From positions 146-64,145 of the forward strand of contig DATIHX010000011.1 in assembly GCA_035480235.1 (NCBI GenBank): DNA of 64,000 nucleotides. The letters are read 5' to 3'. The translations under genes were made by a program, and so were the position numbers. The notes beneath the pieces are model-generated. The model did not search any database. It saw only the letters and a list, made by a program, of their open reading frames with translations, and was not told where the DNA came from. The number at the start of each line of letters is the position of its first letter. Positions within the stretch are counted from its first letter, which is position 1. The stretch is from Candidatus Saccharimonadales bacterium. Lineage in GTDB: Bacteria > Patescibacteriota > UBA1384 > 2-12-FULL-50-11. This document shows positions 1-64,000 of this stretch, one piece after another.

Positions 1-343
1 GAGCGGCGGAGTCGAGGGGTTTAGCTTCAGCGGTATCAAAAGCAACTGGGCCTTCGTCAACACGAACTTCGCCGCCGTCCGGCTCAACGATTTTGAGGTT
101 GATGCGGGCATCGGAGCGGGCCCCAAAAACACGCAGCAGCGAACGGACAGCTTTAGCGGTCCGGCCTTCGCGACCGATCACCTTACCCATATCGGCCGGG
201 TTAACGGTGAGGGCGATTAAAACGCCGCGCTCGTCCAGGGTACGGGTTGTCACGACGTCGTCGGGATTATCAACGATCGGCTTAACCATACTTTCCACGT
301 ATTCTTGGTCGGTCATTTCGGTAGTTGCTGCGGCTTTGGCCAT
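1..343 (-). CDS. KH-domain RNA-binding protein (YlqC/UPF0109-like); C-terminus runs off the window
   Basis: Manual minus-strand translation from ATG at 343-341: MAKAAATTEMTDQEYVESMVKPIVDNPDDVVTTRTLDERGVLIALTVNPADMGKVIGREGRTAKAVRSLLRVFG... with the KH GxxG loop (IGREGRTA). It is absent from the ORF track because no stop lies in the window. The + ORF 93..383 is its antisense shadow. Confidence 0.7.
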   Translation of the reverse strand, partial: MAKAAATTEMTDQEYVESMVKPIVDNPDDVVTTRTLDERGVLIALTVNPADMGKVIGREGRTAKAVRSLLRVFGARSDARINLKIVEPDGGEVRVDEGPVAFDTAEAKPLDSAA

Positions 344-410
344 AAGTGGTCCTTTTCTAGATTTACAATGGGAGCGCTGTTGAAATAGTTGTAACACAAT
401 AGAGAAATGA

Positions 411-444
411 AAGTAAAGAAAAGCCGCTGAGAAAACTCAGCGGC
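411..444 (-). terminator. Rho-independent terminator after the 450..851 gene
   Basis: 9-bp stem GCCGCTGAG (423-431) / CTCAGCGGC (436-444) with loop AAAA. On the minus strand it is followed by TTTTCTTTACTT. Confidence 0.55.
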
Positions 445-449
445 GATGG

Positions 450-851
450 TCACTGCGGGACCACGTGGTATTTGCCGTCGTTCCAAACGAGGGTTTGGCC
501 GTTTTTCAGCCCACCGGGCGGAATTTCAACGTCTTGATTGTTAATCGCCGCGGCGTAAGTCCCTATACTCGGATTAGCCATAGTGTTTTCCCAATGAATG
601 ATTGTAATCTTAGGCTCCACTGAAACAACGATTACCTTGCCACTTCTGGGGGGTAGGTAGGCAAACAGATCGATCACCAGGCCTATTCCGATCAAGAAAG
701 TTACTCCGCAGGCAGCTATTATGGACGCTACCAACGAGTCTGGTAGTTTGGTTACTCGCCTGGCACACTTTCTGGCAGTAATGGAAGCTAATACGATGCC
801 CACGATCAGTAACACTGCTGCCAGTAATACTCCAATTGTTTCAAAATACAT
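450..851 (-). CDS. hypothetical small membrane protein
   Basis: ORF track, 133 aa. Two hydrophobic segments by eye (IGVLLAAVLLIVGIVLA, IIAACGVTFLIGIGLVIDLF). No recognisable motif. Confidence 0.5.
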   Translation of the reverse strand: MYFETIGVLLAAVLLIVGIVLASITARKCARRVTKLPDSLVASIIAACGVTFLIGIGLVIDLFAYLPPRSGKVIVVSVEPKITIIHWENTMANPSIGTYAAAINNQDVEIPPGGLKNGQTLVWNDGKYHVVPQ

Positions 852-902
852 CTTAACCTCCCGTTAAGTCTGCCGTGATAATACTAGAAATTTAGGAGAA
901 AT

Positions 903-3308
903 TCAAGAGAGAGTGTTGATCGTTAGCACGCTGCCGGGTTTGGGATCTTCCGTAATTATCTGCTTGGCGATCGCGGTTTCCAGATCGTTTTTAATCACCC
1001 GTTCTAAGGCCCGCGCGCCGAAAACCGGGTCGTAACCTTTGAGCGCTAACTGCTGCAAAACGGCGGGTGCAATTTGCAAATCAATTCCTTTGTCTTTTTT
1101 GACTTGAGCTTGGAGAAGAGTAATTTGGAGGCCAACAACTTGGGTGATTTCGCTTGGGCTTAACGGCGCAAAAACGATCGTCCCGTCGAAGCGGTTCAAC
1201 AGCTCCGGCGAAAAAGTTTTGTCGGCGATCAATTTGTCGATTAGCGGTTTTTCGAAGCCTTCAATCGGCGTTTTATTTTCAATTTGGGTTTTGATGTAAT
1301 CGCTGCCGGCGTTACTCGTCGCGATAATAATGGCATTGGTGAAGTCCAAAACCTTACCGTAGTTAGTGGTCAAGCGGCCTTCGTCGAGCAATTGCAAAAG
1401 GACATTTTTCACCGCTGGAGCGGCCTTTTCAAACTCATCAAACAGAACCACGGCCGACGGATTCTCTTGAATCATTACCGTTAACGCCCCCGGCAGGGTG
1501 GTTGGATCGGTACCGAGCAGCTTTTGGAGGCCTGCCGCGTCGGCGTATTCGGTCATATCCAGCCGGATGAGTTTTTTATCGGAGCCAAAATAAATCGCTG
1601 CTAGGGCTTTGGCCGTTTCGGTTTTACCAACGCCGGTTGGGCCCAAAAAGAGGAACGTCCCGACCGGCCTGTTGCCGGTAGAAAGCCCAGCCCGAGCTCG
1701 CAGGAGCGCGTCGCTGACTAATTTAATCGCTCGGTTTTGGCCGATCACCCTCTTATGCAACTCCGCTTCCAAATTCAGTAACGTTTTTTGTTCCGTTGCT
1801 TTCACTTGCAGCGGCACTTGGGCTTTTTGCTCGATCGCCACTTCCACGTCTTCCGGCATGACGAGTAATTTATTGTGGGCGTGGTTGGCCGCGGCGATGG
1901 TTTCTAATAAATCCAGTTCTCGGAGAGGCGAGGCTTGATCTTTGACGTAACGGGCCGCCAGTTTAATTAATTCCGAGAGCGCTTCAATGGTGAAAAAGAC
2001 GTTGTAGCGATTCTCTAATTGGTTGAGGTGCGAAAGGAGGATCGGCAGCAAGTCGGTTTCCATGGGAGCGGAAACTTCCAAAACGCTGAACTGTTCGGCC
2101 AGCCCAGCATTCGGTTTGACGATTTTAGTGTAGTTTTCCGGCGTCATTGTTCCAATAATATGGACCCGCTGGTTTTGCAAATGGGCCGCCAAAACGTTAC
2201 TGACGTCGGCCTCACCGAGTTGGCCGCTACTTAAAAGCTGGTCGATTTGGTTAATAGACAAAATAACGTTGCCGGCTCGCGATAGCTCAGCAAATAAGGC
2301 GTCGAGAAGCTGTTGTGAGGCTGAGGAACTCGAAGCCTGGGCGAGCAACTGCTGAACATCCAGTATCCGGACCGTCGCACCGTCGAGCGCGGTTTTAGTT
2401 TGGTAAAACATTACTTTGGCGGCGAAATTCAAGAAGATTTCTTGTTTACCGCTGCCCGGTTCGCCAACGAGTAACAGATTTTGGCCGCCGCCCTTGTTGA
2501 GATTTTGGGAGATTTGATCAGCTAATTTTTGGCGGGAGAAAAGTGGCCAAATTAACGCGCGCTGCCGAACGCTTGGCGGCACAGTGGTGGTGAGCGAATC
2601 GGTAATCTGGGTGTAGCTGACCGCCCAATCTTTGCCGATGCCGCCGGTCCGGGTGGTGTGGTTCAGCCAAAAAGCTTTTTGCTGGTAGCGGAGTTGGTGC
2701 TGCGCATCGTAAAAACCGAGAACTTGGTTGAGAGTTACTTCGTCCAGTTCGTTTTCGGCTAGTAGCCGTTGGAGGACGGGTAGGCTAAAAATGATATCTA
2801 AAAATTGGTGGATAGAAATTATTTTTTTGGGTGGCGCGGCGGTGAGCAGTTGCTTGAGGGCCGCTTCAGTGAAAGGCTGGTTTTGGAGCGGTGTAAAGTG
2901 GCCTTCGCTTAAGCCGAGCCGCAGCAAGATGATTTTAGTCTCGTCAACTTGGGCAAAGGCGGTTAATAAGCCACCCAGGGTCTGGTCGCGCCACTTCGCC
3001 AACACATTTTGAGCTTCAAAATCGAGCCGGTTGAACGGGTTAGCTAATAAGCCCTCGGCGAGCATAAAGCCCGGGTGATGCCGAAGATACGAAACAAACA
3101 AATTGACCGATTCGGCGACAAACAGCGGCGCAAGTAAGAAGATCGCTATGGCTCCGACCGCACCTGTAATAGTAATAAAAGAATTAATCACCAGTAATAA
3201 TAAGCTGGCCAAGCCAAGAGTGATGAATAAATATCGAAAGATTGTAACGAAACTGCTATCCCAAAGGCGGATAAAACGTGCCCTGCCAAATTGGAAACTC
3301 TTTTTCAT
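903..3308 (-). CDS. Clp/Hsp100-family double AAA+ ATPase with an N-terminal transmembrane region; first ATPase module degenerate
   Basis: D2 has Walker A GPTGVGKTETAKALA and Walker B VVLFDEFEKA. D1 has GEPGSGKQ and ILSINQIDQL in place of GKT and DE. The N-terminus has two hydrophobic helices instead of a Clp N-domain. Start placed at MKKSFQ (ATG 3308), which overlaps the upstream stop as ATGA. Confidence 0.85.
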   Translation of the reverse strand: MKKSFQFGRARFIRLWDSSFVTIFRYLFITLGLASLLLLVINSFITITGAVGAIAIFLLAPLFVAESVNLFVSYLRHHPGFMLAEGLLANPFNRLDFEAQNVLAKWRDQTLGGLLTAFAQVDETKIILLRLGLSEGHFTPLQNQPFTEAALKQLLTAAPPKKIISIHQFLDIIFSLPVLQRLLAENELDEVTLNQVLGFYDAQHQLRYQQKAFWLNHTTRTGGIGKDWAVSYTQITDSLTTTVPPSVRQRALIWPLFSRQKLADQISQNLNKGGGQNLLLVGEPGSGKQEIFLNFAAKVMFYQTKTALDGATVRILDVQQLLAQASSSSASQQLLDALFAELSRAGNVILSINQIDQLLSSGQLGEADVSNVLAAHLQNQRVHIIGTMTPENYTKIVKPNAGLAEQFSVLEVSAPMETDLLPILLSHLNQLENRYNVFFTIEALSELIKLAARYVKDQASPLRELDLLETIAAANHAHNKLLVMPEDVEVAIEQKAQVPLQVKATEQKTLLNLEAELHKRVIGQNRAIKLVSDALLRARAGLSTGNRPVGTFLFLGPTGVGKTETAKALAAIYFGSDKKLIRLDMTEYADAAGLQKLLGTDPTTLPGALTVMIQENPSAVVLFDEFEKAAPAVKNVLLQLLDEGRLTTNYGKVLDFTNAIIIATSNAGSDYIKTQIENKTPIEGFEKPLIDKLIADKTFSPELLNRFDGTIVFAPLSPSEITQVVGLQITLLQAQVKKDKGIDLQIAPAVLQQLALKGYDPVFGARALERVIKNDLETAIAKQIITEDPKPGSVLTINTLS

Positions 3309-3676
3309 CGGGTGACGATCCAAACTGCTAATACTGGCAAAATAAAGATTAAAGCCGGCACGACGGACCACAGCACTAAACCAACACCAAGCAAAATTGT
3401 TAGGAAGGCCAAACTAATGACGGCGACAAAAATAACAATCGAGCGCAACACAATGCCGATAAAACGACTGGCCAAATTTTGCTCCCACAGTTTGACGGTG
3501 TCGCTCAAGGCGGCGTTTTGGGCTGATAAAACATCGTTTTTCCATGGCGCAAACCAACTTTTGACCAAAATTTCCAGCGAAAAAAAGTCGGCTACTTCGT
3601 ATAAAACCGCCGCTGCCACTTGCCAACTTTGCTTATAGCCCTCGCCGTACCACCAATAAAAATATCCGGTTAACAT
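3305..3676 (-). CDS. hypothetical membrane protein, translationally coupled to the Clp-like gene
   Basis: ORF track, 123 aa. C-terminal hydrophobic segments. Its stop overlaps the next start (ATGA at 3305-3308). Confidence 0.55.
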   Translation of the reverse strand: MLTGYFYWWYGEGYKQSWQVAAAVLYEVADFFSLEILVKSWFAPWKNDVLSAQNAALSDTVKLWEQNLASRFIGIVLRSIVIFVAVISLAFLTILLGVGLVLWSVVPALIFILPVLAVWIVTR

Positions 3677-3769
3677 CCCCTCTTCTGCAGTATGGCAGAA
3701 AACGAAGCCACTTTCCCTTGATTAGTTAGCTAAACTTATCTATACTACAGCTACCAAACGGAGGAAAAA

Positions 3770-4213
3770 ATGGTTCAGAATACTGCGCCTTCGCTGGACG
3801 CTCTTTATAAGGAGATCAGAGTGGCCGAAGAAAATTACAACCAACTCGTCACTACCGCCGAAGTCATTGCTCAAGCAATCACTAGAAATCTCGACGTTTT
3901 CAAACGCTGCCTGCCTACTCACTCGAACAAAACAGGGTTCCAGCAGCTTTCGTCAGATGGGGGCAATTCGTTTTACGCACCGCTTCATTCCAGAGACAGA
4001 TTGGCAGTTTACGCTGATGGGCAATTTGAGGGGGCCAAACTAAATTTTAGTTTTAGGCATGGCGTTCTACGATTAAGCTTTCTAGGTGATGAAAAGTGGT
4101 TAGGAGGTTTCATCGAGAAAGTCTATCCGTTCCTCGTCAAGCAGCTCGACGAACACAATGAGCAGCAGGCAGAGTATTTCGCAAAGCTACGACAGCTTTA
4201 TGCCGAAGCGTAG
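3770..4213 (+). CDS. hypothetical protein
   Basis: ORF track, 147 aa. Strong SD (AGGAGGAAAAAATG). No recognisable motif. Confidence 0.5.
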   Translation: MVQNTAPSLDALYKEIRVAEENYNQLVTTAEVIAQAITRNLDVFKRCLPTHSNKTGFQQLSSDGGNSFYAPLHSRDRLAVYADGQFEGAKLNFSFRHGVLRLSFLGDEKWLGGFIEKVYPFLVKQLDEHNEQQAEYFAKLRQLYAEA

Positions 4214-4217
4214 TATC

Positions 4218-4243
4218 AGCGGGACAAAAGTCCCGCTTTTTTT
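4218..4243. terminator. bidirectional terminator between convergent genes
   Basis: AGCGGGAC-AAAA-GTCCCGCT hairpin followed by a T7 run. On the other strand A/T-rich flanks serve rpsP. Confidence 0.6.
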
Positions 4244-4254
4244 ATGAATTAAGC

Positions 4255-4686
4255 CTATTCAGCTACTGGTTCTTCAGCGGGGGCAGCGTCGTCGGCAGCC
4301 GGAACTTCTTCGGTAACAACTTCAGCCGTAGGCTCTGGAGCGGCGTTTTCGGCTTGTGTTTCGGCAGCGGCTTCAGGAGCTGGCGCGGCCTTAGCGGCTT
4401 CTTCTACGGCTTTCTTCGGGTTGCGTTTTTTCTTAATCACAACAACGGAGCCGTGTTTAATTTTCTCTTTTTCAAACAAGCGAGCAACAGAATTGGACGG
4501 CTTGGCGCCTTTGTTCAGCCAGTTCATCGCTTCGTCTTTATTAATAGTGGTGGCTTTGGAGTGCGGGTTGTAGGAGCCTAAATCAGCCACAAAACGGCCG
4601 TCGATCGGCATGGTGTGTTCGGCCACCACAACCCGGTAGGTTGGGCTATTTTTCTTGCCGATGCGGCGATAACGGATAATTAACAT
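4255..4686 (-). CDS. rpsP: 30S ribosomal protein S16 with an Ala/Glu/Pro-rich C-terminal extension
   Basis: MLIIRYRRIGKKNSPTYRVVVAEH... is the canonical S16 N-terminus. Confidence 0.95.
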   Translation of the reverse strand: MLIIRYRRIGKKNSPTYRVVVAEHTMPIDGRFVADLGSYNPHSKATTINKDEAMNWLNKGAKPSNSVARLFEKEKIKHGSVVVIKKKRNPKKAVEEAAKAAPAPEAAAETQAENAAPEPTAEVVTEEVPAADDAAPAEEPVAE

Positions 4687-4709
4687 ATTTGTTTTTGAAT
4701 TGGTTGGCC

Positions 4710-4863
4710 GTGAGGAAATATATTTCTAGCTAAACGCAACTCGGCTCGAAGAAGGATCTTCCAGGTTCCACTATATCGGCATTTCAACCGATTATTGCCT
4801 TGTTCATCGGCAATATTGGAATTGAGCCGAGCTTACTTAAACGCTGCGAAAAACATTTCCTCA
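4710..4863 (-). repeat. structured intergenic element, copy 1 (fills the fmt-rpsP spacer)
   Basis: Shares the cores GCTAAACGCAACTCGGCTCG..GAAGGATCTTCCAGGTTCCACTAT and GGAAT.GAGCCGAGCTT.CTTAAACGCT with 51135..51256. The outer 10-bp helix GTGAGGAAAT (4710-4719) / ATTTCCTCAC (4854-4863) is unique to this copy. It also has an extra ~42-nt hairpin insert. Confidence 0.6.
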
Positions 4864-4873
4864 CTGCCAGGTC

Positions 4874-6229
4874 TTAGGCAATTATACTAAACCAGGACTC
4901 TTTGGTCAACTGGTTGGCGTAGCCCCGCTTGAAGTCGGCCCAGTTGGCCGGTTGTTTGCCCTCCAGTTGGACGGTATCCAAGACTAACTTGCCGTTCTCT
5001 AGGTGGGCGGCAATAATTTTCAGCCGCTGACCGTTAAGAACGGTAAACGTCCCCGGCCAGGGAGTAAACGCCCGGATTTGGCGGTCGATCTGCTCCGGCG
5101 AAAGCGACCAGTCGATCTCACCCATTTCTTTAGTAAGTTTAGTAGTGCCAGTTACTGCTTGTTCGTTTTGCGGCTGGATTTTGGCTTGGCCGCTCAAATA
5201 AACGGGCAAATTTTTCAGGAGTAATTTAGCACCGAGCTCGGCGGCTTTGTTTTTGAGCGTTGGAAAATCGTCGGTTTCGGCGATTACCAGCTTTTCTTGC
5301 GCCACTACGCCGCCGGCGTCAACTTTTGGCTCCATCGTCATAATGGTGACACCAGTTTCTTTATCGCCGCTCAAAATGGCGGTTTGGATCGGCGTCGCGC
5401 CGCGATATTTGGGTAAAAGCGAAGGATGAATGTTCAACGAGCCGTATTTTGGCACCACCAAGGCTTCAGCTGGCAGAATTTTGCCGTAAGAAGCTAAAAC
5501 TAGCAAATCTGGCTTGAGTTGCTGGATAATTTTTGTCAATTCCGGCTTATCGTCGGGCTGAAAAACGGCGATGCCGGCCTGCTCGGCGTTAGTTTTAACA
5601 ACTGGCTCGGTGGTTTCGTTGCCCCGGCCGGCCCGCTTGGCCGTTTCGGTGATGGCGGCCATCACCGTCTGCTTGGCGTCGATAAGAGCGTTAAAAATAA
5701 CGTTACTGAAATCGTCCGAGCCCAAGAAAACAATTTTGGCGAATTGATAATTTTCTAGTTTGTTCAGTTCAAGCGCATAGTCAGTAAATAAAATACCGTT
5801 AATATGGTCGATTTCGTGCTGCAAAATCCGAGCAAAAATGCCCTTAGCTTTGATGGTCACCGGCTTGCCGTCGAGGTTTTGGGCCGCTACCGTAACGCCG
5901 GCGCTACGCTCCACCGGCAGTTCCAGCCCCGGCAAACTCAAGCAGCCTTCCGTCATCGTCTCTTTTTCTTTGGAAAATTTGAGAACTTTTGGGTTAACAA
6001 GCGCTTGTTCGGGGATTCGCGGTAATTCGTCATGAGCGTCTTTAGGCTCGTAACCCATCACAATTAAGCGTTTATCGAGGCCTACTTGAACACCGGCCAA
6101 ACCGAGACCGTCGTGCGATTTCATGGCTTTGAGCATCTCGGCCGCCTCTTTTTTGAGCTCTTCGTCAAAAACCGTCACGGCCTTGGCAGTGCGGCGCAAA
6201 AACGGGTCGTAAATTACTTTAACTTCCAT
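4874..6229 (-). CDS. def/fmt: peptide deformylase fused to methionyl-tRNA formyltransferase (single ORF)
   Basis: The N-terminal ~165 aa carry the Def motifs GVQVG, EGCLSLPG and HEIDHINGILF. The ORF continues without a stop into Fmt (AKIVFLGSDDFS ... LNIHPSLLPKYRGATPIQ). Start taken at MEVKVIYDP (ATG 6229). The longer track ORF to 6448 overlaps the upstream gene. Confidence 0.85.
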   Translation of the reverse strand: MEVKVIYDPFLRRTAKAVTVFDEELKKEAAEMLKAMKSHDGLGLAGVQVGLDKRLIVMGYEPKDAHDELPRIPEQALVNPKVLKFSKEKETMTEGCLSLPGLELPVERSAGVTVAAQNLDGKPVTIKAKGIFARILQHEIDHINGILFTDYALELNKLENYQFAKIVFLGSDDFSNVIFNALIDAKQTVMAAITETAKRAGRGNETTEPVVKTNAEQAGIAVFQPDDKPELTKIIQQLKPDLLVLASYGKILPAEALVVPKYGSLNIHPSLLPKYRGATPIQTAILSGDKETGVTIMTMEPKVDAGGVVAQEKLVIAETDDFPTLKNKAAELGAKLLLKNLPVYLSGQAKIQPQNEQAVTGTTKLTKEMGEIDWSLSPEQIDRQIRAFTPWPGTFTVLNGQRLKIIAAHLENGKLVLDTVQLEGKQPANWADFKRGYANQLTKESWFSIIA

Positions 6230-6272
6230 GCGCTGTAAGTTTATCTTATCAGGCGTAAAAAATCCAGGCGAG

Positions 6273-6307
6273 GGGTAAAGAAAAGCCGCCCAGACTAGCT
6301 GGGCGGC
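6273..6307 (-). terminator. Rho-independent terminator overlapping the stop of the 6295..6978 gene
   Basis: GCCGCCCAG (6285-6293) / CTGGGCGGC (6299-6307). The minus strand continues TTTTCTTTACC. Confidence 0.55.
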
Positions 6308-6978
6308 TTCAAACCAAAAGGCAGTGGACCGATATATCCGCCTTTCATGGGTTGAATGTCGAATTTCGTTGGCGTCTGATGAGCTTGGCGTAAGAACTTT
6401 GTTGCAAGCGCCAAGTGCTGAACGTCGATTAGCGTCCCTAGACCACAAAAGTACTTGACTAGATTCTCCAGAGAATTAGCGTCTTTGGCGGAGTTGGGGT
6501 GTTTTTCTGGAACAATCCGACCCTCGCCAACAAAAAGCCTTGCAGAGTCAACAGTCTCGCCTGTTTCCCAATTGAGGACTACGGGGGAAAAGAAAAACAT
6601 GCCATCCTGTTGAAACTTCGGGTCGAGGAGTATCTTGAGAACTTGCGGCCGTTCCAGCTCGAGCCACGTCCCTAACGCCAAGTAATCAGCAAATCCTTTC
6701 CGAATCATGATTGTATAAATTCTTTCGGCCGGTGTACCGACATGAACGGCGAACCGGTGCCAGTCATGATGATTCGTAAAACCAAACTCGCACCGATAAT
6801 TGTCGATGAGGCCCTTGACATGAAACCCCTCAGGACCACCACATATACCCCGAAGGCTCACGATTGGACAACGCCACAGCTCCTCATCGCGCCAAATTTG
6901 ATGATAGGAAAGATAGACCGCGACGTCCCTTTCTAGCATTTTCGCCAGCTCCTGAATTGCTCCCATATTCCACCCCAC
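6295..6978 (-). CDS. hypothetical protein (orphan gene between priA-like and def/fmt)
   Basis: ORF track, 227 aa. No recognisable motif. Looks AT-richer than its neighbours by eye. Confidence 0.5.
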   Translation of the reverse strand: MGWNMGAIQELAKMLERDVAVYLSYHQIWRDEELWRCPIVSLRGICGGPEGFHVKGLIDNYRCEFGFTNHHDWHRFAVHVGTPAERIYTIMIRKGFADYLALGTWLELERPQVLKILLDPKFQQDGMFFFSPVVLNWETGETVDSARLFVGEGRIVPEKHPNSAKDANSLENLVKYFCGLGTLIDVQHLALATKFLRQAHQTPTKFDIQPMKGGYIGPLPFGLKPPS

Positions 6979-7015
6979 TAAAATGTGCTGGTTTCAGTAT
7001 AACTAAACAGACCCG

Positions 7016-8812
7016 TCAATCAAGAACAATTGCCCACGATGGTGGAAAGATGGCCCGGAGAGAGTGTTTTTCAGCTGGAGAAAAATGGGTGGCGCGGTAG
7101 AGCTGGAGAGTTAATTCAAACTGCTGGCCGGGAATTCGGCGGGGCTGGGCAGCTGAAAAGGTAGCGCTGGGAAATTCTTTTTCCAGCTTTTCGGCGATCT
7201 CATCGGCCTGTTTTTGCAAACGCTCCAGGTTTTTATCACGACCGACCAATTTTAACTCTTGGCCGAACGGCGGCAGGCGGTATTTTTTCCGCTCCTCAAG
7301 TTCGCGTTGGTAAAATTCGTCGAGTTTACCAGTACCAACGGCCAACCAGACCCAGTGATCGGGAAACCGGGTTTGAATATAAATATTTTTAACCCGCGAG
7401 CGCAAGGCTAACAATATCGACAACAGATGCCACGAGCCGTCTTGGCTGGAACCGGCGAGTAGTTGATCGGCCGCGGCGATAAAAAGTGAATTATATTGAG
7501 CTGGGGGCCTTTCGACTTCGCCCTTTAGGGCTTCGCTCAAGACATCTGTGCCAGATGGAAAACTGAGGATTTTTTCGGTGGTCACTAAAATTTGAGCGAC
7601 TGGTAAATTTATTATTTCGCCAGACACTTCAGCGACTGCCGCGGTTGGCAATATTTTTTTAACGACGGCGGTGATTTGGGCAACGCCTTCGCCCAAACTC
7701 ACCAATTTTTCGTGGCCGTTACTGCAGAAAACCGGTCGCGCTCCGGTAAAGCCGCAGTACAAACAAATTAGTTCGCGTTCGTTTTTGAGACCAATCGGCC
7801 GGCCGCAGTTCGGGCAATCTTGGACTTGGCTGCACTCGCGGCAGTAAAGCGCGCTTGCCCAACCGCGGCTGGCCGCAAAAACCAGGACTTTTTCTTTTTT
7901 CTCGGCCGCTTGGCGCAATTCCGCTACAAAATTTGGCAACAATAAATCGGCTGAACGAGTTTTGTCAAAAATCACTAACTCCCGCGCCGGCAGTTTTTGC
8001 CGTAAAAATTGCCAACTGCTATTTTGTTGGTGCAGGTAATCAGCGACGCTTGGCGCGTCGGCGCCCAAAACTAGTTGAACGCCTTCGGTGGCGGCCCGAG
8101 CCAGGCCGATTTGTTTAGCGCTCATGTACGGCCGTCGCTGGCTGGTCAGACCAACGTGATCCGGCTGGTCGATGACAATCACATCGCCGGCTTGGAGCGG
8201 AAAAAACGCCCATTTCTGACCGCCGATAATAATGACCGGCTTTTGAGTGGCGATGAGAGCGTTCAAATTTTTGGTTTGAGCGGCGTTGAGGTCGTCAAAG
8301 AATACGTTGGCCGAAGAACCGACGGTTTTGGCAAATTCCGCAGCAAAACTTTCAACAGCGAACAAAAAGACCAAGCGTTTCTTGCCAGCATGTTTTTTAA
8401 TAATTCGCTGGTAAAATTTTAGCCGATCTGGCCAGGGCGCTTGCACAAACAGCGGTTTTTGGGGCGAAGGCTTGGCTTTTTCAGCAGCAAGCGGCGATGG
8501 GAAACTCAGCGCGTGATAGGCAATCTCAGAAAGTGAGGCGCCGTAATAATCGGCCAGTTTTTCGATCGTCGCAATTTGAAGGAAAGAAAAACCCAGCGCA
8601 TTTTTATCAACGTTTTGAATGTCTTTGAGCTTTGAGCGCAACTCCCGTGGCACGACCCGGGTAATTTTTAGAACCACGCCCTTAACGATTTGGCGGCCGA
8701 CCGACACCACCACCTGCGAACCAACCCGAATATAAGGTATAATAGCGGCAGGTATCGCATAAGTTAGTGTTTCTACTCGCGTCCGGCGGCGCACTAAAAC
8801 TTCTGCAAACAT
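7016..8812 (-). CDS. priA: primosomal protein N' (PriA)-like, without recognisable helicase ATPase motifs
   Basis: PriA-type zinc-binding region CRECSQVQDCPNCGRPIGLKNERELICLYCGF, N-terminal 3'-DNA-binding-like region and a conserved C-terminal region. No GxGKT; the DEEH position reads VIVIDQPDH. Start chosen at MFAEVLV (8812); uncertain. Confidence 0.7.
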   Translation of the reverse strand: MFAEVLVRRRTRVETLTYAIPAAIIPYIRVGSQVVVSVGRQIVKGVVLKITRVVPRELRSKLKDIQNVDKNALGFSFLQIATIEKLADYYGASLSEIAYHALSFPSPLAAEKAKPSPQKPLFVQAPWPDRLKFYQRIIKKHAGKKRLVFLFAVESFAAEFAKTVGSSANVFFDDLNAAQTKNLNALIATQKPVIIIGGQKWAFFPLQAGDVIVIDQPDHVGLTSQRRPYMSAKQIGLARAATEGVQLVLGADAPSVADYLHQQNSSWQFLRQKLPARELVIFDKTRSADLLLPNFVAELRQAAEKKEKVLVFAASRGWASALYCRECSQVQDCPNCGRPIGLKNERELICLYCGFTGARPVFCSNGHEKLVSLGEGVAQITAVVKKILPTAAVAEVSGEIINLPVAQILVTTEKILSFPSGTDVLSEALKGEVERPPAQYNSLFIAAADQLLAGSSQDGSWHLLSILLALRSRVKNIYIQTRFPDHWVWLAVGTGKLDEFYQRELEERKKYRLPPFGQELKLVGRDKNLERLQKQADEIAEKLEKEFPSATFSAAQPRRIPGQQFELTLQLYRATHFSPAEKHSLRAIFPPSWAIVLD

Positions 8813-8826
8813 TACCGCCATTAAAG

Positions 8827-9870
8827 ATGGAAAACACCAACCAAGCAATCTCAGAACCGTTAGATCAACCGCTTGTCGCCCTGATTGGGCCGACGAATGC
8901 CGGTAAATCCACGCTTTTTAACCGCTTAACCGGCTCGTGGCAGGCGATTACGGCTCGCGAAGAATCGACCACCCGCGACCGCGTCTACGGCGAAGTGGAG
9001 TGGCAAGGGCACAACTTTACTGTCGTTGACACCGGCGGTTTTGCGGACGATGACAGTGATTTATACAAAAAAATTCATGACCAAACGATCGCGGCCGTTA
9101 ACGAAGCCGATTTGATTTTATTCGTCTACGACGCCGCCGCCGGTTTAAACGAGCGCGACCGCGTTTTCTTAAATTCCCTCCGTGGCCGAACGCCAATTTG
9201 GCTGGTTGGTAATAAAGTGGATTCCGTCACCCGCGAGGCCAAAGTGGAAAAGCTCGACAACCTGGGCCTGCCGTACCACGAAGTTTCAGCGATCTCCGGC
9301 CGCGGTTCGGGTGATTTGTTGGAAGCGGTCTGCCAATTCTTACCAAAGAGCGAAAAAGCGGCCGGGCACAAAGAACCGCTAATCGCCTTAGTCGGCCGGC
9401 CGAATGTGGGTAAATCCACCCTTTTAAACGCCCTGGTTGAAGAAGAGCGAGCGGTCGTTAGCCCCGTTGCCGGGACAACGCGAGACGTGGTGACGGCCGA
9501 ACTCGAACTCGACGGCGCCAAGTTTCTGCTGGCCGACACCGCTGGCGTTCGCCGCCGCGGTTCGATCGAAGCCGGCGCCGAAAAATTTAGCGTTAAACGG
9601 ACGCTTTCGGCGATAGAACAAGCCGACGCGGTGATTGTGCTCGTCAGCGCCCCCGAAGGAACGACGCGCGGTGACTTACATTTAATTTATTTTGCCCATC
9701 AACTCGAAAAGCCACTCTTGGTGATCTTTAACAAAATCGACTTAACTAGCGACGACCGACTGCGTTTTCATCACCACCTAGCCAAGTTCGACCAGCTGGC
9801 GATTTCGGCGTTGAAAAAAGAGAATATTACGAAAGTTGCCGAGTGGCTGAAAAACCTGCCGGTGACTTGA
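8827..9870 (+). CDS. der: GTPase Der/EngA (two G domains, no C-terminal KH-like domain)
   Basis: Two P-loops (GPTNAGKSTLFN, GRPNVGKSTLLN), DTGG/DTAG and NKVD/NKID motifs. 347 aa from MENTNQ. Ends with TGA. Confidence 0.9.
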   Translation: MENTNQAISEPLDQPLVALIGPTNAGKSTLFNRLTGSWQAITAREESTTRDRVYGEVEWQGHNFTVVDTGGFADDDSDLYKKIHDQTIAAVNEADLILFVYDAAAGLNERDRVFLNSLRGRTPIWLVGNKVDSVTREAKVEKLDNLGLPYHEVSAISGRGSGDLLEAVCQFLPKSEKAAGHKEPLIALVGRPNVGKSTLLNALVEEERAVVSPVAGTTRDVVTAELELDGAKFLLADTAGVRRRGSIEAGAEKFSVKRTLSAIEQADAVIVLVSAPEGTTRGDLHLIYFAHQLEKPLLVIFNKIDLTSDDRLRFHHHLAKFDQLAISALKKENITKVAEWLKNLPVT

Positions 9871-9929
9871 CAGGCGAAAAAAGACCAGCTAGACTTAGCC
9901 GAGACAGCTTGTTACCTCCCTCCCCAAGA

Positions 9930-9957
9930 CCCCGTGGCGCAACCCTCGCGCCCGGGG
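9930..9957 (+). terminator. GC-rich hairpin after der (weak U-tract)
   Basis: CCCCG-T-GGCGC / GCGCC-CGGGG stem, followed by TTAATCTT. Confidence 0.4.
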
Positions 9958-10080
9958 TTAATCTTACATAATTATATTTAATATTTCGGCGAAGCAGTGG
10001 CGTGAAATTGGCTAGCCGGCAGCAGACTAAGCCGTTTTCGATAACGAGATTTTGAAAAAAAGCGAGTTTCCGGAAGGTGC

Positions 10081-10626
10081 TTAGTACTTCGGTGCAGTGA
10101 TAGCATGAAACTGGTTGGCCGGGAAAAGTACCAAAGCCGTCTTGCCGATAATGTCTTTTTTGGGTAGTAACCAGCCTTCGCGCGAATCGGCCGAGTGATC
10201 CCGGTTATCGCCCATCATAAAGTATTCGCCGGCCGGCACGGTAACGCTGTAACTAGCCTCCGTGCCGCTCAAGAGAATGGTTTTTTGGCCCGGCGCCAGG
10301 TAGGTTTCCGTGAGCGGTTGGTTATTAACAAACACCTGACCGCTTTTAATAGTCACGGTGTCACCAGGCAAGCCAATTACCCGCTTTATGTAATCCACGG
10401 TGGTGTCGAGTGGGTATTTGAATACAACGACGTCGCCACGCTTGGGGCGATGAAAATCATACGATAGTTTTTCCACAAACAAATACTGGCCGTTATGGAA
10501 ATTCGGCTCCATACTCGAGCCCTCCACTACAAACGGTTGGAAGAGAAAATAACGGATGAATAAAGCGGCCACGAAAACCCCTGCCCCCACCTTGAGAATT
10601 TCCAAAATTATTTTTGCCGCCCGCAT
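10081..10626 (-). CDS. lepB: signal peptidase I
   Basis: S26 motifs GSSMEPN, RGDVVVF, KRVIGLPGD and GDNRDHSADSR. Confidence 0.9.
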   Translation of the reverse strand: MRAAKIILEILKVGAGVFVAALFIRYFLFQPFVVEGSSMEPNFHNGQYLFVEKLSYDFHRPKRGDVVVFKYPLDTTVDYIKRVIGLPGDTVTIKSGQVFVNNQPLTETYLAPGQKTILLSGTEASYSVTVPAGEYFMMGDNRDHSADSREGWLLPKKDIIGKTALVLFPANQFHAITAPKY

Positions 10627-10690
10627 TTGGTTAATTATAACTGAACCGATTTTGGACGGGTAGAGGCCGTACGCTGACTGAAAATTCTAG

Positions 10691-10762
10691 TGGGCAATGC
10701 TGGATTCGAACCAGCGACTTCTTCGATGTGAACGAAGCACTCTACCACTGAGTTAATTGCCC
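10691..10762 (-). tRNA. tRNA-Val (CAC)
   Basis: GGGCAATTAACTCAGTGGTAGAGTGCTTCGTTCACATCGAAGAAGTCGCTGGTTCGAATCCAGCATTGCCCA folds as a cloverleaf by eye, with anticodon loop TTCACAT. A TATAAT box sits 8 nt upstream (10771-10776, minus strand). Confidence 0.9.
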
Positions 10763-10849
10763 GTGAGGAAATTATAGCCGGTTGGGGCAGACTTTTCGAG
10801 GCTGGGGCGACGGCAAAGGAGCAATTTTTGTGCTAGAGTACAAGAGAAG

Positions 10850-11626
10850 ATGTTACCAATCCTGTTCTCGCTGGGGCGGTTTAAGTTTTATTCGTTTGGC
10901 TCTTTTATCGCAGTGGGCGCGATCGCGGCCGGTTATTTTTTGTTTTTTGCGGCCAAGAATCGGCGCCTCCACACCCATCACCTCTTTGATACTGTTTTGT
11001 ATACCCTGGTTTTTGCCCTGATCGGCGCTCGCCTTTCTTATTACTTTATTTACGCCAACCAATTCACTAATTTCGGCCAGATTTTCTTGTTTTGGCAGGG
11101 TGGCCTGATTGCTCTCGGCGGTCTGATCGCCGGCTTCTTGGCTTATATTTATTTTTCCCAAAAAGAAAACGACCCGATCTACCAAATGCTGGATATCGGC
11201 GCCTTGGCCCTGCTGGTCGGCTGGGCGATCGGTAAGACCGGCTGCTTCTTGTCTAGCTGCTCAATCGGCGCTTCAACGCAAACAATTTTTGGCATTCACG
11301 GCGCTTACCCGGTGGATTTATACAGCGCCATTTGGGCGGCACTCTTGTTTGGCTTGATGTTAGTCATCTGGCTCAAAAATCGTCTCAGCGACGGCGTGAC
11401 CTTCTTTTTGGTGTTGGAGGGGTTGTTTTTGGGTGAGCTGTTAATTAATACCTTAAAACTCGATTTTGACGCCGGCCTGGCCCGGGTGGAAGCGATCGTT
11501 TTGCTGGTTTTAATTGTGGGCGTTTACCTAATTTTTTGGAAACTCCACGGCCCGCGGTTCCAAAAAAACCGTTTCGGCATCGCCATCCGCAATTTCGTCT
11601 TTAAATACTTGCCGCACCGGCGGTAA
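10850..11626 (+). CDS. lgt: prolipoprotein diacylglyceryl transferase
   Basis: Polytopic membrane protein whose N-terminus and the blocks GARLSYYFIY, WQGGLIALGGLIAG and DIGALALLVGWAIGKTGCF parallel conserved Lgt blocks. Confidence 0.75.
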   Translation: MLPILFSLGRFKFYSFGSFIAVGAIAAGYFLFFAAKNRRLHTHHLFDTVLYTLVFALIGARLSYYFIYANQFTNFGQIFLFWQGGLIALGGLIAGFLAYIYFSQKENDPIYQMLDIGALALLVGWAIGKTGCFLSSCSIGASTQTIFGIHGAYPVDLYSAIWAALLFGLMLVIWLKNRLSDGVTFFLVLEGLFLGELLINTLKLDFDAGLARVEAIVLLVLIVGVYLIFWKLHGPRFQKNRFGIAIRNFVFKYLPHRR

Positions 11627-11643
11627 AAACACCCTCAAATCTC

Positions 11644-11672
11644 TTGACTTTTCAGGTTAGAAATGGTATCAT
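11644..11672 (+). promoter_or_regulatory. sigma70-type promoter (TTGACT-17-TATCAT)
   Basis: The -35 box is at 11644-11649 and the -10 box at 11667-11672. The ATG at 11679 lies 6 nt after the -10 box, implying a leaderless transcript. Confidence 0.5.
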
Positions 11673-11678
11673 TTTGCC

Positions 11679-11858
11679 ATGCTAACGCTCTTTAGAAAAC
11701 GCTCCGCCCCAAAAGAATCTCAGCCGTCTGTCTACGAGGTGGCCGCTGAGCGTGCGATCAGACAAAACAACAGGGTTAGGGCCTTATTAGCAGGTCTCGA
11801 TCAGATTGCTCAAGAAGATCCGCGCGTCAAACAGCTACTCGAAGACTATCGCTCTTAA
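11679..11858 (+). CDS. small hypothetical protein (59 aa), possibly leaderless
   Basis: Manual translation: MLTLFRKRSAPKESQPSVYEVAAERAIRQNNRVRALLAGLDQIAQEDPRVKQLLEDYRS. It is below the ORF-track cutoff and is bracketed by a promoter and a terminator. Confidence 0.35.
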   Translation: MLTLFRKRSAPKESQPSVYEVAAERAIRQNNRVRALLAGLDQIAQEDPRVKQLLEDYRS

Positions 11859-11873
11859 CGGAGCACGGTCAAG

Positions 11874-11898
11874 GCGGGATGAAATACTCCCGCTTTTT
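11874..11898. terminator. terminator between the small ORF and rplT
   Basis: GCGGGA (11874-11879) / TCCCGC (11888-11893) followed by TTTTT. Confidence 0.55.
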
Positions 11899-11899
11899 A

Positions 11900-12265
11900 T
11901 TACTTCGAAGCTTCTAAAGCCTTTTTGGCTTTTTCAACGATCGCGGCGAATTCAGCCGGCGCTTTAATGGAGAGTTCGGCTAAGACTTTGCGGTTAAAAG
12001 TTAGCTCGGCTTTTTCCAGGCCGTTAATAAATTGGCTGTAGTTGAGGCCGTGAGCGCGAACAGCAGCGTTCATCTGAACGATCCACAAGCGGCGGAAATC
12101 CCGTTTTTTATTGCGGCGGTCGCGGTAGGCGAAAGTACCGGCCTTCAGAACGGCTTGTTTGGCCTGGCGGAAGAGATTTTTCCGGCCAAGTTTATAGCCT
12201 TTGGTCAGCTTTAAGAGCTTTTTGTGACGTTTGTGGGTTTGGATACCGCGTTTAATTCGGGCCAT
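11900..12265 (-). CDS. rplT: 50S ribosomal protein L20
   Basis: [24 protein letters not shown]... is the canonical L20 N-terminus. Confidence 0.95.
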
Positions 12266-12270
12266 TAGCA

Positions 12271-12285
12271 AATTCCTCCGGAATT
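12271..12285 (-). promoter_or_regulatory. palindromic SD element in front of rplT
   Basis: Minus strand AATTCCGGAGGAATT: stem AATTCC/GGAATT encloses the GGAGG. The same 17-nt sequence precedes rpmI. Confidence 0.4.
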
Positions 12286-12390
12286 AATAGCCAATAAACA
12301 ATAATTAAGTTGCAAATAATTCTTAATGTTTAAATATTTAAGTGATTGACTATTAGTTGTAACTTGAGTATTGAATATTGGATATTTCAT

Positions 12391-12579
12391 TTAAATTATT
12401 ACTCCCAGTTTAGTGGCACCCAAATGGGTTAACACCTGTTTTTGGTTCGACTTTTGCTTCGACCGCTTACTTTTAAAACGGGCGCGGTGAGCGGTATTGG
12501 CGTGACGAGCCACGACCTTACCGGCGCCAGTTAATTTCAGGCGCTTGGAGGCAGATTTATGGGTTTTTAGTTTGGGCAT
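12391..12579 (-). CDS. rpmI: 50S ribosomal protein L35
   Basis: MPKLKTHKSASKRLKLTGAGKVVARH... is the canonical L35 N-terminus. Start at ATG 12579. Confidence 0.9.
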   Translation of the reverse strand: MPKLKTHKSASKRLKLTGAGKVVARHANTAHRARFKSKRSKQKSNQKQVLTHLGATKLGVII

Positions 12580-12584
12580 CAACA

Positions 12585-12599
12585 AATTCCTCCGGAATT
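12585..12599 (-). promoter_or_regulatory. palindromic SD element in front of rpmI
   Basis: Minus strand AATTCCGGAGGAATT, identical to the rplT copy. Confidence 0.4.
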
Positions 12600-12651
12600 T
12601 GTAAGTTCCAAGTGACAAGTCTCAATTTTCAAATAGTGGTCGGGTTTCATA

Positions 12652-13155
12652 TTATTTCTTTTTGGGTTTAACAATTAATTGAATTTTTTTACCGGCTTGG
12701 TTGACGGCTTGCTCCACTTCGCCGTCAACATGACTAACGAAATCCATCAGCGTCTGCTTGGCTTTGTCTGGGAAAACGTTCTCCCGGCCGCGCAGATTGA
12801 TGTAAACCCGGACGAAATCGCCAGCGTCCAGCCACTCCTTGGCCCGTTTGGCCTTGGTGGCGATATCGTGTGAGTTAATACGAAAACTCAGGCGCATCTC
12901 TTTCAGTTCGGTTTTGGTTTTGGTCGAACCCCGAGCGTGCTTCTCTTGCTGATACCGATATTTGTTGTAATCAAGCAATTTAGCGATCGGCGGGCTGGCG
13001 TTCGGGCCAATTTCCACTAAATCCAGCTCGTGTTGAGCGGCTAAATAGCGGGCCTGATCGAGTGAAACGGTGCCAGCCGAGCGGCCATCGTTCATAATTA
13101 AATGAACTCTGTTTGCCAGAACGGCTTCGTTAATTTTCAGCTCGCGGTCGCTAAT
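12652..13155 (-). CDS. infC: translation initiation factor IF-3, probable AUU start
   Basis: The conserved IF-3 N-domain sequence (ISDRELKINEAVLANRVHLIMNDGRSAGTVSLDQARYLAAQHELDLVEIGPNASPPIAKLLDY) lies upstream of the first ATG. The frame is open back to a TGA at ~13235 and contains no ATG/GTG/TTG; the first ATT is at 13155. Confidence 0.8.
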   Translation of the reverse strand: MSDRELKINEAVLANRVHLIMNDGRSAGTVSLDQARYLAAQHELDLVEIGPNASPPIAKLLDYNKYRYQQEKHARGSTKTKTELKEMRLSFRINSHDIATKAKRAKEWLDAGDFVRVYINLRGRENVFPDKAKQTLMDFVSHVDGEVEQAVNQAGKKIQLIVKPKKK

Positions 13156-13229
13156 TTTTTGGTCCTCGAAAAACCGGGTCTTGGGAACGGTTAACGTGCA
13201 TACACTGTCTGTAAAACGCTGTTTGGCAT

Positions 13230-13958
13230 TTACTCAAGAACTGTACCACGTTTGGTGATAACTTTCAAGGACTCTGGCACCAACCGCAGCGTTAACGGGC
13301 TATCGGCCATCTTATTTTCGCCTACCATCAAGGGCATTGGCGGGTCGGTGATAATTTTTATCTGCTTGCCGTGAAACGACGATTCGGAAGCGATTTGCTC
13401 GCCGCCGACGCTAAACAAACCGAGAATTTTCCGTTTTTCGGCCACATAGGTGCTGCGGATTTTCACTTCCAGCGAACGAGTGACCACCAGCTCGTTAAAA
13501 TAAGCGTGGGCACGGACTTTGTTGTCGATGACCAGGCTAACCTTAGCGAGCTTGCTGGTTTGAATGGCGGCGTTCAAAAATAGCGGCAAATCGGGATCGA
13601 TTAACACGGTGTCTTGAAGGCTGATTCGCCGATGTTTCAAGGCTTCGGCCGCGCTTTTCATATCGCTGGCGCCAATTAACTCGGTGACTTGCCGGCTGGC
13701 GTCAATGGGGATAATACCCAAAACCGCCCGGCCGATGGTGGCCATCGCCACTTCATTAATGTGGGCGTCGCCACCCACCGCCACAATCGTGGAATAGCCT
13801 TTGGTGGTACCGATATAAGCCTGCTCGGCCGGGGTGCGGGCCGGGCTGGAAGTCACGATTTCGCCGGCGATGCCTAAGTGGGTTAAAATATCGCGCAGTC
13901 GCTGATAGTTCTGGCGAACCCCCCTGGTGGACGGGGATTCGAGGACGTAATAGTACAT
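13230..13958 (-). CDS. diacylglycerol/lipid kinase catalytic-domain family protein (GGDGT motif degenerate)
   Basis: N-terminal Rossmann-like segment and VAVGGDAHINEV in place of GGDGT..EV. Confidence 0.55.
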   Translation of the reverse strand: MYYYVLESPSTRGVRQNYQRLRDILTHLGIAGEIVTSSPARTPAEQAYIGTTKGYSTIVAVGGDAHINEVAMATIGRAVLGIIPIDASRQVTELIGASDMKSAAEALKHRRISLQDTVLIDPDLPLFLNAAIQTSKLAKVSLVIDNKVRAHAYFNELVVTRSLEVKIRSTYVAEKRKILGLFSVGGEQIASESSFHGKQIKIITDPPMPLMVGENKMADSPLTLRLVPESLKVITKRGTVLE

Positions 13959-13960
13959 CC

Positions 13961-14437
13961 CTACTCTTCGTCAGGTGTCAGTTCGGGGGTGGTCTCGGCT
14001 TTGGTTTCCGAAGCCGGTTCGTCGGCCGGCTCCGCTGCCTCGGCAATTTTCTCTTCTTTGAATTCTGGTTCTGGTGTTTCTGCGGCCGGTTCGTCGGTGC
14101 CCATCGTGACCTTACCGCTCAAGAGCGCACCCGAGCGAACAATTAAATCTTTCGTTTCAATCGAGCCGTAGATCTTGCCGGTTTCCAGAACTTCCAACTT
14201 TTCGTGGGCGGTGATTTCGCCGTGAACAGTGCCGGCCACGGTAATGAGTTGGCCCTTGACCGGGCCTTTCACTTGGGCGCTTTGACCAACAGTCACCGAG
14301 CGCTCGCTCTCCACTTGGCCGTCTACCATACCGTAGACCGCGATATCGTTTTGATCTTTGAGCGTGCCGCTTAAGGCCACGTTGACGCCCACAATCGTCC
14401 CTGGGCCGCTGGCGCCGTCATTCGGGTTCGGTTTCAT
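13961..14437 (-). CDS. bactofilin-family cytoskeletal protein
   Basis: Repetitive beta-helix pattern (G.V.G...S.....V.G.V.G) across the core, with an acidic Pro/Glu-rich tail. Confidence 0.8.
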   Translation of the reverse strand: MKPNPNDGASGPGTIVGVNVALSGTLKDQNDIAVYGMVDGQVESERSVTVGQSAQVKGPVKGQLITVAGTVHGEITAHEKLEVLETGKIYGSIETKDLIVRSGALLSGKVTMGTDEPAAETPEPEFKEEKIAEAAEPADEPASETKAETTPELTPDEE

Positions 14438-14637
14438 AGGTTACTCCTCCTTTTCTTAGGTATTTCTTCATTTGTTGTAGCTCACCCACGGCACAATGCA
14501 AGGGCTGGGGGGTTGCTATGCCTTGACAATCTGTGCTACACTGGCTCGCAGCAGAGCTCGTTAGAAATAATTACAGAATAACTAAATTACTGCTCGTTGG
14601 TATTACCAATGTTGGAGTGAAGCGGAGAAATTACTAA

Positions 14638-17568
14638 ATGAAAGCCAGCGAAACAATTAAAGTGGTGGGCGCCCGAACCCATAATTTGAAGAACGTCTCG
14701 GTAGAGATTCCGAAAAACCAGGTGACGGTGATCACCGGCCTGTCTGGCTCGGGTAAATCGAGCCTGGCTTTTGATACGATTTTTGCCGAAGGCCAACGCC
14801 GCTATGTGGAGAGTTTGTCCAGTTTTGTCCGGCAATTTTTGAGCGAAATCGAAAAACCGGATTTCGACTACATCGAAGGTCTGGCCCCGGCGATCGCCAT
14901 CGACCAAAAAACCGCCGCCCGCAACCCGCGCTCAACCGTCGCTACCACCACCGAAATTTACGACTTTTTGCGGCTCTTATTTTCGCGGGTCGGCACGCCG
15001 TACTGCCCGAAAGACGGCACCGAAATCAAAGCTCAAACCACCGAGACGATCACTAAAAACGTTTTGCACGACTTCACCGTTGACGGCCACTTGAACGTCA
15101 AATTATTTTCCTTAATTATTCAAAACCGCAAAGGCGAGCACAAATACCACCTCAAACAAGGTAAAAAAAGCGGGGTCTTGAAAGTCCGTTTTGACGGCGT
15201 GGTGATGGATATCGAAGAAGCGATTGGCCTGGAAATCGACAAAAACAAACGTCACACGTTGGAATACTTGGTCGGGGCGATCGATTTTCCGGTCTCTAAC
15301 GACCAATCCAAACAAGTTGCCTACATTGATTTACTTAAATTGGTTGAAAAAGGGCTGAAACTTTCGAACGGTTTAATTACCGCTACTTCGCCCAAACACG
15401 AAAAAGAGCGCTTTTACTCGCAAAAACTCGCCTGTACCGTCTGCGGCTGGCAGTTTCCTGATATCGAACCGCGCCTGTTCAGCTTCAATAACCCGGAAGG
15501 CGCCTGCCAAGCCTGCCAAGGTTTGGGCTTACGCTTAATCGCCGACCCAGGGCTCGTCATCCCTAACCCGCGCCTGACGATCGCTGAAGGCGCGATCCGC
15601 CCCTGGAGCCGAACGACATCTCAGACCAGCTGGTACCAAAAAGCGCTCTCCGATTTAGCCGCCAAATACGAATTTAGCTTGGACACGGCAGTGGAAAAAC
15701 TGCCGAAAGAGATCGTCAAGGTTGTGCTTTATGGTGAAAAAGACGCTGGTATTACTGAGACAACGGCCAGCCAAACGCCCGACGAAGCCCCGGAAGAAGG
15801 TAGGTTTGAAGGTGTTATCCCGAATTTAGAACGTCGCTACCGCGAGACCGACTCGGACTACCTGAAAAACGAGATTGAAAAATACATGGTGGAAAAAATC
15901 TGCCAAATTTGCCACGGCCAGCGGCTGCGGCCGGAAGTGTTGTCGATCAAGATTGACGGCAAAAACATTATCGACGTGACGAGTATGACCATCGAAACTG
16001 GCGTTAAATACTTTAGCGGTCTCGAGAAAAGTATCGCCACCCACGACCAGGTAATCGCCGGGCCGATCGCCAAAGAAGTCTTAAATCGCCTTAATTACCT
16101 CCTGGAAGTTGGTTTGGGCTATCTAACCCTGAACCGAACCAGCTCTACTTTGGCCGGCGGCGAAGCCCAACGGATTCGGTTAGCCAATCAGTTGGGCAGC
16201 GGCTTAACCGGCGTTGTTTACATTTTGGACGAACCGTCGATCGGCTTGCACGCCCGCGACCACGAAAAACTCTTGAAAACCATCGAGGAGCTGAAAAACC
16301 GCGGCAATACCGTGATTGTAGTGGAGCACGACAAGGAAACGATGCTCCGAGCCGATTACTTGATCGATATGGGCCCAGGCGCTGGCGAACAAGGCGGCGA
16401 AATTATCGCCGAAGGGACGCCCAAAGAAGTGATCGCTAACAAAAAATCGATTACCGGGGCGTATTTGTCTGGCCTCAAACAATTGGAACAGCCGGAACAC
16501 CGCCACGAGCACGACCAAGAGTTCTTGGAAGTAGTGGGCGCTACCGCAAATAACCTGAAGAATGTTTCAGTGAGATTCCCTTTGAACAAATTAATTTGTG
16601 TCACCGGCGTTTCCGGCTCGGGTAAATCGACGCTGGTTTCCGATACTTTAGCCGCCGCTTTGGAGCGCCATTTCCACGGCACCCAAGTTGAGCCCGCCCC
16701 GCACCAAGAGATTAAAGGGCTGGAGAATTTGGACAATATTATTAATATCGATCAGTCGCCGATCGGCCGAACCCCGCGCAGTAACCCCGCCACCTACACC
16801 GGCGCGCTGGGCCCGATTCGCGAACACTTCGCCAACACCACCGAAGCGCAATCGCGCGGTTATGATCCGTCGCGGTTTAGTTTTAACTTGCGCGGCGGCC
16901 GCTGTGAGAATTGCCGGGGCGACGGCCAAATTAAGATTGAGATGAACTTCTTGCCGGACGTCTACGTCACTTGTACCGAGTGCAAAGGCCACCGCTACAA
17001 CGCCGAAACGCTGGAGATTAAATACAAAGATAAAGACATCTCGGACGTTTTAGAGATGACCGTCGACCAAGCCTTGGAATTCTTCACCACCGAAGAAGAA
17101 GTCCGGGAAAAATTGCTGATTTTGCAAGCCGTTGGCTTGGGTTACGTCCGGTTGGGGCAACCAGCCACCACCCTTTCCGGCGGTGAAGCGCAGCGGATTA
17201 AGCTGGCGGCCGAACTTTCCAAGCGCGAGACCGGCAAAACCATCTATATTTTGGACGAGCCGACCACTGGGTTGCACTTCGAGGATATCAACCATCTGCT
17301 GAAAGTTTTGTATCAACTAGTTGACCGGGGTAATACCGTGATGATTATCGAACACAACATCGACGTGATTCGCTGCGCCGATTGGATTGTGGACCTGGGC
17401 CCAGACGGCGGCGACAAAGGCGGCGAGATCGTGGCTGAGGGCACACCGGAAATGGTGATGAAAGTGGCCAGCAGCGCCACCGGCCAGTTTTTGAAGGAGG
17501 GAATTGATGTTAAAACCAAAGCCGCTGCCCCAGCAACCCGCCAGCTGGCGGGCAAAGTCGGCACCTAA
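14638..17568 (+). CDS. uvrA: excinuclease ABC subunit A
   Basis: Two ABC modules (GLSGSGKSSLAFDT, GVSGSGKSTLV; LSGGEAQRI twice) and zinc modules. 976 aa. Confidence 0.97.
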   Translation: MKASETIKVVGARTHNLKNVSVEIPKNQVTVITGLSGSGKSSLAFDTIFAEGQRRYVESLSSFVRQFLSEIEKPDFDYIEGLAPAIAIDQKTAARNPRSTVATTTEIYDFLRLLFSRVGTPYCPKDGTEIKAQTTETITKNVLHDFTVDGHLNVKLFSLIIQNRKGEHKYHLKQGKKSGVLKVRFDGVVMDIEEAIGLEIDKNKRHTLEYLVGAIDFPVSNDQSKQVAYIDLLKLVEKGLKLSNGLITATSPKHEKERFYSQKLACTVCGWQFPDIEPRLFSFNNPEGACQACQGLGLRLIADPGLVIPNPRLTIAEGAIRPWSRTTSQTSWYQKALSDLAAKYEFSLDTAVEKLPKEIVKVVLYGEKDAGITETTASQTPDEAPEEGRFEGVIPNLERRYRETDSDYLKNEIEKYMVEKICQICHGQRLRPEVLSIKIDGKNIIDVTSMTIETGVKYFSGLEKSIATHDQVIAGPIAKEVLNRLNYLLEVGLGYLTLNRTSSTLAGGEAQRIRLANQLGSGLTGVVYILDEPSIGLHARDHEKLLKTIEELKNRGNTVIVVEHDKETMLRADYLIDMGPGAGEQGGEIIAEGTPKEVIANKKSITGAYLSGLKQLEQPEHRHEHDQEFLEVVGATANNLKNVSVRFPLNKLICVTGVSGSGKSTLVSDTLAAALERHFHGTQVEPAPHQEIKGLENLDNIINIDQSPIGRTPRSNPATYTGALGPIREHFANTTEAQSRGYDPSRFSFNLRGGRCENCRGDGQIKIEMNFLPDVYVTCTECKGHRYNAETLEIKYKDKDISDVLEMTVDQALEFFTTEEEVREKLLILQAVGLGYVRLGQPATTLSGGEAQRIKLAAELSKRETGKTIYILDEPTTGLHFEDINHLLKVLYQLVDRGNTVMIIEHNIDVIRCADWIVDLGPDGGDKGGEIVAEGTPEMVMKVASSATGQFLKEGIDVKTKAAAPATRQLAGKVGT

Positions 17569-18127
17569 CTTCGAGTTATTGGCCGAGCTCCAAGCTGCCG
17601 GCTATCAAAAAATTATCGGGATTGACGAAGTTGGCCGCGGCGCGCTGGCTGGGCCAGTTATCGTGGCGGCCGTGGAACTGAACCAGCGCGTCGACGGCAT
17701 TACCGACTCAAAACTACTACCGAAAGCCCAGCGTCAAACCCTGGCCGTCCAAATTCATGGTTTGGCTAGCCAAATTAGTTTTGGCAGCGCGTCGGTCGGA
17801 GAAATCTACGAGCTTGGGCTGTCGGCTGGCCTTAAATTAGCCTACGAACGAGCGCTTGAGCAGATTGAAACCGATTTAATTTTGACGGATTTTGTTCGGT
17901 TGCCGGGCCGTAAATTCATCGCCCAGCCCCAAGGCGACCGCTATTTTTACCCCACTGCGGCTGCTTCAATCGTCGCTAAAGTCTACCGCGACCAATTAAT
18001 GCGTGTCTATCACCAACTTCACCCTGACTACGGCTGGGACACGAACGTCGGTTACGGCACTAGTGGACACCAAAAAGCTCTCAGAGAATTTGGGCCGACG
18101 GCATTGCACCGAATAACGTTTCTCTAG
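17507..18127 (+). CDS. rnhB: ribonuclease HII
   Basis: IIGIDEVGRGALAGPVIVAAV motif. ATG 17507 is preceded by GGAGGG. Overlaps the uvrA 3' end. Confidence 0.9.
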   Translation: MLKPKPLPQQPASWRAKSAPNFELLAELQAAGYQKIIGIDEVGRGALAGPVIVAAVELNQRVDGITDSKLLPKAQRQTLAVQIHGLASQISFGSASVGEIYELGLSAGLKLAYERALEQIETDLILTDFVRLPGRKFIAQPQGDRYFYPTAAASIVAKVYRDQLMRVYHQLHPDYGWDTNVGYGTSGHQKALREFGPTALHRITFL

Positions 18128-18288
18128 AGCTCGGGGAAAATTAGGGGCGGCCGCTGATGGGCTCGAACCGCCCCTGGAGAGGAGAAGCGTTTAAAAAACG
18201 CTAAGGTTCCGGCCGCCTTGCTATTTAGTGGCGACTCTCTTGTGTTCGATTTAACTATACGCCTAGTTGTCAAGTTGAGTTTTTACCC

Positions 18289-18317
18289 TTGACTTTCGGC
18301 CGCAAATTAGGTAGTAT
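18289..18317 (+). promoter_or_regulatory. promoter of rnpB (TTGACT-17-TAGTAT)
   Basis: The -35 box is at 18289-18294 and the -10 box at 18312-18317, 7 nt before the P1 5' strand. Confidence 0.55.
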
Positions 18318-18446
18318 TTACCCTGAAACCAACGCAATCGCGGATTGTTTTTTAACAATTTGAGGAAAGTCCGGGCACCACAGAGACGCGCTCCAGCTAA
18401 CGGCTGGCTATCGCGAGGTAAGGGAAAGTGGCACAGAAACAAAACC

Positions 18447-18471
18447 GCCGATGCCCGGCTCAGTTAGGAGG
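18447..18471 (+). repeat. cassette junction repeat R1 (native J11/12-P12 5' strand + SD)
   Basis: GCCGATGCCCGGCTCAGTTAGGAGG. Confidence 0.85.
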
Positions 18472-18476
18472 GAAAT

Positions 18477-18740
18477 ATGAATAAGTATACGTATTCGGTC
18501 GGATTCGGCAAAGGCACTAATACCCTTGTTGACACACGGGAACATTCCCCTTTTAAGCACGGGGAGTTTGAAGCTGCAAATGACGATGAAGCCAAGGCCA
18601 AGCTAACAAATGAGCTTCTACCACCGCTCGTCGAGGCAGCGATGGGTGACGGCTACGAGTTTCGTCAGGCGCTGGACCCCTGGAACACGAGAACGAGGTC
18701 CAACCTCATTCACGACAATAGCCGACAGCGGCTCAGTTAG
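18477..18740 (+). CDS. small ORF A inside rnpB P12 (87 aa), hypothetical
   Basis: ORF track. ATG lies 5 nt after GGAGGG. Its TAG stop lies inside repeat R2. Confidence 0.45.
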   Translation: MNKYTYSVGFGKGTNTLVDTREHSPFKHGEFEAANDDEAKAKLTNELLPPLVEAAMGDGYEFRQALDPWNTRTRSNLIHDNSRQRLS

Positions 18741-18744
18741 GAGG
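18721..18744 (+). repeat. cassette junction repeat R2
   Basis: GCCGACAGCGGCTCAGTTAGGAGG. Confidence 0.85.
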
Positions 18745-18756
18745 AATGGAAAAGGA

Positions 18757-18942
18757 ATGCAAACTTTCTTTATTGAACTCACAATCACCAATGACAACAA
18801 GGAGGAGGGGGAAGCGATCGCCCTGAAAGCACTAGCGGCAGTGGCCGATCTTCCTGGCCTTGCAGGAGCGTTTGTGCGGAACGAGGGTCCAGACAAACTT
18901 AATAATGATAAAGCTGGTGCTAAGCCCATAACAGACTGTTAG
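18757..18942 (+). CDS. small ORF B inside rnpB P12 (61 aa), hypothetical
   Basis: MQTFFIELTITNDNKEEGEAIALKAL.... ATG lies 12 nt after the GGAGG of R2. It is part of track ORF 18610..18942. Confidence 0.4.
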   Translation: MQTFFIELTITNDNKEEGEAIALKALAAVADLPGLAGAFVRNEGPDKLNNDKAGAKPITDC

Positions 18943-18979
18943 CGGTTGAGCACCAGAACAAGCCCTTATGTACAAACTT

Positions 18980-19004
18980 GCCGATGACCAGCTCAGCTAG
19001 GAGG
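18980..19004 (+). repeat. cassette junction repeat R3
   Basis: GCCGATGACCAGCTCAGCTAGGAGG. Confidence 0.8.
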
Positions 19005-19010
19005 AAAAGA

Positions 19011-19259
19011 GTGCAATATTATTTCTATAAACTCGGTGGCAGCGACAACGGAGGACTGCTCACCTTTGCTCAGCAGGGCATTGCCCGATTGCCGGATGAT
19101 GTTCTCGATGACAGAGATGCCGCACGCCGAATTTGCCGAAAACTCAAAACGGAACTCGGTGAACCTCGAGTTAGAGACCGCGACATCTTCATCGTTAAGT
19201 GCGAGAATGAAGGCAATACCTTCAAGACTAACGATCTCGAAATGGCCGTGATCACGTAA
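19011..19259 (+). CDS. small ORF C inside rnpB P12 (82 aa), hypothetical
   Basis: GTG lies 6 nt after the GGAGG of R3: (V/M)QYYFYKLGGSDNGGLLTF.... It is part of track ORF 18978..19259. Confidence 0.4.
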   Translation: MQYYFYKLGGSDNGGLLTFAQQGIARLPDDVLDDRDAARRICRKLKTELGEPRVRDRDIFIVKCENEGNTFKTNDLEMAVIT

Positions 19260-19595
19260 CGAATCAACCAGGGCGAGCTTCGTCTCGCCCCTTTCTAACT
19301 GAGTCGGAACAGGTAAGGGTGAAAAGAGTGCGGTAAGAGCGCACAGCACTGCCAGCAATGGTATGTGAAGGCCAAACCCAGCGTGGTGCAAGTTGAGTGG
19401 ATCTTTATTCCAACAAGTTATTATTCCCCTAAAGGGAAAACTAGCTCCATTGTGTCTCACAATCGGAATAAAGAACTCGACGCACGAGCAGCGTTATGCT
19501 TTATAAAGCATAACGCTCCGAGTGACCGTATGTGTTTAAACGCATACGGGAATTAGATAGATGGTTGCATAAACAGAACCCGGCTTACTGGTTTC

Positions 19596-19626
19596 CGAAA
19601 AAGACTCCGCGAGGAGTTCTTTTTCG
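19596..19626 (+). terminator. terminator after rnpB
   Basis: CGAAAAAGACTCC-GCGA-GGAGTTCTTTTTCG hairpin. Confidence 0.6.
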
Positions 19627-19656
19627 TGAATCTGAACCGAAGGCGACTTTCCCAAC

Positions 19657-19680
19657 AAAAATCCCGCAAGGGATTTTTTT
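19657..19680 (+). terminator. second terminator-like hairpin
   Basis: AAAAATCCC-GCAA-GGGATTTTTTT. Confidence 0.55.
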
Positions 19681-19736
19681 GGTGAATTAGAAAACCGTAC
19701 ATAGTATATCTGTGATGTGACATATATTCTTAGTAC

Positions 19737-20432
19737 ATGATAGCCAAAAAGACCGAAAAAGAAATAGCACTGAAACTTCGCCTTGAAGGTAAAACTTACT
19801 CTGAAATTTTAAAGCTAGTAAAGGTTTCAAAGTCGTCTTTGTCGCTCTGGTTACAATCGGTTGGATTAGCACAGCCCCAAAAACAAAGAATTACCGAAAA
19901 ACGCATAGCAGCCAGGCTGAAGGCGCTTGATCGGGTGAGGCAAATACGTTCCGAAAGGACGGAAGTAGTGACCAAGAAAGCATTGAGCGAAATCCCGGCT
20001 CTAATCAATGATCCTTTTTGGGTGGCTGGCTTGATGCTTTACTGGGCAGAAGGGTCAAAGGCCAAACCCTGGGCACTAAGTGTTGGGGTTGAGTTCTCTA
20101 ATATGAACGCTGAAATGCTCCAGTTATTTTCGGCCTGGTGCCAAAAATACTTAGGAACAGTCAAGAGTGAGTTCAGCTACGAAATTTCTATTCATGAAAA
20201 TGCTGATTCAGGCATTGCAAGAGATTATTGGTCAAACGTTTTGAGTGTAAAACCGGAGGAATTTCGGGTTTACCTGAAACGACATAACCTTAGTCCGACA
20301 CGAAAAAACATCGGCGAACGGTATTTTGGAGTGATACGTATTCGTATAAATAAAAGTACAGATCTCAACAGAAGGATTGCTGCATGGACCCAAGGTGTAG
20401 TAAAATACTTAGGTCACTCCCGGGTCGTCTAA
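19737..20432 (+). CDS. hypothetical protein with an N-terminal HTH-like segment and a LAGLIDADG-like motif (possible homing-endonuclease fold)
   Basis: ORF track, 231 aa. The N-terminus KTYSEILKLVKVSKSSLSLWL is HTH-like. The central VAGLMLYWAEGSK resembles a LAGLIDADG-type block. Lies in AT-rich DNA, and its 3' end overlaps tRNA-Gln by 15 nt. The function call is weak. Confidence 0.45.
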   Translation: MIAKKTEKEIALKLRLEGKTYSEILKLVKVSKSSLSLWLQSVGLAQPQKQRITEKRIAARLKALDRVRQIRSERTEVVTKKALSEIPALINDPFWVAGLMLYWAEGSKAKPWALSVGVEFSNMNAEMLQLFSAWCQKYLGTVKSEFSYEISIHENADSGIARDYWSNVLSVKPEEFRVYLKRHNLSPTRKNIGERYFGVIRIRINKSTDLNRRIAAWTQGVVKYLGHSRVV

Positions 20433-20489
20433 TGGTAGCGACGCTGCCCTTTGGCGGCAGAGATCGGGGTTCGAGTCCCTGCCCGGGAA
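20418..20489 (+). tRNA. tRNA-Gln (UUG)
   Basis: TCCCGGGTCGTCTAATGGTAGCGACGCTGCCCTTTGGCGGCAGAGATCGGGGTTCGAGTCCCTGCCCGGGAA, with anticodon loop CTTTGGC. Confidence 0.9.
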
Positions 20490-20496
20490 CATTGAA

Positions 20497-20784
20497 ATGA
20501 AAAATGATAAATACCGCCAAGTTCGTGGCGGCTGGTCCAGAATGCTCAATATTGCCTGTGAAAATTGCAGTGAAAAAGTTTGTTCATACCAAAAAGACGG
20601 ACCCGGTCCCCTTAAACGACTATATCTTGACCGCATGAACGGCCCAATAACCAACAATGAAAGTCTGATATGCTCGAAATGCAAAGAAATATTAGGAATA
20701 AAAATGATTTATCAAAAAGAAAATCGACCCGCTTATCGCCTATTTGTTGGCGCGGTCCTAAAACGTACAACCAAGCAGGTATAA
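20497..20784 (+). CDS. hypothetical zinc-ribbon protein
   Basis: ORF track, 95 aa. CENC...CSKC pairs. ATG lies 7 nt after the tRNA-Gln 3' end. Confidence 0.5.
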   Translation: MKNDKYRQVRGGWSRMLNIACENCSEKVCSYQKDGPGPLKRLYLDRMNGPITNNESLICSKCKEILGIKMIYQKENRPAYRLFVGAVLKRTTKQV

Positions 20785-20806
20785 ACTACCACGTTAACAA
20801 CCCACG

Positions 20807-20835
20807 AAAAAACCGGGTTTTCACCCGGTTTTTTC
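20807..20835. terminator. bidirectional terminator
   Basis: AAAAAACCGGGT-TTTC-ACCCGGTTTTTT. Confidence 0.65.
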
Positions 20836-20855
20836 TTACTAAGCTATAAACTTAA

Positions 20856-21188
20856 TTAGTAACGCTTTTGGAAGCCGCCGTTAGACGGGCCGCGGTTACC
20901 TTGGTAACCACCGCCGAAGCCGCCACCAGCTGGGCGCTCTTCTTTTGGACGGGCGACGTTGACCAAGATGTTCCGGCCACCGACTTCGCTGCCGTCAAGC
21001 GCTTTGATCGCCGCTTGCGCTTCTTCGTCGTTTTCCATCTCCACAAAGCCGAAGCCTTTGGATTGGTTAGTGTCGCGGTCCATGATGATCGCTACGCTGA
21101 CCACTGTGCCGTGAGGCGCAAATAGGGCGCGCAATTCGTCTTCTGTGGTCGCATACGGGAGCTTACCTACATACAATTTCGTTGCCAT
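20856..21188 (-). CDS. RRM-type RNA-binding protein with a Gly-rich tail
   Basis: RNP-2 LYVGKL and RNP-1 KGFGFVEM motifs. Confidence 0.85.
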   Translation of the reverse strand: MATKLYVGKLPYATTEDELRALFAPHGTVVSVAIIMDRDTNQSKGFGFVEMENDEEAQAAIKALDGSEVGGRNILVNVARPKEERPAGGGFGGGYQGNRGPSNGGFQKRY

Positions 21189-21314
21189 TCTCGTTCGATT
21201 CTCTTTCTTTCAGTAAGCATTACTTATATTTCATCCCGGGCTTTCGTTCGACGAATACCGCGGCCAACTTACTTATGAATTCAGTATAGCAGAATTACCG
21301 ATATAATACTGCTG

Positions 21315-21737
21315 ATGGATGTAATTGAAGCCGACTTGCCAAAACTGGCCGAAAAAATTGCCGCTGTTGTTGAACCTGGCGACATCATCGCCTTATCCGG
21401 GCCGCTAGGGGCCGGTAAAACCGCTCTGACCAGAGAAGTCTTGCGGGCGATGGGCGAAAACAACGTTGTCAGCAGCCCGACGTTTGTGCTGGAGCACCGC
21501 TACCCCGTCAACTGGCGGGGCATTAAGACCGTTCTCCACTTGGACTTGTATCGCCTGAGCGAAAAAGATTTGCCGCAATTCGATTGGGCGGAATATCTTG
21601 AGGCTGACCACCAACTGACGATCATCGAGTGGCCGGAGATCGCTCAAAAGTATCTACCTAATCACACGAAAACCGTTAAAATTGAAGTTATCGATGCCAA
21701 AACCCGCCGCTTCCAACTTCCCGGTGCTTTGGCTTAA
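21315..21737 (+). CDS. tsaE: tRNA t6A biosynthesis ATPase TsaE
   Basis: ALSGPLGAGKTALTR P-loop and VSSPTFVLEHRY motif. Confidence 0.85.
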   Translation: MDVIEADLPKLAEKIAAVVEPGDIIALSGPLGAGKTALTREVLRAMGENNVVSSPTFVLEHRYPVNWRGIKTVLHLDLYRLSEKDLPQFDWAEYLEADHQLTIIEWPEIAQKYLPNHTKTVKIEVIDAKTRRFQLPGALA

Positions 21738-22083
21738 CGCCACCGAGCGCGAACGAGTGGAGTTGGCGATTATTACGCCAAAAGCCACCGTTATCATTCA
21801 GCGCGACGCCCGGGCCCAGGCGCTCGTCGGGTTGATAAACGAACTATTGGAAAAGGCCCAGTTGGATTTGGCTGCCGTTAACACCATCGCCGTCAGTAAC
21901 CGACCCGGTTCGTTAACCGGTACTCGGATCGGGGTGACTGTTGCCAACACACTGGGCTGGCTACAAAAGCTCCCACTAATTGAACTAGACGCCGATTCTT
22001 TGGCCGCTGCGGCTCGCTATTTGCGCCGCGGCCAAATAGCCACCAAACCCGTTGCTGCCGTCCAAGACGAGGTAGTGTATTAA
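21724..22083 (+). CDS. tsaB: TsaB (YeaZ)-like protein, N-terminal half only
   Basis: AVSNRPGSLTGTRIGVTVANTLGW is the TsaB/Kae1-family signature. Only ~120 aa. Start uncertain (GTG 21724 or ATG 21694). Confidence 0.55.
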   Translation: MLWLNATERERVELAIITPKATVIIQRDARAQALVGLINELLEKAQLDLAAVNTIAVSNRPGSLTGTRIGVTVANTLGWLQKLPLIELDADSLAAAARYLRRGQIATKPVAAVQDEVVY

Positions 22084-22114
22084 CCAAACCAACTTTGTTA
22101 CACTTATTGAACTG

Positions 22115-23485
22115 ATGGCATTTTTCTCCCAGCGCACCCCCAACCCCCAACCAACCGGCCAACCGCCGAGCGCTCGGCCCCGCCTTTTGACACTCAAATG
22201 GGTGTTATGGTTTGTGGTCGTCGCCGTGATCGGTGTGGTCGCCTGGATCGGCATCTCCGGCGCTATCGCCATCAAAAATATCGTCGCCACCAATAATAAC
22301 GACGGCGCGCCGGCCGCCGTCCTCCACGCCTCTTTGAAACCGACCGATGTTCAAACCGAGGGCGACAGCCGGGTGAATATTTTACTGGCTGGCATCGGCG
22401 GCCCCGGCCACTCCGGGCCGGATCTGTCCGATACGCTCGAGGTTTATTCGATTGATCCGGTCAATAAAACCGCAGCTATCCTGTCGATTCCCCGCGATTT
22501 GTATGTCCCGCTGCCCGACGGCTCCCACGGCCGGATTAACGTGGTGAATACCCTCGGCAGTACTTATTGCCGAAAAACCGTTTGCGCCGCCGGCGTCGAT
22601 CAAGGCGGCGCGGCGATGGAGGGCGCGATCGGCCAGTTACTGGGCATCAACATCAACTATTTTGTCCGGATTAACTTCAGCGGCTTTCAACAGTTGGTCG
22701 ATAGCTTGAACGGCATCGACTTGACCGTCCCCACCGAGTTGCGCGACCCGCTCTACCCGTGCCCGGACCCGAGCACGGCCTACTGCCCAATTGATATTAA
22801 AGCCGGCGTCCACCATTTCGACGGCGTCACGGCTTTGAAATACGCTCGCTCGCGCGAAACCACCAGCGACTTCGCCCGGGCCGCTCGCCAACAATTAGTG
22901 ATCGCGGCGATTCGCCAAAAAGCCCAAACAGCCGGCGTCTTAGCTAACCCGGCGAAAATCACCCAAGTTTTAAACCTGCTCGGCCGCAACGCCCGCACCG
23001 ACATTCAGCCCTCGGAACTCTCGACCTTAGTTGGGCTGTTACAGGGCTTGAACAACAGCCAGACCGTTACTACCGTCTTGGATACTTCGGCCACCGGCCC
23101 GCTGACCAGCGCCGTTATCGGCGGCGCCGATGTGCTGGTGCCGCGCTTGGGTTTGAACGATTTCACCGGCGTCAAATTATTCGTGGACGCCGCCTTGAAA
23201 GACCCGTATATTCTGAAGGAGCAAGCAACAATCGCGATTGTTAATGCCTCGGGTAAAGCTGCTACCGGCCTGGCGGTGGAGACGCAACTGAAAGCCCTTG
23301 GCTACAACGTGATTAGCCTGACCGAAGGCCAAACGCAGCTAATTAGCACCGTCACCAACGCCAAAGCCAAGCCGTACACCGCCTCGCTTTTGCAAAAACG
23401 CTTCGCCGGCTCGTTTGTTAGCGCCACGATCAGCCAAACCACCGATATTGTGGTGACCGTCGGTAGCCGCTACAGTACGAAGTAA
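22115..23485 (+). CDS. LytR-CpsA-Psr (LCP) family cell-envelope phosphotransferase
   Basis: N-terminal TM segment, then NILLAGIGGPGHSGPDLSDTLEVYSIDP...ILSIPRDLYV and YARSRE blocks. Confidence 0.85.
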   Translation: MAFFSQRTPNPQPTGQPPSARPRLLTLKWVLWFVVVAVIGVVAWIGISGAIAIKNIVATNNNDGAPAAVLHASLKPTDVQTEGDSRVNILLAGIGGPGHSGPDLSDTLEVYSIDPVNKTAAILSIPRDLYVPLPDGSHGRINVVNTLGSTYCRKTVCAAGVDQGGAAMEGAIGQLLGININYFVRINFSGFQQLVDSLNGIDLTVPTELRDPLYPCPDPSTAYCPIDIKAGVHHFDGVTALKYARSRETTSDFARAARQQLVIAAIRQKAQTAGVLANPAKITQVLNLLGRNARTDIQPSELSTLVGLLQGLNNSQTVTTVLDTSATGPLTSAVIGGADVLVPRLGLNDFTGVKLFVDAALKDPYILKEQATIAIVNASGKAATGLAVETQLKALGYNVISLTEGQTQLISTVTNAKAKPYTASLLQKRFAGSFVSATISQTTDIVVTVGSRYSTK

Positions 23486-23489
23486 GCAT

Positions 23490-24068
23490 ATGCTTTCTTT
23501 TCTGCGACGAACGCCTTCAGTAATAGTTTTTTGGGTAATTTCCGCGGTGGCCACCGCCGTTATTTGGAACTCGTTGCCGTCGCTGGGCGCCCAGATTGGC
23601 CTAATCCTCTTTTTCGGGGTGATTGTGCTGGCGACTTTGAATAAATTTATGGAACTGCCCTTGGTGGCGACGGTCTTTTTCTCGATTTTACTGGTTAACG
23701 ATTGGCTGGTGGGCAGCCGCGTCTCGCCGATTTTCGGCACCTTTATTATCGTGGCCATTTTACCGACCATCGGGCTATTAAGCGAAATTATCGGCTACGA
23801 AGAGCTGCAAATTCGCCGGGCTCACTGGGCGTTACTCGGTTTATTGGTGGCGGAAGCCAACAGCCTTTTTTACTACTGGCCGGTTTCGTTTTTCAACCGG
23901 ACGCTCTTAACGGGCGTGGTTTTTTACGCCCTCTGGCAGCTACTGCGAATTAACGAAGAGCGGGCCCATTTGTCGTACCTGGCTCATTTTGCCTTTGTGG
24001 CGCTGGCTGTTATCCTGGTAGTTGGATTTATCTTATGGGCCAACTTCCCGCAATTAACCGTGTTTTAG
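23490..24068 (+). CDS. hypothetical polytopic membrane protein
   Basis: ORF track, 192 aa. About 6 hydrophobic segments. Confidence 0.5.
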   Translation: MLSFLRRTPSVIVFWVISAVATAVIWNSLPSLGAQIGLILFFGVIVLATLNKFMELPLVATVFFSILLVNDWLVGSRVSPIFGTFIIVAILPTIGLLSEIIGYEELQIRRAHWALLGLLVAEANSLFYYWPVSFFNRTLLTGVVFYALWQLLRINEERAHLSYLAHFAFVALAVILVVGFILWANFPQLTVF

Positions 24069-25075
24069 ATTTCATTGAAGCGGCGGCGCTCTTGGTTTGG
24101 CAAGCGCTAAAAATTACCGCGGAAGTGTTTTGGCGCTTTGTTGGTTGGTTGTGGAGCGAGCTGAAAATTCGCCTCCCGTTTGCCCGGGCTTTGGCGGCTC
24201 GCCATCTCAATAACCCAGCGACCTTAATTGAAGACGTCGCCCTGTTGGTTTTGGGGCTCTACGTCTTATTCGGCCTGATCGGCTACGGACTAGTTTATCA
24301 AGCCCGCTCCGAGAGCCGTTTCGCTGAAAATTTGTCGATTCTCTACCCGTTGCCAGCCGCCCGGGTCAACCACGGCTACATTTGGGATCACCAGTATCTG
24401 GAGCGGTTGCGGTTCTTAACCACCTTCGCCAAACAAGCGCCGGCTAATGCCAAACCGCCGACCGACCACCAGCTGCGCACCCAACTAATGGACGAGTTAA
24501 TCCAAGAGAAGGTGATTGTGGCCGAGGCCGAAAAACTAAAGGTTAGTGTCACTAGCCAAGAACTGATGGCTGCCTACGCCGAGCAGAAAAAACAGACGCC
24601 GGATTTTGAGAAAAAATTGAAACAGCTTTACGGCATGAGCCCGAGCCAGTTCCAGGACATTTTAGCTAACCAACTTCTGAAAGCGAAAGTTGAAAATAAC
24701 CAAATTATCCGCGTTCACGTCCGCCATATTTTAGTCACAACGCCGCAAGCGGCCGCAGCGGCCGAAAGCGCGCTGAAGGGCGGGACGAGCTTTGCCGACG
24801 CCGCCAAGCAGTTTAGCCAAGACGCTCAAACGAAAGATAAGGGCGGCGACCTGGGCATCTGGGCTAAGGGTGAGTTAGCTGCCCAAATTGCTCAAAATTT
24901 TGAGGACGCGGCCTTTAGTTTGCCGGTCAATCAACTATCTGACCCGATTCAAACCAAATTCGGCTATCATATCATTCAAGTGACCGAAAAAACCGGTGAA
25001 AAACCGCTGTCGTTCAACGATTGGTACATCGCCGCGCTGAAAAGCTACTCGATCAAAACCTACATCCCGTTGTAG
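24035..25075 (+). CDS. membrane-anchored parvulin-type peptidyl-prolyl isomerase (PrsA/SurA-like)
   Basis: VRHILV...GGDLGIWAKGEL...FGYHIIQV PpiC motifs. Confidence 0.8.
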   Translation: MGQLPAINRVLDFIEAAALLVWQALKITAEVFWRFVGWLWSELKIRLPFARALAARHLNNPATLIEDVALLVLGLYVLFGLIGYGLVYQARSESRFAENLSILYPLPAARVNHGYIWDHQYLERLRFLTTFAKQAPANAKPPTDHQLRTQLMDELIQEKVIVAEAEKLKVSVTSQELMAAYAEQKKQTPDFEKKLKQLYGMSPSQFQDILANQLLKAKVENNQIIRVHVRHILVTTPQAAAAAESALKGGTSFADAAKQFSQDAQTKDKGGDLGIWAKGELAAQIAQNFEDAAFSLPVNQLSDPIQTKFGYHIIQVTEKTGEKPLSFNDWYIAALKSYSIKTYIPL

Positions 25076-25139
25076 CTCTGCCTAGATTTTCTCCCTGTTT
25101 TTTGAGAAAATATACCTTGTTCGCCCTTTTGTTTTGGAA

Positions 25140-25166
25140 TTTGCACTCGTAGCTTAGCCTGGCTTA
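25140..25166 (+). pseudogene. 5' fragment of tRNA-Asp (acceptor 5' strand to D-loop)
   Basis: 27/27 nt identical to 25217-25243 (TTTGCACTCGTAGCTTAGCCTGGCTTA). Sequence diverges afterwards. Confidence 0.8.
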
Positions 25167-25219
25167 CGACGAGCAGCACAGCTGCGAGGGGCAAGCCAGG
25201 ATTTTAACAGTTTTATTTT

Positions 25220-25295
25220 GCACTCGTAGCTTAGCCTGGCTTAAAGCGCCTCCCTGTCACGGAGGAGATCGCCGGTTCGAATCCGGTCGAGTGCG
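25220..25295 (+). tRNA. tRNA-Asp (GUC)
   Basis: GCACTCGTAGCTTAGCCTGGCTTAAAGCGCCTCCCTGTCACGGAGGAGATCGCCGGTTCGAATCCGGTCGAGTGCG, with anticodon loop CTGTCAC. Confidence 0.9.
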
Positions 25296-25304
25296 CAAAG
25301 CAGG

Positions 25305-25330
25305 AATCCGCTTTCGGCGGATTTTTGTTT
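25305..25330 (+). terminator. terminator after tRNA-Asp
   Basis: AATCCGC-TTTCG-GCGGATT followed by TTTGTTTT. Confidence 0.6.
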
Positions 25331-25377
25331 TGTGCGTTGACGGTTCGAAACCGTAGGTTCGGTAACGACAAAGTGCA

Positions 25378-25414
25378 ACGGAGGAGTTTCTAGCTCTTCC
25401 GGTCGAGTGCGCCA
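25378..25414 (+). pseudogene. degenerate 3' half of tRNA-Asp ending in CCA
   Basis: ACGGAGGAG (matches 25259-25267) plus TCCGGTCGAGTGCGC (matches 25282-25296) followed by CA. The T-arm is replaced by TTTCTAGCTCT. Confidence 0.7.
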
Positions 25415-25489
25415 ATTTGACATTTTCAGCCTTTCTCGGCAGGCTGGTTATAACGGTTCGGGAAAATAACTTTCAAACAAGGAGGAATA

Positions 25490-25744
25490 ATGGACGAGAA
25501 TAAAAACGAGATGCCAAAAATGGACGAAAAACCAGCGATGCCGGCCGCAGCGCCGATGACGAACGACAAACCGGCCGCGGGTTACGACGACAAGGGCGGT
25601 TACGGTAAAAAAGGTAGCTGGGGCAAATGGGTACTAATTTACGTGGTCATCGCGGTGGTCGTGTACGGCTTGATTTATTGGTGGTACAAGAGCGCTCATA
25701 AAACTACGACAACTGGTGGCACGACCAGCGGCAGCATCTACTAG
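25490..25744 (+). CDS. small membrane protein, hypothetical
   Basis: ORF track, 84 aa. SD AAGGAGG. One TM segment (WVLIYVVIAVVVYGLIYWW). Confidence 0.5.
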   Translation: MDENKNEMPKMDEKPAMPAAAPMTNDKPAAGYDDKGGYGKKGSWGKWVLIYVVIAVVVYGLIYWWYKSAHKTTTTGGTTSGSIY

Positions 25745-25776
25745 CTTGCAGCTCGGTTTTCTGGCATCGTTGACGG

Positions 25777-26454
25777 GTGACAGATTTCGAAATAAAAGTT
25801 AAGCGCTTACGAGCCGCTCGGCGGCTTCGTTTGCGAGTTTTAGATTCTGGTGAGGTCGTCGTCACCTGCCCAATCCGGGCGCCGCAGCGCTACATTGACG
25901 AATTTGTGGCCGACAATACCGATTGGATCGCTGAGCACCGAGCTAAAGCTCAAACCAAGCTAAATGCGCTGACCGCCCACCGCGACCGGTTATTTTTTCG
26001 CGGCGTTGAACACGATTTCCGGCTAACCGTTTCGTCCACCGGGAAAGAAGGCGTGGAAATTGCCGCCAACAAATTATTAGTAACGGCTCGGGCCGAAGAC
26101 CACTCTCACGTCCGGCAGGTGTTGGAAAAATGGTATCGCGCTCAGGCCGAAATTCATTTTAAAAAAAGGCTGCCGCTCTTGGCCGATCTCGTTAACCGTG
26201 ACGTCAAAACGGTGACGATCCGCTCGCAGCGAACCCGCTGGGGTTCGTGTTCCAGCCGCGATACTATCTCGCTCAACTGGCGGTTGATTATGGCGCCGGA
26301 TTCGGTGAGTGATTATGTTATTTACCACGAGCTGGCTCACCTCACCCACATGAACCACTCAACCCGCTTTTGGAAATTGGTGGCAGAATACTGCCCAAAT
26401 TACGAGGCAGCGGAAAAGTGGCTGAAAGACCATCATTCTCTGTTACAATTCTGA
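25777..26454 (+). CDS. YgjP-like (DUF45/M48-type) zinc metallohydrolase
   Basis: RWGSCS...ISLNWRL...VIYHELAHLTHMNHSTRFW (HExxH). Confidence 0.75.
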   Translation: MTDFEIKVKRLRAARRLRLRVLDSGEVVVTCPIRAPQRYIDEFVADNTDWIAEHRAKAQTKLNALTAHRDRLFFRGVEHDFRLTVSSTGKEGVEIAANKLLVTARAEDHSHVRQVLEKWYRAQAEIHFKKRLPLLADLVNRDVKTVTIRSQRTRWGSCSSRDTISLNWRLIMAPDSVSDYVIYHELAHLTHMNHSTRFWKLVAEYCPNYEAAEKWLKDHHSLLQF

Positions 26455-26455
26455 A

Positions 26456-26806
26456 ATGGCAATAATCACCCAGAAAGAGCCGTTTACTAAAGAGCAAGTT
26501 GAAAAACTCCTAGGCGAGTTTCCCGAATACATAAAAACCGTCATCGACATCGACAAAAAAATTTGTTCGGCCGGCGCTAACCGTCATTTTGAGTCAGAAG
26601 AAGCTTTAATTAAACAAGGTTCAAAACAAAATGATTTGTGGGGCGGCGGGGTTGACGTGGAAACTAAGGAGATCAATATCGATTCAATGATTAATATCCG
26701 GCCAGCCCTCGATAATAGAAGTAACCAAATCCAAGACCCGGCCATCCGTGAAAAGTTCGAGGAGTTAACTCGTTATTTTTTTCCAACTATTTTCAATGAA
26801 GCATGA
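26456..26806 (+). CDS. hypothetical protein
   Basis: ORF track, 116 aa. Tightly packed after the preceding gene. Confidence 0.45.
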   Translation: MAIITQKEPFTKEQVEKLLGEFPEYIKTVIDIDKKICSAGANRHFESEEALIKQGSKQNDLWGGGVDVETKEINIDSMINIRPALDNRSNQIQDPAIREKFEELTRYFFPTIFNEA

Positions 26807-27081
26807 CTAACCAAAATATCTTGGCGCTTGGCTCAACGGCCCAAGATTTGAAACGTGTCGCTACTTTCATCGCCCGTGGTTCTAACGATAACGCTAAACG
26901 TTTTTTGGATGAAGCAAAAAAGAACGCCCAACAAGCAAATTCCGGCTATCTTCGGTTTTACTTAATAAACCGGTTGAAAGAAGTCTCTGAGCTTGAATAT
27001 ATTCCTGGTAGCGACGAACTTGCTGAAAGAGCTTTAACAATTGGTGTCATTCTTCAAAACGCGGTTTTAGCTAACAGCTAG
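26803..27081 (+). CDS. hypothetical protein
   Basis: ORF track, 92 aa. 4-nt overlap with the previous ORF. Confidence 0.4.
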   Translation: MTNQNILALGSTAQDLKRVATFIARGSNDNAKRFLDEAKKNAQQANSGYLRFYLINRLKEVSELEYIPGSDELAERALTIGVILQNAVLANS

Positions 27082-27150
27082 CAATTGAATGACCACAGGT
27101 TGTTACAGTTTTAAAAAACCCGCCAATTGGCGGGTCTGGTCATCGGTCAT

Positions 27151-27708
27151 TTAGACCGGAACTGGTTGACGAGCTAACTCGTGTAAGGCCACGATGAGGT
27201 TGAGCATCTCCCAAGCGCCGTTGAATACGGAGAACTTAAGGAAGGCGGTGACGATCCCACGAGATAGATTGTCGGGATTGTCGGGGACGCTCTGGATCGA
27301 CACCTCCCAAAGCGTATAACCGTCGCTCCTCCGCCGACCGGTGCTGTCGTGTAGTCGACAGCTAACTCGGTGACCTCGGTGATACGAGCCAATCGAAGAA
27401 TATCGGTCAAATAACTTATCTTCGACCAAACTTCGGCCGCCCCATTCTGAGTAGTCGTCCAGAAGCGCTGAGAGGCGGCATAGAGCCATAGCGAGAGAGA
27501 GCGTAAAAGGCTCCGGACAGAACCACCAATATGTCTCCCTAAACTTCTGCGATTCTTTCGGCTCATTTACGAGGCGGGTAATCAAGGCCACGAACTCAAC
27601 GGCATCTATCGGTTCGTTCTCCGTGAAAGGCAATACTGTTAAAGCTTCCAACTGATCACCTCCATGATCTAGCGATAGTATAAGCGGAAATACCGAGATA
27701 TTCAACAA
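27151..27708 (-). CDS. hypothetical protein
   Basis: ORF track, 185 aa. No motif recognised. Confidence 0.45.
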   Translation of the reverse strand: MLNISVFPLILSLDHGGDQLEALTVLPFTENEPIDAVEFVALITRLVNEPKESQKFRETYWWFCPEPFTLSLAMALCRLSALLDDYSEWGGRSLVEDKLFDRYSSIGSYHRGHRVSCRLHDSTGRRRSDGYTLWEVSIQSVPDNPDNLSRGIVTAFLKFSVFNGAWEMLNLIVALHELARQPVPV

Positions 27709-27716
27709 GCCGAGAG

Positions 27717-28784
27717 CTAAACGTTGAAAAGAAATTCTATAACGTCGCCGTCTTTGACGACGTAGTCTTTGCCTTCAGAGCGGAGTTTGCCGGCATCACG
27801 GATAGCTTTTTCGCTGACGAGGGTTTGCAAATCGGTGACGTTAAAAACTTCGGCCCGGATGAAGCCGCGTTCAAAATCGGTGTGGATTTTGCCAGCCGCT
27901 TGGGGCGCCTTCGTCCCTTTTTCGATCGTCCACGCGTGCGCTTCGGTTGGGCCGGCGGTGAAAAATGTTTCTAAATTGAGCAGCTGGTAGCCGGCGGTAA
28001 TAACTTCCGCCAGGCCAGATTTAAGCCCCAATTCTTGGCGGTATTCGGCTTGGTCGGCGGCTGGCAGCGCCACAATTTCACTTTCAGCTTTAACGGAAAT
28101 TTCCACCACTTTGGCTTGTTCTTTCTCAGCGTGCGTCCGGATTTTTTGGACTAATTCTCCGTTCGGTTTTTCACCAACGTTGGCAACATAAAGCAGCGGT
28201 TTGGCGGTTAGAAAATTGTAGGATTTTAATTCGACGCATAATTCAGGATTGAGCCGTAGCGGCTGGTCGGCGTTCAACATCGCCACCGCTTTTTCCAAAA
28301 CCGGCTGAAGTTTCAGCGCTTCTTTGTCTTGGCGTTTCACTTTGTCGGCAATCAGTTGCAGGCTCTTGTTGACTTGTTCTAAGTCGGCGAGTAAAAGTTC
28401 GGTGTTGATCGTTAAAATATCGTCGCTGGGGTCAACTTTACCAGCGACGTGGATAATGTCGCCGTTTTCAAAGCAGCGGACGACTTCAGCGATGGCGTCA
28501 CAGCCGCGAATGTGGCTCAAGAATTTATTACCCAAGCCTTCGCCGGCCGAAGCGCCTTTCACCAGCCCAGCAATATCAACAAATTTAATCGTCGCTGGCA
28601 CCGTTTTGGCCGACTGGTAAGTTTTAGTGAGAAATTCCAAGCGCTCGTCTGGCACAGCCACAATCCCCACGTTCGGCTCGATGGTGGTAAACGGGAAATT
28701 CGACGCTGCAGCGTTGGACGCGGTTAAGGCGTTAAAAAGTGACGACTTGCCAACATTGGGCAGACCAACAATTGCAACTTCCAT
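27717..28784 (-). CDS. ychF: ribosome-binding ATPase YchF
   Basis: VAIVGLPNVGKSSLFNALT P-loop, with TGS-like C-terminus ...DYVVKDGDVIEFLFNV. Confidence 0.95.
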   Translation of the reverse strand: MEVAIVGLPNVGKSSLFNALTASNAAASNFPFTTIEPNVGIVAVPDERLEFLTKTYQSAKTVPATIKFVDIAGLVKGASAGEGLGNKFLSHIRGCDAIAEVVRCFENGDIIHVAGKVDPSDDILTINTELLLADLEQVNKSLQLIADKVKRQDKEALKLQPVLEKAVAMLNADQPLRLNPELCVELKSYNFLTAKPLLYVANVGEKPNGELVQKIRTHAEKEQAKVVEISVKAESEIVALPAADQAEYRQELGLKSGLAEVITAGYQLLNLETFFTAGPTEAHAWTIEKGTKAPQAAGKIHTDFERGFIRAEVFNVTDLQTLVSEKAIRDAGKLRSEGKDYVVKDGDVIEFLFNV

Positions 28785-28863
28785 GATAGGTTACATTGTA
28801 ACTCGTTTACTGCCGAGCGTCACGATGTTTGACGGCGAAAACTTTTTGGCGTACAAGAAATCT

Positions 28864-29352
28864 ATGCCTAAAACAAAGAAAACCGCCAAAAAAACGACTT
28901 CGCGTTCCACCGCTCGCACTACTAAAAGTATTTCCAAAAAGACTTCTCCACAAGCAAATACCGCCCGATCGACAACGCCGAAACTCACCCCGACCATCGA
29001 CCGAGCTCGCAGCTTTTTCCTAATTATCATATTGCTAGTGGCCGCGGCTGGCGTCTTTATGCTGGTGCCAAAACAAACTCACACCTCCGCCACTACCGCC
29101 GCCTTGCAACATGTGGTTACCTATCGCGGCGAAGACGGCAAAAATGCGCTGGATCTTTTGAAAGCCCATCACCAGGTCGCCGCCCAACAATTTAGTATCG
29201 GCGCGTTCGTAACATCAGTTGACGGCATCAGCGCCCCGCCTAATTATTTTTGGGCGTTTTCGGTCAACGGCAAACCATCAGACGTGGGCGCCGACACCTA
29301 CATTACGAAAAACTCGGATACGTTGAGTTGGCGCTTAGAGAAGATTCAGTAA
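28864..29352 (+). CDS. membrane-anchored DUF4430-like protein
   Basis: The C-terminus ALDLLKAHH...FVTSVDGISAPPNYFWAFSVNGKPSDVGADTYITKNSDTLSW resembles the DUF4430 pattern. Start uncertain (28825 or 28864). The track start at 28627 overlaps ychF antisense. Confidence 0.55.
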   Translation: MPKTKKTAKKTTSRSTARTTKSISKKTSPQANTARSTTPKLTPTIDRARSFFLIIILLVAAAGVFMLVPKQTHTSATTAALQHVVTYRGEDGKNALDLLKAHHQVAAQQFSIGAFVTSVDGISAPPNYFWAFSVNGKPSDVGADTYITKNSDTLSWRLEKIQ

Positions 29353-29390
29353 AAATCTTTAGCCGCCGAGCGGCAATTCTTCATTGGAAA

Positions 29391-29522
29391 GGACAGGGGC
29401 TCAGAGTTGCGAAGGCCGCCCCTATCCTCTCCACTCCAACCGGGCCACGCTTCCCACGGGGTGACGAGAAAACCAGCCCGCTCATCGGGAAGGGTCACCG
29501 TAATCCGGGCTGGTTTTCGAGA
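29391..29522 (+). other. unclassified structured region (hairpin + pseudoknot-capable terminator-like stem)
   Basis: GGAcAGGGGC/GCCCCTaTCC hairpin. GGTGAC...GTCACC is interleaved with the 12-bp stem AAAACCAGCCCG/CGGGCTGGTTTT. Confidence 0.35.
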
Positions 29523-29554
29523 CTATTTTATTGGCGGCAAATCAAGCCGACCGA

Positions 29555-29583
29555 TTGACTTTATTGCAGACAAGATATACAAT
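29555..29583 (+). promoter_or_regulatory. promoter (TTGACT-17-TACAAT) for the M23 peptidase gene
   Basis: The -35 box is at 29555-29560 and the -10 box at 29578-29583. The ATG at 29598 lies only ~8 nt from the predicted start site. Confidence 0.5.
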
Positions 29584-29597
29584 ATACTCCGTAATAG

Positions 29598-30203
29598 ATG
29601 ACTGGCTCAGATCAGGAAACTATTCGAGGGAGGTTTCGAAGCGTGGACTTTAAAAGCGTTCAGCAACAAGCAAATAACCCAATATGGGACAACGAGCCAA
29701 GCAAGCTCGTCTACGATCGGCCGGCTCCCAACGCCAATGCTCTGATCTTTGAGGACGACAAGTTGCTCGAAGGCATTCCAGACAAGGAGTTGGGAACTAA
29801 CGGATTGTTCATGACGGCAGCTAGCCCATTGTCACATATCGGTCCGTACAAAAACGCGATCGACTTCCTGATCTACGACGGCACACCGGTCTTGGCTGCA
29901 TATGACGGTGTGATCACCGAGGTTAAGGAGGACTCCCGTAAGTGGGGCGACGGTGAAAAATTTAGGGATCACCTGAACTACATCACCGTTCAGCACGGCG
30001 AGGAGTTCACGCAGTACTGCCATCTGGCCAAGAACTCAGTTCGCAAGTTAGGTCTCAAGGTCGGCGACCAAGTGACCAAGGGGCAACAGATTGCAACTGT
30101 CGGTAAAACCGGCTGGACCGACCGAGATCACCTGCACTTCATCGTTTTTCGAAGCGATAACAACCAATTTGGCTTCAAAAGCCTCGTACCACGGTTCTAC
30201 TAA
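29598..30203 (+). CDS. M23-family metallopeptidase
   Basis: YCHLAKNSV...VGDQVTKGQQIATVGKTGWTDRDHLHFIVF (the HxH block of the LytM/M23 family). Confidence 0.8.
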   Translation: MTGSDQETIRGRFRSVDFKSVQQQANNPIWDNEPSKLVYDRPAPNANALIFEDDKLLEGIPDKELGTNGLFMTAASPLSHIGPYKNAIDFLIYDGTPVLAAYDGVITEVKEDSRKWGDGEKFRDHLNYITVQHGEEFTQYCHLAKNSVRKLGLKVGDQVTKGQQIATVGKTGWTDRDHLHFIVFRSDNNQFGFKSLVPRFY

Positions 30204-30270
30204 ATATCGTGGACTTCCGCCACCGAGAAATCGGTGGCCATTTTTTATACAATTTTACCGACGGCGCCAA

Positions 30271-30714
30271 TTATCGTCTACGAAACAGTTCTTCGTTAAT
30301 CCGACGAGTAGTGTCTTTCTTTTTAATTATTTCGCGTTTGTCGTATTTCTTTTTGCGTTCGGCTAGGCCGATTTTGAGTTTGGCGAGACCGCGTTTTAAG
30401 TAGAGTTCTAGTGGTACAACGGTAAATTCGCCAACTGACAGTTTGCCGATAATCCGTTCAATTTCTTGGCGGTGCATCAAGATTTTTTTACTGCGGGTTT
30501 GGTCGCCGTTTTCAATGTTGAAATGCGAGCCGATCCACCACAGCTCGGTTTTGCCTTCGGGTGAAGTGAACGGCTTGACGTAGCTGCCGGTAATATTGAC
30601 CCGCTTGGCCCGAATGGCTTTAATCTCCAGACCGGTTAAGGCTACGCCCGCCTCCCAGTCTTCTAAAATCTGGTAGTCGAAAAAGGCCTTTTTGTTACCA
30701 GCGATCGGTTTCAT
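30271..30714 (-). CDS. smpB: SsrA-binding protein
   Basis: NKKAFFDYQILE...AGVALTGLEIKAIR...LKIGLAERKKKYDKRE. Confidence 0.95.
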   Translation of the reverse strand: MKPIAGNKKAFFDYQILEDWEAGVALTGLEIKAIRAKRVNITGSYVKPFTSPEGKTELWWIGSHFNIENGDQTRSKKILMHRQEIERIIGKLSVGEFTVVPLELYLKRGLAKLKIGLAERKKKYDKREIIKKKDTTRRINEELFRRR

Positions 30715-30755
30715 CTAGTTCTATTTTAGCCTATTTCTTGATAGAATTTGCTTAC

Positions 30756-31892
30756 ATGATTAAAGACCTCGTAAACGAAGAAACCGCTCGCCAAAAAGCG
30801 ACGATTAATTTAATTGCGTCGGAAAATTTTGTATCAGATGACGTTAAAGCCGCATTGGGTAGCGACTTAACGAACAAATACGCCGAAGGTCAACCGGGTT
30901 GGCGTTACTACGGCGGTGTGGAGGTAATGGATAAGCTGGAAAACGAAGTTAAAACCCTCGCCCAAAAAGTTTTCCACACTAACTACGCCGTCAACGTTCA
31001 GCCCTATTCCGGCTCGATCGCTAATTTGGCCGTTTATTTTGCCTTGCTGCAGCCCGGCGACCCGATTATGGGCCTAGAACTCTCGCACGGCGGCCATTTG
31101 ACCCACGGCCACCCGGTGACGATGAGCGGCAAACTTTATGACCGCTACGCCTATTTCGTCGACCAAGAAACCTTCTTGATCGATTACGATCAGCTGGAAG
31201 CGGAAGCCAAAGAAATTAAACCGAAATTAATTATCTCCGGCGCTTCGGCCTATTCCCGCCTCATTGATTTTGAACGAATTGGCAAAATTGCCAAAAAGGT
31301 TGGCGCCTACCACCTCGCCGATATCTCTCACATCAGCGGTTTAGTTGCCGCCGGCCTTCATCCGACGCCGTTCGGTCACGCCGATATCGTCATGACCACC
31401 ACCCACAAAATTCTGCGCGGGCCGCGCGGGGCGTTACTCTTCTGCAAACCCGAACTAGAAAAAGTCATTAATAAAGCCGTTTTCCCTGGCCTTCAGGGCG
31501 GGCCGCACATGAACACCATTGCGGCGATCGGCGTTTGCCTGGAAGAAGCCCTTCAGCCGACCTACAAAGAATATTGCGAAACGGTGGTGAAAAACGCGAT
31601 GACACTTGCCGCCGAATTGCAAAAAGGCGGCCTGGAAATTATCACCGGCGGCACCGACAACCATCTCTTTTTAGTTGATCTCCGGCCACTCAAAATTGAC
31701 GGCCACGTCGCACAGGAAAAGCTGGAAGCGACCGGGATTATTGTTAACATGAACGCCGTGCCGTACGACGACGCCCCACCGCTGAAGCCATCGGGTATTC
31801 GGATCGGCACCCCAGCCATTACCACGGCCGGAATGACGCCAAAGGATATGCCGGAATTGGCGGAAAAAATTATCAGTGCCCTCAATGGCTAA
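30756..31892 (+). CDS. glyA: serine hydroxymethyltransferase
   Basis: INLIASENF, YAEGQPGWRYYGG and TTTHKILRGPRG (PLP lysine) motifs. ATG at 30756. Confidence 0.95.
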   Translation: MIKDLVNEETARQKATINLIASENFVSDDVKAALGSDLTNKYAEGQPGWRYYGGVEVMDKLENEVKTLAQKVFHTNYAVNVQPYSGSIANLAVYFALLQPGDPIMGLELSHGGHLTHGHPVTMSGKLYDRYAYFVDQETFLIDYDQLEAEAKEIKPKLIISGASAYSRLIDFERIGKIAKKVGAYHLADISHISGLVAAGLHPTPFGHADIVMTTTHKILRGPRGALLFCKPELEKVINKAVFPGLQGGPHMNTIAAIGVCLEEALQPTYKEYCETVVKNAMTLAAELQKGGLEIITGGTDNHLFLVDLRPLKIDGHVAQEKLEATGIIVNMNAVPYDDAPPLKPSGIRIGTPAITTAGMTPKDMPELAEKIISALNG

Positions 31893-34800
31893 ATCAGTTG
31901 CGGCTCGAGGCTGATTTGTTTATTCAACCGATCGCCGCTCAAACTAGCTTGGGCGTTTTGATAGCCAGCTTTGGTAACAATTAATTGGTACTCTGCCGGC
32001 CGAACGGTGAACAAAAAGCGGCCGTGTTCATCGGTGATAGTTGAGTGAACGATGGCGTGATCATTGCCTGCCTGGGTGAGCTGAACAACGGCGTAAGAGA
32101 GCGGCCGACCGGTTCGGCGGTCGCTAACCACCCCGAACGGCCGATCCAGACGAAGCTGAAAAAGCTTAGCCACCCAGAAAAGTAAGTAAATGAGTGCCAA
32201 AACCAACCGACCAACGCTTAACTGCTCAAACAGGAGAATACCCGCCAAGGCGCTGCCTAATAGTAAAGTTGGCCAATATAAGTAACCCAGCCACTTGGCG
32301 ATCTTCACCCAGCTCAAAGCCTCGGCCAACCGGGCCGAGAGGCGGCTCGCAATTGGCAACAAGACGATGTCGTCCATTACCAACTGGACTCTCGGGTTAG
32401 TAACCGTGACCAGCGGGCTTAAATAGGTGCCGTACAGCGGGTTGGTGATACGAATTTGGTACGCGCCCGGCTGGCTGACCAGGAAGCCGTAGCGGCCGGT
32501 CTTGTCAGTGAGGTTCCGGCCGAGCGGTTGGCCGTGGCCGTTTAATAACTCCACGAAAACCCCAGCGATCGGCAGGCCGGTAATGGCTTGGCGCACCGTC
32601 CCCCATTTCGGCCGGCGGCGCGCCTGCAGCGGCAAAATGCCAGCAAAAAGCAGATACAACGCTGAGCTGCCTTGGGCAGCACCGGCGGCAAAGGCGCTGG
32701 CCAAAAGCGTGCCAATCGGGCCGAAACCCAGAAAGGCCGTTAGGCCGGCGCCGGCACTGACAACGGCAGTTGCCTGGTTTAAGCTCGGGCGGCCCCGGAA
32801 ATAACTTCGCACGGCTTGGCTAGATTGGTTAAGAGTACTCACGGCTCCCCCTGCCGGGCTATCGATTTTCAAACACAAGCCGAAAATACAGACCGTCGCC
32901 GGATTAACGATAATCGACGCTGAATGGCCGCTGACGCCAGCGCCGTCGGTAAGGCTAATAGTAATCGTCTCGGCTGCCTCGTCGCGCAGATAGAGTTTAA
33001 GCTGACCACCGCTAAAGACCACTCGACCGATCGGTGTTTGGTAACGAGAATCGGCGTAAAATTTCGCCTGACCGGAATTCTCTAAGGTAAGAGTTGTGGC
33101 CGCAACGTTGTTCGCTGGGTTACCAAACTGATCTTCGGCGCTGATTGTTTCGCTCCAACCGATGGTTGTTCGCTCTGGACTGGTGGCAGTAATGAGGTAT
33201 CGAGTGATCGTAGAAGCGTTAACGGTAATTACGGCGGTGGTTGCGAGTGCTGCAATTTGGCTGTCCTGAAACGCAATCGTTTGGCTACCGGCTGTTTTAA
33301 GGTTGAAGCCGGCAATTTTTTTACTGCCAGTGTCAGTTGAGCTGAAAATCGCCACAGCCGGTAGCCCGGCGGCGAGGTCGCTAGAGCTGAACGCAACAGT
33401 TCCCCGGTAACTGGTAGCGGTATTGCCGTAAGCATCGCGAGCTCGCAATTGAATCGTTATTGAACTTCCAGCCACTGCTGTGGCCGGGGCGATGGCGTTA
33501 AGAGCGCTGGCTGCCCCAGCACTAACACTCAACTTTAATCCACCAGTAGCTTGACCGCCCAACTCACCAACTATCAGGGTTTGGCTACCGGCGGTTTTGA
33601 AGGTCAATTGGCCGGCAAATGCCTTCACCCCCGCGTCCGTGCTTCGAAACTCGTAATCGACCGGGACGACGGCTTGAGCGTCGGAAGAGGTGAAGTGAAT
33701 TGTGTGATTATAATCTACGACCACATTACCGAAACGATCTTCAACCGTAACTGCCGGCGTCAGAGCCAGACCGGCTACTGCGCTACCAGCCGTTACAATT
33801 ACAAATTGGCTGGCAGTTGCGGCAGAGACAGTAATTTTTTCCGAGCCGCTAATCGTAGTGGTTTGCGTATCAGCACCGGTCAGCGTTATTGTCCCGGCCC
33901 TTTTGAGCGTCATCACAAAAACTTTCAGGCCTGCATCGCCCGCTTGAAAGATGTAATCGCTCGGCAAGTCTGCTTGCAGACTGGAGGCAGAAAAATGAAC
34001 GGTGCCGGTGTAGTCGGTAGCGGTAGCGCCGGAACCGTTGAGAGCACGAACGGTAATTTTACCTTGCTCTCCGGCGGTAATTTGAGAACTAAAGTTGTCG
34101 GTCACTGCTAGGCCAACGGCTGGGCGGCTCAACACGACCGTTCCGTCACCGGCGCCGCTGCCGCCATTGCCATGCGTCGCCGTGGGCGTAACGTCCGGAC
34201 TATCTAAATAATTGCAGCGCCGAAACACTCGGCCGCCGCCACCACCGGAGCCGTTGAGACTGCCGTTGCCACCATTAGCGCTAATAGTTCCGCTGCCGGC
34301 GCAATGGTTAGCTTCCAACCAGATGCTGCCACCGGAGCCACCGGAGCCGCTGGTGCTAGCGCCGTTCATTCCAACGGAACCGTTAACAGTTACCACGCCA
34401 CCGGCAATAATTTTAAGCGCCGCTGCACCAGCGCCGCCAGCCACCAGCGTGCCACTGTTATCGGCAAAACCGCCGCCGGAGCCAAGCTGGGTTGGGGCGT
34501 TGGCGCTGCCGTAAGTGGCCCCAGCCATAGCGCCACCGTTAGTTCCGCCCACACCGCCGTAACTGCCCCCGGCAGCAAAAACGTCTGGCGCCGTGCCGGC
34601 ACTGCCGCCGCCGCCCGGTCCGCTGCCCGTTAATATGCTCTTCGTACCGCCAGCAAAGCCGTTAGCATTCCCGGTAATTTCCGAGCTACCGTAAACGCTG
34701 ACGTTATTCGACACGTTCAAGACCGCCCCCACATTATTTAGGGTGTCCCCTTCAATTATTACCATGCCCTTACTTGAGAGATCGGCCGCGCCAACCGTTA

Positions 34801-35404
34801 GCGACTGAAGGGTCGCCACCGTGCCACCGGCGATCGTCAACACGCCGTTGCCGCTAACGGTAATGTCGCCGAAACAAACTGTGCCCGACCATGTTTCGGT
34901 GGTGGTAATCGTATGGCTTTCGCACTGTACTACCAGCCCATCATCGGCTAAGGTCCGGCGAACTGAACCAAAAATTGCTAGCACCGCCAAAACTAAAATG
35001 ATAACGTGAACGGAACCAGCAAACGGCCGGGTATGCCACCAACGGTAGATGGCTATTCGCAGACGCAACCAATCGTGCAGCGGCGTGAAAAACGGGAAGA
35101 GGGTGCGGGTAGAACGTTGTTCCAGCCACAAATAATACTCGTCTTCCGCCAAATGAACGGTTTTTTTGTAGGCCACAGCGCTACCAAGCAATATTAAACC
35201 CAGCAGCACCGTTAGCGCTGCGAGCCACTCCGGAGCGTGCCGGTTCAGCCAAAACCAGAGTTGGTTCCAATTAAACTGCCAGTGGAGTTGCCAATGGAGC
35301 CAAAAAATCAAACCGCCACCCACTACCAAGAGCAGTCCAAAGTAAAAGGTTAATGGGTAGCGGCCGAACAGCGCTGTGATTGTTGATTGGCGGTTAGTTT
35401 TCAT
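31889..35404 (-). CDS. very large membrane/surface protein: N-terminal TM segments, Gly-rich beta-helix-like region, ~4 Ig-like ~100-aa repeats, and C-terminal TM segments with two carboxypeptidase-regulatory-like domains
   Basis: ORF track. Repeats GTVHFSASSLQADLPSDYIF.., HTIHFTSSDAQAVVPVDYEF.., GTVAFSSSDLAAGLPAVAIF.. span roughly 32897-34114. GRYGFLVSQPGAYQIRI and HGRFLFTVRPAEYQLIVTKAGY motifs. Start at MKTNRQ (35404). Confidence 0.8.
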   Translation of the reverse strand: MKTNRQSTITALFGRYPLTFYFGLLLVVGGGLIFWLHWQLHWQFNWNQLWFWLNRHAPEWLAALTVLLGLILLGSAVAYKKTVHLAEDEYYLWLEQRSTRTLFPFFTPLHDWLRLRIAIYRWWHTRPFAGSVHVIILVLAVLAIFGSVRRTLADDGLVVQCESHTITTTETWSGTVCFGDITVSGNGVLTIAGGTVATLQSLTVGAADLSSKGMVIIEGDTLNNVGAVLNVSNNVSVYGSSEITGNANGFAGGTKSILTGSGPGGGGSAGTAPDVFAAGGSYGGVGGTNGGAMAGATYGSANAPTQLGSGGGFADNSGTLVAGGAGAAALKIIAGGVVTVNGSVGMNGASTSGSGGSGGSIWLEANHCAGSGTISANGGNGSLNGSGGGGGRVFRRCNYLDSPDVTPTATHGNGGSGAGDGTVVLSRPAVGLAVTDNFSSQITAGEQGKITVRALNGSGATATDYTGTVHFSASSLQADLPSDYIFQAGDAGLKVFVMTLKRAGTITLTGADTQTTTISGSEKITVSAATASQFVIVTAGSAVAGLALTPAVTVEDRFGNVVVDYNHTIHFTSSDAQAVVPVDYEFRSTDAGVKAFAGQLTFKTAGSQTLIVGELGGQATGGLKLSVSAGAASALNAIAPATAVAGSSITIQLRARDAYGNTATSYRGTVAFSSSDLAAGLPAVAIFSSTDTGSKKIAGFNLKTAGSQTIAFQDSQIAALATTAVITVNASTITRYLITATSPERTTIGWSETISAEDQFGNPANNVAATTLTLENSGQAKFYADSRYQTPIGRVVFSGGQLKLYLRDEAAETITISLTDGAGVSGHSASIIVNPATVCIFGLCLKIDSPAGGAVSTLNQSSQAVRSYFRGRPSLNQATAVVSAGAGLTAFLGFGPIGTLLASAFAAGAAQGSSALYLLFAGILPLQARRRPKWGTVRQAITGLPIAGVFVELLNGHGQPLGRNLTDKTGRYGFLVSQPGAYQIRITNPLYGTYLSPLVTVTNPRVQLVMDDIVLLPIASRLSARLAEALSWVKIAKWLGYLYWPTLLLGSALAGILLFEQLSVGRLVLALIYLLFWVAKLFQLRLDRPFGVVSDRRTGRPLSYAVVQLTQAGNDHAIVHSTITDEHGRFLFTVRPAEYQLIVTKAGYQNAQASLSGDRLNKQISLEPQLI

Positions 35405-35500
35405 CCCCTCGTCATTTAATGATGCCAGTTTGGCCTGGGAAAACAACCGAGGTATCCGCCGGTTGGGTTGGGGTAAATTTTCCGCTAAGATTAACCGGAG

Positions 35501-37246
35501 ATGGCAGCCGAGATTTATGAAAAAACCAACCTCTATAAATTACGCCACAGCGCCGCCCACGTTTTGGCGATGGCCGCGATTGAATTCGACCCAAAAGTAA
35601 AATTGGCGATCGGCCCGCCGATTGAGAGCGGCTTTTACTATGATTTTGAGTTTACCAAGCCGCTCGGGCCGGACGATTTGAAGACGCTCGAAAAAACAAT
35701 GCGGTCGATTATTAATAAAAACATCGTCGTCGAACATAAAACGATGAGCCATCAAGAAGCCGTTGGTTTTTACAAAAAAACTCACCAGCCGTTCAAGCAA
35801 GAGCTGGCCGAAAACCTAACCGACAAAGAATTGGGTTTTTACGGCATTGGGGAATTTTGGGATCTCTGCAAAGGCCCGCACGTCAAAAGCACCGGCGAAA
35901 TAAAGGCCTTCAAACTTTTAAGTATCGCCGGGGCGTATTGGCGCGGCGACGAACACCAACCGATGTTGACGCGCATTTACGGCACGGCTTTTGAAACGGT
36001 CAAAGAGCTGGACGCCTACATCGATATGTTGGAAGAAGCGAAAAAACGCGATCACCGCAAACTGGGCTCACAGCTTGATCTATTTACGTTTTCCGATTTG
36101 GTCGGCCCGGGCTTGCCGCTCTGGACACCGAAAGGCATGGCCCTGCGGGAAAGCTTGGACAATTTTATTTGGGAGCTCCGGCAAAAGTACGGCTACGAAA
36201 AAGTGGAGATCCCCCACATCACCAAAAAAGCCTTGTACGAAACTTCCGGCCATTGGGAGAAATTTAAAGACGAGCTGATGAAGATTGCCACTCGCGAAGG
36301 CCACGAGTACGCCTTGAAGCCGATGAACTGCCCGCACCACACTCAAATCTTCAATCGGAAAAAGTGGAGCTACCGCCAGCTGCCGCAGCGCTACGCCAAC
36401 ACGACGATGGTCTACCGCGATGAGCAATCGGGCGAACTCTCCGGCCTTTCGCGCGTTTTATCAATCACCCAAGACGACGCTCACGTATTTTGCCGCGCCG
36501 ACCAGGTGAAAGAAGAAATCGGCAACGTCTGGAATATTATCGAAGAGTTTTACGGCGCCCTTGGCTTCAAACCAACCCCCCGGCTGTCAACCCGTGATCC
36601 GCAAAAACCAGAGCAATATTTAGGCTCACCAGCGATTTGGGATCAGGCCGAAAAAGCCTTAGCCGACCTCGTCAAAAAACGCGGCGCTACCGCCACGACC
36701 GGCGTCGGTGACGCCACGTTCTACGGCCCGAAAATCGACTTTATGGCCAAAGATTCTTTAGGCCGCGAACACCAAGTAGCCACTATCCAGCTCGATATGA
36801 ATATGCCCGGCCGATTTGGCTTGACTTACACTAACGAGGAAGGCAAAGAGGCGCCGGTAGTGATGATTCACGTCGCCATCGCCGGCTCGCTGGAGCGCTG
36901 CATCGCTATTTTAATCGAACATTTCGCTGGCGAGTTCCCGCTGTGGCTGGCGCCAGTTCAAGCCGTGGTTTTGCCGATTAGCGAAAAATTTGTGGATTAC
37001 GCCCGCGAAGTTGGCGCCGAATTAAAGAAAAATAGTTGGCGAGTGGAAGTTGATGAATCGGACGAACGGCTGGGCAAACGGATCCGCAACGCCGAACTGC
37101 AAAAAATTCCGTTTGTGTTGGTCGTTGGCGAAAAGGAAGTAGCCGACCGAACGGTATCGGTGCGAATGCGCCACACCGCCGAGCAACCAACCGTGCCGCT
37201 CAACGAATTTGTGAAAAACTACCGCCCGAACGACCGCTCAAGCTAG
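35501..37246 (+). CDS. thrS: threonyl-tRNA synthetase lacking the N-terminal TGS domain
   Basis: HSAAHVLA and DLCKGPHV editing-domain motifs, class II core (FRDE-like YRDEQSGELSGLSRV) and an anticodon-binding domain. Confidence 0.95.
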   Translation: MAAEIYEKTNLYKLRHSAAHVLAMAAIEFDPKVKLAIGPPIESGFYYDFEFTKPLGPDDLKTLEKTMRSIINKNIVVEHKTMSHQEAVGFYKKTHQPFKQELAENLTDKELGFYGIGEFWDLCKGPHVKSTGEIKAFKLLSIAGAYWRGDEHQPMLTRIYGTAFETVKELDAYIDMLEEAKKRDHRKLGSQLDLFTFSDLVGPGLPLWTPKGMALRESLDNFIWELRQKYGYEKVEIPHITKKALYETSGHWEKFKDELMKIATREGHEYALKPMNCPHHTQIFNRKKWSYRQLPQRYANTTMVYRDEQSGELSGLSRVLSITQDDAHVFCRADQVKEEIGNVWNIIEEFYGALGFKPTPRLSTRDPQKPEQYLGSPAIWDQAEKALADLVKKRGATATTGVGDATFYGPKIDFMAKDSLGREHQVATIQLDMNMPGRFGLTYTNEEGKEAPVVMIHVAIAGSLERCIAILIEHFAGEFPLWLAPVQAVVLPISEKFVDYAREVGAELKKNSWRVEVDESDERLGKRIRNAELQKIPFVLVVGEKEVADRTVSVRMRHTAEQPTVPLNEFVKNYRPNDRSS

Positions 37247-37271
37247 CTTTTTCTGTGGCATACTATAACCA

Positions 37272-39227
37272 ATGCCCACTGAATCCGGCCCACAATTCTT
37301 AAAAGAAAAGTACGACCTTCATAATGCGCCAGAGGTACAAACAGCGGCCGAGCGAACCAATCGCCGCAACGAACGAGCCGCCCAAGACGGTGAAGAGTTT
37401 GAAACTATCGGCCAAGATCCGGCCGCCCGGATTGAAAATTACCTCCGACGTTTTACAGAAATAACAAAGCGCACGGATCCGGAAAAACGCGAACGCGGCC
37501 TAGAAGCCGTCAAGCAACTAATTTTTGATAAGTTTGTCACTAAGTACGAAGACGTGCCAGAATCGTTTAAGCAATTGCAGGAAAGATTAATCCGAGAGCG
37601 CGGCGCGGGCGGCGACTGGGCCGGAGCAACAGACGAGCAAAGAGAACAAGTTATCCGGCAAAACGCCGAGGCAATGATTGACGATCAGCAGGCTTCGCTT
37701 GAACAATGGATCGACTACTTGGCCTCGGCCGATTCCAGCTATATGCCTGATTATTTAAAATACTGGACCGTTCGGAGCGTTCTCGGCCTCCAGGAATACG
37801 ATAAAGAAAATCATAAATTCCCTAACCGTTCCCGTGGCACCCTCAAGCAATTCCCCGACATTAACCAGGAGGCGCTCGTCTATGTGACCGAAGCTCTCGA
37901 AAAACATTTTAACGGCCAAAAGCCGGAGTACGAATATGACATTCAACCGGAAGATCGGACTCGATTTGAACAATTTATTGAGCACCAAAGCTTCGCCAAA
38001 ATGTATGCTTGGGCCGTTGAGCAAATTAACCCGATTTCCGAAGAACTTCTTCAAGTTACTGAAGGGCAATGGCATAAATTCGAGCAAGGCTCCGATTCAC
38101 ACGCCTTATCCGATTCAATCCGCGGCCGAAGTACCGGCTGGTGTACTGCTGGCCAAAACACTGCTAAAACGCAACTTGAAGCCGGGGACTTTTATATTTA
38201 TTACTCCAATAACGAGGAGGGCAGCCCAACTATCCCCCGCATCGCCATTCGGTTGGAAACGGGTAAGATCGCCGAAGTTCGGGGGGTAGCCTATAAACAA
38301 AACCTTGACCCTTATATGGGGCCGATACTAGAAGAAAAACTTAATGAATTTCCCGACAAGCAGCAGTATCTGAAAAAGGAACACGATATGGCCACGCTCA
38401 CCGCCCTCGAGCAGCGAGCCAAAGCAGGCGAAGAACTAACAAAAATTGATCTAGCCTTCCTTTACGAAATAGATAGCCAAATAGAAGGCTTTGGCTATCA
38501 GCGCGATCCCCGTATTAAAGAGTTGCGCGTCGGACGGAATATGGAAGCCGACATGTTAACCATCTTTGAATGCGAACCAGCCCAAATCGCCCGGAGTGTT
38601 GCAGAAATAAACGCCGAAACGAAAGCTTTTGTTGGCAAGTTGGAACCCGGCATTTTCACTAAAATTGCCGAACATCCAGCTATTGAACACCTGTACACCA
38701 ACTTCCCCGAAGGCAAAATCGCCCGCTCAGAACTAACGATCGGCGGTAAAACAGTTGACCAGCTCAAAGCCGAAATGGCAGAAAAACAAATTAATACTTC
38801 CAGTTGGGCCGAAGATATGCTGGCTAAAATGCCGGTCTTACCAAACCCTGAGCAAATCACCCTTATTCGTTTAAAAGTCGGCGATCTTGGCTTAACCGGC
38901 CAGCCAACGACCGATGAAATTTACGCCCGGGCCGCCGAATTGGGACTAGAACTCTGCCCAGCCGAAGTCGGTCCGCACCAACGCCTCAAAGACACCGAAC
39001 AGCCGTTAGGCGATTGGTATCGGGTGGCGATGAAACAAATTGCTGACCGGTTCGGCAGCCCGGACGTCTTCCGCCTGGAACGCAACGACCACGGCTTGTG
39101 GCTGAGCGACAGTATTGCCGAGCCCGACCGCAGGTGGGATCTGGACGATCAGTTTGTCTTCGGTCTTCGCAATGTTTCTCCGGACTCTCAGGCTCCTGAA
39201 CCCTTTATTCCCCAATTTGAGTTTTAG
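37272..39227 (+). CDS. DGR target protein (651 aa) with a C-terminal variable region
   Basis: ORF track. The VR occupies codons encoding ...IADRFGSPDVFRLERNDHGLWLSDSIAEPDRRWDLDDQFVFGLR, near the C-terminus as in C-type-lectin-fold DGR targets. Confidence 0.8.
   Translation: MPTESGPQFLKEKYDLHNAPEVQTAAERTNRRNERAAQDGEEFETIGQDPAARIENYLRRFTEITKRTDPEKRERGLEAVKQLIFDKFVTKYEDVPESFKQLQERLIRERGAGGDWAGATDEQREQVIRQNAEAMIDDQQASLEQWIDYLASADSSYMPDYLKYWTVRSVLGLQEYDKENHKFPNRSRGTLKQFPDINQEALVYVTEALEKHFNGQKPEYEYDIQPEDRTRFEQFIEHQSFAKMYAWAVEQINPISEELLQVTEGQWHKFEQGSDSHALSDSIRGRSTGWCTAGQNTAKTQLEAGDFYIYYSNNEEGSPTIPRIAIRLETGKIAEVRGVAYKQNLDPYMGPILEEKLNEFPDKQQYLKKEHDMATLTALEQRAKAGEELTKIDLAFLYEIDSQIEGFGYQRDPRIKELRVGRNMEADMLTIFECEPAQIARSVAEINAETKAFVGKLEPGIFTKIAEHPAIEHLYTNFPEGKIARSELTIGGKTVDQLKAEMAEKQINTSSWAEDMLAKMPVLPNPEQITLIRLKVGDLGLTGQPTTDEIYARAAELGLELCPAEVGPHQRLKDTEQPLGDWYRVAMKQIADRFGSPDVFRLERNDHGLWLSDSIAEPDRRWDLDDQFVFGLRNVSPDSQAPEPFIPQFEF
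39040..39170 (+). repeat. DGR variable repeat (VR)
   Basis: 131-nt ungapped alignment with 39581-39711. 17 mismatches, every one at an A in the TR copy. Confidence 0.9.
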
Positions 39228-39257
39228 ACACTTTGCTTCTTCGGCCCTTGGAAATTT

Positions 39258-39288
39258 TTTGCGGCGTAGCCGCTCGCCGCAAATTTTT
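39258..39288 (+). terminator. hairpin/terminator after the target gene
   Basis: TTTGCGGCG-TAGCCGCT-CGCCGCAAA followed by TTTTT. Confidence 0.55.
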
Positions 39289-39580
39289 GCTAGGCTTTAA
39301 GTAGATTGGTTGTGTCGGACGGTTAGTTTCAAACCTCACAGGGGGTGAAGCGGCTTTTCGAAACCCTTCTGGCAACTATTAATTGAGGGTGCCAACGGTT
39401 AGCTTTACTACTTTAGTTAGGCGGCTTTTGGCAGTGGTTTAATAATCTGTCTACATATGTAATAAGAGAAACTTGGTGTGGCGGGCTGGTGGATTTTGGA
39501 TCCCAAATTAGATACAGCCTGAGGCCTTTTACGAATTGGTAAATTGTCTGGGCAGTGGCCAAGATGGCGCGTCGCATAAT

Positions 39581-39711
39581 TAACTGACCGGAACGGCAAC
39601 CCGAACGTCTTCAACCTGGAACGCAACGACAACGGCTTGTGGCTGAACAACAATATTGCCAAGCCCGACAACAGGTGGAATCTGGACAATCAGTTTGTCT
39701 TCGGTCTTCGC
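39581..39711 (+). repeat. DGR template repeat (TR)
   Basis: Same orientation as the VR. AAC/AAT-rich in the VR reading frame. The 3' flank (CAGTCTTTC...) diverges from the VR flank (AATGTTTCT...) right after the shared GC-rich TTCGGTCTTCGC. Confidence 0.9.
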
Positions 39712-39735
39712 CAGTCTTTCTTTTCCGCAGCCGAC

Positions 39736-40140
39736 CTAAGGGTTGCGGTTTTTCTTGTCCGGATTATCTAGGTTTTTCCGCCAGCCACCGAGCATTTTAC
39801 CGACTTCTTCTAACTTGAGAGCAATTTCTTGATAATGATTTTGAGAAAGAATCCGGCCTTCCCAGGCCACCGCGATCAAAAATTTCAAGGCGTCCAGGCG
39901 CAAAATACAATCCGAAACTTTAGCTGGCTTTTCTTCTTTGGGGCTAAAATAGGCTAAGTAAATTTGCTCTAATAAGTCGAGGAGATTATTCTCGACTCGA
40001 GTTCCTAGCGTATACCGGCTATTCTTAGGAAGATGGGCCGAAATTTTCACCCAGAGCAGATAGCCCTCTTTGATCCGGTTGACGACCGACGCATTATCGA
40101 GAGAGAGAGAGAGAGAGAGAGAGTTGGACGGCTTCGGCAT
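39736..40140 (-). CDS. avd: four-helix-bundle (Avd-like / 23S rRNA IVS-protein family) accessory protein, encoded opposite to TR and RT
   Basis: ORF track, 134 aa. ...HLPKNSRYTLGTRVENNLLDLLEQIYLAYF...LDALKFLIAVAWEGRILSQNHYQEIALKLEEVGKMLGGWRKNL matches the pattern of this family. Residues 7-14 (SLSLSLSL) are encoded by the (GA)12 tract. Confidence 0.75.
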   Translation of the reverse strand: MPKPSNSLSLSLSLDNASVVNRIKEGYLLWVKISAHLPKNSRYTLGTRVENNLLDLLEQIYLAYFSPKEEKPAKVSDCILRLDALKFLIAVAWEGRILSQNHYQEIALKLEEVGKMLGGWRKNLDNPDKKNRNP

Positions 40141-41127
40141 AGTTTTAACGACATTATATCATTCCCGAACTTACTGGCCGCTTGGTCAGAGTTTTTGACC
40201 AATAAGCGGCGCAGAAAAGACCTCACGGCGTTTTCGCTTCATTTGACCGATAATCTTGTTGGGCTTCAACGTGACTTAGCGGGAAAAATTTATCGACACG
40301 GGACGTATCAGCCGTTTAAAATCAGCGACCCGAAACCGAGAGATATTCACAAAGCGATTGTTCGTGATCGCCTGGTTCATCACGCTATCTATCGAATATT
40401 GTACCCGTATTTTGACCGCCAGTTTATTTTTGATTCGTACTCTTGCCGGTTAAATAAAGGAACCCATCGAGCCATCAACCGTTTTCGAGAATTTGATTAC
40501 AAAGTTTCCCGTAATCAGACCCAAACCACTTGGGTTTTAAAGTGTGACATCCGGAAATTTTTTGCCAGCGTCGACCATAACGTTTTGAAAGAAGTTTTAG
40601 CCAAGCATATTGGCGACGAGGCAACGCTTTGGCTTTTGGCGGCAGTGATAGACAGTTTCTCAAACGACGGTAAGACCAACACGGGTTTGCCGCTGGGCAA
40701 TTTAACCAGCCAGCTTTTGGTTAACGTCTATATGAATGAATGCGACCAATTTGTTAAACGTGTTCTGAAGGTAAAGTATTACATCCGCTACGCTGATGAT
40801 TTTGTTGTCTTATCGGAGGACCGAGAGTATTTGGAAAAGGCTCTGGTGTCGATGGGCGATTTCTTAGTCGCAAAATTAAAACTCCAGCTTCATCCCGATA
40901 AAGTTTATATTAAAGCGCTGGCATCCGGCGTTGATTTCTTGGGCTGGGTTCACTTTTCTGACCACCGGGTGTTGCGCCAGACTACCAAACGGCGGATGTA
41001 CGGCCGGATGGCGGCTAGCCAAAAAGAGGAAACATATCAATCTTACCGCGGACTTTTAAGCCATGGTAATAGCTGGAAAACTAAACAACAATTGAGAAAT
41101 ATTTTTAATGAAGGACCCAGTGAATAA
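40033..41127 (+). CDS. DGR-type reverse transcriptase
   Basis: SFPNLLAAWSEF N-terminal block, KPRDIHKAIVRDRLVHHAI, SYSCRLNKGTHRA, LPLGNLTSQLLVNVYM and YIRYADDFVVL. The only canonical start upstream of the conserved N-terminus is ATG 40033, so the 5' 108 nt overlap avd antisense. Confidence 0.85.
   Translation: MGRNFHPEQIALFDPVDDRRIIERERERERVGRLRHSFNDIISFPNLLAAWSEFLTNKRRRKDLTAFSLHLTDNLVGLQRDLAGKIYRHGTYQPFKISDPKPRDIHKAIVRDRLVHHAIYRILYPYFDRQFIFDSYSCRLNKGTHRAINRFREFDYKVSRNQTQTTWVLKCDIRKFFASVDHNVLKEVLAKHIGDEATLWLLAAVIDSFSNDGKTNTGLPLGNLTSQLLVNVYMNECDQFVKRVLKVKYYIRYADDFVVLSEDREYLEKALVSMGDFLVAKLKLQLHPDKVYIKALASGVDFLGWVHFSDHRVLRQTTKRRMYGRMAASQKEETYQSYRGLLSHGNSWKTKQQLRNIFNEGPSE
40099..40123. repeat. 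(GA)12G dinucleotide microsatellite
   Basis: GAGAGAGAGAGAGAGAGAGAGAGAG counted directly. It reads SLSLSLSL in avd (minus strand) and ERERERER in the RT ORF (plus strand). Confidence 0.95.
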
Positions 41128-41170
41128 AACGCCATTGCTAATCCAGCCATTGCGATGCTACTGTTACTTT

Positions 41171-41377
41171 ATGCTAACCAAAGACGATCTCAAGGCTATT
41201 GGCCAACTAGTCGAATTCCAAACCGCTCCGATTGTTAAATCAATTGAAGGCTTGAAAAATGATGTAGGCGACCTTAAAACTGATGTTGTTGGCTTGAAAA
41301 CTGATGTAGGAGACCTTAAAAGTGATGTTTTTGGCTTGAAAACTGATATGAAAACGGTCAAAAAGGACGTCAAATAG
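41171..41377 (+). CDS. coiled-coil heptad-repeat protein ending at an in-frame TAG inside the repeat array
   Basis: MLTKDDLKAIGQLVE... followed by (G/D)LK(T/N)DV(G/V) units. The repeat and the open frame continue after the TAG to 41497. Confidence 0.45.
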   Translation: MLTKDDLKAIGQLVEFQTAPIVKSIEGLKNDVGDLKTDVVGLKTDVGDLKSDVFGLKTDMKTVKKDVK

Positions 41378-41416
41378 GTTCAAAAAGATGTTCGGAAAAT
41401 CAAAAAGGATATTAAT
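41249..41416 (+). repeat. eight tandem 21-nt (7-codon) repeats
   Basis: GGCTTGAAAAATGATGTAGGC / GACCTTAAAACTGATGTTGTT / ... . The seventh unit begins with TAG (41375-41377). Confidence 0.8.
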
Positions 41417-41493
41417 GTTTTTATAGCTGTTTTTGACGATCAGGACATTAATCTCCGACAGCGAATTGAGCGGTTAGAGGAACAAGTTAGCAT

Positions 41494-42261
41494 CTAGCCA
41501 CTCGCTGCTTGGAGCAAATTGGCGAAAAGTTGAGTGACGGTCAGCGGGCCAACGGCGCCTTTGGTTGGCGTAATGGCGGTGACGAGTTTTTCGATGGCAG
41601 CAGCTTCAACGTCGACGCCGGAGCCGTCAACAACCACCATCGTTGAATTAACCATTTCGGCACTGACTAGTCCTGGGACGCCAGTGCAAGCGATCAGTAA
41701 ATCGTGCTGGCGGATCTTGTGAGCGTGTTTTTCGGCCTCGCTGCTGATCTGCTCAAACGACCAGCCGTTAGAGCGAAAAAGTTCAGCGAGCGGCGCCCCA
41801 ACCAACCGGCCCTCGCCTAAAATGATCGTCTGGCGGGTGGCTGGGTCGATATTATTTGCTCGAAGTAGGTCAATAATGCCTTGCGGCGTCGACCAAGGTT
41901 TTTGAATATGGTTTTGCAAATTATCGACGTCTTTGGCCGGTAAAATTGTATCGATTAGTTTTTGGGTGTCGATATGTTTGGGTAGCGGCAGTTGCAACAC
42001 AATACCGTGAATATCTTTGCGGGTGTTCAAACCTTTAATTAGGGCTGCCAGCTGCCGGGTTTCAACGGCCTCAAAATGGTGCAAGAAGAATTGGCAATCG
42101 AGTTTTTTACTCAAACGCTCTTTAGCCCGGATGAAGGCGGCGGTGGCCGGGTCGTCACCGACCCAAATTAAGGCTAGCCCTGGCTGAATAGTTATTTTTT
42201 TTCGGGCCGCTCGTAGTTCTAATTCGCGCTCGGCCAATAATTTTTTGGCATCGAGCAGCAT
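41494..42261 (-). CDS. folD: methylenetetrahydrofolate dehydrogenase/cyclohydrolase
   Basis: GLALIWVGDDPATAAFIRAK, GIVLQLPLPKHID and DVDNL motifs. Short form, 255 aa. Confidence 0.85.
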   Translation of the reverse strand: MLLDAKKLLAERELELRAARKKITIQPGLALIWVGDDPATAAFIRAKERLSKKLDCQFFLHHFEAVETRQLAALIKGLNTRKDIHGIVLQLPLPKHIDTQKLIDTILPAKDVDNLQNHIQKPWSTPQGIIDLLRANNIDPATRQTIILGEGRLVGAPLAELFRSNGWSFEQISSEAEKHAHKIRQHDLLIACTGVPGLVSAEMVNSTMVVVDGSGVDVEAAAIEKLVTAITPTKGAVGPLTVTQLFANLLQAASG

Positions 42262-42264
42262 CGG

Positions 42265-42915
42265 TTATTTACTCGCTTTGGCACTGTCAAAAAACGTCTG
42301 CCACTGCGCTACCGTTTGAACGCCGGTGACTTTTTTGCCGTTGACGTAAAATGTTGGTGTTTGATCGACGCCGATCGACGTGCCGTAATCGGCGTCGGTT
42401 TTAATGTAAGCCTTCACCGCGTCGGAGTTGTAATCGCTTTTGAATTTATTGCTATCAAGGCCTAGCTCGCGGGCGTAACCCAAGAAAACCCCGGCCGGTT
42501 CCGATACGTTTTCCCAGGCCGTCTGCCGGTCGTAAATAAGGTTGTGCATTTCAAAATATTTGCCCTGTTTACCGGCCGCTTCAGCGGCGTAAGCAGCGGC
42601 TAAGGCATTATTATGTTGCGGCAGTGGGAAATTGCGGAAAATAAATTGGACGGTGGTGGCGTTGTTCTTCAAGGCTTGGCGCAGGGCTGGTTCAGCCTGG
42701 GCGCAAAATGGGCACTGGAAATCGCCAAATTCCACAATCTTTACCGGCGCCGCGTCGCCCGCACCCTCCTTATGACCGACGCTGGTATTGATGTTTGTCA
42801 CATCGCCGCTGGTTGTTCTCGAACTCTTACCGCGGCTAGTGATTAAGACAATCCCGCCGATAATAATGATGGCCGCCGCCGCCACACCGATAAAAAATTT
42901 ACTGTCGCTAGTCAT
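42265..42915 (-). CDS. DsbA-family thiol:disulfide oxidoreductase (membrane-anchored)
   Basis: FGDFQCPFCAQ active site. N-terminal TM segment. Confidence 0.8.
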   Translation of the reverse strand: MTSDSKFFIGVAAAAIIIIGGIVLITSRGKSSRTTSGDVTNINTSVGHKEGAGDAAPVKIVEFGDFQCPFCAQAEPALRQALKNNATTVQFIFRNFPLPQHNNALAAAYAAEAAGKQGKYFEMHNLIYDRQTAWENVSEPAGVFLGYARELGLDSNKFKSDYNSDAVKAYIKTDADYGTSIGVDQTPTFYVNGKKVTGVQTVAQWQTFFDSAKASK

Positions 42916-43324
42916 TGGTAAGCTCCTTTCTGGAAGTTAACGTTAAGAGAAAAATAATCACCACCGCAGCGAGCGAGCTCAAACACCAAGTGCAATAAGC
43001 GTGGATTTTAAAGGCTTCCAAGCCCAATAAATATAAACTAAAAACCACACCGCCAACCGACCAGACCAAGAAATAAAACCAAGGGTAGGTCCGTTTGAAA
43101 AAGGCCAAATAAGCCAAAATCAGCCCAGCCGCGTACCAAATCAAACCCCAGACAGCCACTGAAACGCCGAATAACCAAGCGTAGCGGCTAGAGAGAACGG
43201 TTTCGCAGGCGCCGCCGATCGAGCAGGCGACGCTTTCCGGGTGGTGGGCTTTGAGCGTTAAGTAGAGCGAAACCAAAAACCCGAAAATAATTAAGACAAA
43301 TAGCGCTTTAGCTCGGGCCGACAT
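42908..43324 (-). CDS. vitamin K epoxide reductase (VKOR)-family protein
   Basis: CSIGGACETVLSSRYA loop cysteines and CTWC active site. Four TM segments. Start at MSARAK (43324). 8-nt overlap with the DsbA-like gene. Confidence 0.75.
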   Translation of the reverse strand: MSARAKALFVLIIFGFLVSLYLTLKAHHPESVACSIGGACETVLSSRYAWLFGVSVAVWGLIWYAAGLILAYLAFFKRTYPWFYFLVWSVGGVVFSLYLLGLEAFKIHAYCTWCLSSLAAVVIIFLLTLTSRKELTND

Positions 43325-43370
43325 CTGCTTGATACTAGCACCGAGCTGAAAAAAGTGAAAGGGTAAAACT

Positions 43371-44042
43371 ATGCGCCTCAACCACTTTTTAGCGGCTGCC
43401 GGCCTGGCCAGCCGGCGAGCCGCCGATAAATTGATCACCGGCGGGCAAGTGAAAGTGAACGACCAAACAGTGACAGAACTGGGCACAAAGGTTGATCCAG
43501 CTGCCGATAGGGTCGTCTACAACGGCAAAAAAATAACCCTCGAAGAAAAAATCGTGACGTATTTGTTGAATAAACCCCGCGGCGTGGTGACGACTGCTCA
43601 CGACCCGGATGGCAAACGAACGGTCCTTGATTTGGTGCCAAAATTACCGCGCGTTTTTCCCTGCGGCCGGCTGGACGAAGAAACGCAGGGCTTAGTGGTT
43701 TTAACCAACGACGGCAACCTTTGCTTCCAACTGACCCACCCGCGCTTCGAACATGAAAAGGAGTATGTAGTTCATGCCACCGCCAAAAACCCCGCCGCGG
43801 CGCTGGAGAAACTCCGAAGCGGCGTAACGCTCACCGACGGCCCAGCTAAAGCCGACCGCCTGACTGACGTCACAATCAAGGGCCAGAAAGTGATTTTTAC
43901 CATCATTATTCACGAAGGCCGCAACCGCATCGTCCGCCGGATGAGCGCCAAAGCCGGCCTGGAAGTTACTTCGCTCACCCGGATTCGGGTGGGTAAATAT
44001 CGCCTCGGCGAGCTAAAACCAGGCCAGTGGCGAACTATTTAA
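43371..44042 (+). CDS. RsuA/RluB-family pseudouridine synthase
   Basis: S4 domain (MRLNHFLAAAGLASRRAADKLI) and catalytic GRLDEETQGLVVLTNDG. Confidence 0.85.
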   Translation: MRLNHFLAAAGLASRRAADKLITGGQVKVNDQTVTELGTKVDPAADRVVYNGKKITLEEKIVTYLLNKPRGVVTTAHDPDGKRTVLDLVPKLPRVFPCGRLDEETQGLVVLTNDGNLCFQLTHPRFEHEKEYVVHATAKNPAAALEKLRSGVTLTDGPAKADRLTDVTIKGQKVIFTIIIHEGRNRIVRRMSAKAGLEVTSLTRIRVGKYRLGELKPGQWRTI

Positions 44043-44083
44043 CCTCGATTTACTCGGTGGAATTGGGTATAATTAGTCAATCC

Positions 44084-44155
44084 GGGCCAGTAGTTCAGTG
44101 GTAGAACAACGGACTCTTAATCCGTGTGTCGTGGGTTCAATCCCCACCTGGCCCA
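44084..44155 (+). tRNA. tRNA-Lys (CUU)
   Basis: GGGCCAGTAGTTCAGTGGTAGAACAACGGACTCTTAATCCGTGTGTCGTGGGTTCAATCCCCACCTGGCCCA, with anticodon loop CTCTTAA. TATAAT at 44068-44073. Confidence 0.9.
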
Positions 44156-44183
44156 CACCACAAAGTCGGTGTAGAGTGGGGGC

Positions 44184-44783
44184 ATGACCGTCTTCGGGAT
44201 CGACTTGAAAGCGCTAATTGTTAATTACGGGCCGCTGGCAGTTTTTGTAATTTTGTTTGCCGAAAGTTCGTTCGTTTTTTTCTTACCGGGCGACAGTCTG
44301 CTGTTTGTGGCCGGCATTTTAGTTAGCCAACACTTACTGGGTTTCTGGCCGACAATTTTGCTGGGCTTAGTCGGTGCCGTACTGGGCAATAATTTTGGCT
44401 ATTATTTAGGCAAACGCTTCGGCCCGCCGCTGTTTTCTTTAAACCGCTGGTTTTTGTTTAAACGCGAGCATGTTGATAAAGTCCAAAAATATTACGAACA
44501 TTACGGGCCGTTGACGGTGGTGTTGGCCCGCTTTATTCCGGCCGTTCGGACGATCGCCCCGATCGCCGCCGGCGTGGGTAATATGAATTACCGCAGTTTC
44601 TTTATTTATAACGTGGGTGGCGCGGCTTTGTGGCTGCTACTGGTCACTGCTGCTGGCTACTTTTTGGGTCGCACCGTGCCGAATATCGATCACTACATTC
44701 TGCCAATTATCGCCGCCGTAATTGTTGTGTCGTTTATTCCTGGGACTATCGCTTACGTCCGCCATCGGCTAAAAAACCGTTAG
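44184..44783 (+). CDS. DedA-family membrane protein
   Basis: FFLPGDSLLFVAGIL and RFIPAVRTIAPIAAG motifs. Confidence 0.85.
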   Translation: MTVFGIDLKALIVNYGPLAVFVILFAESSFVFFLPGDSLLFVAGILVSQHLLGFWPTILLGLVGAVLGNNFGYYLGKRFGPPLFSLNRWFLFKREHVDKVQKYYEHYGPLTVVLARFIPAVRTIAPIAAGVGNMNYRSFFIYNVGGAALWLLLVTAAGYFLGRTVPNIDHYILPIIAAVIVVSFIPGTIAYVRHRLKNR

Positions 44784-45031
44784 CGCTTGGCCGGCAAGAC
44801 CCGGCCAAGCTCACTCAACCAATTACCGATCACTGGCAAGCCGCCGAAATGGCGAACTAAATAGGCGATAAGGGCCAGCACAATCGCTACGCCGATGGTG
44901 GCGCCCAGCCCGGAAAGTAGACCGGCCAGAAAACTCCGCCAAAGCAAAGCTTTGGTAGTGCCGTAGGTATGCTGAATCGCGCTGGTTAAGGCTTGTAAGT
45001 GTTGTTCCAACTCTTTTTCTTCGTAGTCCAT
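44780..45031 (-). CDS. small membrane protein, hypothetical
   Basis: MDYEEKELEQHLQ... with one or two TM segments. The track ORF start at 45151 is unlikely. Confidence 0.45.
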   Translation of the reverse strand: MDYEEKELEQHLQALTSAIQHTYGTTKALLWRSFLAGLLSGLGATIGVAIVLALIAYLVRHFGGLPVIGNWLSELGRVLPAKR

Positions 45032-45066
45032 CTTAATTATCGTAACAAAATATCCGGTGATTAGCT

Positions 45067-45080
45067 GTGCGCCGGGCTGG
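45067..45080 (-). pseudogene. 3'-end fragment resembling tRNA-Arg(UCG)
   Basis: GTGCGCCGGGCTGG versus GTGCGCCCGGCTGG at 45196-45209 (13/14). Short, so weak on its own. Confidence 0.35.
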
Positions 45081-45196
45081 GGCGTCACTCGCTCGCGCTC
45101 GTTCACCTGGCTTCGCCAGCTACGCCAGGTCGAACCTGGTTCGAATCGCAATCAGACGAACAATAATTCCCCGAAGCGCGGGGGATTTTCATTCAG

Positions 45197-45270
45197 TGCG
45201 CCCGGCTGGATTCGAACCAGCGACCCTCTGTTCCGAAGACAGATACTCTAATCCGCTGAGCTACGGGCGC
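45197..45270 (-). tRNA. tRNA-Arg (UCG)
   Basis: GCGCCCGTAGCTCAGCGGATTAGAGTATCTGTCTTCGGAACAGAGGGTCGCTGGTTCGAATCCAGCCGGGCGCA, with anticodon loop CTTCGGA. Confidence 0.9.
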
Positions 45271-45333
45271 AAATTGTGAACGAAGCGAACAATGCGGCGA
45301 CCGGAGCAAGGGGGATAAGGATTATCAACTTGG

Positions 45334-45352
45334 TCCGCTGAGCTACGGGCGC
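45334..45352 (-). pseudogene. 5' fragment of tRNA-Arg(UCG) (acceptor strand to D-loop)
   Basis: 19/19 nt identical to 45252-45270 (GCGCCCGTAGCTCAGCGGA on the minus strand). Confidence 0.75.
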
Positions 45353-45385
45353 CTACTAGTATTTTACTTTTTTACCTGAAGATTG

Positions 45386-45421
45386 CCAGAAAAGGGCAGC
45401 GCCCGACATGAAGTCGGGCGC
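45386..45421 (-). terminator. terminator-like hairpin after the 45496..46092 gene
   Basis: GCGCCCGAC (45399-45407) / GTCGGGCGC (45413-45421). The minus strand continues TGCCCTTTTCTGG. Confidence 0.45.
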
Positions 45422-45495
45422 GAATTCGAATCGCCAAGACCATTTGGCGACGGGTGCTTCAATCACAAACCCTCGATTGAAGCGGGGCGGGGTGT

Positions 45496-46092
45496 TTAGG
45501 TGCTTAAAGCGTCCGGGGAAGTTGGGGGCTTTTTCACAAGATATTCCCTGCCGTTCCAAGGCGCTTGGATGAGCTGGTTGGGCAATGCCATTTCTAGCGG
45601 CGCCACCCGCTCATCCCCCCTCCCAAAGAAGTGCAGCTCTGCTCCCTCCAAGGTTTGAGCTGTCTCACCCCTTCTGGTTCTGGCCAATCGAGAGATGTTC
45701 TCATCGGGCAGAATCAGCACAAGGCACGGTGAATAGTCACCATCACCAGTCGGCTGAAGGCAAACGGCCGCAGTTCCCTCCGGCAGGCAAAACTTGCCTG
45801 ACGAGGCGGCCTCGATCATTTGCTCCAGCGTGTCAACGATGGGGCTAGAAGTTGCTCGTTTTTCTTTGAGCAGCCTCTCCCGATCTCTGATTTCTCGCTC
45901 CGGTATCCCCTCCCCCAATCTCATGAGGTCAATATATTGCTGGTCGGCACGACATTCGCTTTCGTTAGTCTTCACGACAGACTCTTTAAACGAACGGAGT
46001 GCTAGGGCGAAATTACCCAAAAATAATGGGTGTTCCAATAGTACCGCGGGTTTCGCGGCGAGTGACGACGATGCAGATAATGTACCATTCAT
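45496..46092 (-). CDS. hypothetical protein
   Basis: ORF track (start trimmed to MNGTLSAS). No motif recognised. Confidence 0.4.
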   Translation of the reverse strand: MNGTLSASSSLAAKPAVLLEHPLFLGNFALALRSFKESVVKTNESECRADQQYIDLMRLGEGIPEREIRDRERLLKEKRATSSPIVDTLEQMIEAASSGKFCLPEGTAAVCLQPTGDGDYSPCLVLILPDENISRLARTRRGETAQTLEGAELHFFGRGDERVAPLEMALPNQLIQAPWNGREYLVKKPPTSPDALST

Positions 46093-46250
46093 CCGTGTGG
46101 TACTCCTTTTTGTGTTGTGCACCAAGCCAATTCGCGCTAGGCAAACTGGTTTGGGCCTATAATTTAGCATTTTATTGGCCGTTTGTGAAGGCGATGCTGC
46201 CAACGGTTCAAATTAAGCCAAATTTCCAGTAAAATTAAGAAGTTCGTCAT

Positions 46251-46322
46251 GGTGCTTGTAGCTCAATGGTAGAGCGTCCGGTTGTGGTCCGGTTGACGGA
46301 GGTTCAATTCCTCTCAAGCACC
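46251..46322 (+). tRNA. tRNA-His (GUG) with encoded G-1
   Basis: G-GTGCTTGTAGCTCAATGGTAGAGCGTCCGGTTGTGGTCCGGTTGACGGAGGTTCAATTCCTCTCAAGCACC. The extra 5' G opposite discriminator C is the His identity feature. Confidence 0.9.
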
Positions 46323-46420
46323 CAGAATTCAGGTTAGTAGCATATGCTATTTTAATAATAGCGGGGGCATCGGCTACGGAAATTTTTAGAAAAGCCCCGG
46401 TGAAGGGGCGAAGCAAGGCG

Positions 46421-46732
46421 TTAAGCGTTTGGTTGGCGCTGGCAGTACCGGATGTACCACTCATCCACGTAGGCGCCAAATGAGTCGTTGATCCGGTACT
46501 CCTCCGGCTCGTCATTCCACTGGGCGTAAGCGCTGTCCGGTGAATGCGTCAGCGCTACCCGGTCGTCAACTGGATGATGCTCTTGGCAAAAAACCTGCCA
46601 AGCGGCCGGTGGCCAACTGGCTTCAGCGTTTTGAAGGGTCGCAGCTACATGATCCCAACCATCAACTATTGCACTCTGGTCAGTGTGGGCCGGCGCCGCC
46701 GTACCAAGCGAAGAAAGGCCGTTCGATAACAT
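46421..46732 (-). CDS. hypothetical protein
   Basis: ORF track (start trimmed to MLSNG). No motif recognised. Confidence 0.35.
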   Translation of the reverse strand: MLSNGLSSLGTAAPAHTDQSAIVDGWDHVAATLQNAEASWPPAAWQVFCQEHHPVDDRVALTHSPDSAYAQWNDEPEEYRINDSFGAYVDEWYIRYCQRQPNA

Positions 46733-46850
46733 AAAGTACCCCCGAACAAGTGATACCGCCAACCGTATCACTCTTCGGTCTATCTGTCAAGAGTTAACTG
46801 GTTGAAGTAGGGCCTTGCAGCCGCTTCGTAGAGCGGTTACGGTGGTACTA

Positions 46851-48251
46851 ATGGCTAGCCGTTCCAAGCTTTTAGGGTGGGGAGTAATTATCTGTCTGGT
46901 GATCATTGGAGGGGCTTTTTTGATTTACAAATTAGGAGCCAGTTCTCCGGCCACACCGGCCCCAAAACCGTTAACCACCACGACGACCACCGGAACTTGC
47001 GGAGTAGTCCCGCTCGACGTCTTGCTAGTTATCGACCGCTCGGAAAGTATGGTTAACCCGGCCAATAATACCGGCACGCCGCCCCAGACGCGGCTTTATT
47101 ACGCCGAACACGCTGCCGATGCGCTGGTTGACCAACTCGATCAAAATGGCGGCCTCGGCGGCCGGGATCATCCAGCCCACCAAATTGGGGTAATCAGCTT
47201 CGCTGGCACAGGCGCTAGTGGCGTTACTATTAACGTGCCGCTTGGCAACAGCAGCGCTGCCGCTGCCAAAAACGCCATTAATAATTTACAGCCCGGTAGT
47301 AGCACGCCGTTTAAACAAGCGCTTCAGATCGCAACCCAAGAGATGAGCGGTCATCATCGCAACTTGTATAACGCCAGACCGGTTGAACGGGTAGTAATTT
47401 TCCTTTCCGACGGTAGCCCCGTCCCAGCCGATACCGCCACCCCCGCGCTTAACGATATTACTAATTACGTCGCCAGCGCCGACGTTGCCTATGCCATTGC
47501 CATTGGCCAAAATAAAGATGGGCAAATTAGCCAAGGCCAAGGTGTCGACATTAACTTAATGGGCCGCTTAGCTAAGCCAGCGCCCGCCAATTTGCACCAG
47601 GTAACGACCGCCGACCAACTGCCTAGCCTTTTCAGTAACATTTTTACGCAAATTGCCTGCCAGTCGGCCGACTTATCGCTGAACCAAGCCGTTGATCAAG
47701 CCGCGCCAAAGCAAAACGACACGGTTACTTTTACCTTGACGGTTAACAACACTGGCCCCGACACGGCCAACAACATTACCGTTAAAGACGCGCTACCAAC
47801 TGGTTTAACGGCCACGACACCGCTGCCGGCCGGTTACGACGGCACCACCTGGACCGTGGGCACCATCGCCACCGGCGCCAAGGCCGCCCTAACAATTGCC
47901 GCCAAAGTGGGTGCCGTTGCCACCACCAAAATCACTAACACCGCCGAAATAATGAGTTCCAGCGTTGCCGACCCCGATTCCACGCCCGGTAACGGTGTGA
48001 CGACCGAAGACGACTACGCCACCACTGCCCTGACAGTGGCCGCCGCGGCTACCACCGTAACCCCGCCCGATACCACTGTTGCCACCCCGCCGGCCACGCC
48101 GACACCGACGCCGGCCGCCCCTGCAGCCACCCCGACGGCGGCACCGTCTAGCGGTTTCGGTGGGCTGGGCCAGCTGTTTTACGGCTTAATTTTATTAACG
48201 CTGGTTGGTTTTGGCTTGATTGCCCAGCAAATTCGCCGAGCCAAAGCTTAA
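46851..48251 (+). CDS. surface protein: signal anchor, vWA domain, DUF11-type repeat, Thr/Pro-rich stalk, C-terminal TM anchor
   Basis: MIDAS DVLLVIDRSESM. TVTFTLTVNNTGPDTANNITVKDALPTGL is typical of the conserved-repeat (DUF11) domain. The C-terminus is hydrophobic plus RRAKA, but no LPXTG was seen. Confidence 0.8.
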   Translation: MASRSKLLGWGVIICLVIIGGAFLIYKLGASSPATPAPKPLTTTTTTGTCGVVPLDVLLVIDRSESMVNPANNTGTPPQTRLYYAEHAADALVDQLDQNGGLGGRDHPAHQIGVISFAGTGASGVTINVPLGNSSAAAAKNAINNLQPGSSTPFKQALQIATQEMSGHHRNLYNARPVERVVIFLSDGSPVPADTATPALNDITNYVASADVAYAIAIGQNKDGQISQGQGVDINLMGRLAKPAPANLHQVTTADQLPSLFSNIFTQIACQSADLSLNQAVDQAAPKQNDTVTFTLTVNNTGPDTANNITVKDALPTGLTATTPLPAGYDGTTWTVGTIATGAKAALTIAAKVGAVATTKITNTAEIMSSSVADPDSTPGNGVTTEDDYATTALTVAAAATTVTPPDTTVATPPATPTPTPAAPAATPTAAPSSGFGGLGQLFYGLILLTLVGFGLIAQQIRRAKA

Positions 48252-48252
48252 A

Positions 48253-48918
48253 ATGCGCCGTCTCGACGGCCTCACCAATTTCCCCCGGGCTCGCCAGGCG
48301 GTCACGGCCGCAAAGGAAAATCCGGCTTTGACGATTGGCGGCCTGTTGCTGGCCTTAGCCGTCGTCGTTTTTTTGCTCTGGGTAAATTTATCCACCAAAA
48401 CCGTGGCCGGCCAGACCGAAGAACCGATCCCCCTCCGGCCGGCCGTGGTAAATTCCCCGGTGGCGCTGCCGACGCCGGCCTCGCCGGTGAGTTTGAGCGC
48501 TCCAGCAATTGGCCTGGCTGCCCAGATTGAAAAGGTTGGTCTGACGAAAAATGGCGCCATGGCGGTGCCAACCAACACTAATAACGTCGGTTGGTTTGAC
48601 CAAGGCTACCGACCAGGCGAAGTTGGTAACGCCGTATTAACCGGTCACGTCGACACCATTTGGCTGCAGCCGGCCGTTTTTGCCCGGCTGGACCAGCTAA
48701 AAATCGGTGACGAGATTACCGTCGCCGACCAAAATAACCATCAGTTTACCTTCAAAGTGCGAAAAATCGCCCACTATGATGTTAAGAATTTGCCGCTTCA
48801 AACAATTTTTGGCAGCGCGCCAGTGCCCCAACTCAATTTAATTACCTGCAGCGGGAAGTGGAGCTGGCGCATTGCTACTTACACCGAGCGAACGGTAGTC
48901 TACACGTCGTTAGAGTAA
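48253..48918 (+). CDS. sortase-family transpeptidase
   Basis: NAVLTGHVDT (His) and LNLITCSG (Cys) motifs. N-terminal TM segment. Confidence 0.8.
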   Translation: MRRLDGLTNFPRARQAVTAAKENPALTIGGLLLALAVVVFLLWVNLSTKTVAGQTEEPIPLRPAVVNSPVALPTPASPVSLSAPAIGLAAQIEKVGLTKNGAMAVPTNTNNVGWFDQGYRPGEVGNAVLTGHVDTIWLQPAVFARLDQLKIGDEITVADQNNHQFTFKVRKIAHYDVKNLPLQTIFGSAPVPQLNLITCSGKWSWRIATYTERTVVYTSLE

Positions 48919-48948
48919 GAAAAAGCCCCGCGGGAGGGGGCGGCGGGC

Positions 48949-49239
48949 TTATAAGGACCTGTGACCTATGGGAAAAGGAGCAGCAGTCGAAGGTCGGTGG
49001 GTGACAACGAAGATCGTTGAGCCGTATCGAGTGACGAGGGGAGAGATCCTCACAATATTGAGTGGGGCTAGCGGCTGAGCTTCATCGATGCAATTAGCGC
49101 ACCAATTCTCTTCCTTGACGATCTGCCAGCCTTTTTTGTGGCTCGGGGGGTGAAAAATGGGTTGGCGGTCGATAATGACCTTGGTTGGCTTGGTGCCATT
49201 GGGTTGCGGTTGGCCGCAATGCTGACAAATGTACGACAT
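48949..49239 (-). CDS. small zinc-ribbon protein, hypothetical
   Basis: MSYICQHCGQ...WCANC. SD GGAGGAAGTAT precedes the ATG at 49239. Confidence 0.45.
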   Translation of the reverse strand: MSYICQHCGQPQPNGTKPTKVIIDRQPIFHPPSHKKGWQIVKEENWCANCIDEAQPLAPLNIVRISPLVTRYGSTIFVVTHRPSTAAPFPIGHRSL

Positions 49240-49304
49240 ATACTTCCTCCGAAGCAATATGCCGGAATTGTAGCAGATGAGTGGCCGCTCCTCAACGGGC
49301 GAAC

Positions 49305-51122
49305 TTACTTCTGGCTTTTGGCCCGCGAATTGGCGTTGAGAATTTTTTTGCGCAGCCGCAGGGACTTTGGAGTCACTTCTAAAAGCTCGTCGTCCTCCAA
49401 AAAGTCGATACATTGCTCCAAGCTCATCGCGGTTGGTGGCGTCAGATTAATAGCGTCGTCGGAGCCGGAGGCCCGGACGTTGCTAAGTTTTTTCTCTTTA
49501 GTAACGTTAATCTCCAGGTCGTTCTCGCGACTATTGAGGCCGATAATCATCCCTTCGTAGACGGCTGTTTGGGGGCCGATAAAGGTGGTGCCGCGCTGTT
49601 GAGCGTTATTCAAGCCGTACGAAACAGCTTTACCGGTTTCGGAAGCGATCAAAACGCCGTTGCGGAGTTTAGGGATAGCGCTACCAAGCGGGGCGAAGCG
49701 GACAAAAATGGAGTTTAGCACGGCCGTGCCGCGGGAAAGAGTGAGCAGGATGTTCCGCAAACCCAGCAAACCCCGGGTGGGAATCTCGAAAGTTAAGCGG
49801 TTGGTGCTGTCGTCGTTAACGCTTTGGGCCATTAAGACGCCTTTGCGTTTGCCAACTTCACCGGTGATGGTGCTGGTGTAGTCGGCTGGAACGTCAACGG
49901 TTAGTTCTTCGATCGGCTCCATGGTGACGCCGTCGATTTGTTTGGTAATTACTTTCGGGGCGCCGATTTGGAGCTCAAAACCCTCGCGGCGGAGCGTTTC
50001 AATAAAAACAGAGAGGTGCAACTCGCCCCGGCCGCTTAAAATGTATTCGTTGTTCTCGCCTTTCTCCATTTTCAAAGAAACATTCACTTCCAGCTCCTGC
50101 AAAATCCGTTCATAAATTTTTTGGCTAGTCAGGTTTTTGCCCTCTTGGCCGACGAACGGCGAGGTGTTAGCCGAAACGGCCATCTTCAAGGTTGGTTCGG
50201 CAATTTCGATCGTCGGCAGCGCTTCTGGGGCGCTTTCAAGCGCGATCGTGTCACCGATCCGAGCCGCTTTCAAACCAGTTAAAGCGACGATATCGCCGGC
50301 GTTGGCGCTCTCCACTAGTGTCCGTTTCAGGCCTTGATTAGTATAAACGCGGTCGATTTTAGCGGTAGCGCGCCAGCCTTCGGGAGTGCCAATGACGACC
50401 GACAACCCTGGTTTGGCGATGCCCCGGCTAATTTTGCCGATAACGTATTTGCCCTGGAAACTATCCCAATCGAGCGCGGTGACGAGTAGCTGAAACGGCT
50501 CGTTAATCTCGCTTTTAGGCGACGGCACGTCGCTCAAAATCGCATCAAAAATTGCACTTAAGTCGCCGGGTTCGGCGATTTGGGCAACCGTGGGCTCGAA
50601 CGCCCAGGCTTTGCCGTCGCGGCCGATGGCGTAATAAATGGGGAAATCGAGCTGACTTGAATCGGTGGCTAAATCCAAAAATAAGTCTGATGTCGCTTGA
50701 ATAACTTTCTTAATTTGGGCGTCGGGTTTATCGATTTTGTTAATAATCACAATCGGCCGTAAGCCCAGCTCCAAAGCCTTTTTCAGCACAAATTTGGTTT
50801 GGGGCATCGGGCCTTCTTTGGCGTCGATAATTAATAGGGCGCCGTCGGTCATGTTGAGGGTGCGCTCAACTTCACCGCCAAAATCGGCGTGGCCGGGTGT
50901 GTCAACGATATTAATCTTTGTACCTTTGTAGGTAACGGCGGTGTTTTTGGCCAAAATGGTGATGCCGCGCTCTCGCTCTTGATCGTTTGAGTCCATAATC
51001 AGCGTTTGGCCCATCTCGGCTTCGTTATCGCGAAACGTATTCGATTGTTTGAGCAAACCGTCCACCAATGTGGTTTTACCGTGGTCGACGTGGGCAATGA
51101 CAGCGATATTACGGATACTCAT
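49305..51122 (-). CDS. typA: translational GTPase TypA/BipA
   Basis: [33 protein letters not shown] and NKIDKP motifs. 605 aa. Confidence 0.95.
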
Positions 51123-51134
51123 TATTATTGAATT

Positions 51135-51256
51135 GAATTCCCCGCAACATTGCCACTCGCTAAACGCAACTCGGCTCGTTGAAGGATCTTCCAGGTTCCA
51201 CTATGGGAATGGAGCCGAGCTTGCTTAAACGCTCGTAACAACATTCCGGGGAATTC
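51135..51256 (-). repeat. structured intergenic element, copy 2 (fills the helicase-typA spacer)
   Basis: Same cores as copy 1. The outer 10-bp helix here is GAATTCCCCG (51135-51144) / CGGGGAATTC (51247-51256). Confidence 0.6.
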
Positions 51257-51270
51257 TCGTTTATTCATAG

Positions 51271-52470
51271 TTATTTAACAAACGTTAAGGCGCTACCTTT
51301 TTTGTTGGCGCGGCCGGTCCGACCGATCCGATGAATATAGTCGGAATAATTCTCCGGCGCTTCGTAGTTAATAACGTGGGTAACGTCAGGGATATCCAAG
51401 CCGCGCGCCGCTACGTCGGTGGCGACCATAATTTGAGCCCGATCTTGCTTGAACTCTTGCAAGGCCCGTTGGCGCTGACCTTGGTTTTTGTTGCCGTGAA
51501 TGGCGACCGCCGAAAAACCGCGTTCGCTCAAAATATCGGCCAGTTTCTGGACACCGTGTTTGGTGCGGCCAAAAATCAGCACTTTTTTGAACTCTTCGCG
51601 AATCAACATTTCGTGAAGCAGCGTTAATTTATGAAACGGGTCGGTGTAGCGGACGACGTCTTGGTCGATGTTAGCCGAAGTGTCGCGTTTTTTAACCGAG
51701 ATCGTCTCGGGGTTATTCATAAAAGCGTCGATCAGGTGGCGAATTTCCGGGCCGATGGTGGCCGAGAAGAAAAACGACTGGCGATCTTTGGGTAGATAGC
51801 TAATCAAAAGCCTGGTATCGGTGATGAAGCCCATTTCAACTAGCCGGTCGGCTTCGTCAACCACCAAGTTACGAACGTCGTTTAAGCGTAAGCTGCCGCG
51901 GTTGATGTGGTCTTTCAAGCGACCGGGTGTACCGATAATAAATTGCGGCCGGCGCTCCAGTGCTCGGAGCTGGGTGAACATACTGCCGCCGCCAATGCAG
52001 AGGGCGCTATAAATCGGTAAACCAGCCGCAAAGGCGCGGAGCTCTTCTTCAATTTGAACCGCTAGTTCGCGGGTTGGGACGATAATTAAGGCTCGTTCAC
52101 CTCGGCTGGCGCTCATTTTTGTTAGAATCGGCAGCAAGAAAGCGGCCGTTTTGCCGGTGCCGGTTTCGGCGATACCGATAACGTCGCGGCCTTCGAGGGC
52201 AGCCGGAATCGCTTGGTCTTGAATCGGTGTTGGCTGAACGTAGCCGCGTCGAATGACCCGTTCTAAAATAGCCGGGTTGAGGGCGAAGTCGCTAAAGCTG
52301 TGAATCGGTTGGAAAGCCTCCTCGGCTACCGCTTCGGTCGCTTTATTGACGTAAACATTGGGGTTGATGTAGCTTGAACGCCCACCGCTCCGGCCGCCAC
52401 CATTGCCACCATTTCGGCGGCCGAAACCACTGACGCGACGATTGCCGCGAATTTTCCCATTACTATACAT
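51271..52470 (-). CDS. DEAD-box RNA helicase with an N-terminal Gly/Arg-rich segment
   Basis: AETGTGKTAAFLLP, VVDEADRL, FSAT and HRIGRTGRA motifs. Confidence 0.9.
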   Translation of the reverse strand: MYSNGKIRGNRRVSGFGRRNGGNGGGRSGGRSSYINPNVYVNKATEAVAEEAFQPIHSFSDFALNPAILERVIRRGYVQPTPIQDQAIPAALEGRDVIGIAETGTGKTAAFLLPILTKMSASRGERALIIVPTRELAVQIEEELRAFAAGLPIYSALCIGGGSMFTQLRALERRPQFIIGTPGRLKDHINRGSLRLNDVRNLVVDEADRLVEMGFITDTRLLISYLPKDRQSFFFSATIGPEIRHLIDAFMNNPETISVKKRDTSANIDQDVVRYTDPFHKLTLLHEMLIREEFKKVLIFGRTKHGVQKLADILSERGFSAVAIHGNKNQGQRQRALQEFKQDRAQIMVATDVAARGLDIPDVTHVINYEAPENYSDYIHRIGRTGRANKKGSALTFVK

Positions 52471-52871
52471 ACTGAAGATAACCTTTCTACTCTTAGTTAG
52501 GAGTGTTAGCCCCCGAAGAGTAGTGCCTTATTCGGCCACAATTCGAAAGCAATTAATTATTGCTCTGCTTGGTCTGACGAATTAGGACCAAGGAAAGTGA
52601 ACCAAGTATGACACGAAATCGGCCCGCTGTCTAGCCCCACACTGCAAATGCTTGGAAACAAGAGGGATTATGACAATACTCAACCAGCTCTCGGCCGTTG
52701 CGGGCTGTTGACAGCCCTTTTCAATGCGCTACACTAGATCTCGTCTCATCCGTAAGGAGGTAAATTTTACAACCACTTCGAACGAAAGCGACAGCCCACC
52801 GTCGCGCCGGGCGAAACTCTGTCCTCACTCTCAAAACTAAAACCCAACAACTAACCAAGAAAACTCGCGCT

Positions 52872-53849
52872 TTGGGGCTTTGGCTATGGCAGAAAAGCCA
52901 GCCAGCCGTGGAACGAACTCTCGCCGCCGCTGTGGCGTGGAGCCGCCGCCCGAGCGGCCGGAAAACCTTAAACTTTGCCCGCCGCTACAGCGCCCAACTA
53001 GGCTTTGCCGCGATGGTAGTGGTCTTCCTAATGGTGACCGTCGGCGAAGGCCAGGCCTACGACGTCGGCAGCCCGATGAAATTAGCTTCCAGCCTCCAAA
53101 ACGCTAACCAACAGAGCGGTTTCTTCGGTAAACCGCAGCTTTTGAGCGACCAAACCGTCACCACCGGCGATATTCAGCAACAGGCGGCGATTATTTACCA
53201 AGTCGCGCCGGGCGATAGTATTGTTTCCATCGCCAGCCGTTATAATTTAAGCCCCGGTTCGGTTTTAGACGCTAACAAGTTAAGCGCCACCGACGCCAAC
53301 AAAATTACGCCCGGGCAGCAGCTGCTGATTCCGGCCAACGATACCAATACCTCGCTAGCTTGGTTAAACGCTATTAACGCCGCCGAAGCCCAGCAGCGGG
53401 CCGAAGCCGCCAAAGCCGCGCAGCAACAATTGGCGCTGCAGCAGCAGAAAAGCCGCGTTAAAGCCGTCAAAAACAGCACCCTGCCGCTGCCGCCAAGTTC
53501 CGGCGACGTGATTGTGATCGGCCGGGAAGTAGGGCCGTATAACGGTGGCGTGACCGGTTACTGCACCTGGCTGGTTAATAAACTCCGCCCCGATTTGCCG
53601 AACGGTATGGGTAACGCCATTAACTATTTATCGAGTGCTCGGGCCAACGGTATGGCCACCGGCAGCGTCCCACGCGGCAACGCCGTGATGGTTTCAGCCG
53701 AAAGCCGGGTCGGCCACGTGGCAATCGTTCAGCAAGTCTACGCCGACGGCAGCTTCAAAATTATCGAGATGAACTACAAAGGCTGGGCGATCATCGATAC
53801 GCGGGTTGTTCATCCCGGCAGCGTGCCGGTGCTCGGCTTCGTTTACTAA
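52872..53849 (+). CDS. LysM + CHAP domain peptidoglycan hydrolase
   Basis: LysM: YQVAPGDSIVSIASRYNLSPGSVLDANKL...PGQQLLIP. CHAP-like C-terminus: GYCTWLV...VGHVAIVQQV...IIEMNY. TTG start in the track; the frame is open back to 52764. Confidence 0.75.
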   Translation: MGLWLWQKSQPAVERTLAAAVAWSRRPSGRKTLNFARRYSAQLGFAAMVVVFLMVTVGEGQAYDVGSPMKLASSLQNANQQSGFFGKPQLLSDQTVTTGDIQQQAAIIYQVAPGDSIVSIASRYNLSPGSVLDANKLSATDANKITPGQQLLIPANDTNTSLAWLNAINAAEAQQRAEAAKAAQQQLALQQQKSRVKAVKNSTLPLPPSSGDVIVIGREVGPYNGGVTGYCTWLVNKLRPDLPNGMGNAINYLSSARANGMATGSVPRGNAVMVSAESRVGHVAIVQQVYADGSFKIIEMNYKGWAIIDTRVVHPGSVPVLGFVY

Positions 53850-53920
53850 TCGGCAACTACTTGATTAGCGGTTGGGTATTAGCTACAATTACTCCAGTTT
53901 AACGCGCAGGAGGCGTTGTT

Positions 53921-54469
53921 ATGAAAACGTTTGTTCTTTTTATTCTTGTCTTTGCTTTGGCGTGGGTCTTGCCCAAACACCAAAACCCGCCTGCCGACCA
54001 AGCGGCCGCCGTTCAAGGCTTTTTGAACCAGGCTTGGCAGTTTTGTGCCACCCACCCGACGCCATCCGACAAGGAGATCGACGGCTTTCTGGTAACGGTG
54101 ATGGCGCCAAAACATGGCTCTCACGACCCGAAAGAGTGGCCGCGCCAGCTGATTCACCGCTTGGCTACTCGAAAGGCGACAGGCTATTACCTAACGCTCC
54201 CCAACGGCACCCCGCCGGACGACCCGAAAGGCGGCAGTTTCGGCTTGGATGAACCGAGTCACAGCGACAGCCGAAGCGGCCGAGCGATCGTTTGGCGGCT
54301 GACCTTTCCAAGCGACCCCAAGTCACCGCCGCCGCCCGACGACAACCAGGGGCCTAAGCTTCGGTTAATTGCCGAGGAGTGGCGGTTCATTCTGGTTCAG
54401 ACTCCGCAGGGCTGGCAATTGGAAGAAGCCAGCTACAACCCGACGACCCAAATCCTTAAGGCTTCTTAA
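53921..54469 (+). CDS. hypothetical secreted protein
   Basis: ORF track, 182 aa. N-terminal signal-like MKTFVLFILVFALAWVL. Confidence 0.5.
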   Translation: MKTFVLFILVFALAWVLPKHQNPPADQAAAVQGFLNQAWQFCATHPTPSDKEIDGFLVTVMAPKHGSHDPKEWPRQLIHRLATRKATGYYLTLPNGTPPDDPKGGSFGLDEPSHSDSRSGRAIVWRLTFPSDPKSPPPPDDNQGPKLRLIAEEWRFILVQTPQGWQLEEASYNPTTQILKAS

Positions 54470-54475
54470 AAGCCG

Positions 54476-54500
54476 CCCCAGCCACACTGGGGATTTTTTT
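54476..54500 (+). terminator. Rho-independent terminator
   Basis: CCCCAG-CCACA-CTGGGG followed by ATTTTTTT. Confidence 0.65.
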
Positions 54501-54646
54501 AAATCATATATTGCGCAGAATAGTCCCGATCCGCTTGAGTTGGCTATAGATTTAACGAAGCCTGAAGAAGCGACGCATCGCTTCCGTTTTGGTGCCTAAT
54601 TAAACCTCCGCCATCGGATTGAAGCGTACCGGTAGGGAAAATATTT

Positions 54647-54690
54647 GTACCCCGAGTAGGGTTCGAACCTACGACCTTGACGTTAGAACC
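54647..54690 (-). pseudogene. orphan tRNA 3' half (anticodon-loop remnant, T-arm, acceptor 3' strand)
   Basis: Minus strand TTCTAACGTCAAGGTCGTAGGTTCGAACCCTACTCGGGGTACA has a canonical T-arm GTAGG-TTCGAAC-CCTAC. No adjacent 5' half. Confidence 0.65.
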
Positions 54691-54697
54691 GAATGTG

Positions 54698-54771
54698 TGC
54701 CCTGAGTTGGATTTGAACCAACAACCTAGCGGATAGAAGCCGCTTGCGCTATCCAGTTGCGCCATCAGGGC
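54698..54771 (-). tRNA. tRNA-Arg (UCU)
   Basis: GCCCTGATGGCGCAACTGGATAGCGCAAGCGGCTTCTATCCGCTAGGTTGTTGGTTCAAATCCAACTCAGGGCA, with anticodon loop CTTCTAT. Confidence 0.9.
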
Positions 54772-54834
54772 AAAGTGCTAACTACTAACCGTGCCCATAC
54801 CCCAACTTCTGTTTTACTCGCTATCGCTTGTAAA

Positions 54835-54873
54835 ATAGAAGCCGCTTGCGTTATCCAGTTGCGCCATCAGGGC
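54835..54873 (-). pseudogene. 5' half of tRNA-Arg(UCU) (position 1 to anticodon loop)
   Basis: 38/39 identical to 54733-54771. Identity stops exactly at the 3' side of the anticodon loop. Confidence 0.85.
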
Positions 54874-54887
54874 ATTATTTTATTGCT

Positions 54888-54995
54888 CCTCCCGGGGTTT
54901 CGGCGTCCTAACGAACACGCCTCAACCCGCCAAACCGACTCGAAGCAAAGCAGTTTGCTTCTCGCTGCCGGTTTTGCCCACTGAGCTACCGGGGC
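54888..54995 (-). other. tRNA-like element: tRNA 5' end (GCCCCGGTAGCTCAGTGGG) followed by two long hairpins
   Basis: The minus strand starts like a tRNA but has no D-stem partner. It is followed by AAACCG..GAAGCAAA/TTTGCTTC..CGGTTT and GGGTT..GGCGT/ACGCC..AACCC hairpins, then CCCCGGG. Confidence 0.4.
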
Positions 54996-55058
54996 GATAC
55001 ACCGAATTCTACCGCAAAAGCGGTTGCTAATCCAGCCCGATCCTATATATTTTAGCTG

Positions 55059-55625
55059 ATGTTGACTCGCCAGGAAGCCTATAAAATTCTCACCAACCAC
55101 GTGGAGAGCCAAAGTTTGCGGCGGCACTGTTTGGCAGTCGAAGCGGCGATGCGCTCATTAGCCAGCTATTTCCACGAAGACGAAGAGAACTGGGGCATCG
55201 CCGGCTTGCTGCACGACGCCGACTGGGAGGAAACGCGCGACACGCCGGAAAACCACGCGGTGAAGGTGGCCGAGTGGTTGGAAGACTGGGACTTGGGCGA
55301 CGAAGGCATTAAAACCGCAATTTTAGCCCACAACCATTTCCATAACGGCCACGAACCGCCACAGACGCTGTTTGAGTGGGCGCTCTATTGCTGCGACGAG
55401 CTAACCGGCCTGATTGTGGCCTGCGCGCTGGTTCAGCCAAACAAAAACCTGGAAACTGTCACCGCCGATTCGGTCCTGAAAAAATTCCAGCAAAACGCCT
55501 TCGCCGCCAACATCGACCGAACTAAAATCCGCCAATGCGAGGAGCAGCTCGGCCTGAAGTTGGACGAGTTTATGGCGCTGGTGCTAGGCGGCATGCAAGA
55601 AATTTCTGCCGAACTCGGTTTGTAG
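55059..55625 (+). CDS. HD-domain phosphohydrolase
   Basis: LRRHCLAVEAAMRSLA and GLLHDADWE (H...HD) motifs. Confidence 0.8.
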   Translation: MLTRQEAYKILTNHVESQSLRRHCLAVEAAMRSLASYFHEDEENWGIAGLLHDADWEETRDTPENHAVKVAEWLEDWDLGDEGIKTAILAHNHFHNGHEPPQTLFEWALYCCDELTGLIVACALVQPNKNLETVTADSVLKKFQQNAFAANIDRTKIRQCEEQLGLKLDEFMALVLGGMQEISAELGL

Positions 55626-55775
55626 TTCGGCCGGCTACCAACGGCTTGGAATATTCTCCAAGTCTTGTTATTTTGTCTGAAATCTCTATACTGAATTTTG
55701 GAAGAATTGCTACTTTTTCGGAAGCTGGGCAAAACCTACAATTTTGTAAGAACTACTAAAAACTAGAAAGGGACT

Positions 55776-55892
55776 ATGTCTAATACATTACCAAAAGCTG
55801 GGCCGAGTTTGGTTGTTCATTTGGCCGTCTTACTGGCCGTCGGCACTTACGTACTGGCTAAGAAAGCCTTCAGTTATTTCAGCCGAGCTTAA
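55776..55892 (+). CDS. possible 38-aa membrane peptide
   Basis: Manual translation: MSNTLPKAGPSLVVHLAVLLAVGTYVLAKKAFSYFSRA. Immediately upstream of the GT2 gene. Below the track cutoff. Confidence 0.3.
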   Translation: MSNTLPKAGPSLVVHLAVLLAVGTYVLAKKAFSYFSRA

Positions 55893-55901
55893 CAGCGCCC
55901 C

Positions 55902-56978
55902 ATGAAAATCCGTGCTCGCCGAGTGGCTAGCAATCAGTTACAGATTCCTTTTGGGCGGCTGCTTATTGCCGTGGTCGTGCCCGCCTACAACGAGGCGGCG
56001 GTTTTGGCCGAATCGTTAAAATCGCTATCAACGGTGGTGAGCAGCGATCATATCTACGTTGTTAGCGACGGCTCCACCGACCAAACTGCTCGCATTGCCA
56101 AGGCCAGTGTGCCCAATGTGTTGGCCTTAAAGAAAAACCGTGGCAAAGCCGGCGCCTTAAAGGCTTTAATCACCAAATTCCGCTTGACTCGCCGCTACGA
56201 TTACATCTTCTTTTTCGACGCCGACACCCGAATTAGCCGGGAATTCCTAAAGCGCGTCCGCCGGATGCTGGTGGACGAAAAACCGGCGCTCTTGGTGGGA
56301 ACGGTCGGCAGCGGCCGGAACGGGCTGATTAGCGCTTACCGGGCCTACGAGTACGGCTTCAGCCACTTCTTTTATAAAAATGCCCAGAACGCCATGGGGA
56401 CGATTGTGGTAGCGCCGGGCTGCGCCTCGGTCTACCGCTCCGACGTTATCGACGCGTTGGATTTCACTAACCACACCCTCACCGAAGATTTGGATTTAAC
56501 GATGCAAATCCACCACCGCCGGCTCGGCCGAATCGTCTACTGCCCGCAAGCAACCGTCGCCACCCAAGACCCGGCGACTTTCAGCGATTACTGGAAGCAA
56601 ATTAACCGCTGGAACACCGGTTTCTGGCAGAATTTTTTCCTCCATAAACTCTACCAGCCCAACCGCAAAATTAACTTGGAAGTATTGCTGTTGGTCGCCG
56701 ATGTCGGGCTTTGGCTAGTGATTTTAGCGCTGGCGGCCGTTCATCCGCTGGTGATCTTGAAGCTTTACGGCCTGTCGCTCTTAATCTCGACCAGCTTGGG
56801 CGTTGCCACCGTCGCTTTGACCGGCCAGTTCTGGGCTTTGCCCTACGCGCCGCTTTTCGGCTTTTTCCACCTAATTAACTTGAGCTCGCTTATTTACTCG
56901 CTTTTTCGGGCGACTGTCCGGGGCCGCCAACCGCTCTCGTGGCAAAAAGTTAGCCGCTACGCCCTCTCCCAAAGTTAA
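55902..56978 (+). CDS. family 2 glycosyltransferase with C-terminal TM segments
   Basis: VVVPAYNEA, VVSDGSTDQT and FFFDADT motifs. Confidence 0.85.
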   Translation: MKIRARRVASNQLQIPFGRLLIAVVVPAYNEAAVLAESLKSLSTVVSSDHIYVVSDGSTDQTARIAKASVPNVLALKKNRGKAGALKALITKFRLTRRYDYIFFFDADTRISREFLKRVRRMLVDEKPALLVGTVGSGRNGLISAYRAYEYGFSHFFYKNAQNAMGTIVVAPGCASVYRSDVIDALDFTNHTLTEDLDLTMQIHHRRLGRIVYCPQATVATQDPATFSDYWKQINRWNTGFWQNFFLHKLYQPNRKINLEVLLLVADVGLWLVILALAAVHPLVILKLYGLSLLISTSLGVATVALTGQFWALPYAPLFGFFHLINLSSLIYSLFRATVRGRQPLSWQKVSRYALSQS

Positions 56979-57667
56979 TTGGGGTTGTTGGCTTTGAAAA
57001 AATTCTGGGTGCAACTGGCTTGTTGACTACTGCTGCTGCCTTGGTCGCAAAAAACCAGCGTTGAAGAGGGCCCGTAAATAATTTGCCCCCAATAACTGCT
57101 GCCAAATGAACCGGCTTGTAAGGCCGCGGCGCTGCCAGCCGGGCTCATGTTGCTAGTCCGTTCCAGGCGAGCCATCAAGTAATAGGCTTGGACGGCGGCG
57201 CTACTGCTGGGCGCATTGGTTATGTATAAATACTGGCCGAACGGGCTGGTGTTGCAATCGCTACCGCTGCCGCTGACGACCAGGTGGTGGAGCGGGTCTT
57301 CGGGAACGGTGGGCAAGTAGTGCGGCGCTAGGTAGCCTTTGCCGCTCGGTCCGCTTACGGCACAGCCCTCGATGGCTTCCAGTTGGTATTTGGCCACCAG
57401 CACGTTGTTGGCCGTCAGCCCGTCTTGCGGATAGGCGTGGTTATCGAGGTGGTACTGCTCCAAGGCGTTATCGATAGTGTCTAGGTTACTTAAGCGCTGT
57501 TGGTCGCGCGAGCGGGCCTCGGCGGCGCCGTAAATGCCAGCGGTGATCGCCATCAAAATGCCAATAATAGTGATCACTATCAAAACTTCAATGAGCGTGA
57601 AAGCCCGGTAACGAGAATAGCTAAACTTCGGAATTACTAATTTACGGAGTAATTTTGGCCGCTGCAT
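56975..57667 (-). CDS. type IV pilin-like / pseudopilin protein
   Basis: Prepilin N-terminal methylation motif ...RAFTLIEVLIVITIIGILMAI. Confidence 0.7.
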   Translation of the reverse strand: MQRPKLLRKLVIPKFSYSRYRAFTLIEVLIVITIIGILMAITAGIYGAAEARSRDQQRLSNLDTIDNALEQYHLDNHAYPQDGLTANNVLVAKYQLEAIEGCAVSGPSGKGYLAPHYLPTVPEDPLHHLVVSGSGSDCNTSPFGQYLYITNAPSSSAAVQAYYLMARLERTSNMSPAGSAAALQAGSFGSSYWGQIIYGPSSTLVFCDQGSSSSQQASCTQNFFKANNPN

Positions 57668-57719
57668 ATAATTAGCTTAGCCGAAATCTGCAATTTAGTA
57701 ATTGCGTAATTCTTTTTGG

Positions 57720-58436
57720 CTAGTAGCCGGAGAAGTCTTCGCTTTTGATTTGTTCTTCGGGCAAGCCGAGTTCTTCGGCAAGGTTAATCATGGCGCTGAC
57801 CATCGCCGGCGGGCCAGAACTGTAAAAAACGCATTGGGTCGGGTTCTTTACATGCTTTTTAATCATCGCGGCGTCAATCCGGGCCGTTTCGCCCTGCCAA
57901 TTGGCGGGTGGCGTGTCGGTAAAGATTGGGATAAAGTGAAAATTTTTGTCGGCTTCGCTCAAAGTTTTGAGTTCGTCGTAAAAGGCGGCGGCGGCTTGAG
58001 ACGGGTTCGAGTAAAAAAGGTAAAAAGTTCGCCTATCGCCGCTTTGTTTAATGCTCCGGATAATACTCATCACCGGCGTAATGCCGATGCCGCCGATCAA
58101 AAAGACCGCGGACTTCGAGGTGTCTTGGTGCAAGGTCATCCGGCCCATCGGCTCTTTGACTTTCACTTTGGTGCCCAGCGGAATCGTTTTCAGGCTGTTT
58201 TTGAAGGCGGTGTCGCGCATCCGGGTGGCGATCTGGATTTTCCCTTCGCCGGGCAAGTTAACGAAGCTAAATGTCCGGGTGTTGCCTTCGGCGTCGGTCT
58301 GCGGCGGGTCGATGAGCGTGTAATCGGTGTGCTGGCCGGGCTTGAATGTGTAATCGCTGCCAGTTGTGTCAAAAAAGAACGTCATCGTCCCTTCGGCCAC
58401 TTCTTGGCGATCGATCAGTGGAAATAAATACTCCAT
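57720..58436 (-). CDS. ferredoxin-NADP reductase-family FAD/NAD(P)-binding oxidoreductase
   Basis: RTFSFVN (FAD-binding RxYS-like), LIGGIGITPVMSI and C-terminal ...EDFSGY. Confidence 0.75.
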   Translation of the reverse strand: MEYLFPLIDRQEVAEGTMTFFFDTTGSDYTFKPGQHTDYTLIDPPQTDAEGNTRTFSFVNLPGEGKIQIATRMRDTAFKNSLKTIPLGTKVKVKEPMGRMTLHQDTSKSAVFLIGGIGITPVMSIIRSIKQSGDRRTFYLFYSNPSQAAAAFYDELKTLSEADKNFHFIPIFTDTPPANWQGETARIDAAMIKKHVKNPTQCVFYSSGPPAMVSAMINLAEELGLPEEQIKSEDFSGY

Positions 58437-58456
58437 TAATTTATGTATACTCCCAC

Positions 58457-59080
58457 TTACCGAGCAGTCCAAGTATAAGTAAAACACTCAAAAATAATCA
58501 AAGCCAGTAACAAGAAAACATTTAGATGTGCAATATTTCCCCATACAAGGCTAGTGAATATTAGAAAAAGTAAATGCGCCCACCCTACTCCCGACTTCAC
58601 GCCAAGAACGATTGGTAATGTGCGCATTTTCTCCGTTTCATCTTTTTTAACATCTCTTAAATCTCCGATAAAATTGCGAAGAGCGATTAATCCAAATGCA
58701 AGCCACGCTATACGGGAGCTGTATCCCGCACTGGCAGCGACCAAAAAAAGTACTTGAGCACCTCTGAAAATTGGCGAGAGCCAACCCCAGCGGGGGTCCT
58801 TCTTCAGAACGTATAGTTGCGACCATAAAATATAGAATAAGCCCTCGATATGGTAAAACGCGACTGACCCCAAAGCGTAAAGCGCTACGGCGAGGTATTT
58901 TGGCAATTTTTGACGATACGGATGTTGATGAAACATTTCCAGATGAGCCATGAAGCCAAAGTTGAGTAATAAAGCTCCGATAATAGCGACTGCCGGAGTA
59001 TGAGCAGCAATCAGTAATATCACTAAATCAATCGCCGAGTAGATCCTAAATTGGCCGATATAGTTCTTCAGCTTTTTCAA
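58457..59080 (-). CDS. UbiA-like prenyltransferase-family membrane protein (weak)
   Basis: Polytopic. NFIGDLRDVKKDETEKMRTLPIVLG resembles the second Asp-rich motif. Lies in AT-richer DNA. The TTG start is 1 nt after tRNA-Glu-CCA. Confidence 0.5.
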   Translation of the reverse strand: MKKLKNYIGQFRIYSAIDLVILLIAAHTPAVAIIGALLLNFGFMAHLEMFHQHPYRQKLPKYLAVALYALGSVAFYHIEGLFYILWSQLYVLKKDPRWGWLSPIFRGAQVLFLVAASAGYSSRIAWLAFGLIALRNFIGDLRDVKKDETEKMRTLPIVLGVKSGVGWAHLLFLIFTSLVWGNIAHLNVFLLLALIIFECFTYTWTAR

Positions 59081-59081
59081 T

Positions 59082-59158
59082 TGGCGCTCCCAAGGGGAGT
59101 CGAACCCCTGATCTTCGCCATGAAAAGGCGACGTCCTAGGCCACTAGACGATGGGAGC
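59082..59158 (-). tRNA. tRNA-Glu (UUC) with encoded CCA
   Basis: GCTCCCATCGTCTAGTGGCCTAGGACGTCGCCTTTTCATGGCGAAGATCAGGGGTTCGACTCCCCTTGGGAGCGCCA. Confidence 0.9.
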
Positions 59159-59250
59159 TAGTAACTCTCTAATTTTACCGTATTTTGCCTGAAAAACGAA
59201 GGAGTTACCTTTCCAAGTCAGCCTTGAATTGGTAAAATGAGCCTTGTATC

Positions 59251-59322
59251 GCGCGGTTAGCTCAGTGGTAGAGCACGATCTTGACGTGATCGGGGCCGTG
59301 GGTTCGATCCCCTCACCGCGCA
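59251..59322 (+). tRNA. tRNA-Val (GAC)
   Basis: GCGCGGTTAGCTCAGTGGTAGAGCACGATCTTGACGTGATCGGGGCCGTGGGTTCGATCCCCTCACCGCGCA. Confidence 0.9.
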
Positions 59323-59323
59323 C

Positions 59324-59926
59324 ATGAATAAAACTTTTTTAACCATCGGAATTATCGCCATATTGGCCGTGGGCGCTTTTTTCTTAATTCCCGGCTCAAA
59401 AAATAATGTAACTAAAAAGGAGTGCACCGTGACCAACCCCAACGCCAAAAAAGACCCGACCAGTTTTGAAAAAATCAGCGCCACCTCGGCCGTTATTAAA
59501 ACCGCCAAAGGTGACATCAGCGTTGCTCTTTACCCCAATGACGCGCCCAAAACTGTGACGAACTTTGTGACGCTGGCTAAAAACGGTTATTACGATTGTC
59601 TTACCTTTCACCGCGTCGAACCTAATTTCGTGATTCAAGGCGGCGACCCGAGCGGTAACGGCACCGGCGGCACGTCTATTTACGGGGCTAAATTCGCTGA
59701 CGAATTAAATCCGGCCACTCAATCGTATAAAGACGGCTATAAAGAAGGGGTTTTGGCGATGGCCAACGCTGGCCCCAACACCAACGGCTCGCAGTTCTTC
59801 ATTATGCTGGCCGACAATCCAACTTTGCCAAAAAGCTACAGCATTTTCGGCAAAGTCACCGCTGGTTTGGATGTTGTTCACAAGATCGCCGTCGGTGACA
59901 TGATCGATACGATTTCCGTGAAGTAA
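59324..59926 (+). CDS. ppiB: cyclophilin-type peptidyl-prolyl isomerase with an N-terminal membrane anchor
   Basis: FHRVEPNFVIQGGDP, GTGGTSIYG and MANAGPNTNGSQFFI motifs. The ATG starts 1 nt after the tRNA-Val discriminator. Confidence 0.9.
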   Translation: MNKTFLTIGIIAILAVGAFFLIPGSKNNVTKKECTVTNPNAKKDPTSFEKISATSAVIKTAKGDISVALYPNDAPKTVTNFVTLAKNGYYDCLTFHRVEPNFVIQGGDPSGNGTGGTSIYGAKFADELNPATQSYKDGYKEGVLAMANAGPNTNGSQFFIMLADNPTLPKSYSIFGKVTAGLDVVHKIAVGDMIDTISVK

Positions 59927-59965
59927 GTAGTTGACAGGCCGCCAGGGCTTGGGCAGTATAAAACT

Positions 59966-60709
59966 ATGCAGTGGAAGGGGCAGACTTTAACAATCGCCAA
60001 AGTAGCAATCGGCGGCTTACTGATCGGTGCCGGTTTATTTTTGGCGTTTCACACCAATAATCTTTCGACGAGCAAGGGCTACGCCGTCTCCATCGCCCAT
60101 GCCCAGCAGGGCAGCGGCAATCAGAGTACTTATTGTGCTAATTGGCAGGCGACGAAATTATTAGCGATTAATACCACTAATTTAGTAGTCGGTACCAGTA
60201 ACACCAGTACGAGAAAATTATTTGCCATCGGCCCAGCTGAGTGGCAAGTTACTTATAAAGACGGCGTCCTTGATCCAAATACTAAAATTTGTGGTGGCGT
60301 GACCCTTGCCACGGAAACATGGGACGCGCCCACCGTTCCCACCAATTGCTACCAAAATGACGGCACCGCCTGCTTCGCTACCAATAGCTACCTCTTTGGC
60401 TTGGTCGCCCCGGCTGGCACACCCGGGATCAATACCAACTACTCAACGATGGGTTTTTCAATTGTCGATTCTACAAATAGTGGCTTGTCTTACAAGGTTG
60501 GTGATAATCACCGTTTTGTTGGCCCTGGCGCTGTTGGCGACACGAACCAACAGGACAACATTGGGGGCTTTTATAGCAGCGGCGCTTACGGTTGGATTGC
60601 CGGCAACTTTGACGGCGATGCCCATAACGGCGGCAACGACTTCACTGAAGCGGCCGGGCTAATGATGCCACTGAAATGGAATGTGAGCGGTACTCTATAC
60701 GCTAATTAG
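59966..60709 (+). CDS. hypothetical secreted/anchored protein
   Basis: ORF track, 247 aa. N-terminal TM segment. Confidence 0.45.
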   Translation: MQWKGQTLTIAKVAIGGLLIGAGLFLAFHTNNLSTSKGYAVSIAHAQQGSGNQSTYCANWQATKLLAINTTNLVVGTSNTSTRKLFAIGPAEWQVTYKDGVLDPNTKICGGVTLATETWDAPTVPTNCYQNDGTACFATNSYLFGLVAPAGTPGINTNYSTMGFSIVDSTNSGLSYKVGDNHRFVGPGAVGDTNQQDNIGGFYSSGAYGWIAGNFDGDAHNGGNDFTEAAGLMMPLKWNVSGTLYAN

Positions 60710-60712
60710 CGT

Positions 60713-61057
60713 ATGCTTGCCGGGAAAATAAAGCCACAAAAATTCAACATCATTATTGATGGCGTTCTGCTCATTGGCTGCCTTTTTTCTCTGGCTGCGC
60801 TTTTTGCCTATATCCAAGTGAGAAATTCGCCGCTTCAGAGTACCAATCTAAGCGTTTTGGATACCTCGACATTAACTGAGCGAAGGCTGGCCATCGCTAG
60901 TGCTCTAAAAAATGGCCAGAAATCCTACACGTACAACTCGAATTATATTCCCGGCATTGGCCATGTGGCGGACTCCACTAACTACCTAAAAAGCTGGCAA
61001 ACTGCGGTGGCGAGCAAATTTCCGTCGCTTACTACGTTAATAAGCAACCCCAAGTAA
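60713..61057 (+). CDS. hypothetical membrane-anchored protein
   Basis: ORF track, 114 aa. N-terminal TM segment. Confidence 0.4.
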   Translation: MLAGKIKPQKFNIIIDGVLLIGCLFSLAALFAYIQVRNSPLQSTNLSVLDTSTLTERRLAIASALKNGQKSYTYNSNYIPGIGHVADSTNYLKSWQTAVASKFPSLTTLISNPK

Positions 61058-61104
61058 TTAAAACCGGACCTTGAAAGTCCGGTAGTAGATCGCAGGGCAG
61101 AGGA

Positions 61105-62019
61105 TTAGAGGCCGCAGTTTGGGTTGTACGACCAAGGCAGGCCATTGCCAACCAAATGATGATTCGAGCCGTCTTCGCGCATAACGAAAACTGCTTCCGG
61201 GTTGCCGCTTTCGTTGGACGAATAAGCAATCCAGTTACCATCCGAGCTGAAAGCTGGCTGGCCGTTTTCGTGGCCGTTATTGGTCAGCCGAGTTTCAATA
61301 AGGGTTTTTGAGTTGACAACGTAGATGTCTTTACCAACCGCCGTATCACGCTCAAAGGCGATAACGTTGCCCTGGCCGAAGGCAGGATTGGTAGTTGGGT
61401 GGGTATCGCCGCTGCTCGAATTTGTCAGGCGGATCGGGTTAGATCCGTCGACGTTCATAATGTAGATGTGGCTATTGCCGTCGCGCTGGGAAGCGAAAAC
61501 AATACTGAGGCCGTCAGAAGAGAAGACCGGACAGTCGTTGTCTGAATTTAGGTCGGTCAATGGGGTAGCCACCGAGCCGTCCGCGTTCATGGTGAAAATC
61601 TGGTCTCTCCCATTACGTGACGACATGAAAGCAATTTTCACTCCGTCAGGGCTAAAACAGGGGCTAGCGTTATCGCCGGATGAGTTGGTGAGTTGGGCTA
61701 AACCGGTTCCATCCTTATTCATCGTCCAGATTTGGGTGTTGCCGCTCATGGCCAAGGTAAAGACAACCTTTTGGCCATCTGGGCTAAGGGCCGGTGCGTC
61801 GGCGTTTGCCGAGCCATCGGTTAGGGCCGTCGGTTGGCCGACGCCATCGGCCCTCATCAGATAGATACGCTTGGAAGTGTGGCTAGTTTCGGACGAAACA
61901 AAAACGATGTGGCCTGTTGCGACAATGCCACCACCCCCTCCGCCGCCGCCGCAACCGGCGAGCAGAGAGCCGACGAAAACTGCGAGAATTGCGAAGAATT
62001 TCATCTTAGAACTCCTCAC
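61105..62019 (-). CDS. lipoprotein with TolB-like PD40/WD40 beta-propeller repeats
   Basis: Lipobox LLAGCGGGG. Repeated (F/A)SPDG..I(A/V)F...G...I(Y/W/F).MN.DGS units. Confidence 0.75.
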   Translation of the reverse strand: MRSSKMKFFAILAVFVGSLLAGCGGGGGGGGIVATGHIVFVSSETSHTSKRIYLMRADGVGQPTALTDGSANADAPALSPDGQKVVFTLAMSGNTQIWTMNKDGTGLAQLTNSSGDNASPCFSPDGVKIAFMSSRNGRDQIFTMNADGSVATPLTDLNSDNDCPVFSSDGLSIVFASQRDGNSHIYIMNVDGSNPIRLTNSSSGDTHPTTNPAFGQGNVIAFERDTAVGKDIYVVNSKTLIETRLTNNGHENGQPAFSSDGNWIAYSSNESGNPEAVFVMREDGSNHHLVGNGLPWSYNPNCGL

Positions 62020-62110
62020 CGATCACAAAATGTGAAAGATCGATGTGCTGCCCAAACTATAGCGATAAGCAGTTAAGAAGTCAACGGAGAACCCTGGAAA
62101 AACCCGAGAA

Positions 62111-62773
62111 TTACTTTTTCTTAACAATAATTCTTTTCGTTTTTGGTTGTGGCGGCTGGGCTTTCGGCGCGACCACCGTCAGTAAACCATTTTCTAATTT
62201 GGCTTCAACATGGCTGTCGTCGATAGGCGTCGTGAAGTTAATGGAGCGAGAAAATTCGCTGTTTTGCCATTCGCTATGGATGAGGCCAGTTGCGTCACTA
62301 ACGGCTTTTTTGTGGCCGGTCACTACCAGGGTGTTGTTAGTTAATTCGAGGGTGAGATCTTTCTCACTATAGCCAAGGGCTTGGATTTCTATTTGATAGC
62401 TGGTAGCGTCTTCACGAACATTCATCGCGCCGGCAGCAGCGGCGTAGCCCGGCTGCCAGCTGCCTAAGGCGGTGGTCGGTTCCGGGCCGTCGTCATCGGC
62501 CGCGGTTAACGGCAGGAAAGTTTCAGTGTTGTCGGCTTCGTCGCCGGGAATTAGCCGAATCATCCGCACGTTAATGCCGTCCACTAAATCGTGAATCGAG
62601 CAGTTGAAAAACTCCATCATGGCGAGCAGGACCGGTGAACTCGGCAGATATTCGCCGCGTTCGAGCGAGATAATTGACTGTCGCGATAGGTTCAAAGCCC
62701 GGGCCAATTCTTCTTGGCTCAGTTCGCGGGAAGTCCGTAAATCGCGTAACAGTAAACGAATCTTCATCGTCAT
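62111..62773 (-). CDS. XRE-family HTH domain fused to an Hsp20/alpha-crystallin domain
   Basis: N-terminus LRTSRELSQEELARALNLSRQSIISLERGEYLPS. C-terminus AMNVREDATSYQIEIQALGYSEKDLTLEL..LVVTGHKK...FSRSINFTTPIDDSHVEAKLENGLLTVVAPK. Confidence 0.8.
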   Translation of the reverse strand: MTMKIRLLLRDLRTSRELSQEELARALNLSRQSIISLERGEYLPSSPVLLAMMEFFNCSIHDLVDGINVRMIRLIPGDEADNTETFLPLTAADDDGPEPTTALGSWQPGYAAAAGAMNVREDATSYQIEIQALGYSEKDLTLELTNNTLVVTGHKKAVSDATGLIHSEWQNSEFSRSINFTTPIDDSHVEAKLENGLLTVVAPKAQPPQPKTKRIIVKKK

Positions 62774-62836
62774 AATCTAGCCGCAGTGTAAAGGAAGCTT
62801 TACACTAAAGTCAATGCTAATTTAGTCGTACCAGCC

Positions 62837-62865
62837 TTGACTTTATGCCCCGAGTCTGGTATAAA
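62837..62865 (+). promoter_or_regulatory. promoter of ssrA (TTGACT-17-TATAAA)
   Basis: The -35 box is at 62837-62842 and the -10 box at 62860-62865. Confidence 0.5.
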
Positions 62866-62874
62866 TGACCCATT

Positions 62875-63259
62875 GGGGCTGTCTTGGCTTCGACGGGAAC
62901 ATTGACACCTACATTGGCAAGCGGAAATCTCTGCCTTAGAGGATAAAATTATACGTGCAAACGCTATAAATAAAGTAAAAGCTCTAGCCGCGAACTTGTT
63001 CGCTGCTCCTGCTTTTGCGCCAGTCTACGCCTAAACCGTGTTAGACCGTCTTGAATCTTGACCCTACTAGATTTTCAAGGCGTCAAATTAGTGGGTAAGC
63101 CAGTTGTTGGCACCAACAATTAGTCGAAAATTTAGTGCTGCTTTTACCGGTATTTTGACTGTTTCAAGCCTGTAAATTAAGAAATTAATCAGCCTAAGCT
63201 TGTAGAAGATGTAGATCGTCGGTTTTCGGACCCGGGTTCAATTCCCGGCAGCTCCACCA
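62875..63259 (+). ncRNA. ssrA: tmRNA
   Basis: 5' GGGGCTG...TTCGACGGG and 3' GGACCCGGGTTCAATTCCCGGCAGCTCCACCA (tRNA-Ala-like end). Candidate tag frame GCA 62957 to TAA 63034: ANAINKVKALAANLFAAPAFAPVYA. Confidence 0.9.
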
Positions 63260-63261
63260 AG

Positions 63262-63293
63262 AAAAAGTCTGACTCTATCGGGTCAGGCTTTTT
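63262..63293. terminator. bidirectional terminator
   Basis: AAAAAGTCTGAC-TCTATCGG-GTCAGGCTTTTT. Confidence 0.65.
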
Positions 63294-63301
63294 GTTATTA
63301 C

Positions 63302-64000
63302 TTACAATTGCGCTTGCAGTTCGGTGAGGGCTTGGGCGACGGTTTTGACGGCCAAGCCGGAATTTTGAAGGGCTTGAAGTTGGGCGGTCAGCAGTGCGGG
63401 CGTAACTGAATAGGCGCTCCCGGAATTATCCACTTGATGGTACATCACCACCAACCAAGCGTTCTGATTTTTAGCTTGGTCCAGCCAGCCCTGGAAATCG
63501 GCCAAAGTCGTTTGCGGCGTCACGTACTCCGACTGAATTCGGTACGGATCAAAGCCGGTTTTGGTGTTCAACCCGACGTCAGAAGTTCGGGCCGAGCGGT
63601 AATATTTTTTAACTTCACGAGTGGTAACGGCGTTATAGGCGCCGTACGGGTAGGCAAAGTCGGCGACAACCGGTGTGACTTTAGTTTTTAAATAATTGAG
63701 CGATTGCGACAGCTCTTGGTCTAACCTTTTTAGTGAAAGGGTTGTTAGGTCGGGGTGGGTAACGGTATGCGAGCCGATCTCCTGGCCGGCTTGCGCCAAG
63801 GCTTTCGCTTGGTTAAGCGTCATATAGCCATCGGCAGCGTGGCCGACGACCCCGGTAATAATATAAAAGGTGGCTTTGTCGTTAAACTGGTTGAGAATCG
63901 GCGCTCCGGCCGAGGCTTGCGAGGCCCATCCGTCGTCAAACGTCAGGCTAACCATGCCACGATTGAAGGTGGAGCTGACGGCCGAGAGCGAGAAGTTGTC
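63302..64000 (-). CDS. polysaccharide deacetylase (NodB-homology domain); N-terminus probably outside the window
   Basis: LTFDDGW and HTVTHPDL motifs. The frame stays open upstream of the track start (63955) to the window edge. Confidence 0.85.
   Translation of the reverse strand, partial: DNFSLSAVSSTFNRGMVSLTFDDGWASQASAGAPILNQFNDKATFYIITGVVGHAADGYMTLNQAKALAQAGQEIGSHTVTHPDLTTLSLKRLDQELSQSLNYLKTKVTPVVADFAYPYGAYNAVTTREVKKYYRSARTSDVGLNTKTGFDPYRIQSEYVTPQTTLADFQGWLDQAKNQNAWLVVMYHQVDNSGSAYSVTPALLTAQLQALQNSGLAVKTVAQALTELQAQL

Follow-up and report, generated by a model that had tools for sequence, protein, structure and literature searches.

Two intergenic spacers on the minus strand of the 64,000-nt stretch of Candidatus Saccharimonadales DNA analysed here (hereafter the window) are filled by copies of the same structured element (Table 1). 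One copy lies between a def/fmt fusion gene and rpsP (copy 1), and the other between a DEAD-box helicase gene and typA, also named bipA (copy 2). As the original prediction had stated, each copy takes up the entire stretch from the upstream stop codon to the downstream ATG, and neither ATG is accompanied by a Shine-Dalgarno (SD) sequence. The distance from the end of the hairpin to the ATG is 18 nt for copy 1 and 12 nt for copy 2.

The flanking genes and some other parts of the window have features of their own. The def/fmt ORF encodes peptide deformylase and methionyl-tRNA formyltransferase in a single protein of 451 aa (PF01327, PF00551 and PF02911), and the fusion is kept in two related loci, L086 and L087. 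The ribosomal protein S16 encoded by rpsP ends in an Ala-, Pro- and Glu-rich extension of about 60 aa, which diverges quickly between relatives; the domain is 95% identical, alignable over only 59% of the query. Elsewhere in the window, a 128-nt sequence is directly repeated at a distance of 541 nt (39043-39170 and 39584-39711, 88% identical), and 21-nt units are repeated in tandem at 41244-41348. The tRNA-Arg genes (tct and tcg, minus strand) are preceded, 60-100 nt upstream, by a near-identical copy of their 5' half (54733-54772/54835-54874 and 45252-45270/45334-45352), the reverse of the usual situation, in which integrating elements leave a duplication of the tRNA 3' end.

Table 1. Features of the two element-bearing junctions, all on the minus strand of the window
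Feature	Coordinates	Strand	Remarks
rpsP	4255-4686	-	downstream of copy 1
Copy 1	4687..4873	-	whole 187-nt spacer, def/fmt stop (4874-4876) to rpsP ATG (4686)
Copy 1 hairpin	4705..4869	-	MFE -73.0 kcal/mol, z -7.9; model R2 match 4706-4868, 99.6 bits
Conserved apical motif, copy 1	4751..4774	-	
P3 extension, copy 1	about 4776..4817	-	42-nt insertion made of two small hairpins; also in L091 typA copy
Mini-ORF MFFAAFK-stop	4833..4856	-	behind GAGGA; head of the former bridging frame
def/fmt fusion	4874-6229	-	upstream of copy 1
Promoter-like TTGACC-17-TATAAT (11 of 12)	4881..4909	-	within the 3' end of def/fmt; -10 ends 7 nt before the spacer
typA/bipA	49305-51122	-	downstream of copy 2
Copy 2	51123..51270	-	whole 148-nt spacer, DEAD-box helicase stop (51271-51273) to typA ATG (51122)
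Unpaired tail AAUUCAAUAAUA, copy 2	51123..51134	-	hairpin to typA ATG; A/C/U-rich, almost no G; no SD
Bridging uORF, copy 2	51125..51268	-	47 codons; ATG 2 nt after helicase stop, TAA 2 nt before typA ATG
Copy 2 hairpin	51135..51256	-	MFE -59.3 kcal/mol, z -6.2; model R2 match 51136-51255, 131 bits
Conserved apical motif AUAGUGGAACCUGGAAGAUCCUUC, copy 2	51181..51204	-	contains tandem UGGAA-CC-UGGAA
P2 5' strand (AAGCUCGGCUC), copy 2	51212..51222	-	partner 51168-51177
DEAD-box helicase gene	51271-52470	-	upstream of copy 2

The two copies share the cores GAAGGATCTTCCAGGTTCCACTAT (4751-4774 and 51181-51204) and GCTAAACGCAACTCGGCTCG (4729-4748 and 51159-51178), each of which occurs only twice in the window, where the number of matches expected by shuffling is 0. 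The minus-strand pairing of AAGCUCGGCUC with GAGCCGAGUU is present in both copies, and the extra apical part of about 42 nt described in copy 1 corresponds to the two small hairpins of the P3 extension. These observations bear out the original prediction. It had also reported 10-bp closing helices that differ between the copies, namely GTGAGGAAAT/ATTTCCTCAC in copy 1 and GAATTCCCCG/CGGGGAATTC in copy 2. The sequences proved correct, at 4710-4719/4855-4864 and 51135-51144/51247-51256, respectively, but the end of copy 1 had been placed at 4863 instead of 4864. The closing helices run 11-16 bp further inward, giving a rod of about 22 bp with several G·U pairs. The proposal that pairing is kept in the outer helices while sequence is not holds in that the helices differ; nevertheless, this is not simple covariation, as the window paralogs are mosaic.

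From the outside to the inside, the hairpin is made of the 10-bp outer helix, a single mismatch, a G·U-rich inner helix of 11-16 bp, two internal loops (2x2 and then 6x5, the latter GUUUAA/GUUUA) separated by 2-3 bp, the 12-bp P2 helix, and an apical junction that carries AUAGUGGAACCUGGAAGAUCCUUC. The length of the element ranges from 120 to 165 nt. The sense strand folds far better than chance and better than the plus strand by 12-14 kcal/mol, the latter reaching -61.1 kcal/mol for copy 1 and -45.7 kcal/mol for copy 2. No U-tract follows either copy on the minus strand, where the terminator scan calls no terminator, and in the absence of a U-tract the terminator reading fails.

We searched for known families and for further copies. 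In agreement with the original prediction, which had not assigned the element to any class, a search of the window and of three related loci (L091 to L093, see below) with Rfam 15 returned no match at the gathering thresholds, and at E<=10 it returned snoRNA-type noise only, of 13-17 bits. Covariance models, for which the original prediction had called, were used in two versions to look for further copies in related loci. R1, a model of the 80-nt core, matched the window copies only in 1.35 Mb of loci from GTDB relatives, and R2, built from five sequences, yielded no new member in 1.47 Mb, including about 170 kb of same-genus DNA; between them, the models found no other copy in 1.47 Mb of related DNA. 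Two weak matches were discarded, one (L048, 5093-5179) sitting within coding sequence and the other (L087, 14108-14178) folding as an ordinary terminator hairpin. The count is thus two copies in 74 kb of the host genome and one per typA locus in three relatives. Since R2 finds no additional member, the family amounts to a single orthologous locus, shared by a genus-level clade, and one further copy in the host genome.

Wider searches gave the same picture. The exact core 19-mer is absent from the GTDB species representatives, its three matches in JGI metagenomes are all chance matches inside coding sequence, and it has no match in IMG/VR, also when used as a gapped pattern. Blastn against phage and plasmid collections returned nothing meaningful. 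At the protein level, the 47-aa ORF of copy 2 has no homologue among 1.84 billion representative proteins, and a six-frame concatenate of core peptides has no match among 5.8 billion proteins. Neither terminal inverted repeats (TIRs) nor target-site duplications (TSDs) are found at either copy, and duplication of the flanks is not significant. We also considered that the arms of the outer helix might be duplicated flanking gene sequence or a long target duplication, which was not significant either. Lastly, UAGUGGAACCUG resembles the 3' strand of 16S h45, and three copies map there, with an 11/12 match that is at chance level, so that rRNA mimicry was not retained. Within the collections and the 1.47 Mb of related DNA covered, the element is no Rfam family and no scattered repeat.

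A TypA protein search identified closer relatives, at 93%, 90%, 89%, and 86% identity, the nearest TypA sequences in GTDB being those of Berkelbacteria-labelled MAGs at <=80% identity. The element is present at the DEAD-helicase/typA junction of each of the three closest ones, which belong to the same genus (TypA 89-93% identical). Their helicase-typA spacers are 228 nt long in L091 (from SRR31418083), 148 nt in L092 (from SRR21686408), and 145 nt in L093 (from GCA_034680565.1). R1 detects them with E-values of 2.5e-4, 2e-16, and 6.5e-11, respectively, and their R2 scores range from 45 to 124 bits. L094, with 86% TypA identity, has a 58-nt spacer with an unrelated short uORF and no hairpin. 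In GTDB relatives at 76-80% TypA identity (L008, L009, L011, L012, L019, and L069), the helicase stop and the typA ATG are separated by 0-4 nt. The spacer of the rpsP junction is 3 nt long, TAA-CAA-ATG, in three relatives with the same synteny (L086, L087, and L096), and the rpsP copy is unique to the host genome in this comparison. L093 and L086 belong to one contig, and L092 and L087 to one sample, so that genomes that have the typA copy lack the rpsP copy.

Judged from the junctions at 76-80% TypA identity, both copies had seemed to be recent insertions that no relative shares; for the typA copy, the relatives at 89-93% identity overturned this view. The typA junction of one genus is the ancestral home of the element, and the rpsP copy is a recent addition specific to the host genome. 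Because the rpsP copy is such a recent addition, the 'translation gene' context shared by the two copies is weak evidence.

Other particularities were noted at the typA junctions of the relatives. Short uORFs without a hairpin lie between the DEAD helicase gene and typA in L094 (1762-1822), L014 (about 9932-10003), and L007 (about 9881-10003). Their first nine codons copy the N terminus of TypA (M-x-I/V-R-N-I/V-A-V/I-I), and at their starts and stops they share nucleotides with the neighbouring genes (TAATG, ATGA); in L007, two of these TypA-mimicking uORFs follow each other in tandem. The hairpin-less relatives follow the same logic as the bridging frame of the typA copies (see below): either the helicase gene stops on the typA start or short uORFs bridge the two genes. 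In L093 (13609-15092, GCA_034680565.1), a bAvd gene and an RVT_1 reverse transcriptase gene, a pair typical of diversity-generating retroelements, are found 1.8 kb downstream of typA, and they are absent at the same place in the window.

We next turned to selection on the structure. Covariation, by which the original prediction was to be judged, was strong once orthologs had been added, as shown by shuffles and by RNAalifold. The main alignment (A7) is a sequence-only MAFFT alignment of five copies, four of them orthologs, from which large insertions were trimmed. Standard pairs occupy 83.3% of its structure cells, versus 36-55% when the partners are slid by 1-3 columns. Changes on both sides are found in 17 of the 42 pairs; the outer rod accounts for 12 (out of 22) and P2 for 5 (out of 12). 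None of 500 shuffles reached the values observed with A7 (0/500), and RNAalifold agrees with the covariation seen in this alignment. In a second alignment fitted to the covariance model (A8), the mRNA-sense strand has 16 G·U pairs against 2 A·C mismatches, an excess that points to an RNA of that strand and not to a DNA palindrome.

Every copy folds alone into a long rod, with a different outer sequence each time. Identity in the core is 65-75% between orthologs, compared with 44-53% at the four-fold degenerate sites of typA. The apical region is 65-82% identical between orthologs and 65-88% identical across copies, and the outer region is 35-62% identical across copies, the termini being least conserved. 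P3 and P4 show no covariation in the five-sequence alignment, nor does an alternative pairing of P3 with the second UGGAA, so that P3 may adopt either register and the apical fold given here is tentative. On the basis of five sequences, including four orthologs, the element is demonstrably a structure-conserved RNA on the mRNA-sense strand that is under selection. That it is a cis-acting RNA and not a plain terminator, as had been proposed from the window alone, is supported by the covariation among orthologs, the sense-strand bias, and the absence of a U-tract.

All four typA copies are crossed by an ORF of 47-73 codons that bridges the helicase gene and typA. Relative to the helicase stop, these uORFs start in the arrangements ATGA or TAATG, or at +2 nt or +10 nt. 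Their stops fall at the typA start (TAA-TA-ATG, TAATG, ATGA, and ATGA), at positions -5, -2, +1, and +1 relative to the typA ATG. Dinucleotide shuffling of each spacer gave such an ORF in 0.5-4% of the trials, and the remaining frames contain 2-8 stops. Neither a -1/+1 indel pair in L093, where about 26 central codons are read in another frame, nor two L091 insertions, of about 43 and 45 nt, close the frame. The uORF peptides of the window copy and L092 are about 45% identical (counted by eye), whereas TypA is 90% identical. In the conserved motif, codon position 3 is invariant, and positions 1 and 2 vary. In GCA_034680565.1, a gene of 49 aa has been called at the uORF. The hairpin appears to be traversed by ribosomes, and the target of selection appears to be translation through it and not the peptide product. 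Read-through by a conserved bridging uORF fits a coupling or leader function better than a riboswitch.

The rpsP copy has evolved differently. The window paralogs are mosaic, with a core that is 93% identical and an outer part that is 35% identical, which is below any ortholog pair. This suggests gene conversion limited to the core, or an outer helix rebuilt at the time of duplication. The former bridging frame is cut by a TAA codon where copy 2 has CAA, leaving a mini-ORF at its head. Downstream of that TAA, the same frame remains free of stops across 4680-4832 as far as ATGTTAA, where its end overlaps the start of rpsP. The SD and AUG of the mini-ORF are paired inside the outer helix, the only such pairing among the starts at the two junctions. 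As the frame has a stop at codon 8, coupling cannot act at the rpsP copy.

A promoter-like site is located directly upstream of that copy (Table 1), and in relatives (L086 and L087, around 9950-10000), TTGACC-17-TACAAT is kept 10 nt before the rpsP ATG. Given the position of the window site 7 nt before the spacer, copy 1 is probably the 5' leader of rpsP and not an intercistronic spacer. TATAAT-like boxes were also observed 6-8 nt before the ATG of several other genes, and leaderless mRNAs may be common in the lineage.

The geometry of the typA junction suggests that the element might be a genus-restricted cis-acting hairpin that couples typA translation to that of the upstream gene, a reading that we prefer to all others, although we give it somewhat less than even chances. 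In such a mechanism, the folded hairpin would hinder independent ribosome loading at typA. Ribosomes coming from the helicase gene would re-initiate on the uORF and melt the hairpin while translating it. They would then terminate at the typA start, where they would either re-initiate or leave the start free for a new ribosome, so that the amount of TypA made would depend on, and be scaled by, how much the helicase gene is translated. The element may have originated in the ancestor of the genus, by insertion or in situ, within an older short bridging uORF, and a later single copying event may have brought it into the def/fmt-rpsP junction of the host genome.

The rod ends 8-18 nt before an SD-less ATG (8-12 nt in the typA copies), a distance that places it within the 30S footprint, and in the MFE structure of L093 extra pairs lie nearer to the typA ATG. 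The region from -20 to -1 is 32-50% unpaired in the typA copies, the unpaired tail before the ATG is A- and C-rich and, in the window copies, nearly free of G, and the typA ATG itself is not base-paired. An SD is present at 26 of 65 genes in these genomes (about 40%); its lack at typA is therefore not special and gives weak support to obligatory coupling. The coupling model accounts neither for the conserved apical junction with its tandem UGGAA nor for the replacement of the plain 0-4-nt junction of relatives by a 120-nt hairpin. We also considered an RNA thermometer. This reading fails, as the tails that hold the ATGs of typA and rpsP are unpaired and offer no SD to sequester.

The conservation of the apical region might be better explained if the tandem-UGGAA junction bound a trans-acting factor, protein or ligand, the rod and uORF serving as the expression platform of a regulatory RNA that would form a portable module on typA and rpsP. 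The apical region is the best conserved part of the element (65-88%), at the nucleotide and not the codon level. The peripheral helix and P3 extension vary around a constant core, as in aptamers, and the second copy is found on another ribosome-related gene. We nevertheless regard this explanation as rather unlikely, in view of its distribution over a single genus with one ancestral locus, the lack of an Rfam match, the chance-level resemblance (11 of 12) to the 3' strand of 16S h45, and the fact that no defined pocket can be drawn without covariation in P3 and P4. A combination of features may also be envisaged, in which a factor (a protein, a small molecule, or a component of the ribosome) on the tandem-UGGAA junction would gate ribosome transit through the uORF-traversed hairpin. 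The element would then be a previously undescribed portable cis-regulatory mRNA module, which seems quite unlikely to us. Alternatively, the rod of about 22 bp might be cut by RNase III between the helicase and typA cistrons, and the copy 1 hairpin might protect the rpsP mRNA. The predicted coaxial helices of 10 and 11 bp with a single mismatch and internal loops, the rod of about 22 bp predicted in every copy, and the start of copy 1 about 4 nt after the predicted transcription start would all be in keeping with this. Cleavage within the hairpin, however, would cut the conserved bridging uORF, and we consider a role in processing or mRNA stability distinctly unlikely.

Two further explanations deny the RNA a regulatory role. 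The element might be a selfish palindromic insertion similar to MITE, ERIC, or Correia sequences, tolerated because the frame stays open. Its hairpin architecture, its absence from the corresponding junctions where TypA identity is <=86% and from the rpsP junction of three relatives, and the presence of a second copy at an unrelated junction, with a core 93% identical, would be expected of such an insertion. Yet there is one locus per genome except for the rpsP copy, with no further copy in the 1.47 Mb scanned, of which about 170 kb belong to the same genus. The core 19-mer is missing from the GTDB representatives, its three JGI matches being chance matches in coding sequence. The termini are the least conserved parts and show no TIR or TSD, and the compensatory, G·U-biased changes in the orthologs are unlike the neutral decay of a dead insertion. 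With so few copies in the DNA scanned and such variable ends, the reading as a MITE-like repeat fails, and a tolerated selfish insertion is on the whole improbable. It is very improbable that the junction simply holds a gene for a small protein of 47-73 aa, with a coding sequence that is palindromic by chance. The ORF is open in all four typA copies and is called as a gene in GCA_034680565.1. Against this stand the internal frameshift of L093, with about 26 central codons in another frame, a peptide identity of about 45% between window and L092 while TypA is at 90%, the conservation of codon position 3 with variable positions 1 and 2, and the nonsense codon of the rpsP copy. The protein searches found no homologue, neither for the 47-aa ORF (1.84 billion representative proteins) nor for the six-frame concatenate (5.8 billion), and on frameshift, peptide identity, and homologues this reading fails.

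Patescibacteria have tiny, tightly packed genomes with few recognised regulators, and to our knowledge almost nothing is known of translational control in these organisms. In this setting, we describe a young, genus-restricted structured RNA under selection, wedged into a junction that is kept at 0-4 nt in relatives. A reading frame is held open through its hairpin, with a peptide that can vary freely. Should the coupling model be true, the element would be a clear natural example of selection for the act of translating through a regulatory hairpin. It would also offer a view of the birth of a module inside an older bridging uORF, followed by its copying to a second gene. As a compact construct, it would lend itself to tests of termination-reinitiation in a lineage poor in SDs. 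If a portable module is involved, it would control genes associated with the ribosome, namely typA and, once duplicated, rpsP, in a CPR lineage where conventional regulation is scarce. A tolerated insertion, for its part, would show that operon junctions absorb insertions by evolving bridging ORFs.

Several known systems resemble the element in part. ERIC/IRU, Correia/NEMIS, RUP, and BOX sequences are present in tens to hundreds of dispersed copies, with conserved terminal inverted repeats and a TA duplication. Like ERIC, Correia, RUP, and BOX, the element measures about 120-160 nt, forms a long imperfect hairpin in mRNA, sits at operon junctions, and is present or absent between relatives. 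Unlike them, it occupies one or two loci, has variable ends and no duplication, and has orthologs with compensatory changes. Leader-peptide/hairpin attenuators of the ermC, cat, and secM-secA type combine a short uORF with mRNA structure upstream of the regulated gene. The element similarly places a short uORF with secondary structure before a gene. It differs from these attenuators in that it has no conserved stalling peptide and no alternative SD-sequestering hairpins, and its uORF spans the whole hairpin and ends on the downstream start.

Structures located after stop codons modulate re-initiation (Chemla et al. 2020, PMC7518266). Those known as RTS are generic local stability signals without conserved sequence and have been described as insulating translation (PMC7518266). 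Our element shares with them a stable structure inside an operon, which starts 14-24 nt beyond a stop codon and could determine how efficiently ribosomes re-initiate. Unlike RTS (PMC7518266), it has a uORF whose start codon overlaps that stop, and its structure is translated through. Closer counterparts are the coupling hairpins situated inside an upstream ORF near an overlapped downstream start, for example that of phage f1 VII/IX, and those reviewed for MS2 coat-lysis/replicase and E. coli rpmI-rplT (PMC12548453). In those systems (PMC12548453) the upstream frame is not, as it is here, a dedicated non-conserved uORF between two real genes. The hairpin described here is also much longer (120-165 nt) and has a conserved apical junction, and its coupling activity is a proposal deduced from its arrangement. 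Like f1 VII/IX-type coupling hairpins (PMC12548453), it is a stable hairpin in the upstream frame, close before a weak SD-less start, with stop/start overlaps (ATGA, TAATG). By sequence, then, the typA copies, with their enclosing ORF and a stop that abuts or overlaps the start, fall into the class of coupling hairpins, and they may function as such.

Follow-up and report, generated by a model that had tools for sequence, protein, structure and literature searches.

Putative small genes arrayed within helix P12 of an RNase P RNA gene from a Saccharimonadales bacterium

The window, as we call the whole 64-kb stretch of DNA analyzed here (64,000 nucleotides), carries the RNase P RNA gene rnpB on the forward strand at ~18325-19603, with helix P12 interrupted by an insert of ~820 nt (Table 1). 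A covariance-model scan with RF00010 returned two matches, the first at 18341-18531 (65.3 bits, E=3.3e-19, model positions 20-222) and the second at 19170-19603 (38.6 bits, E=4e-10, reaching model position 367), and the break between them falls at P12. Jointly the matches cover model positions 1-367, which identifies a type A RNase P RNA, and the conserved motifs GAGGAAAGUCCGGGC, ACAGAAA, GGUAAGGGUGAAA and ACAGAACCCGGCUUA are present. No single match for the window rnpB reaches the curated gathering score of RF00010 (100 bits), because the insert divides the alignment. The 3' part of the gene also holds additional hairpins specific to the clade.

Table 1. Features of the rnpB locus, numbered by position in the window.
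Feature	Position	Strand	Remarks
Promoter-like site of rnpB	18289..18317	+	TTGACT, 17-nt spacer, TAGTAT; promoter scan
rnpB 5' part	18325..18454	+	P1 to P11 and J11/12, type A; RF00010
P12 5' strand (core of repeat R1)	18455..18472	+	contains the SD of ORF A (AGGAGG, 18466-18471); pairs with 19290-19307
ORF A	18477..18740	+	87 aa, ATG; conserved first cassette; homologues at the same place in L002, L003 and L126
Repeat R2	18721..18744	+	core 18729-18744 same as R1; holds last codons and TAG stop of ORF A and the SD of ORF B
ORF B	18757..18942	+	61 aa, ATG; orphan second cassette; matches only itself among 5.8e9 proteins; singleton cluster
Imperfect hairpin across the ORF B stop	18914..18956	+	21-nt arms; inverted repeat I3, 81% complementary
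Repeat R3	18972..19008	+	37-nt copy (81%) of J11/12, P12 5' strand and SD; core 18989-19004
ORF C	19011..19259	+	82 aa, GTG; orphan third cassette; matches only itself in protein databases
GC-rich terminal hairpin	19271..19290	+	GGGCGAG / CUCGCCC; adjoins the P12 3' strand; not flagged as a terminator by the scan
P12 3' strand	19290..19307	+	sole copy; anti-SD-like CCUUUCU, then AACUGAGUCGG
rnpB 3' part	19308..19603	+	J12/13, P13/P14, P15-P18, 3' strands of P4 and P1; RF00010 and alignment with L002, L003 and L125
Intrinsic-terminator-like hairpin and T run	19603..19628	+	3' of rnpB; terminator scan

The insert and rnpB form one predicted transcription unit, with one promoter-like site upstream and one terminator-like site downstream. 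The promoter-like hexamers recur at the same position in a related allele (L002), and the promoter scan found no further site on the + strand within the insert. No Rfam family matched upstream of rnpB. The surrounding genes encode UvrA, RNase HII, an RRM protein, TsaE, TsaD and LytR (Pfam), and the order uvrA, rnhB, rnpB is common to the alleles described below. Judged by its sequence, this Saccharimonadales locus encodes a probably functional RNase P RNA and hosts a small operon in P12, and we infer catalysis on pre-tRNA from the strong conservation of both rnpB halves across alleles. Group I and group II introns were considered and set aside, as no Rfam intron family was found at E<=10 in 18200-19750. 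An intron with a homing endonuclease was likewise discarded: LAGLIDADG, GIY-YIG, HNH and reverse-transcriptase domains were not found in the proteins scanned.

The array is punctuated by the three repeats that a preliminary description of this DNA had reported, and we recovered them at 18447-18471 (R1), 18721-18744 (R2) and 18980-19004 (R3), with start-to-start spacings of 273 and 260 nt. The core CGGCTCAGTTAGGAGG is identical in R1 and R2 (16/16) and agrees at 14/16 positions in R3. Each repeat closes with a Shine-Dalgarno (SD) sequence, AGGAGG, after which a single small ORF starts at 5 nt (A, ATG), 12 nt (B, ATG) or 6 nt (C, GTG); this layout, including the TAG stop of ORF A within R2, is as first described. 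The motif CCGAUG had been assigned to every repeat and does occur in R1 and R3, but R2 reads CCGACA and R1 of the alleles L002 and L003 is devoid of it; conservation of the repeat does not extend to CCGAUG. R1 and R3 share 81% identity across 37 nt (18439-18475 versus 18972-19008). In a shuffle test, similarity to R1 upstream of the core was significant for R3 (p=0.01) and not for R2 (p=0.66), which argues against a classical target-site duplication. The impression, gained by eye, that R2 might be a further copy of J11/12 was abandoned on the same test (p=0.66).

Within the window, only the rnpB insert contains the repeat. Allowing up to three mismatches (<=3), the 15-mer GGCTCAGTTAGGAGG occurs six times in the 64 kb against 0.99 expected, a count that none of 100 shuffles reached, and four of these six matches are the three repeats and, in inverse orientation, the 3' strand. 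The same 15-mer was found in 13 viral contigs, with a single match in each, at about chance level. In L002 and L003 as well, a 13-nt core, CTCAGTTAGGAGG, is found where ORF A ends.

We compared five distinct rnpB alleles, those of the window, L002, L003, L125 and L126, which together carry arrays of one, two and three cassettes, the variation in number that the preliminary description had proposed to look for. L125 has one cassette (ORF D), L126 one (a distant ORF A homologue), L002 two (A and X), L003 two (A and Y) and the window three (A, B and C). The 5' part of rnpB is 98-100% identical to that of the window in L002 and L003 and 89-92% in L125 and L126, and the rnpB core is nearly invariant among alleles whose RNase HII proteins share only 53-72% identity. 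Between alleles, the variable parts have neither protein nor DNA similarity, whereas the flanks are 75-100% identical. The unrelated ORFs all begin at the 13-nt core, and all arrays end at the same 3' strand; the borders of exchange are in every allele the core on the left and a hairpin plus the 3' strand on the right. R2 is missing from the single-cassette alleles L125 and L126, and L125 has perfect inverted ends of 17 bp.

Outside this clade, the ~70 alleles listed from other Saccharibacteria have a P12 of 6-164 nt, free of SD or ORF, the typical length among the matches listed being 6-25 nt. None of the five alleles carries B, C, X or Y in first position, as a donor would. The genome scan returned no member of the clade among the matches listed; the metagenome search gave nothing with the first pattern and only L125 with the second, and an exact look-up of the neighboring RRM protein matched the same genome only.

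ORF A is the conserved member of the array. Its homologues are 78% (L002), 74% (L003) and 34% (L126) identical, with dN/dS of 0.11-0.24 at dS of 0.57-1.24 and differences that fall mostly at third codon positions. By this pattern of substitution, ORF A is a real gene under purifying selection and old in the clade. The nine cassette ORFs (four ORF A copies plus B, C, X, Y and D) all start 4-12 nt past AGGAGG and occupy the whole cassette. NCBI annotates ORF B as a hypothetical protein and ORF C in a 91-aa version that begins at an upstream ATG without an SD.

None of these proteins could be assigned to a family. We found no significant match for A, B and C in Pfam, PHROGs, NCBIfam or PADLOC, for X, Y and D in Pfam or PADLOC, or for the ORF A-like protein of L126 in Pfam, and models of toxins, antitoxins or anti-phage defence gave no significant match either (PADLOC, Pfam, PHROGs, NCBIfam). 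ORF A found nothing in a sequence profile search of the PDB or by tblastn against deposited phage genomes. AlphaFold2 models were of low confidence (pLDDT of 60.3 for ORF A and 54.8 for ORF C), and a Foldseek search with the ORF A model (pLDDT 60) gave E=0.026 at best. A profile search of 1.84e9 representative proteins yielded one true distant relative of ORF A, P0008. Two other candidates, P0006 and P0007, are long repetitive proteins that we treated as spurious repeat matches.

A weak paralogy among the cassette peptides had been suspected by eye, and it dissolved on closer comparison: BLASTP, Smith-Waterman alignment against shuffled sequences (z of 0-3.8) and an HMM of the ORF A family were all negative. 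The highest Smith-Waterman scores, C against Y (z=3.8) and B against X (z=2.5), come from short patches. Nor did the variable parts resemble one another as DNA, with no blastn match below E=0.03, and tblastn found no additional copy of a cassette protein in the window or in any of the loci fetched. On these comparisons, B, C, X, Y and D are mutually unrelated, lineage-specific orphans.

The absence of similarity bears on how the array grew. If the unit of R1 and ORF A had been duplicated in tandem in place and had then diverged, the ORFs would be old paralogues, with the repeats kept recognizable by selection. The units are indeed alike in layout and length (260-273 nt), R3 reproduces 37 nt from around R1, and the low-confidence AlphaFold2 models of A and C both consist of strands, one long helix and strands. 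However, the cassettes have no detectable protein or DNA similarity while ORF A orthologues can be recognized even at 34% identity, and the second-position ORFs B, X and Y of three close alleles are unrelated, which calls for replacement and not divergence. We regard such an origin as quite unlikely.

An artefact, be it a chimeric assembly or a decayed rnpB with chance reading frames, has next to no credibility. The RF00010 matches do lie below the gathering score, and the codon-usage scores of the ORFs are mediocre; they are intermediate for B, C, X, Y and D, and equally low for ORF A, which is under selection. Against this, independent assemblies are identical, with 958 identical nt over the whole array in an independent run, and with 2-6 samples behind each of L002, L126 and L125. 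Conservation is strong in both halves of rnpB, and the P12 stem has been preserved. Besides the purifying selection on ORF A, an SD-led frame would stay open over 61-94 codons by chance with a probability of ~0.05-0.01 each, by (61/64)^n, and such frames occur five times among the orphan ORFs.

The single 3' strand, noted as such from the start, closes the insert. It forms with R1 a helix of 18 bp, including G-U pairs, at -32.6 kcal/mol and with a pairing probability of ~1.0 in the ensemble. Pairing with R2 (~16 bp, -26.7 kcal/mol) and with R3 (interrupted, -19.4 kcal/mol) can be drawn, but forcing it costs +13.1 and +11.2 kcal/mol, respectively, and both are unpopulated in the ensemble. The preliminary description had thus rightly seen that all three repeats can pair with this strand, R3 worst, though its helix lengths (13 bp for R1, 12 bp for R2) fell short and its functional alternative P12 helices find no place in the ensemble.

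Comparative evidence likewise points to R1. Across the five alleles, 98.9% of cells in the R1 stem are paired, versus 26-56% in slid controls, and the changes include two double and four single compensating ones; with n=5 sequences, 36 of 500 shuffles reach the observed covariation value. Twelve of the 18 stem pairs are invariant, and a different helix of rnpB shows covariation when the window is compared with L002. Covariation supports the R1 pairing only, with no comparative support for pairing of R2 or R3. A GC-rich hairpin stands at the same position in five of five alleles, with differing sequence, and the imperfect hairpin across the ORF B stop may once have closed off an array of A and B only. 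In the full RNA, the SD of ORF A is unpaired with a probability of 0.00, against 0.36 when the 3' strand is removed. As the 3' strand is anti-SD-like, the closed stem hides the ribosome-binding site of the first ORF.

These folding data also weigh on the idea that the repeats are selected RNA modules, either an initiation or processing signal or a riboregulator competing for the 3' strand, with ORFs born de novo in a loop that tolerates them. As such an idea would have it, the core hardly varies throughout a deep clade, beyond the needs of base pairing, every downstream ORF is an orphan, and the 3' strand can pair with R2 over 16 bp and with R3 in an interrupted helix. Nevertheless, the alternative pairings are 11-13 kcal/mol worse and unpopulated, without the R1 pairing an essential ribozyme would have its P12 open at the base, and R2 does not occur in the single-cassette alleles. 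An identical 13-16-mer is improbable as a product of convergence, and the complete replacement of ORFs between close alleles would be left unexplained. We therefore consider this idea unlikely.

Promoterless ORFs in the same orientation behind one promoter-like site, a repeated boundary, and alleles that differ in cassette number and content recall an integron or another site-specific platform, in which a dedicated recombinase would insert circular cassettes at the repeats as attachment sites. The Pfam annotation of the neighbors shows no integrase or other recombinase within ~3 kb on either side; the only ORF unique to the window, of 231 aa and with a weak helix-turn-helix match, is missing from the other alleles. 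The cassettes do not each carry an attC-like imperfect palindrome: the hairpins that follow B and the last cassette are unrelated in sequence, and an attC-like element per cassette is ruled out because cassette A ends inside R2 without a hairpin. The repeat itself is merely the P12 strand plus an SD and is found nowhere else in the window. We judge a platform of this kind very unlikely, and cassette exchange is better explained by homology than by an integron mechanism. Of the earlier proposal of serial insertion, the modular array at a single site stands, as opposed to random expansion of a helix, while a strict integron and a classical target-site duplication do not. That proposal had been set against two other outcomes, invariant units with no conservation of the ORFs and a conserved extended P12 fold with no coding signal. 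We observed neither of these; ORF A is under purifying selection, and the alleles have differing cassettes.

The insert could also be viewed as a non-autonomous transposable element in the P12 loop, with 17-bp terminal inverted repeats (CCGGCTCAGTTAGGAGG and its complement) and passenger ORFs. The perfectly inverted 17-bp ends of L125 speak for such an element, as does the fact that the structure is an insertion relative to typical Saccharibacteria (P12 of 6-25 nt among the matches listed). Complementary ends are, however, required of any helix insert that is tolerated. No significant transposase was found (the best match, to IS630 at E=0.063, is on the separate 231-aa ORF), the outer ends have no target-site duplication, and the window holds no other copy. 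Lineages with RNase HII proteins of only 53-59% identity carry the insert at the same site, a sign of old vertical inheritance. With ORF A having no protein match in deposited phage genomes and the viral 15-mer matches being at about chance, a mobile element appears highly improbable.

We favor, as the probable account, that the P12 insert is a coding insert in RNase P RNA resembling the intervening sequences (IVSs) of rRNA, and that its ORFs have been exchanged and added by recombination. The GC-rich hairpin would stack on the stem and the coding RNA would loop out; with the hairpin stacked, the ribozyme may still see a capped P12. ORF A would be translated chiefly on the nascent transcript or after stem cleavage, and would be switched off once P12 forms. 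The long stem might possibly be cut by RNase III, by analogy with rRNA IVSs, giving a released mRNA and a two-piece ribozyme; no RNase III gene was matched within the window, which is part of the genome. Were the stem cleaved, this would be a naturally split bacterial RNase P RNA.

Under the same account, cassettes would pass between rnpB alleles by recombination, with the conserved 3' half of rnpB as the long anchor and the repeat as the short one, so that a downstream cassette is replaced. The repeat could serve as the short anchor because R1 of the donor equals R2 of the recipient. A join farther downstream would add a cassette together with a piece of the donor J11/12 and P12 strand, which would explain R3, and recombination between direct repeats could delete cassettes. 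An anchor of 13-16 nt is very short for recombination, which counts against exchange, and selection on RNA function is another way in which the core could be preserved.

More tentatively, we propose that this RNase P RNA is bifunctional, serving both as ribozyme and as mRNA or precursor for small proteins. The folding of P12 would then act as a translation switch, and ribozyme sequence as the homology dock for gene exchange; as a whole, we hold this to be possible, and somewhat doubtful.

The closest known likeness is to the IVSs of 23S rRNA. As in those, an insert of a few hundred nt bearing an ORF and closed by a stem sits in a helix of an essential structural RNA, within the transcription unit of the host RNA, and was acquired once and vertically inherited afterwards. 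The P12 insert also has the features by which an IVS is recognized, i.e., insertion in a helix, a long closing stem and no splicing signals. It works like an IVS without being a strict member of the class, because the host RNA is rnpB instead of 23S rRNA. It further differs in having one to three exchangeable ORFs, each with a repeated leader. The IVS in helix 45 of Coxiella burnetii 23S rRNA encodes S23p, and its ORF is reported to be decaying and not expressed, while excision by RNase III has been shown (PMC4990558). ORF A differs in having a strong SD and in being under purifying selection, and no Pfam match to the S23p / 23S rRNA IVS protein family was found for A, B, C, X, Y, D or the ORF A-like protein of L126.

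A study of protein-coding interruptions in the rRNA genes of CPR bacteria reported Saccharibacteria as the exception without such insertions. The rnpB insert is similar in that a structural RNA gene of a CPR lineage is broken by protein-coding DNA, but it is a helix extension that needs no splicing and has neither an intron family nor a homing-endonuclease domain. RNase P RNAs of CPR bacteria are diverged, and standard covariance models miss the gene, the same problem as here (PMC8172020). Among diverged or length-variable rnpB genes, P12 and other peripheral helices tolerate large extension or loss. In heterocystous cyanobacteria, P12 of rnpB varies in length through short tandem repeats. Those extensions are non-coding, whereas the P12 extension described here would encode proteins.

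With integron arrays the insert shares promoterless cassettes in one orientation, a common promoter, variable number and content, and repeated boundaries, but it has no IntI and no attC, and the boundary is a direct repeat of 13-16 nt identical to a ribozyme helix strand. In the orphan modules of CDI/Rhs polymorphic toxins and in silent cassettes, a short conserved upstream piece permits recombination into the expressed site. Here too, downstream units start with a short copy of the sequence upstream of the first unit, of which R3 keeps 37 nt, and recombination between direct repeats would move a downstream unit to the first position. In contrast to those systems, the ORFs are complete with their own starts, the conserved flank is a ribozyme, and PADLOC and Pfam gave no toxin or immunity signature. 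Dual-function RNAs such as SgrS/SgrT and RNAIII/hld offer a further parallel, with SD-sequestering stems opened by RNase III or by co-transcriptional translation. In both cases one transcript would be functional RNA and mRNA, with a complementary strand masking the ribosome-binding site, but the functional RNA is here an essential catalytic ribozyme and the masking strand is its own conserved helix.

In the literature searched, we found no case of a protein-coding P12 in RNase P RNA. A selected ORF A with exchangeable orphans would extend ORF-bearing intervening sequences from rRNA to a ribozyme, and would show, in a natural case, a ribozyme helix in the role of an anti-SD clamp. Such an insert would also account for rnpB being missed by covariance-model annotation in such genomes, and points to conserved RNA genes as possible recombination anchors for new small proteins in the ultra-small genomes of CPR bacteria.

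Helix P12 is known for its variation in length. The 25-mer CAGAGACGCGCTCCAGCTAACGGCT is specific to this clade and, with CTAACTGAGYCGG, would serve to find further alleles.

In the window, the tmRNA (62875-63259; standard, one-piece, 150 bits) and nine tRNAs were detected at Rfam gathering thresholds, a complement that is ordinary in 64 kb of a small CPR genome; RNase P RNA was not detected at these thresholds. A permissive scan of 18200-19750 gave two matches to the type A model RF00010, at 18341-18531 (65.3 bits, E=3.3e-19) and 19170-19603 (38.6 bits, E=3.7e-10), with the gap between them at P12. Upstream of the rnpB gene lie uvrA and rnhB; a tRNA and an RRM-protein gene follow it. At all related loci recovered, rnpB likewise lies directly 3' of rnhB. 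A promoter scan found no promoter-like site on the + strand inside the unit formed by rnpB and its array, and the internal GC-rich hairpin of the array lacks a T run.

Features of the rnpB locus, and P12 contents of the window and of the related rnpB alleles L002, L003, L125 and L126 (R1-R3, direct repeats; A-C, cassette ORFs of the window; X, Y and D, orphan ORFs of L002, L003 and L125)
Feature	Coordinates	Strand	Content or remark
Promoter-like site	18289-18317	+	conserved in L002; brackets rnpB and array upstream
R1	18447-18471
ORF A	18477-18740
R2	18721-18744
ORF B	18757-18942
R3	18980-19004
ORF C	19011-19259
P12 3' strand	19290-19307	+	inverse copy of the repeat
Terminator-like site	19603-19618	+	brackets rnpB and array downstream
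Window P12			R1-A-R2-B-hairpin-R3-C-hairpin-3' strand
L002 (= L001) P12			R1-A-R2-X(81 aa)-hairpin-3' strand
L003 P12			R1-A-R2-Y(94 aa)-hairpin-3' strand
L125 P12			R1-D(94 aa)-hairpin-3' strand
L126 (= L127) P12			R1-A'(96 aa, 34% identical to A)-hairpin-3' strand

On reading 17900-19800, we saw all the features listed in the preliminary description. The repeat family CGGCTCAGTTAGGAGG has three copies, at 18456, 18729 (100% identical) and 18989 (88%), spaced by 273 and 260 nt, and R1 and R3 form a longer pair of 37 nt (18439-18475 versus 18972-19008, 81% identical). Across the whole 64 kb, six sites match the 15-mer with at most 3 mismatches, where 0.99 would be expected, and four of these sites are the array copies. 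As described, each repeat ends in AGGAGG and leads into one small ORF, starting with ATG, ATG and GTG after 5, 12 and 6 nt; ORFs A, B and C (87, 61 and 82 codons) occupy the inter-repeat intervals, and the final codons and stop of ORF A (CTC AGT TAG) do lie within R2. The CCGAUG attributed to every repeat stands except in R2, and is also missing from R1 of two related alleles.

The ATG in GCCGATG of R1 starts a 9-codon frame (18451-18480) whose TGA overlaps the ORF A start (ATGA); this frame is probably meaningless, since it has no SD and the ATG is missing there in L002, L003 and L126. Its R3 counterpart (18984) shares the reading frame of ORF C, and NCBI takes it as the start for a 91-aa call. 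The SD, spacer and start of ORF C (18999-19014, AGGAGGAAAAGAGTGC), curiously placed directly after a P12-strand copy, agree at 14 of 16 positions with native J12/13-P13 (19316-19331, AGGGTGAAAAGAGTGC); one such pair in 1.35 kb is, by a rough estimate, not unlikely by chance. Thirteen viral contigs of IMG/VR (L128-L140) carry one exact copy of GGCTCAGTTAGGAGG apiece, roughly the chance level we estimate for a 15-mer in that collection.

Two of 5.8e9 proteins are full-length relatives of ORF A (78% and 74% identity), and a profile search of 1.84e9 representatives returned one distant relative, P0008, whose N-terminus (SGSVRRNG) is mis-called, being the repeat read in frame; one further locus was recovered with a clade-specific rnpB 25-mer. 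A survey for differing cassette number, as had been suggested, found alleles with one, two and three cassettes. Identical sequences came from independent sequencing runs for the window array (958 nt), L002, L126 and L125 (six contigs), which rules out assembly artefacts. RNase HII of the window is 72% identical to that of L002, and comparisons with L125 or L126 give 53-59%; this divergence argues that the coding-P12 design is old in this clade. Among the matches listed, about 70 other Saccharibacteria rnpB alleles, none closer than 50/70 identical to the clade's rnpB 5' part, have a P12 of 6-25 nt (a few 40-164 nt) with no motif, SD or ORF in it.

Pairwise Nei-Gojobori dN/dS for ORF A is 0.235, 0.110 and 0.202 at dS 0.57-1.24, and nucleotide differences fall mostly at the third codon position; on these sequence comparisons, ORF A is a selected protein-coding gene within a ribozyme gene. 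A' aligns with it at a Smith-Waterman z of 15-19, pointing to clear homology. Clustering of about 15e9 sequences leaves each of the five orphans (B, C, X, Y and D) as a singleton, and protein database searches for relatives of B and C returned self-matches only. The weak paralogy suspected among cassette peptides was not borne out: the orphans are unrelated to A and to one another in protein and DNA, and the proposed alignment of the cassettes detected no similarity at either level. A canonical SD, the right spacing, a start codon and a cassette-spanning open frame, present in five of five, argue for the orphans as genes; by our own arithmetic, the chance of such a frame remaining open is ~0.05 to 0.01 per orphan. 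Codon-usage scoring says little about coding here, being low even for ORF A. All seven cassette proteins (the orphans, A and A') are hydrophilic and free of membrane segments, with no family, defence or PDB match, and tblastn found no match to ORF A in deposited phage genomes. AlphaFold2 models of ORF A (pLDDT 60) and ORF C (55) are of low confidence and give no reliable indication on a shared fold.

The duplex of R1 with the 3' strand, previously given as 13 bp, spans 18 bp (-32.6 kcal/mol, versus -26.7 for R2 and -19.4 for R3), and its pairing probability in the full-length fold (1291 nt) is ~1.0. R2 and R3 had been proposed to form functional alternative P12 helices; constrained folds argue against this, the R2 helix costing +13.1 kcal/mol if forced and the R3 helix +11.2 kcal/mol. 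Of the 18x5 cells that the stem has in the five alleles, 98.9% are paired, against 26-56% in shifted controls. In two stem pairs both partners differ (C-G to U-A in L126, G-C to A-U in L003), and four pairs switch from G-U to G-C or the reverse; the covariation shuffle control gave 36/500, which is weak with five sequences. The stem covers the SD, and the 3' strands (CCUUUCU, CCUUCCU, UUUUCCU, CCUCCU) resemble an anti-SD. In the complete RNA, folding predicts full pairing of the ORF A SD, which is predicted to be 36% unpaired as long as the 3' strand has yet to be made. Each allele carries a GC-rich hairpin, differing in sequence, that stops 0-1 nt short of the 3' strand and adjoins the P12 stem in the minimum-energy fold. 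Hairpin and stem may stack, letting the coding RNA bulge out like a giant bulge, and P12 would otherwise look normal and capped despite the insert.

Elsewhere in the 3' half of rnpB, two adjoining near-perfect palindromic hairpins (19483-19524 and 19526-19549; centres UUUAUAAA and UUUAAA) belong to ~130 nt of the P15-P18 region that RF00010 lacks; L002 and L003 keep them with sequence changes, and L125 does not. The rnhB-rnpB intergenic stretch 18140-18215 (GGGGCGGCCGCTGATGGGCTCGAACCGCCCCTGGAGAGGAG...) is retained in part by L002 and missing from L126. Nothing in Rfam matches it at E<=1, and it could be either an unknown small RNA or the terminator of rnhB.

The window, L002 and L003 are 75-100% identical through R2 and again from the 3' strand on, and the segment between is unalignable. 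Since synonymous divergence in ORF A is only 0.6-1.2, neutral decay would still be alignable, which argues that the middle segments were replaced. The left replacement boundary is a 13-nt core that matches R1 exactly in every allele; the right one is the hairpin and 3' strand, after which conserved rnpB resumes. The simplest mechanism, inferred from five alleles, would be homologous exchange with another rnpB allele, anchored by the short core and by the long stretch of homology on the 3' side, much as in homology-facilitated illegitimate recombination. R3, unlike R2, keeps 37 nt of J11/12 and P12 strand (upstream-of-core similarity, p=0.01) and is preceded by a hairpin that spans the ORF B stop, both of which fit a join downstream of a former A-B array that would add a cassette and not replace one. 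Deletion between direct repeats could give single-cassette alleles such as L125, where D is in first position. No integrase or other recombination enzyme, transposase or homing endonuclease lies near the array. The earlier reading holds in part: a modular array grown by serial accretion at a single site stands, and paralogy, functional alternative helices and the integron analogy do not.

The closest analogue of the P12 insert is the ORF-bearing IVS of 23S rRNA. The Coxiella example (PMC4990558), 428 nt long, sits in helix 45, codes for S23p and is cut out by RNase III. The P12 insert departs from it in three respects: it resides in RNase P RNA, its first ORF is clearly under selection and has a strong SD masked by the stem, and its content is modular. 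It may be classified as an IVS-like coding insert whose cassettes are exchangeable and whose host is a ribozyme, with a helix of that host masking the SD. Intron-like insertions that encode endonucleases abound in CPR rRNA genes, Saccharibacteria being reported as an exception (PMC11270868). CPR RNase P RNAs are diverged, with helices extended or missing, and are missed by standard models (PMC8172020, which does not mention a coding insert); in full-text literature of incomplete coverage, we found no report of ORFs in the P12 of rnpB.

A 231-aa ORF (19737-20432, +) follows the rnpB terminator and runs 15 nt into the tRNA at 20418-20489. Its only match, a weak one, is to a helix-turn-helix domain (HTH_23, E=3e-4); the ORF also contains a LAGLIDADG-like stretch (WVAGLMLYWAEGSK) and is missing from the equivalent interval of L001/L002. 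Because its GC content is 43% versus 51% for the window, it looks like a separate recent insertion.

Follow-up and report, generated by a model that had tools for sequence, protein, structure and literature searches.

The window, that is, the whole 64-kb stretch of DNA that was analysed, contains a complete DGR in the region 37272-41127, with the following features.

37272 to 39227, plus strand: DGR target gene, 651 aa, taken from the ORF list, with the VR near its 3' end
39043 to 39170, plus strand: variable repeat (VR), a 128-nt repeat shared with the TR
39258 to 39283, plus strand: GC-rich hairpin and T-run 3' of the target stop codon, 9-bp stem with 6 GC pairs
39584 to 39711, plus strand: template repeat (TR), 128 nt, with 35 adenines of which 15 are replaced in the VR
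39725 to 39748, plus strand: terminator-like hairpin and T-run directly 3' of the TR, 8-bp stem with 6 GC pairs
39736 to 40140, minus strand: avd, 134 aa, assigned by family matches and an AlphaFold model
40033 to 41127, plus strand: DGR reverse transcriptase (RT), 364 aa, assigned by RVT_1 and bRT matches
40033 to 40140, both strands: 108-nt stretch shared head-to-head by RT and avd, the codons of one exactly antisense to those of the other
40033 to 40035, plus strand: RT start codon ATG, antisense of the Avd His36 codon CAT
40070 to 40081, plus strand: alternative RT starts TTG 40070 and TTG 40079 in frame B, which would serve at GA-unit numbers of 2 modulo 3
40099 to 40122, both strands: the proposed switch, a (GA)12 simple-sequence repeat with G 40123 directly after it
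40138 to 40140, minus strand: avd start codon ATG, antisense of the RT His36 codon CAT

When the two 128-nt repeats were aligned, they differed at 15 positions, and the TR base was adenine at 15/15 of them. Besides this adenine-limited TR/VR pair, the region holds a DGR-type RT adjoining the TR, a 3' VR with a GC-rich hairpin, and Avd. The VR stops 57 nt short of the target ORF's stop codon, and the hairpin at 39258-39283 is possibly a DGR hairpin or a terminator. Searches of Pfam and NCBIfam gave no family assignment for the 651-aa target protein, and an Rfam search of positions 38900-40400 gave no meaningful match. The stem of the second hairpin (39725-39748), which overlaps the avd stop codon, is followed by TTTTTCTT. 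Since this terminator-like hairpin and its T-run lie directly 3' of the TR, read-through from the TR into avd is unnecessary, and the antisense passage of the TR transcript through avd, regarded as obligatory in the original prediction, is not required. That prediction had also placed avd inverted between TR and RT, with VR, TR and RT all on the plus strand, and both coordinates and strands were found to be as described. An avd gene situated between TR and RT on the strand opposite to both is the layout of architecture B3.

The minus-strand ORF had been taken to be Avd-like, and family searches identified it as an Avd homologue. It scored 57.2 bits against Pfam bAvd (PF22296; cut-off 40, E 2.8e-15), and residues 18-122 matched positions 2-104 of the NCBIfam model DivGenRetAVD with an E of 1.8e-19 and a score of 70 bits, which is below the equivalog cut-off of 80. 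In the AlphaFold model, pLDDT is <50 at residues 1-15 and helices span residues 19-34, 39-64, 71-94 and 100-125. Avd is thereby predicted to consist of a disordered leader (residues 1-17), including the tract-encoded (SL)4, and a four-helix bundle (residues 19-125). Its homologues have in common the pattern M-x(4-8)-(SL)n-D-x-A-S, and a search of solved structures with the Avd profile returned a designed coiled coil as the sole match. The RT matched RVT_1 at 79 bits, and its best solved relative was the Bordetella phage bRT 8ub7 (E 4e-42 over residues 33-342). The alignment begins at RT residue 33, corresponding to bRT residue 4, and RT residues 1-32 form a leader which bRT lacks and which contains the tract-encoded (ER)4. 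RT homologues have in common MRxNxxPNQISLFD...(ER)n.

No ATG, GTG or TTG other than ATG 40033 precedes the conserved N-terminus in the RT frame, and the only canonical start of Avd is ATG 40140. A single canonical RT start at this position and an overlap of about 108 nt with avd had been anticipated, and the ORF check gave the same start and an overlap of 40033-40140. The arrangement is such that the start codon of each gene is the antisense of a conserved His codon in the other. In the public annotation of the source contig, the 364-aa RT is shortened to 310 or 294 aa and the 134-aa Avd to 104 aa. Because gene callers disallow 5'-5' overlaps, public gene calls at such loci are systematically wrong. 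The appearance of truncated genes is also produced by out-of-frame alleles.

The (GA)12 tract is the sole non-A/T simple repeat within the 64-kb window, and it is a perfect repeat inside both ORFs. The (GA)12G stretch at 40099-40123 is translated, as originally described, into SLSLSLSL at codons 7-14 of Avd and into ERERERER in the RT frame, where it occupies codons 23-30; one repeat translated from both strands into two proteins, as the coding sequences of the GA lineage suggest, would be unusual coding. Alleles with n GA units were simulated in silico, with the following outcome.

n = 9, 12 or 15 (0 modulo 3): RT from ATG 40033, Avd from ATG 40140, both ON
n = 10 or 13 (1 modulo 3): start codon for neither RT nor Avd, both OFF
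n = 11 or 14 (2 modulo 3): RT from TTG 40070 or TTG 40079, Avd from an alternative ATG, alternative starts

The window allele (n = 12) falls in the both-ON phase in this simulation, and the allele of a sister assembly (n = 13) falls in the both-OFF phase, with in-frame ATG, GTG and TTG absent for both the RT body and the Avd body. The expectation that a change of one unit would shift the frame of avd and disconnect the RT body was thus reproduced. TTG 40070 and TTG 40079 lie in the +1 frame, and the RT body joins them after the loss of one GA, in agreement with the role foreseen for TTG 40079; n = 2 modulo 3 is probably a second, weaker ON state. As the peptides encoded by the tract belong to leaders that neither fold includes, gains or losses that keep the frame should do no harm, and out-of-frame changes would sever each gene body from its own start codon. 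Translation in the cell would be expected to follow these frames, and expression of both genes would then vary with tract length.

The original prediction regarded a dinucleotide repeat of this length as a slipped-strand contingency locus, and the length of the tract is indeed not invariant. When the window was compared with CAZWSM010000002.1 (GCA_964636455.1), another assembly of the same organism, 15.8 kb aligned without a mismatch, and the only gap corresponded to an extra GA unit in that assembly, whose allele is (GA)13. The Logan assembly of SRR9179560 likewise carries (GA)13. The NCBI contig and the Logan contig with (GA)13 may share one source sample. Exact matches to FolD and ThrS were found only in the same NCBI contig and in a short Logan contig that ends before the DGR. 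Counts of GA units in related assemblies, which had been suggested as a check, differed within two species. Among ten contigs from different samples with an identical RT (P0295), the tract had 9, 10, 12 (four contigs), 13 (three contigs) and 15 units, with a flank divergence of 0.16%. In the second species, ten contigs encoding P0300, with flanks 99.8-100% identical, had 12 units in six cases and 13 in three, and one carried a (GA)4G7 variant. In two further species sets, P0086 and P0045 (4-5 samples), no tract variation was seen, and the tracts were (GA)6 and (GA)12GG(GA)6. These lengths are those of assembly consensus sequences, and their differences could in principle reflect subpopulations or errors of repeat calling; stutter alone would not readily account for samples that range from 9 to 15 units. 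Clusters of RTs at 90% identity with long perfect tracts contained a mixture of frame-A N-termini (MRNN..QISLFD..ERER) and frame-B N-termini (MIL.RIEA.SRERER) with differing ER counts, and those with short or interrupted tracts (KRKR, ERERV, EREGV) had uniform N-termini.

To survey relatives, as had also been proposed for the 5' region of avd and RT, we sampled 80 of more than 588 GTDB species-representative relatives and 80 of more than 500 JGI metagenome relatives from an RT alignment search. Nearly all retrieved loci were labelled Patescibacteria or unclassified, and a few record titles carried other phylum names. The inverted avd abuts the RT in all 138 sampled relatives with sufficient upstream DNA. 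At the junction of the two genes, a simple repeat was present in 127 of 134 independent sampled loci (95%), and its unit was not constant. Poly-G of 6-14 nt was found in 93 of the 134 loci and (GA)4.5-21.5 in 31, while (GT)12, (CTGG)10 and (TGATTGC)11 occurred in one locus each and no repeat was found in seven. Across these loci (715 kb), 120 threshold-passing repeats fell in the junction of about 60 nt, compared with 5 non-A/T repeats elsewhere. Thus, presence of a repeat is conserved among the homologous loci, and neither its length nor its unit is. As different units occupy one homologous site, the selected property seems to be mutability and not the repeat sequence.

Phases of the loci were derived from DNA alone. 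Truncated gene calls had been considered as a proxy for OFF alleles and were dropped, as gene callers truncate phase-0 loci too. All seven repeat-free loci were in phase 0, the both-ON phase, with none in phases 1 and 2, which marks phase 0 as the configuration that selection keeps where the frame is fixed. Loci with a repeat were spread over all phases with gene bodies and start codons intact: loci with GA tracts of at least 13 nt were distributed over phases 0, 1 and 2 as 12, 9 and 7, and poly-G loci as 15, 40 and 30. In the poly-G loci the in-frame phase is therefore the rarest, an outcome not foreseen by a simple ON/OFF model. In this lineage the tract belongs to the Avd leader and precedes the RT ATG by 1-30 nt (mode 13), and it is mostly 9-11 nt long.

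Codon usage around the tract was informative as to whether the upstream start codons are used. Avd His36, whose codon is antisense to the RT start, is CAT in 23/23 GA-group loci, compared with 59% CAT among background His codons; RT His36 is CAT in 21/21 GA-group His codons and in 29/30 of the poly-G group. TTA, CTA and TCA codons in avd are antisense stops in the RT leader frame; along the 19-codon part of avd that lies opposite the RT leader, they made up 0/118 Leu/Ser codons, against 126/535 in the remainder of avd (Fisher p = 1e-12, a value that is optimistic in the same way as the others in the codon and phase tests, as the loci share ancestry). In the poly-G group, where the RT ATG lies 3' of the tract, the three codons were not depleted (p = 0.68). 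Ahead of the tract, an ATG and an open frame A were found in 31/31 independent GA loci, irrespective of the phase that each is in now. Most GA loci offer a TTG in frame B at about 30 nt before the tract, and in nearly all of them frame C is closed. Many homologues use the frame of this TTG. Avd Ile23 is ATC in 24/25 Ile codons (background 26%). This codon yields the frame-B TTG and also encodes a frame-A Asp, and the bias could be explained by the Asp codon instead of the TTG. Taken together, synonymous codon choice demonstrates selection on the start codons either side of the tract and, by the same sequence-based reasoning, the tract of the (GA)n lineage is inside translated sequence on both strands. 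An initiation of the RT downstream of the tract, which would have spoken against the original prediction, is not supported, as the upstream ATG is under selection at synonymous sites.

Based on these observations, we consider it likely that (GA)12 is a hypermutable repeat which gives random, heritable ON/OFF switching of DGR mutagenesis. Slipped-strand mispairing during replication would add or remove GA units in steps of 2 nt, and, with the start codons fixed, these changes would carry the bodies of both genes through three phases. Avd and RT would both be made by the in-phase allele only, or perhaps by the alternative-start allele as well. In the Bordetella phage model, mutagenic retrohoming needs both Avd and RT; because of this requirement, DGR activity would become a stochastic ON/OFF trait, and hypermutation of the 651-aa target protein would be stochastically and heritably ON or OFF within a population. 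The comparative data thus favour the originally suggested switch of the mutagenesis machinery, with its effect on expression expected from the reading frames. Switching would presumably be frequent and reversible within a lineage, and may be adaptive. With somewhat more reserve, we favour the broader view that phase variation affects the majority of DGRs in the Patescibacteria (CPR) clade, by way of a hypermutable repeat that is maintained at the head-to-head junction and whose unit type has changed repeatedly. In the (GA)n lineage, the repeat would be translated on both strands as a piece of each protein and would serve as a heritable switch with three states.

Four other explanations were weighed, each of which is less consistent with the data than the switch. 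The tract might serve recoding, in which transcriptional slippage or ribosomal frameshifting lets every allele yield some Avd and RT at low expression, as in a rheostat. Consensus genomes in all three phases (12:9:7 for GA, 15:40:30 for poly-G) are easier to understand if alleles are leaky, and, as RNA polymerase slippage occurs at homopolymers of at least 9 nt, most poly-G tracts, at 9-11 nt, are in range. However, the frame evidently matters, with 7/7 repeat-free loci in phase 0; we know of no established mechanism of transcriptional slippage on GA dinucleotides; and the length polymorphism is seen directly at the DNA level. We regard recoding as an improbable sole explanation. It is compatible with the switch, and both can coexist. 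The tract might instead act in cis as a nucleic-acid element, such as H-DNA, a G-quadruplex, an R-loop, part of a promoter or leader, or a site used by the RT, with its length variation incidental. All five repeat types have G > C on the RT-sense strand, the poly-G tract lies in the RT leader at the short distance from the RT ATG given above, and the promoters of the divergent genes must lie in this region. Against this, five unrelated units occupy one site, two of which, (CTGG)n and (TGATTGC)n, have none of the structure-forming properties of (GA)n; codon selection in the GA group shows that the tract is part of what is translated from either strand; a -10 box is not conserved after the tract, TANNNT being found in 27/90 poly-G loci; and the region is without an Rfam match. 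A cis-acting role thus appears rather unlikely. The more specific idea of a promoter-spacer switch was rejected, as TANNNT was present in only those 27/90 loci and at no conserved position; in the GA group, each strand has the tract between a start codon under selection and the body of its gene, which is not the place of a promoter spacer. A consensus promoter scan of the window gave chance-level matches only. A priming-related role of the polypurine tract, put forward as speculation in the original prediction, is unsupported, because relatives carry (GT)n, (CTGG)n and heptamer repeats at the same site.

It could also be argued that the repeat is neutral, slippage-prone filler in a disordered linker and that out-of-frame alleles belong to decaying DGRs, given that the leaders are disordered and outside the folds and that many loci are out of frame. 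Such filler would hardly be expected at one site in 95% of 134 loci whose RTs are only 55-65% identical, nor would at least five repeat types apparently have arisen there when such repeats are nearly absent elsewhere. Moreover, out-of-frame loci retain both ATGs, open upstream frames and intact gene bodies, and the (GA)13 allele is otherwise identical to the ON allele across 15.8 kb, making neutral decay very unlikely. Finally, short-read data are error-prone at repeats, and the (GA)13 contigs from NCBI and Logan may come from one sample, which would suit an assembly or sequencing artefact. An artefact is nevertheless scarcely credible in view of consensus lengths that lie as much as 6 units apart in samples whose flanks are identical, and of the same pattern in hundreds of independent assemblies made with different pipelines.

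If the switch is real, a stochastic mutator switch would be placed atop targeted hypermutation, and it would be the first genetic regulator of DGR activity to be described; to our knowledge, little has been described of how DGR mutagenesis is controlled. Constant rewriting of a ligand-binding protein should be costly. With switching, a small fraction of the population would diversify the protein and the remainder would keep a working variant, a form of bet-hedging for organisms whose genomes are very small and encode few regulators.

The gene order at the locus has clear precedents. Inverted avd (architecture B3) makes up 90% of the CPR DGR set (Wu et al. 2018, PMC5758913), and the B3 CPR DGRs and DGR clade 2 (Roux et al. 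2021, PMC8144416) share with the present locus the order target/VR, TR, opposite-strand avd and RT, as well as a host range in Patescibacteria. Neither of these two papers mentions a repeat, a homopolymer, a frameshift switch or a 5'-5' overlap. Full-text searches for DGRs together with phase variation, simple repeats, homopolymers or microsatellites, in a literature that did not extend to Paul et al. 2017, found nothing relevant. As such, inverted avd is already known, and what is new here is the repeat tract with its variable length. Simple-repeat phase variation is likewise known; for its link to DGRs no report was found in the literature searched, in accordance with the original prediction, and on that literature the link is new.

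The DGR of Bordetella phage BPP-1 (mtd-avd-TR-brt) resembles the present one in its homologous RT, its four-helix-bundle Avd and its adenine-specific TR-to-VR mutagenesis. In BPP-1, however, avd is co-oriented and upstream of the TR, whereas here it is inverted and between TR and RT, and bRT is without the 32-residue leader found on the RT here. We know of no repeat tract or phase switch in BPP-1. The closest parallels to the tract itself are intragenic contingency loci such as Neisseria opa (CTCTT)n, the Haemophilus lic/mod tetranucleotides and the poly-G genes of Campylobacter. These loci likewise have a perfect repeat near the 5' end of an ORF which is length polymorphic between near-identical strains, and in their relatives the presence of the repeat is conserved and its length is not, as here. 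Their ON/OFF control is by frameshift, and here the corresponding frames were obtained in silico. In contrast with those loci, one tract is common to two divergent overlapping ORFs on both strands, and with a dinucleotide unit there are three phases, one of which has an additional start codon. The function proposed to be controlled is a mutagenesis machine and not a surface structure, and the hosts are environmental ultra-small bacteria instead of pathogens. In the hifA/hifB (TA)n system of Haemophilus influenzae, one dinucleotide repeat between two divergent genes controls both, as is proposed here. That repeat is the -10/-35 spacer of overlapping promoters and acts by transcriptional control, whereas the GA-group tract is inside both coding sequences and its predicted control is of the translational frame. 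Repeat switching of mutL/mutS and phasevarions are similar to the proposed switch in that a hypermutable repeat governs a higher-order generator of variation (second-order evolvability). While those systems affect genome-wide mutation rate or methylation, the tract described here would gate adenine-specific hypermutation of a single protein.

In the head-to-head avd/RT overlap of the window (40033-40140), the ATG of each gene lies exactly antisense to codon 36 of the partner gene, a conserved His codon (CAT), and the overlap is therefore symmetric, with 36 codons per gene. The public records covering these genes (P0001, P0002 and P0121; window 39736-41127) hold shortened versions, in which RT is 310 or 294 aa long and Avd is 104 aa long with a GTG start, and the two overlapping genes were called together at full length in none of the loci examined. 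Because gene callers shorten both genes, database N-termini are unreliable for the DGR clade of the window. In the RT cluster of the protein record P0079, the close relatives P0271, P0272 and P0277 have the ER repeat fused straight to sequence 20-40 residues deeper in RT, as in the N-terminus ...RERERERSLENLLV. These N-termini represent either tract-seeded deletions or assembly collapses.

The junction of one related locus, L184 (ERZ27254846 k141_3243129, at about 900-950), carries (GA)4G7 in place of (GA)12 between flanks that are 99.8% identical, and mixed GA/G tracts were also present in L016, L059 and L082. This looks like one repeat type caught turning into another. The poly-G subgroup, taken from the related loci L010-L165, has a junction repeat of G7-14, and its Avd shares only 30-40% identity with that of the window. 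Its phases, namely the frames of the gene bodies relative to the start codons, were distributed as 15:40:30, the rarest being the phase that gives an in-frame Avd ATG, and the median distance from the tract to the downstream RT ATG is 13 nt.

Three further plus-strand features of the window lie close to the DGR genes:

39258-39283, plus strand: GC-rich hairpin with T-run, 31 nt past the target gene stop codon
39725-39748, plus strand: GC-rich hairpin with T-run, immediately 3' of TR and overlapping the avd stop codon
41108-41497 region, plus strand: 89-aa ORF with coiled-coil-like repeats (DVGDLKTDVVGLKTDVGDLKSDVFGLKTD), overlapping the RT 3' end

Since the hairpin and T-run at 39725-39748 directly follow TR, the sequence suggests that the TR transcript may end ahead of avd, without read-through to RT. 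The two hairpins resemble each other. The 89-aa ORF stops at TAG 41375, and beyond it another 40 codons, alike in character, are open in the same frame, to 41497; an in-frame stop, a pseudogene or read-through could each account for this arrangement.

Outside the junction, the related loci (715 kb in all) contained no non-A/T simple repeats other than the following, in the coordinates of each locus:

L058, 2706-2733
L133, 4066-4093 and 86-93
L156, 3638-3647
L163, 4338-4345

These comprise (ACTAGCT)4, (CAATTTT)4 and G8-G10 runs located a few kb away from the junction of the DGR, and may be additional contingency loci of Patescibacteria genomes.
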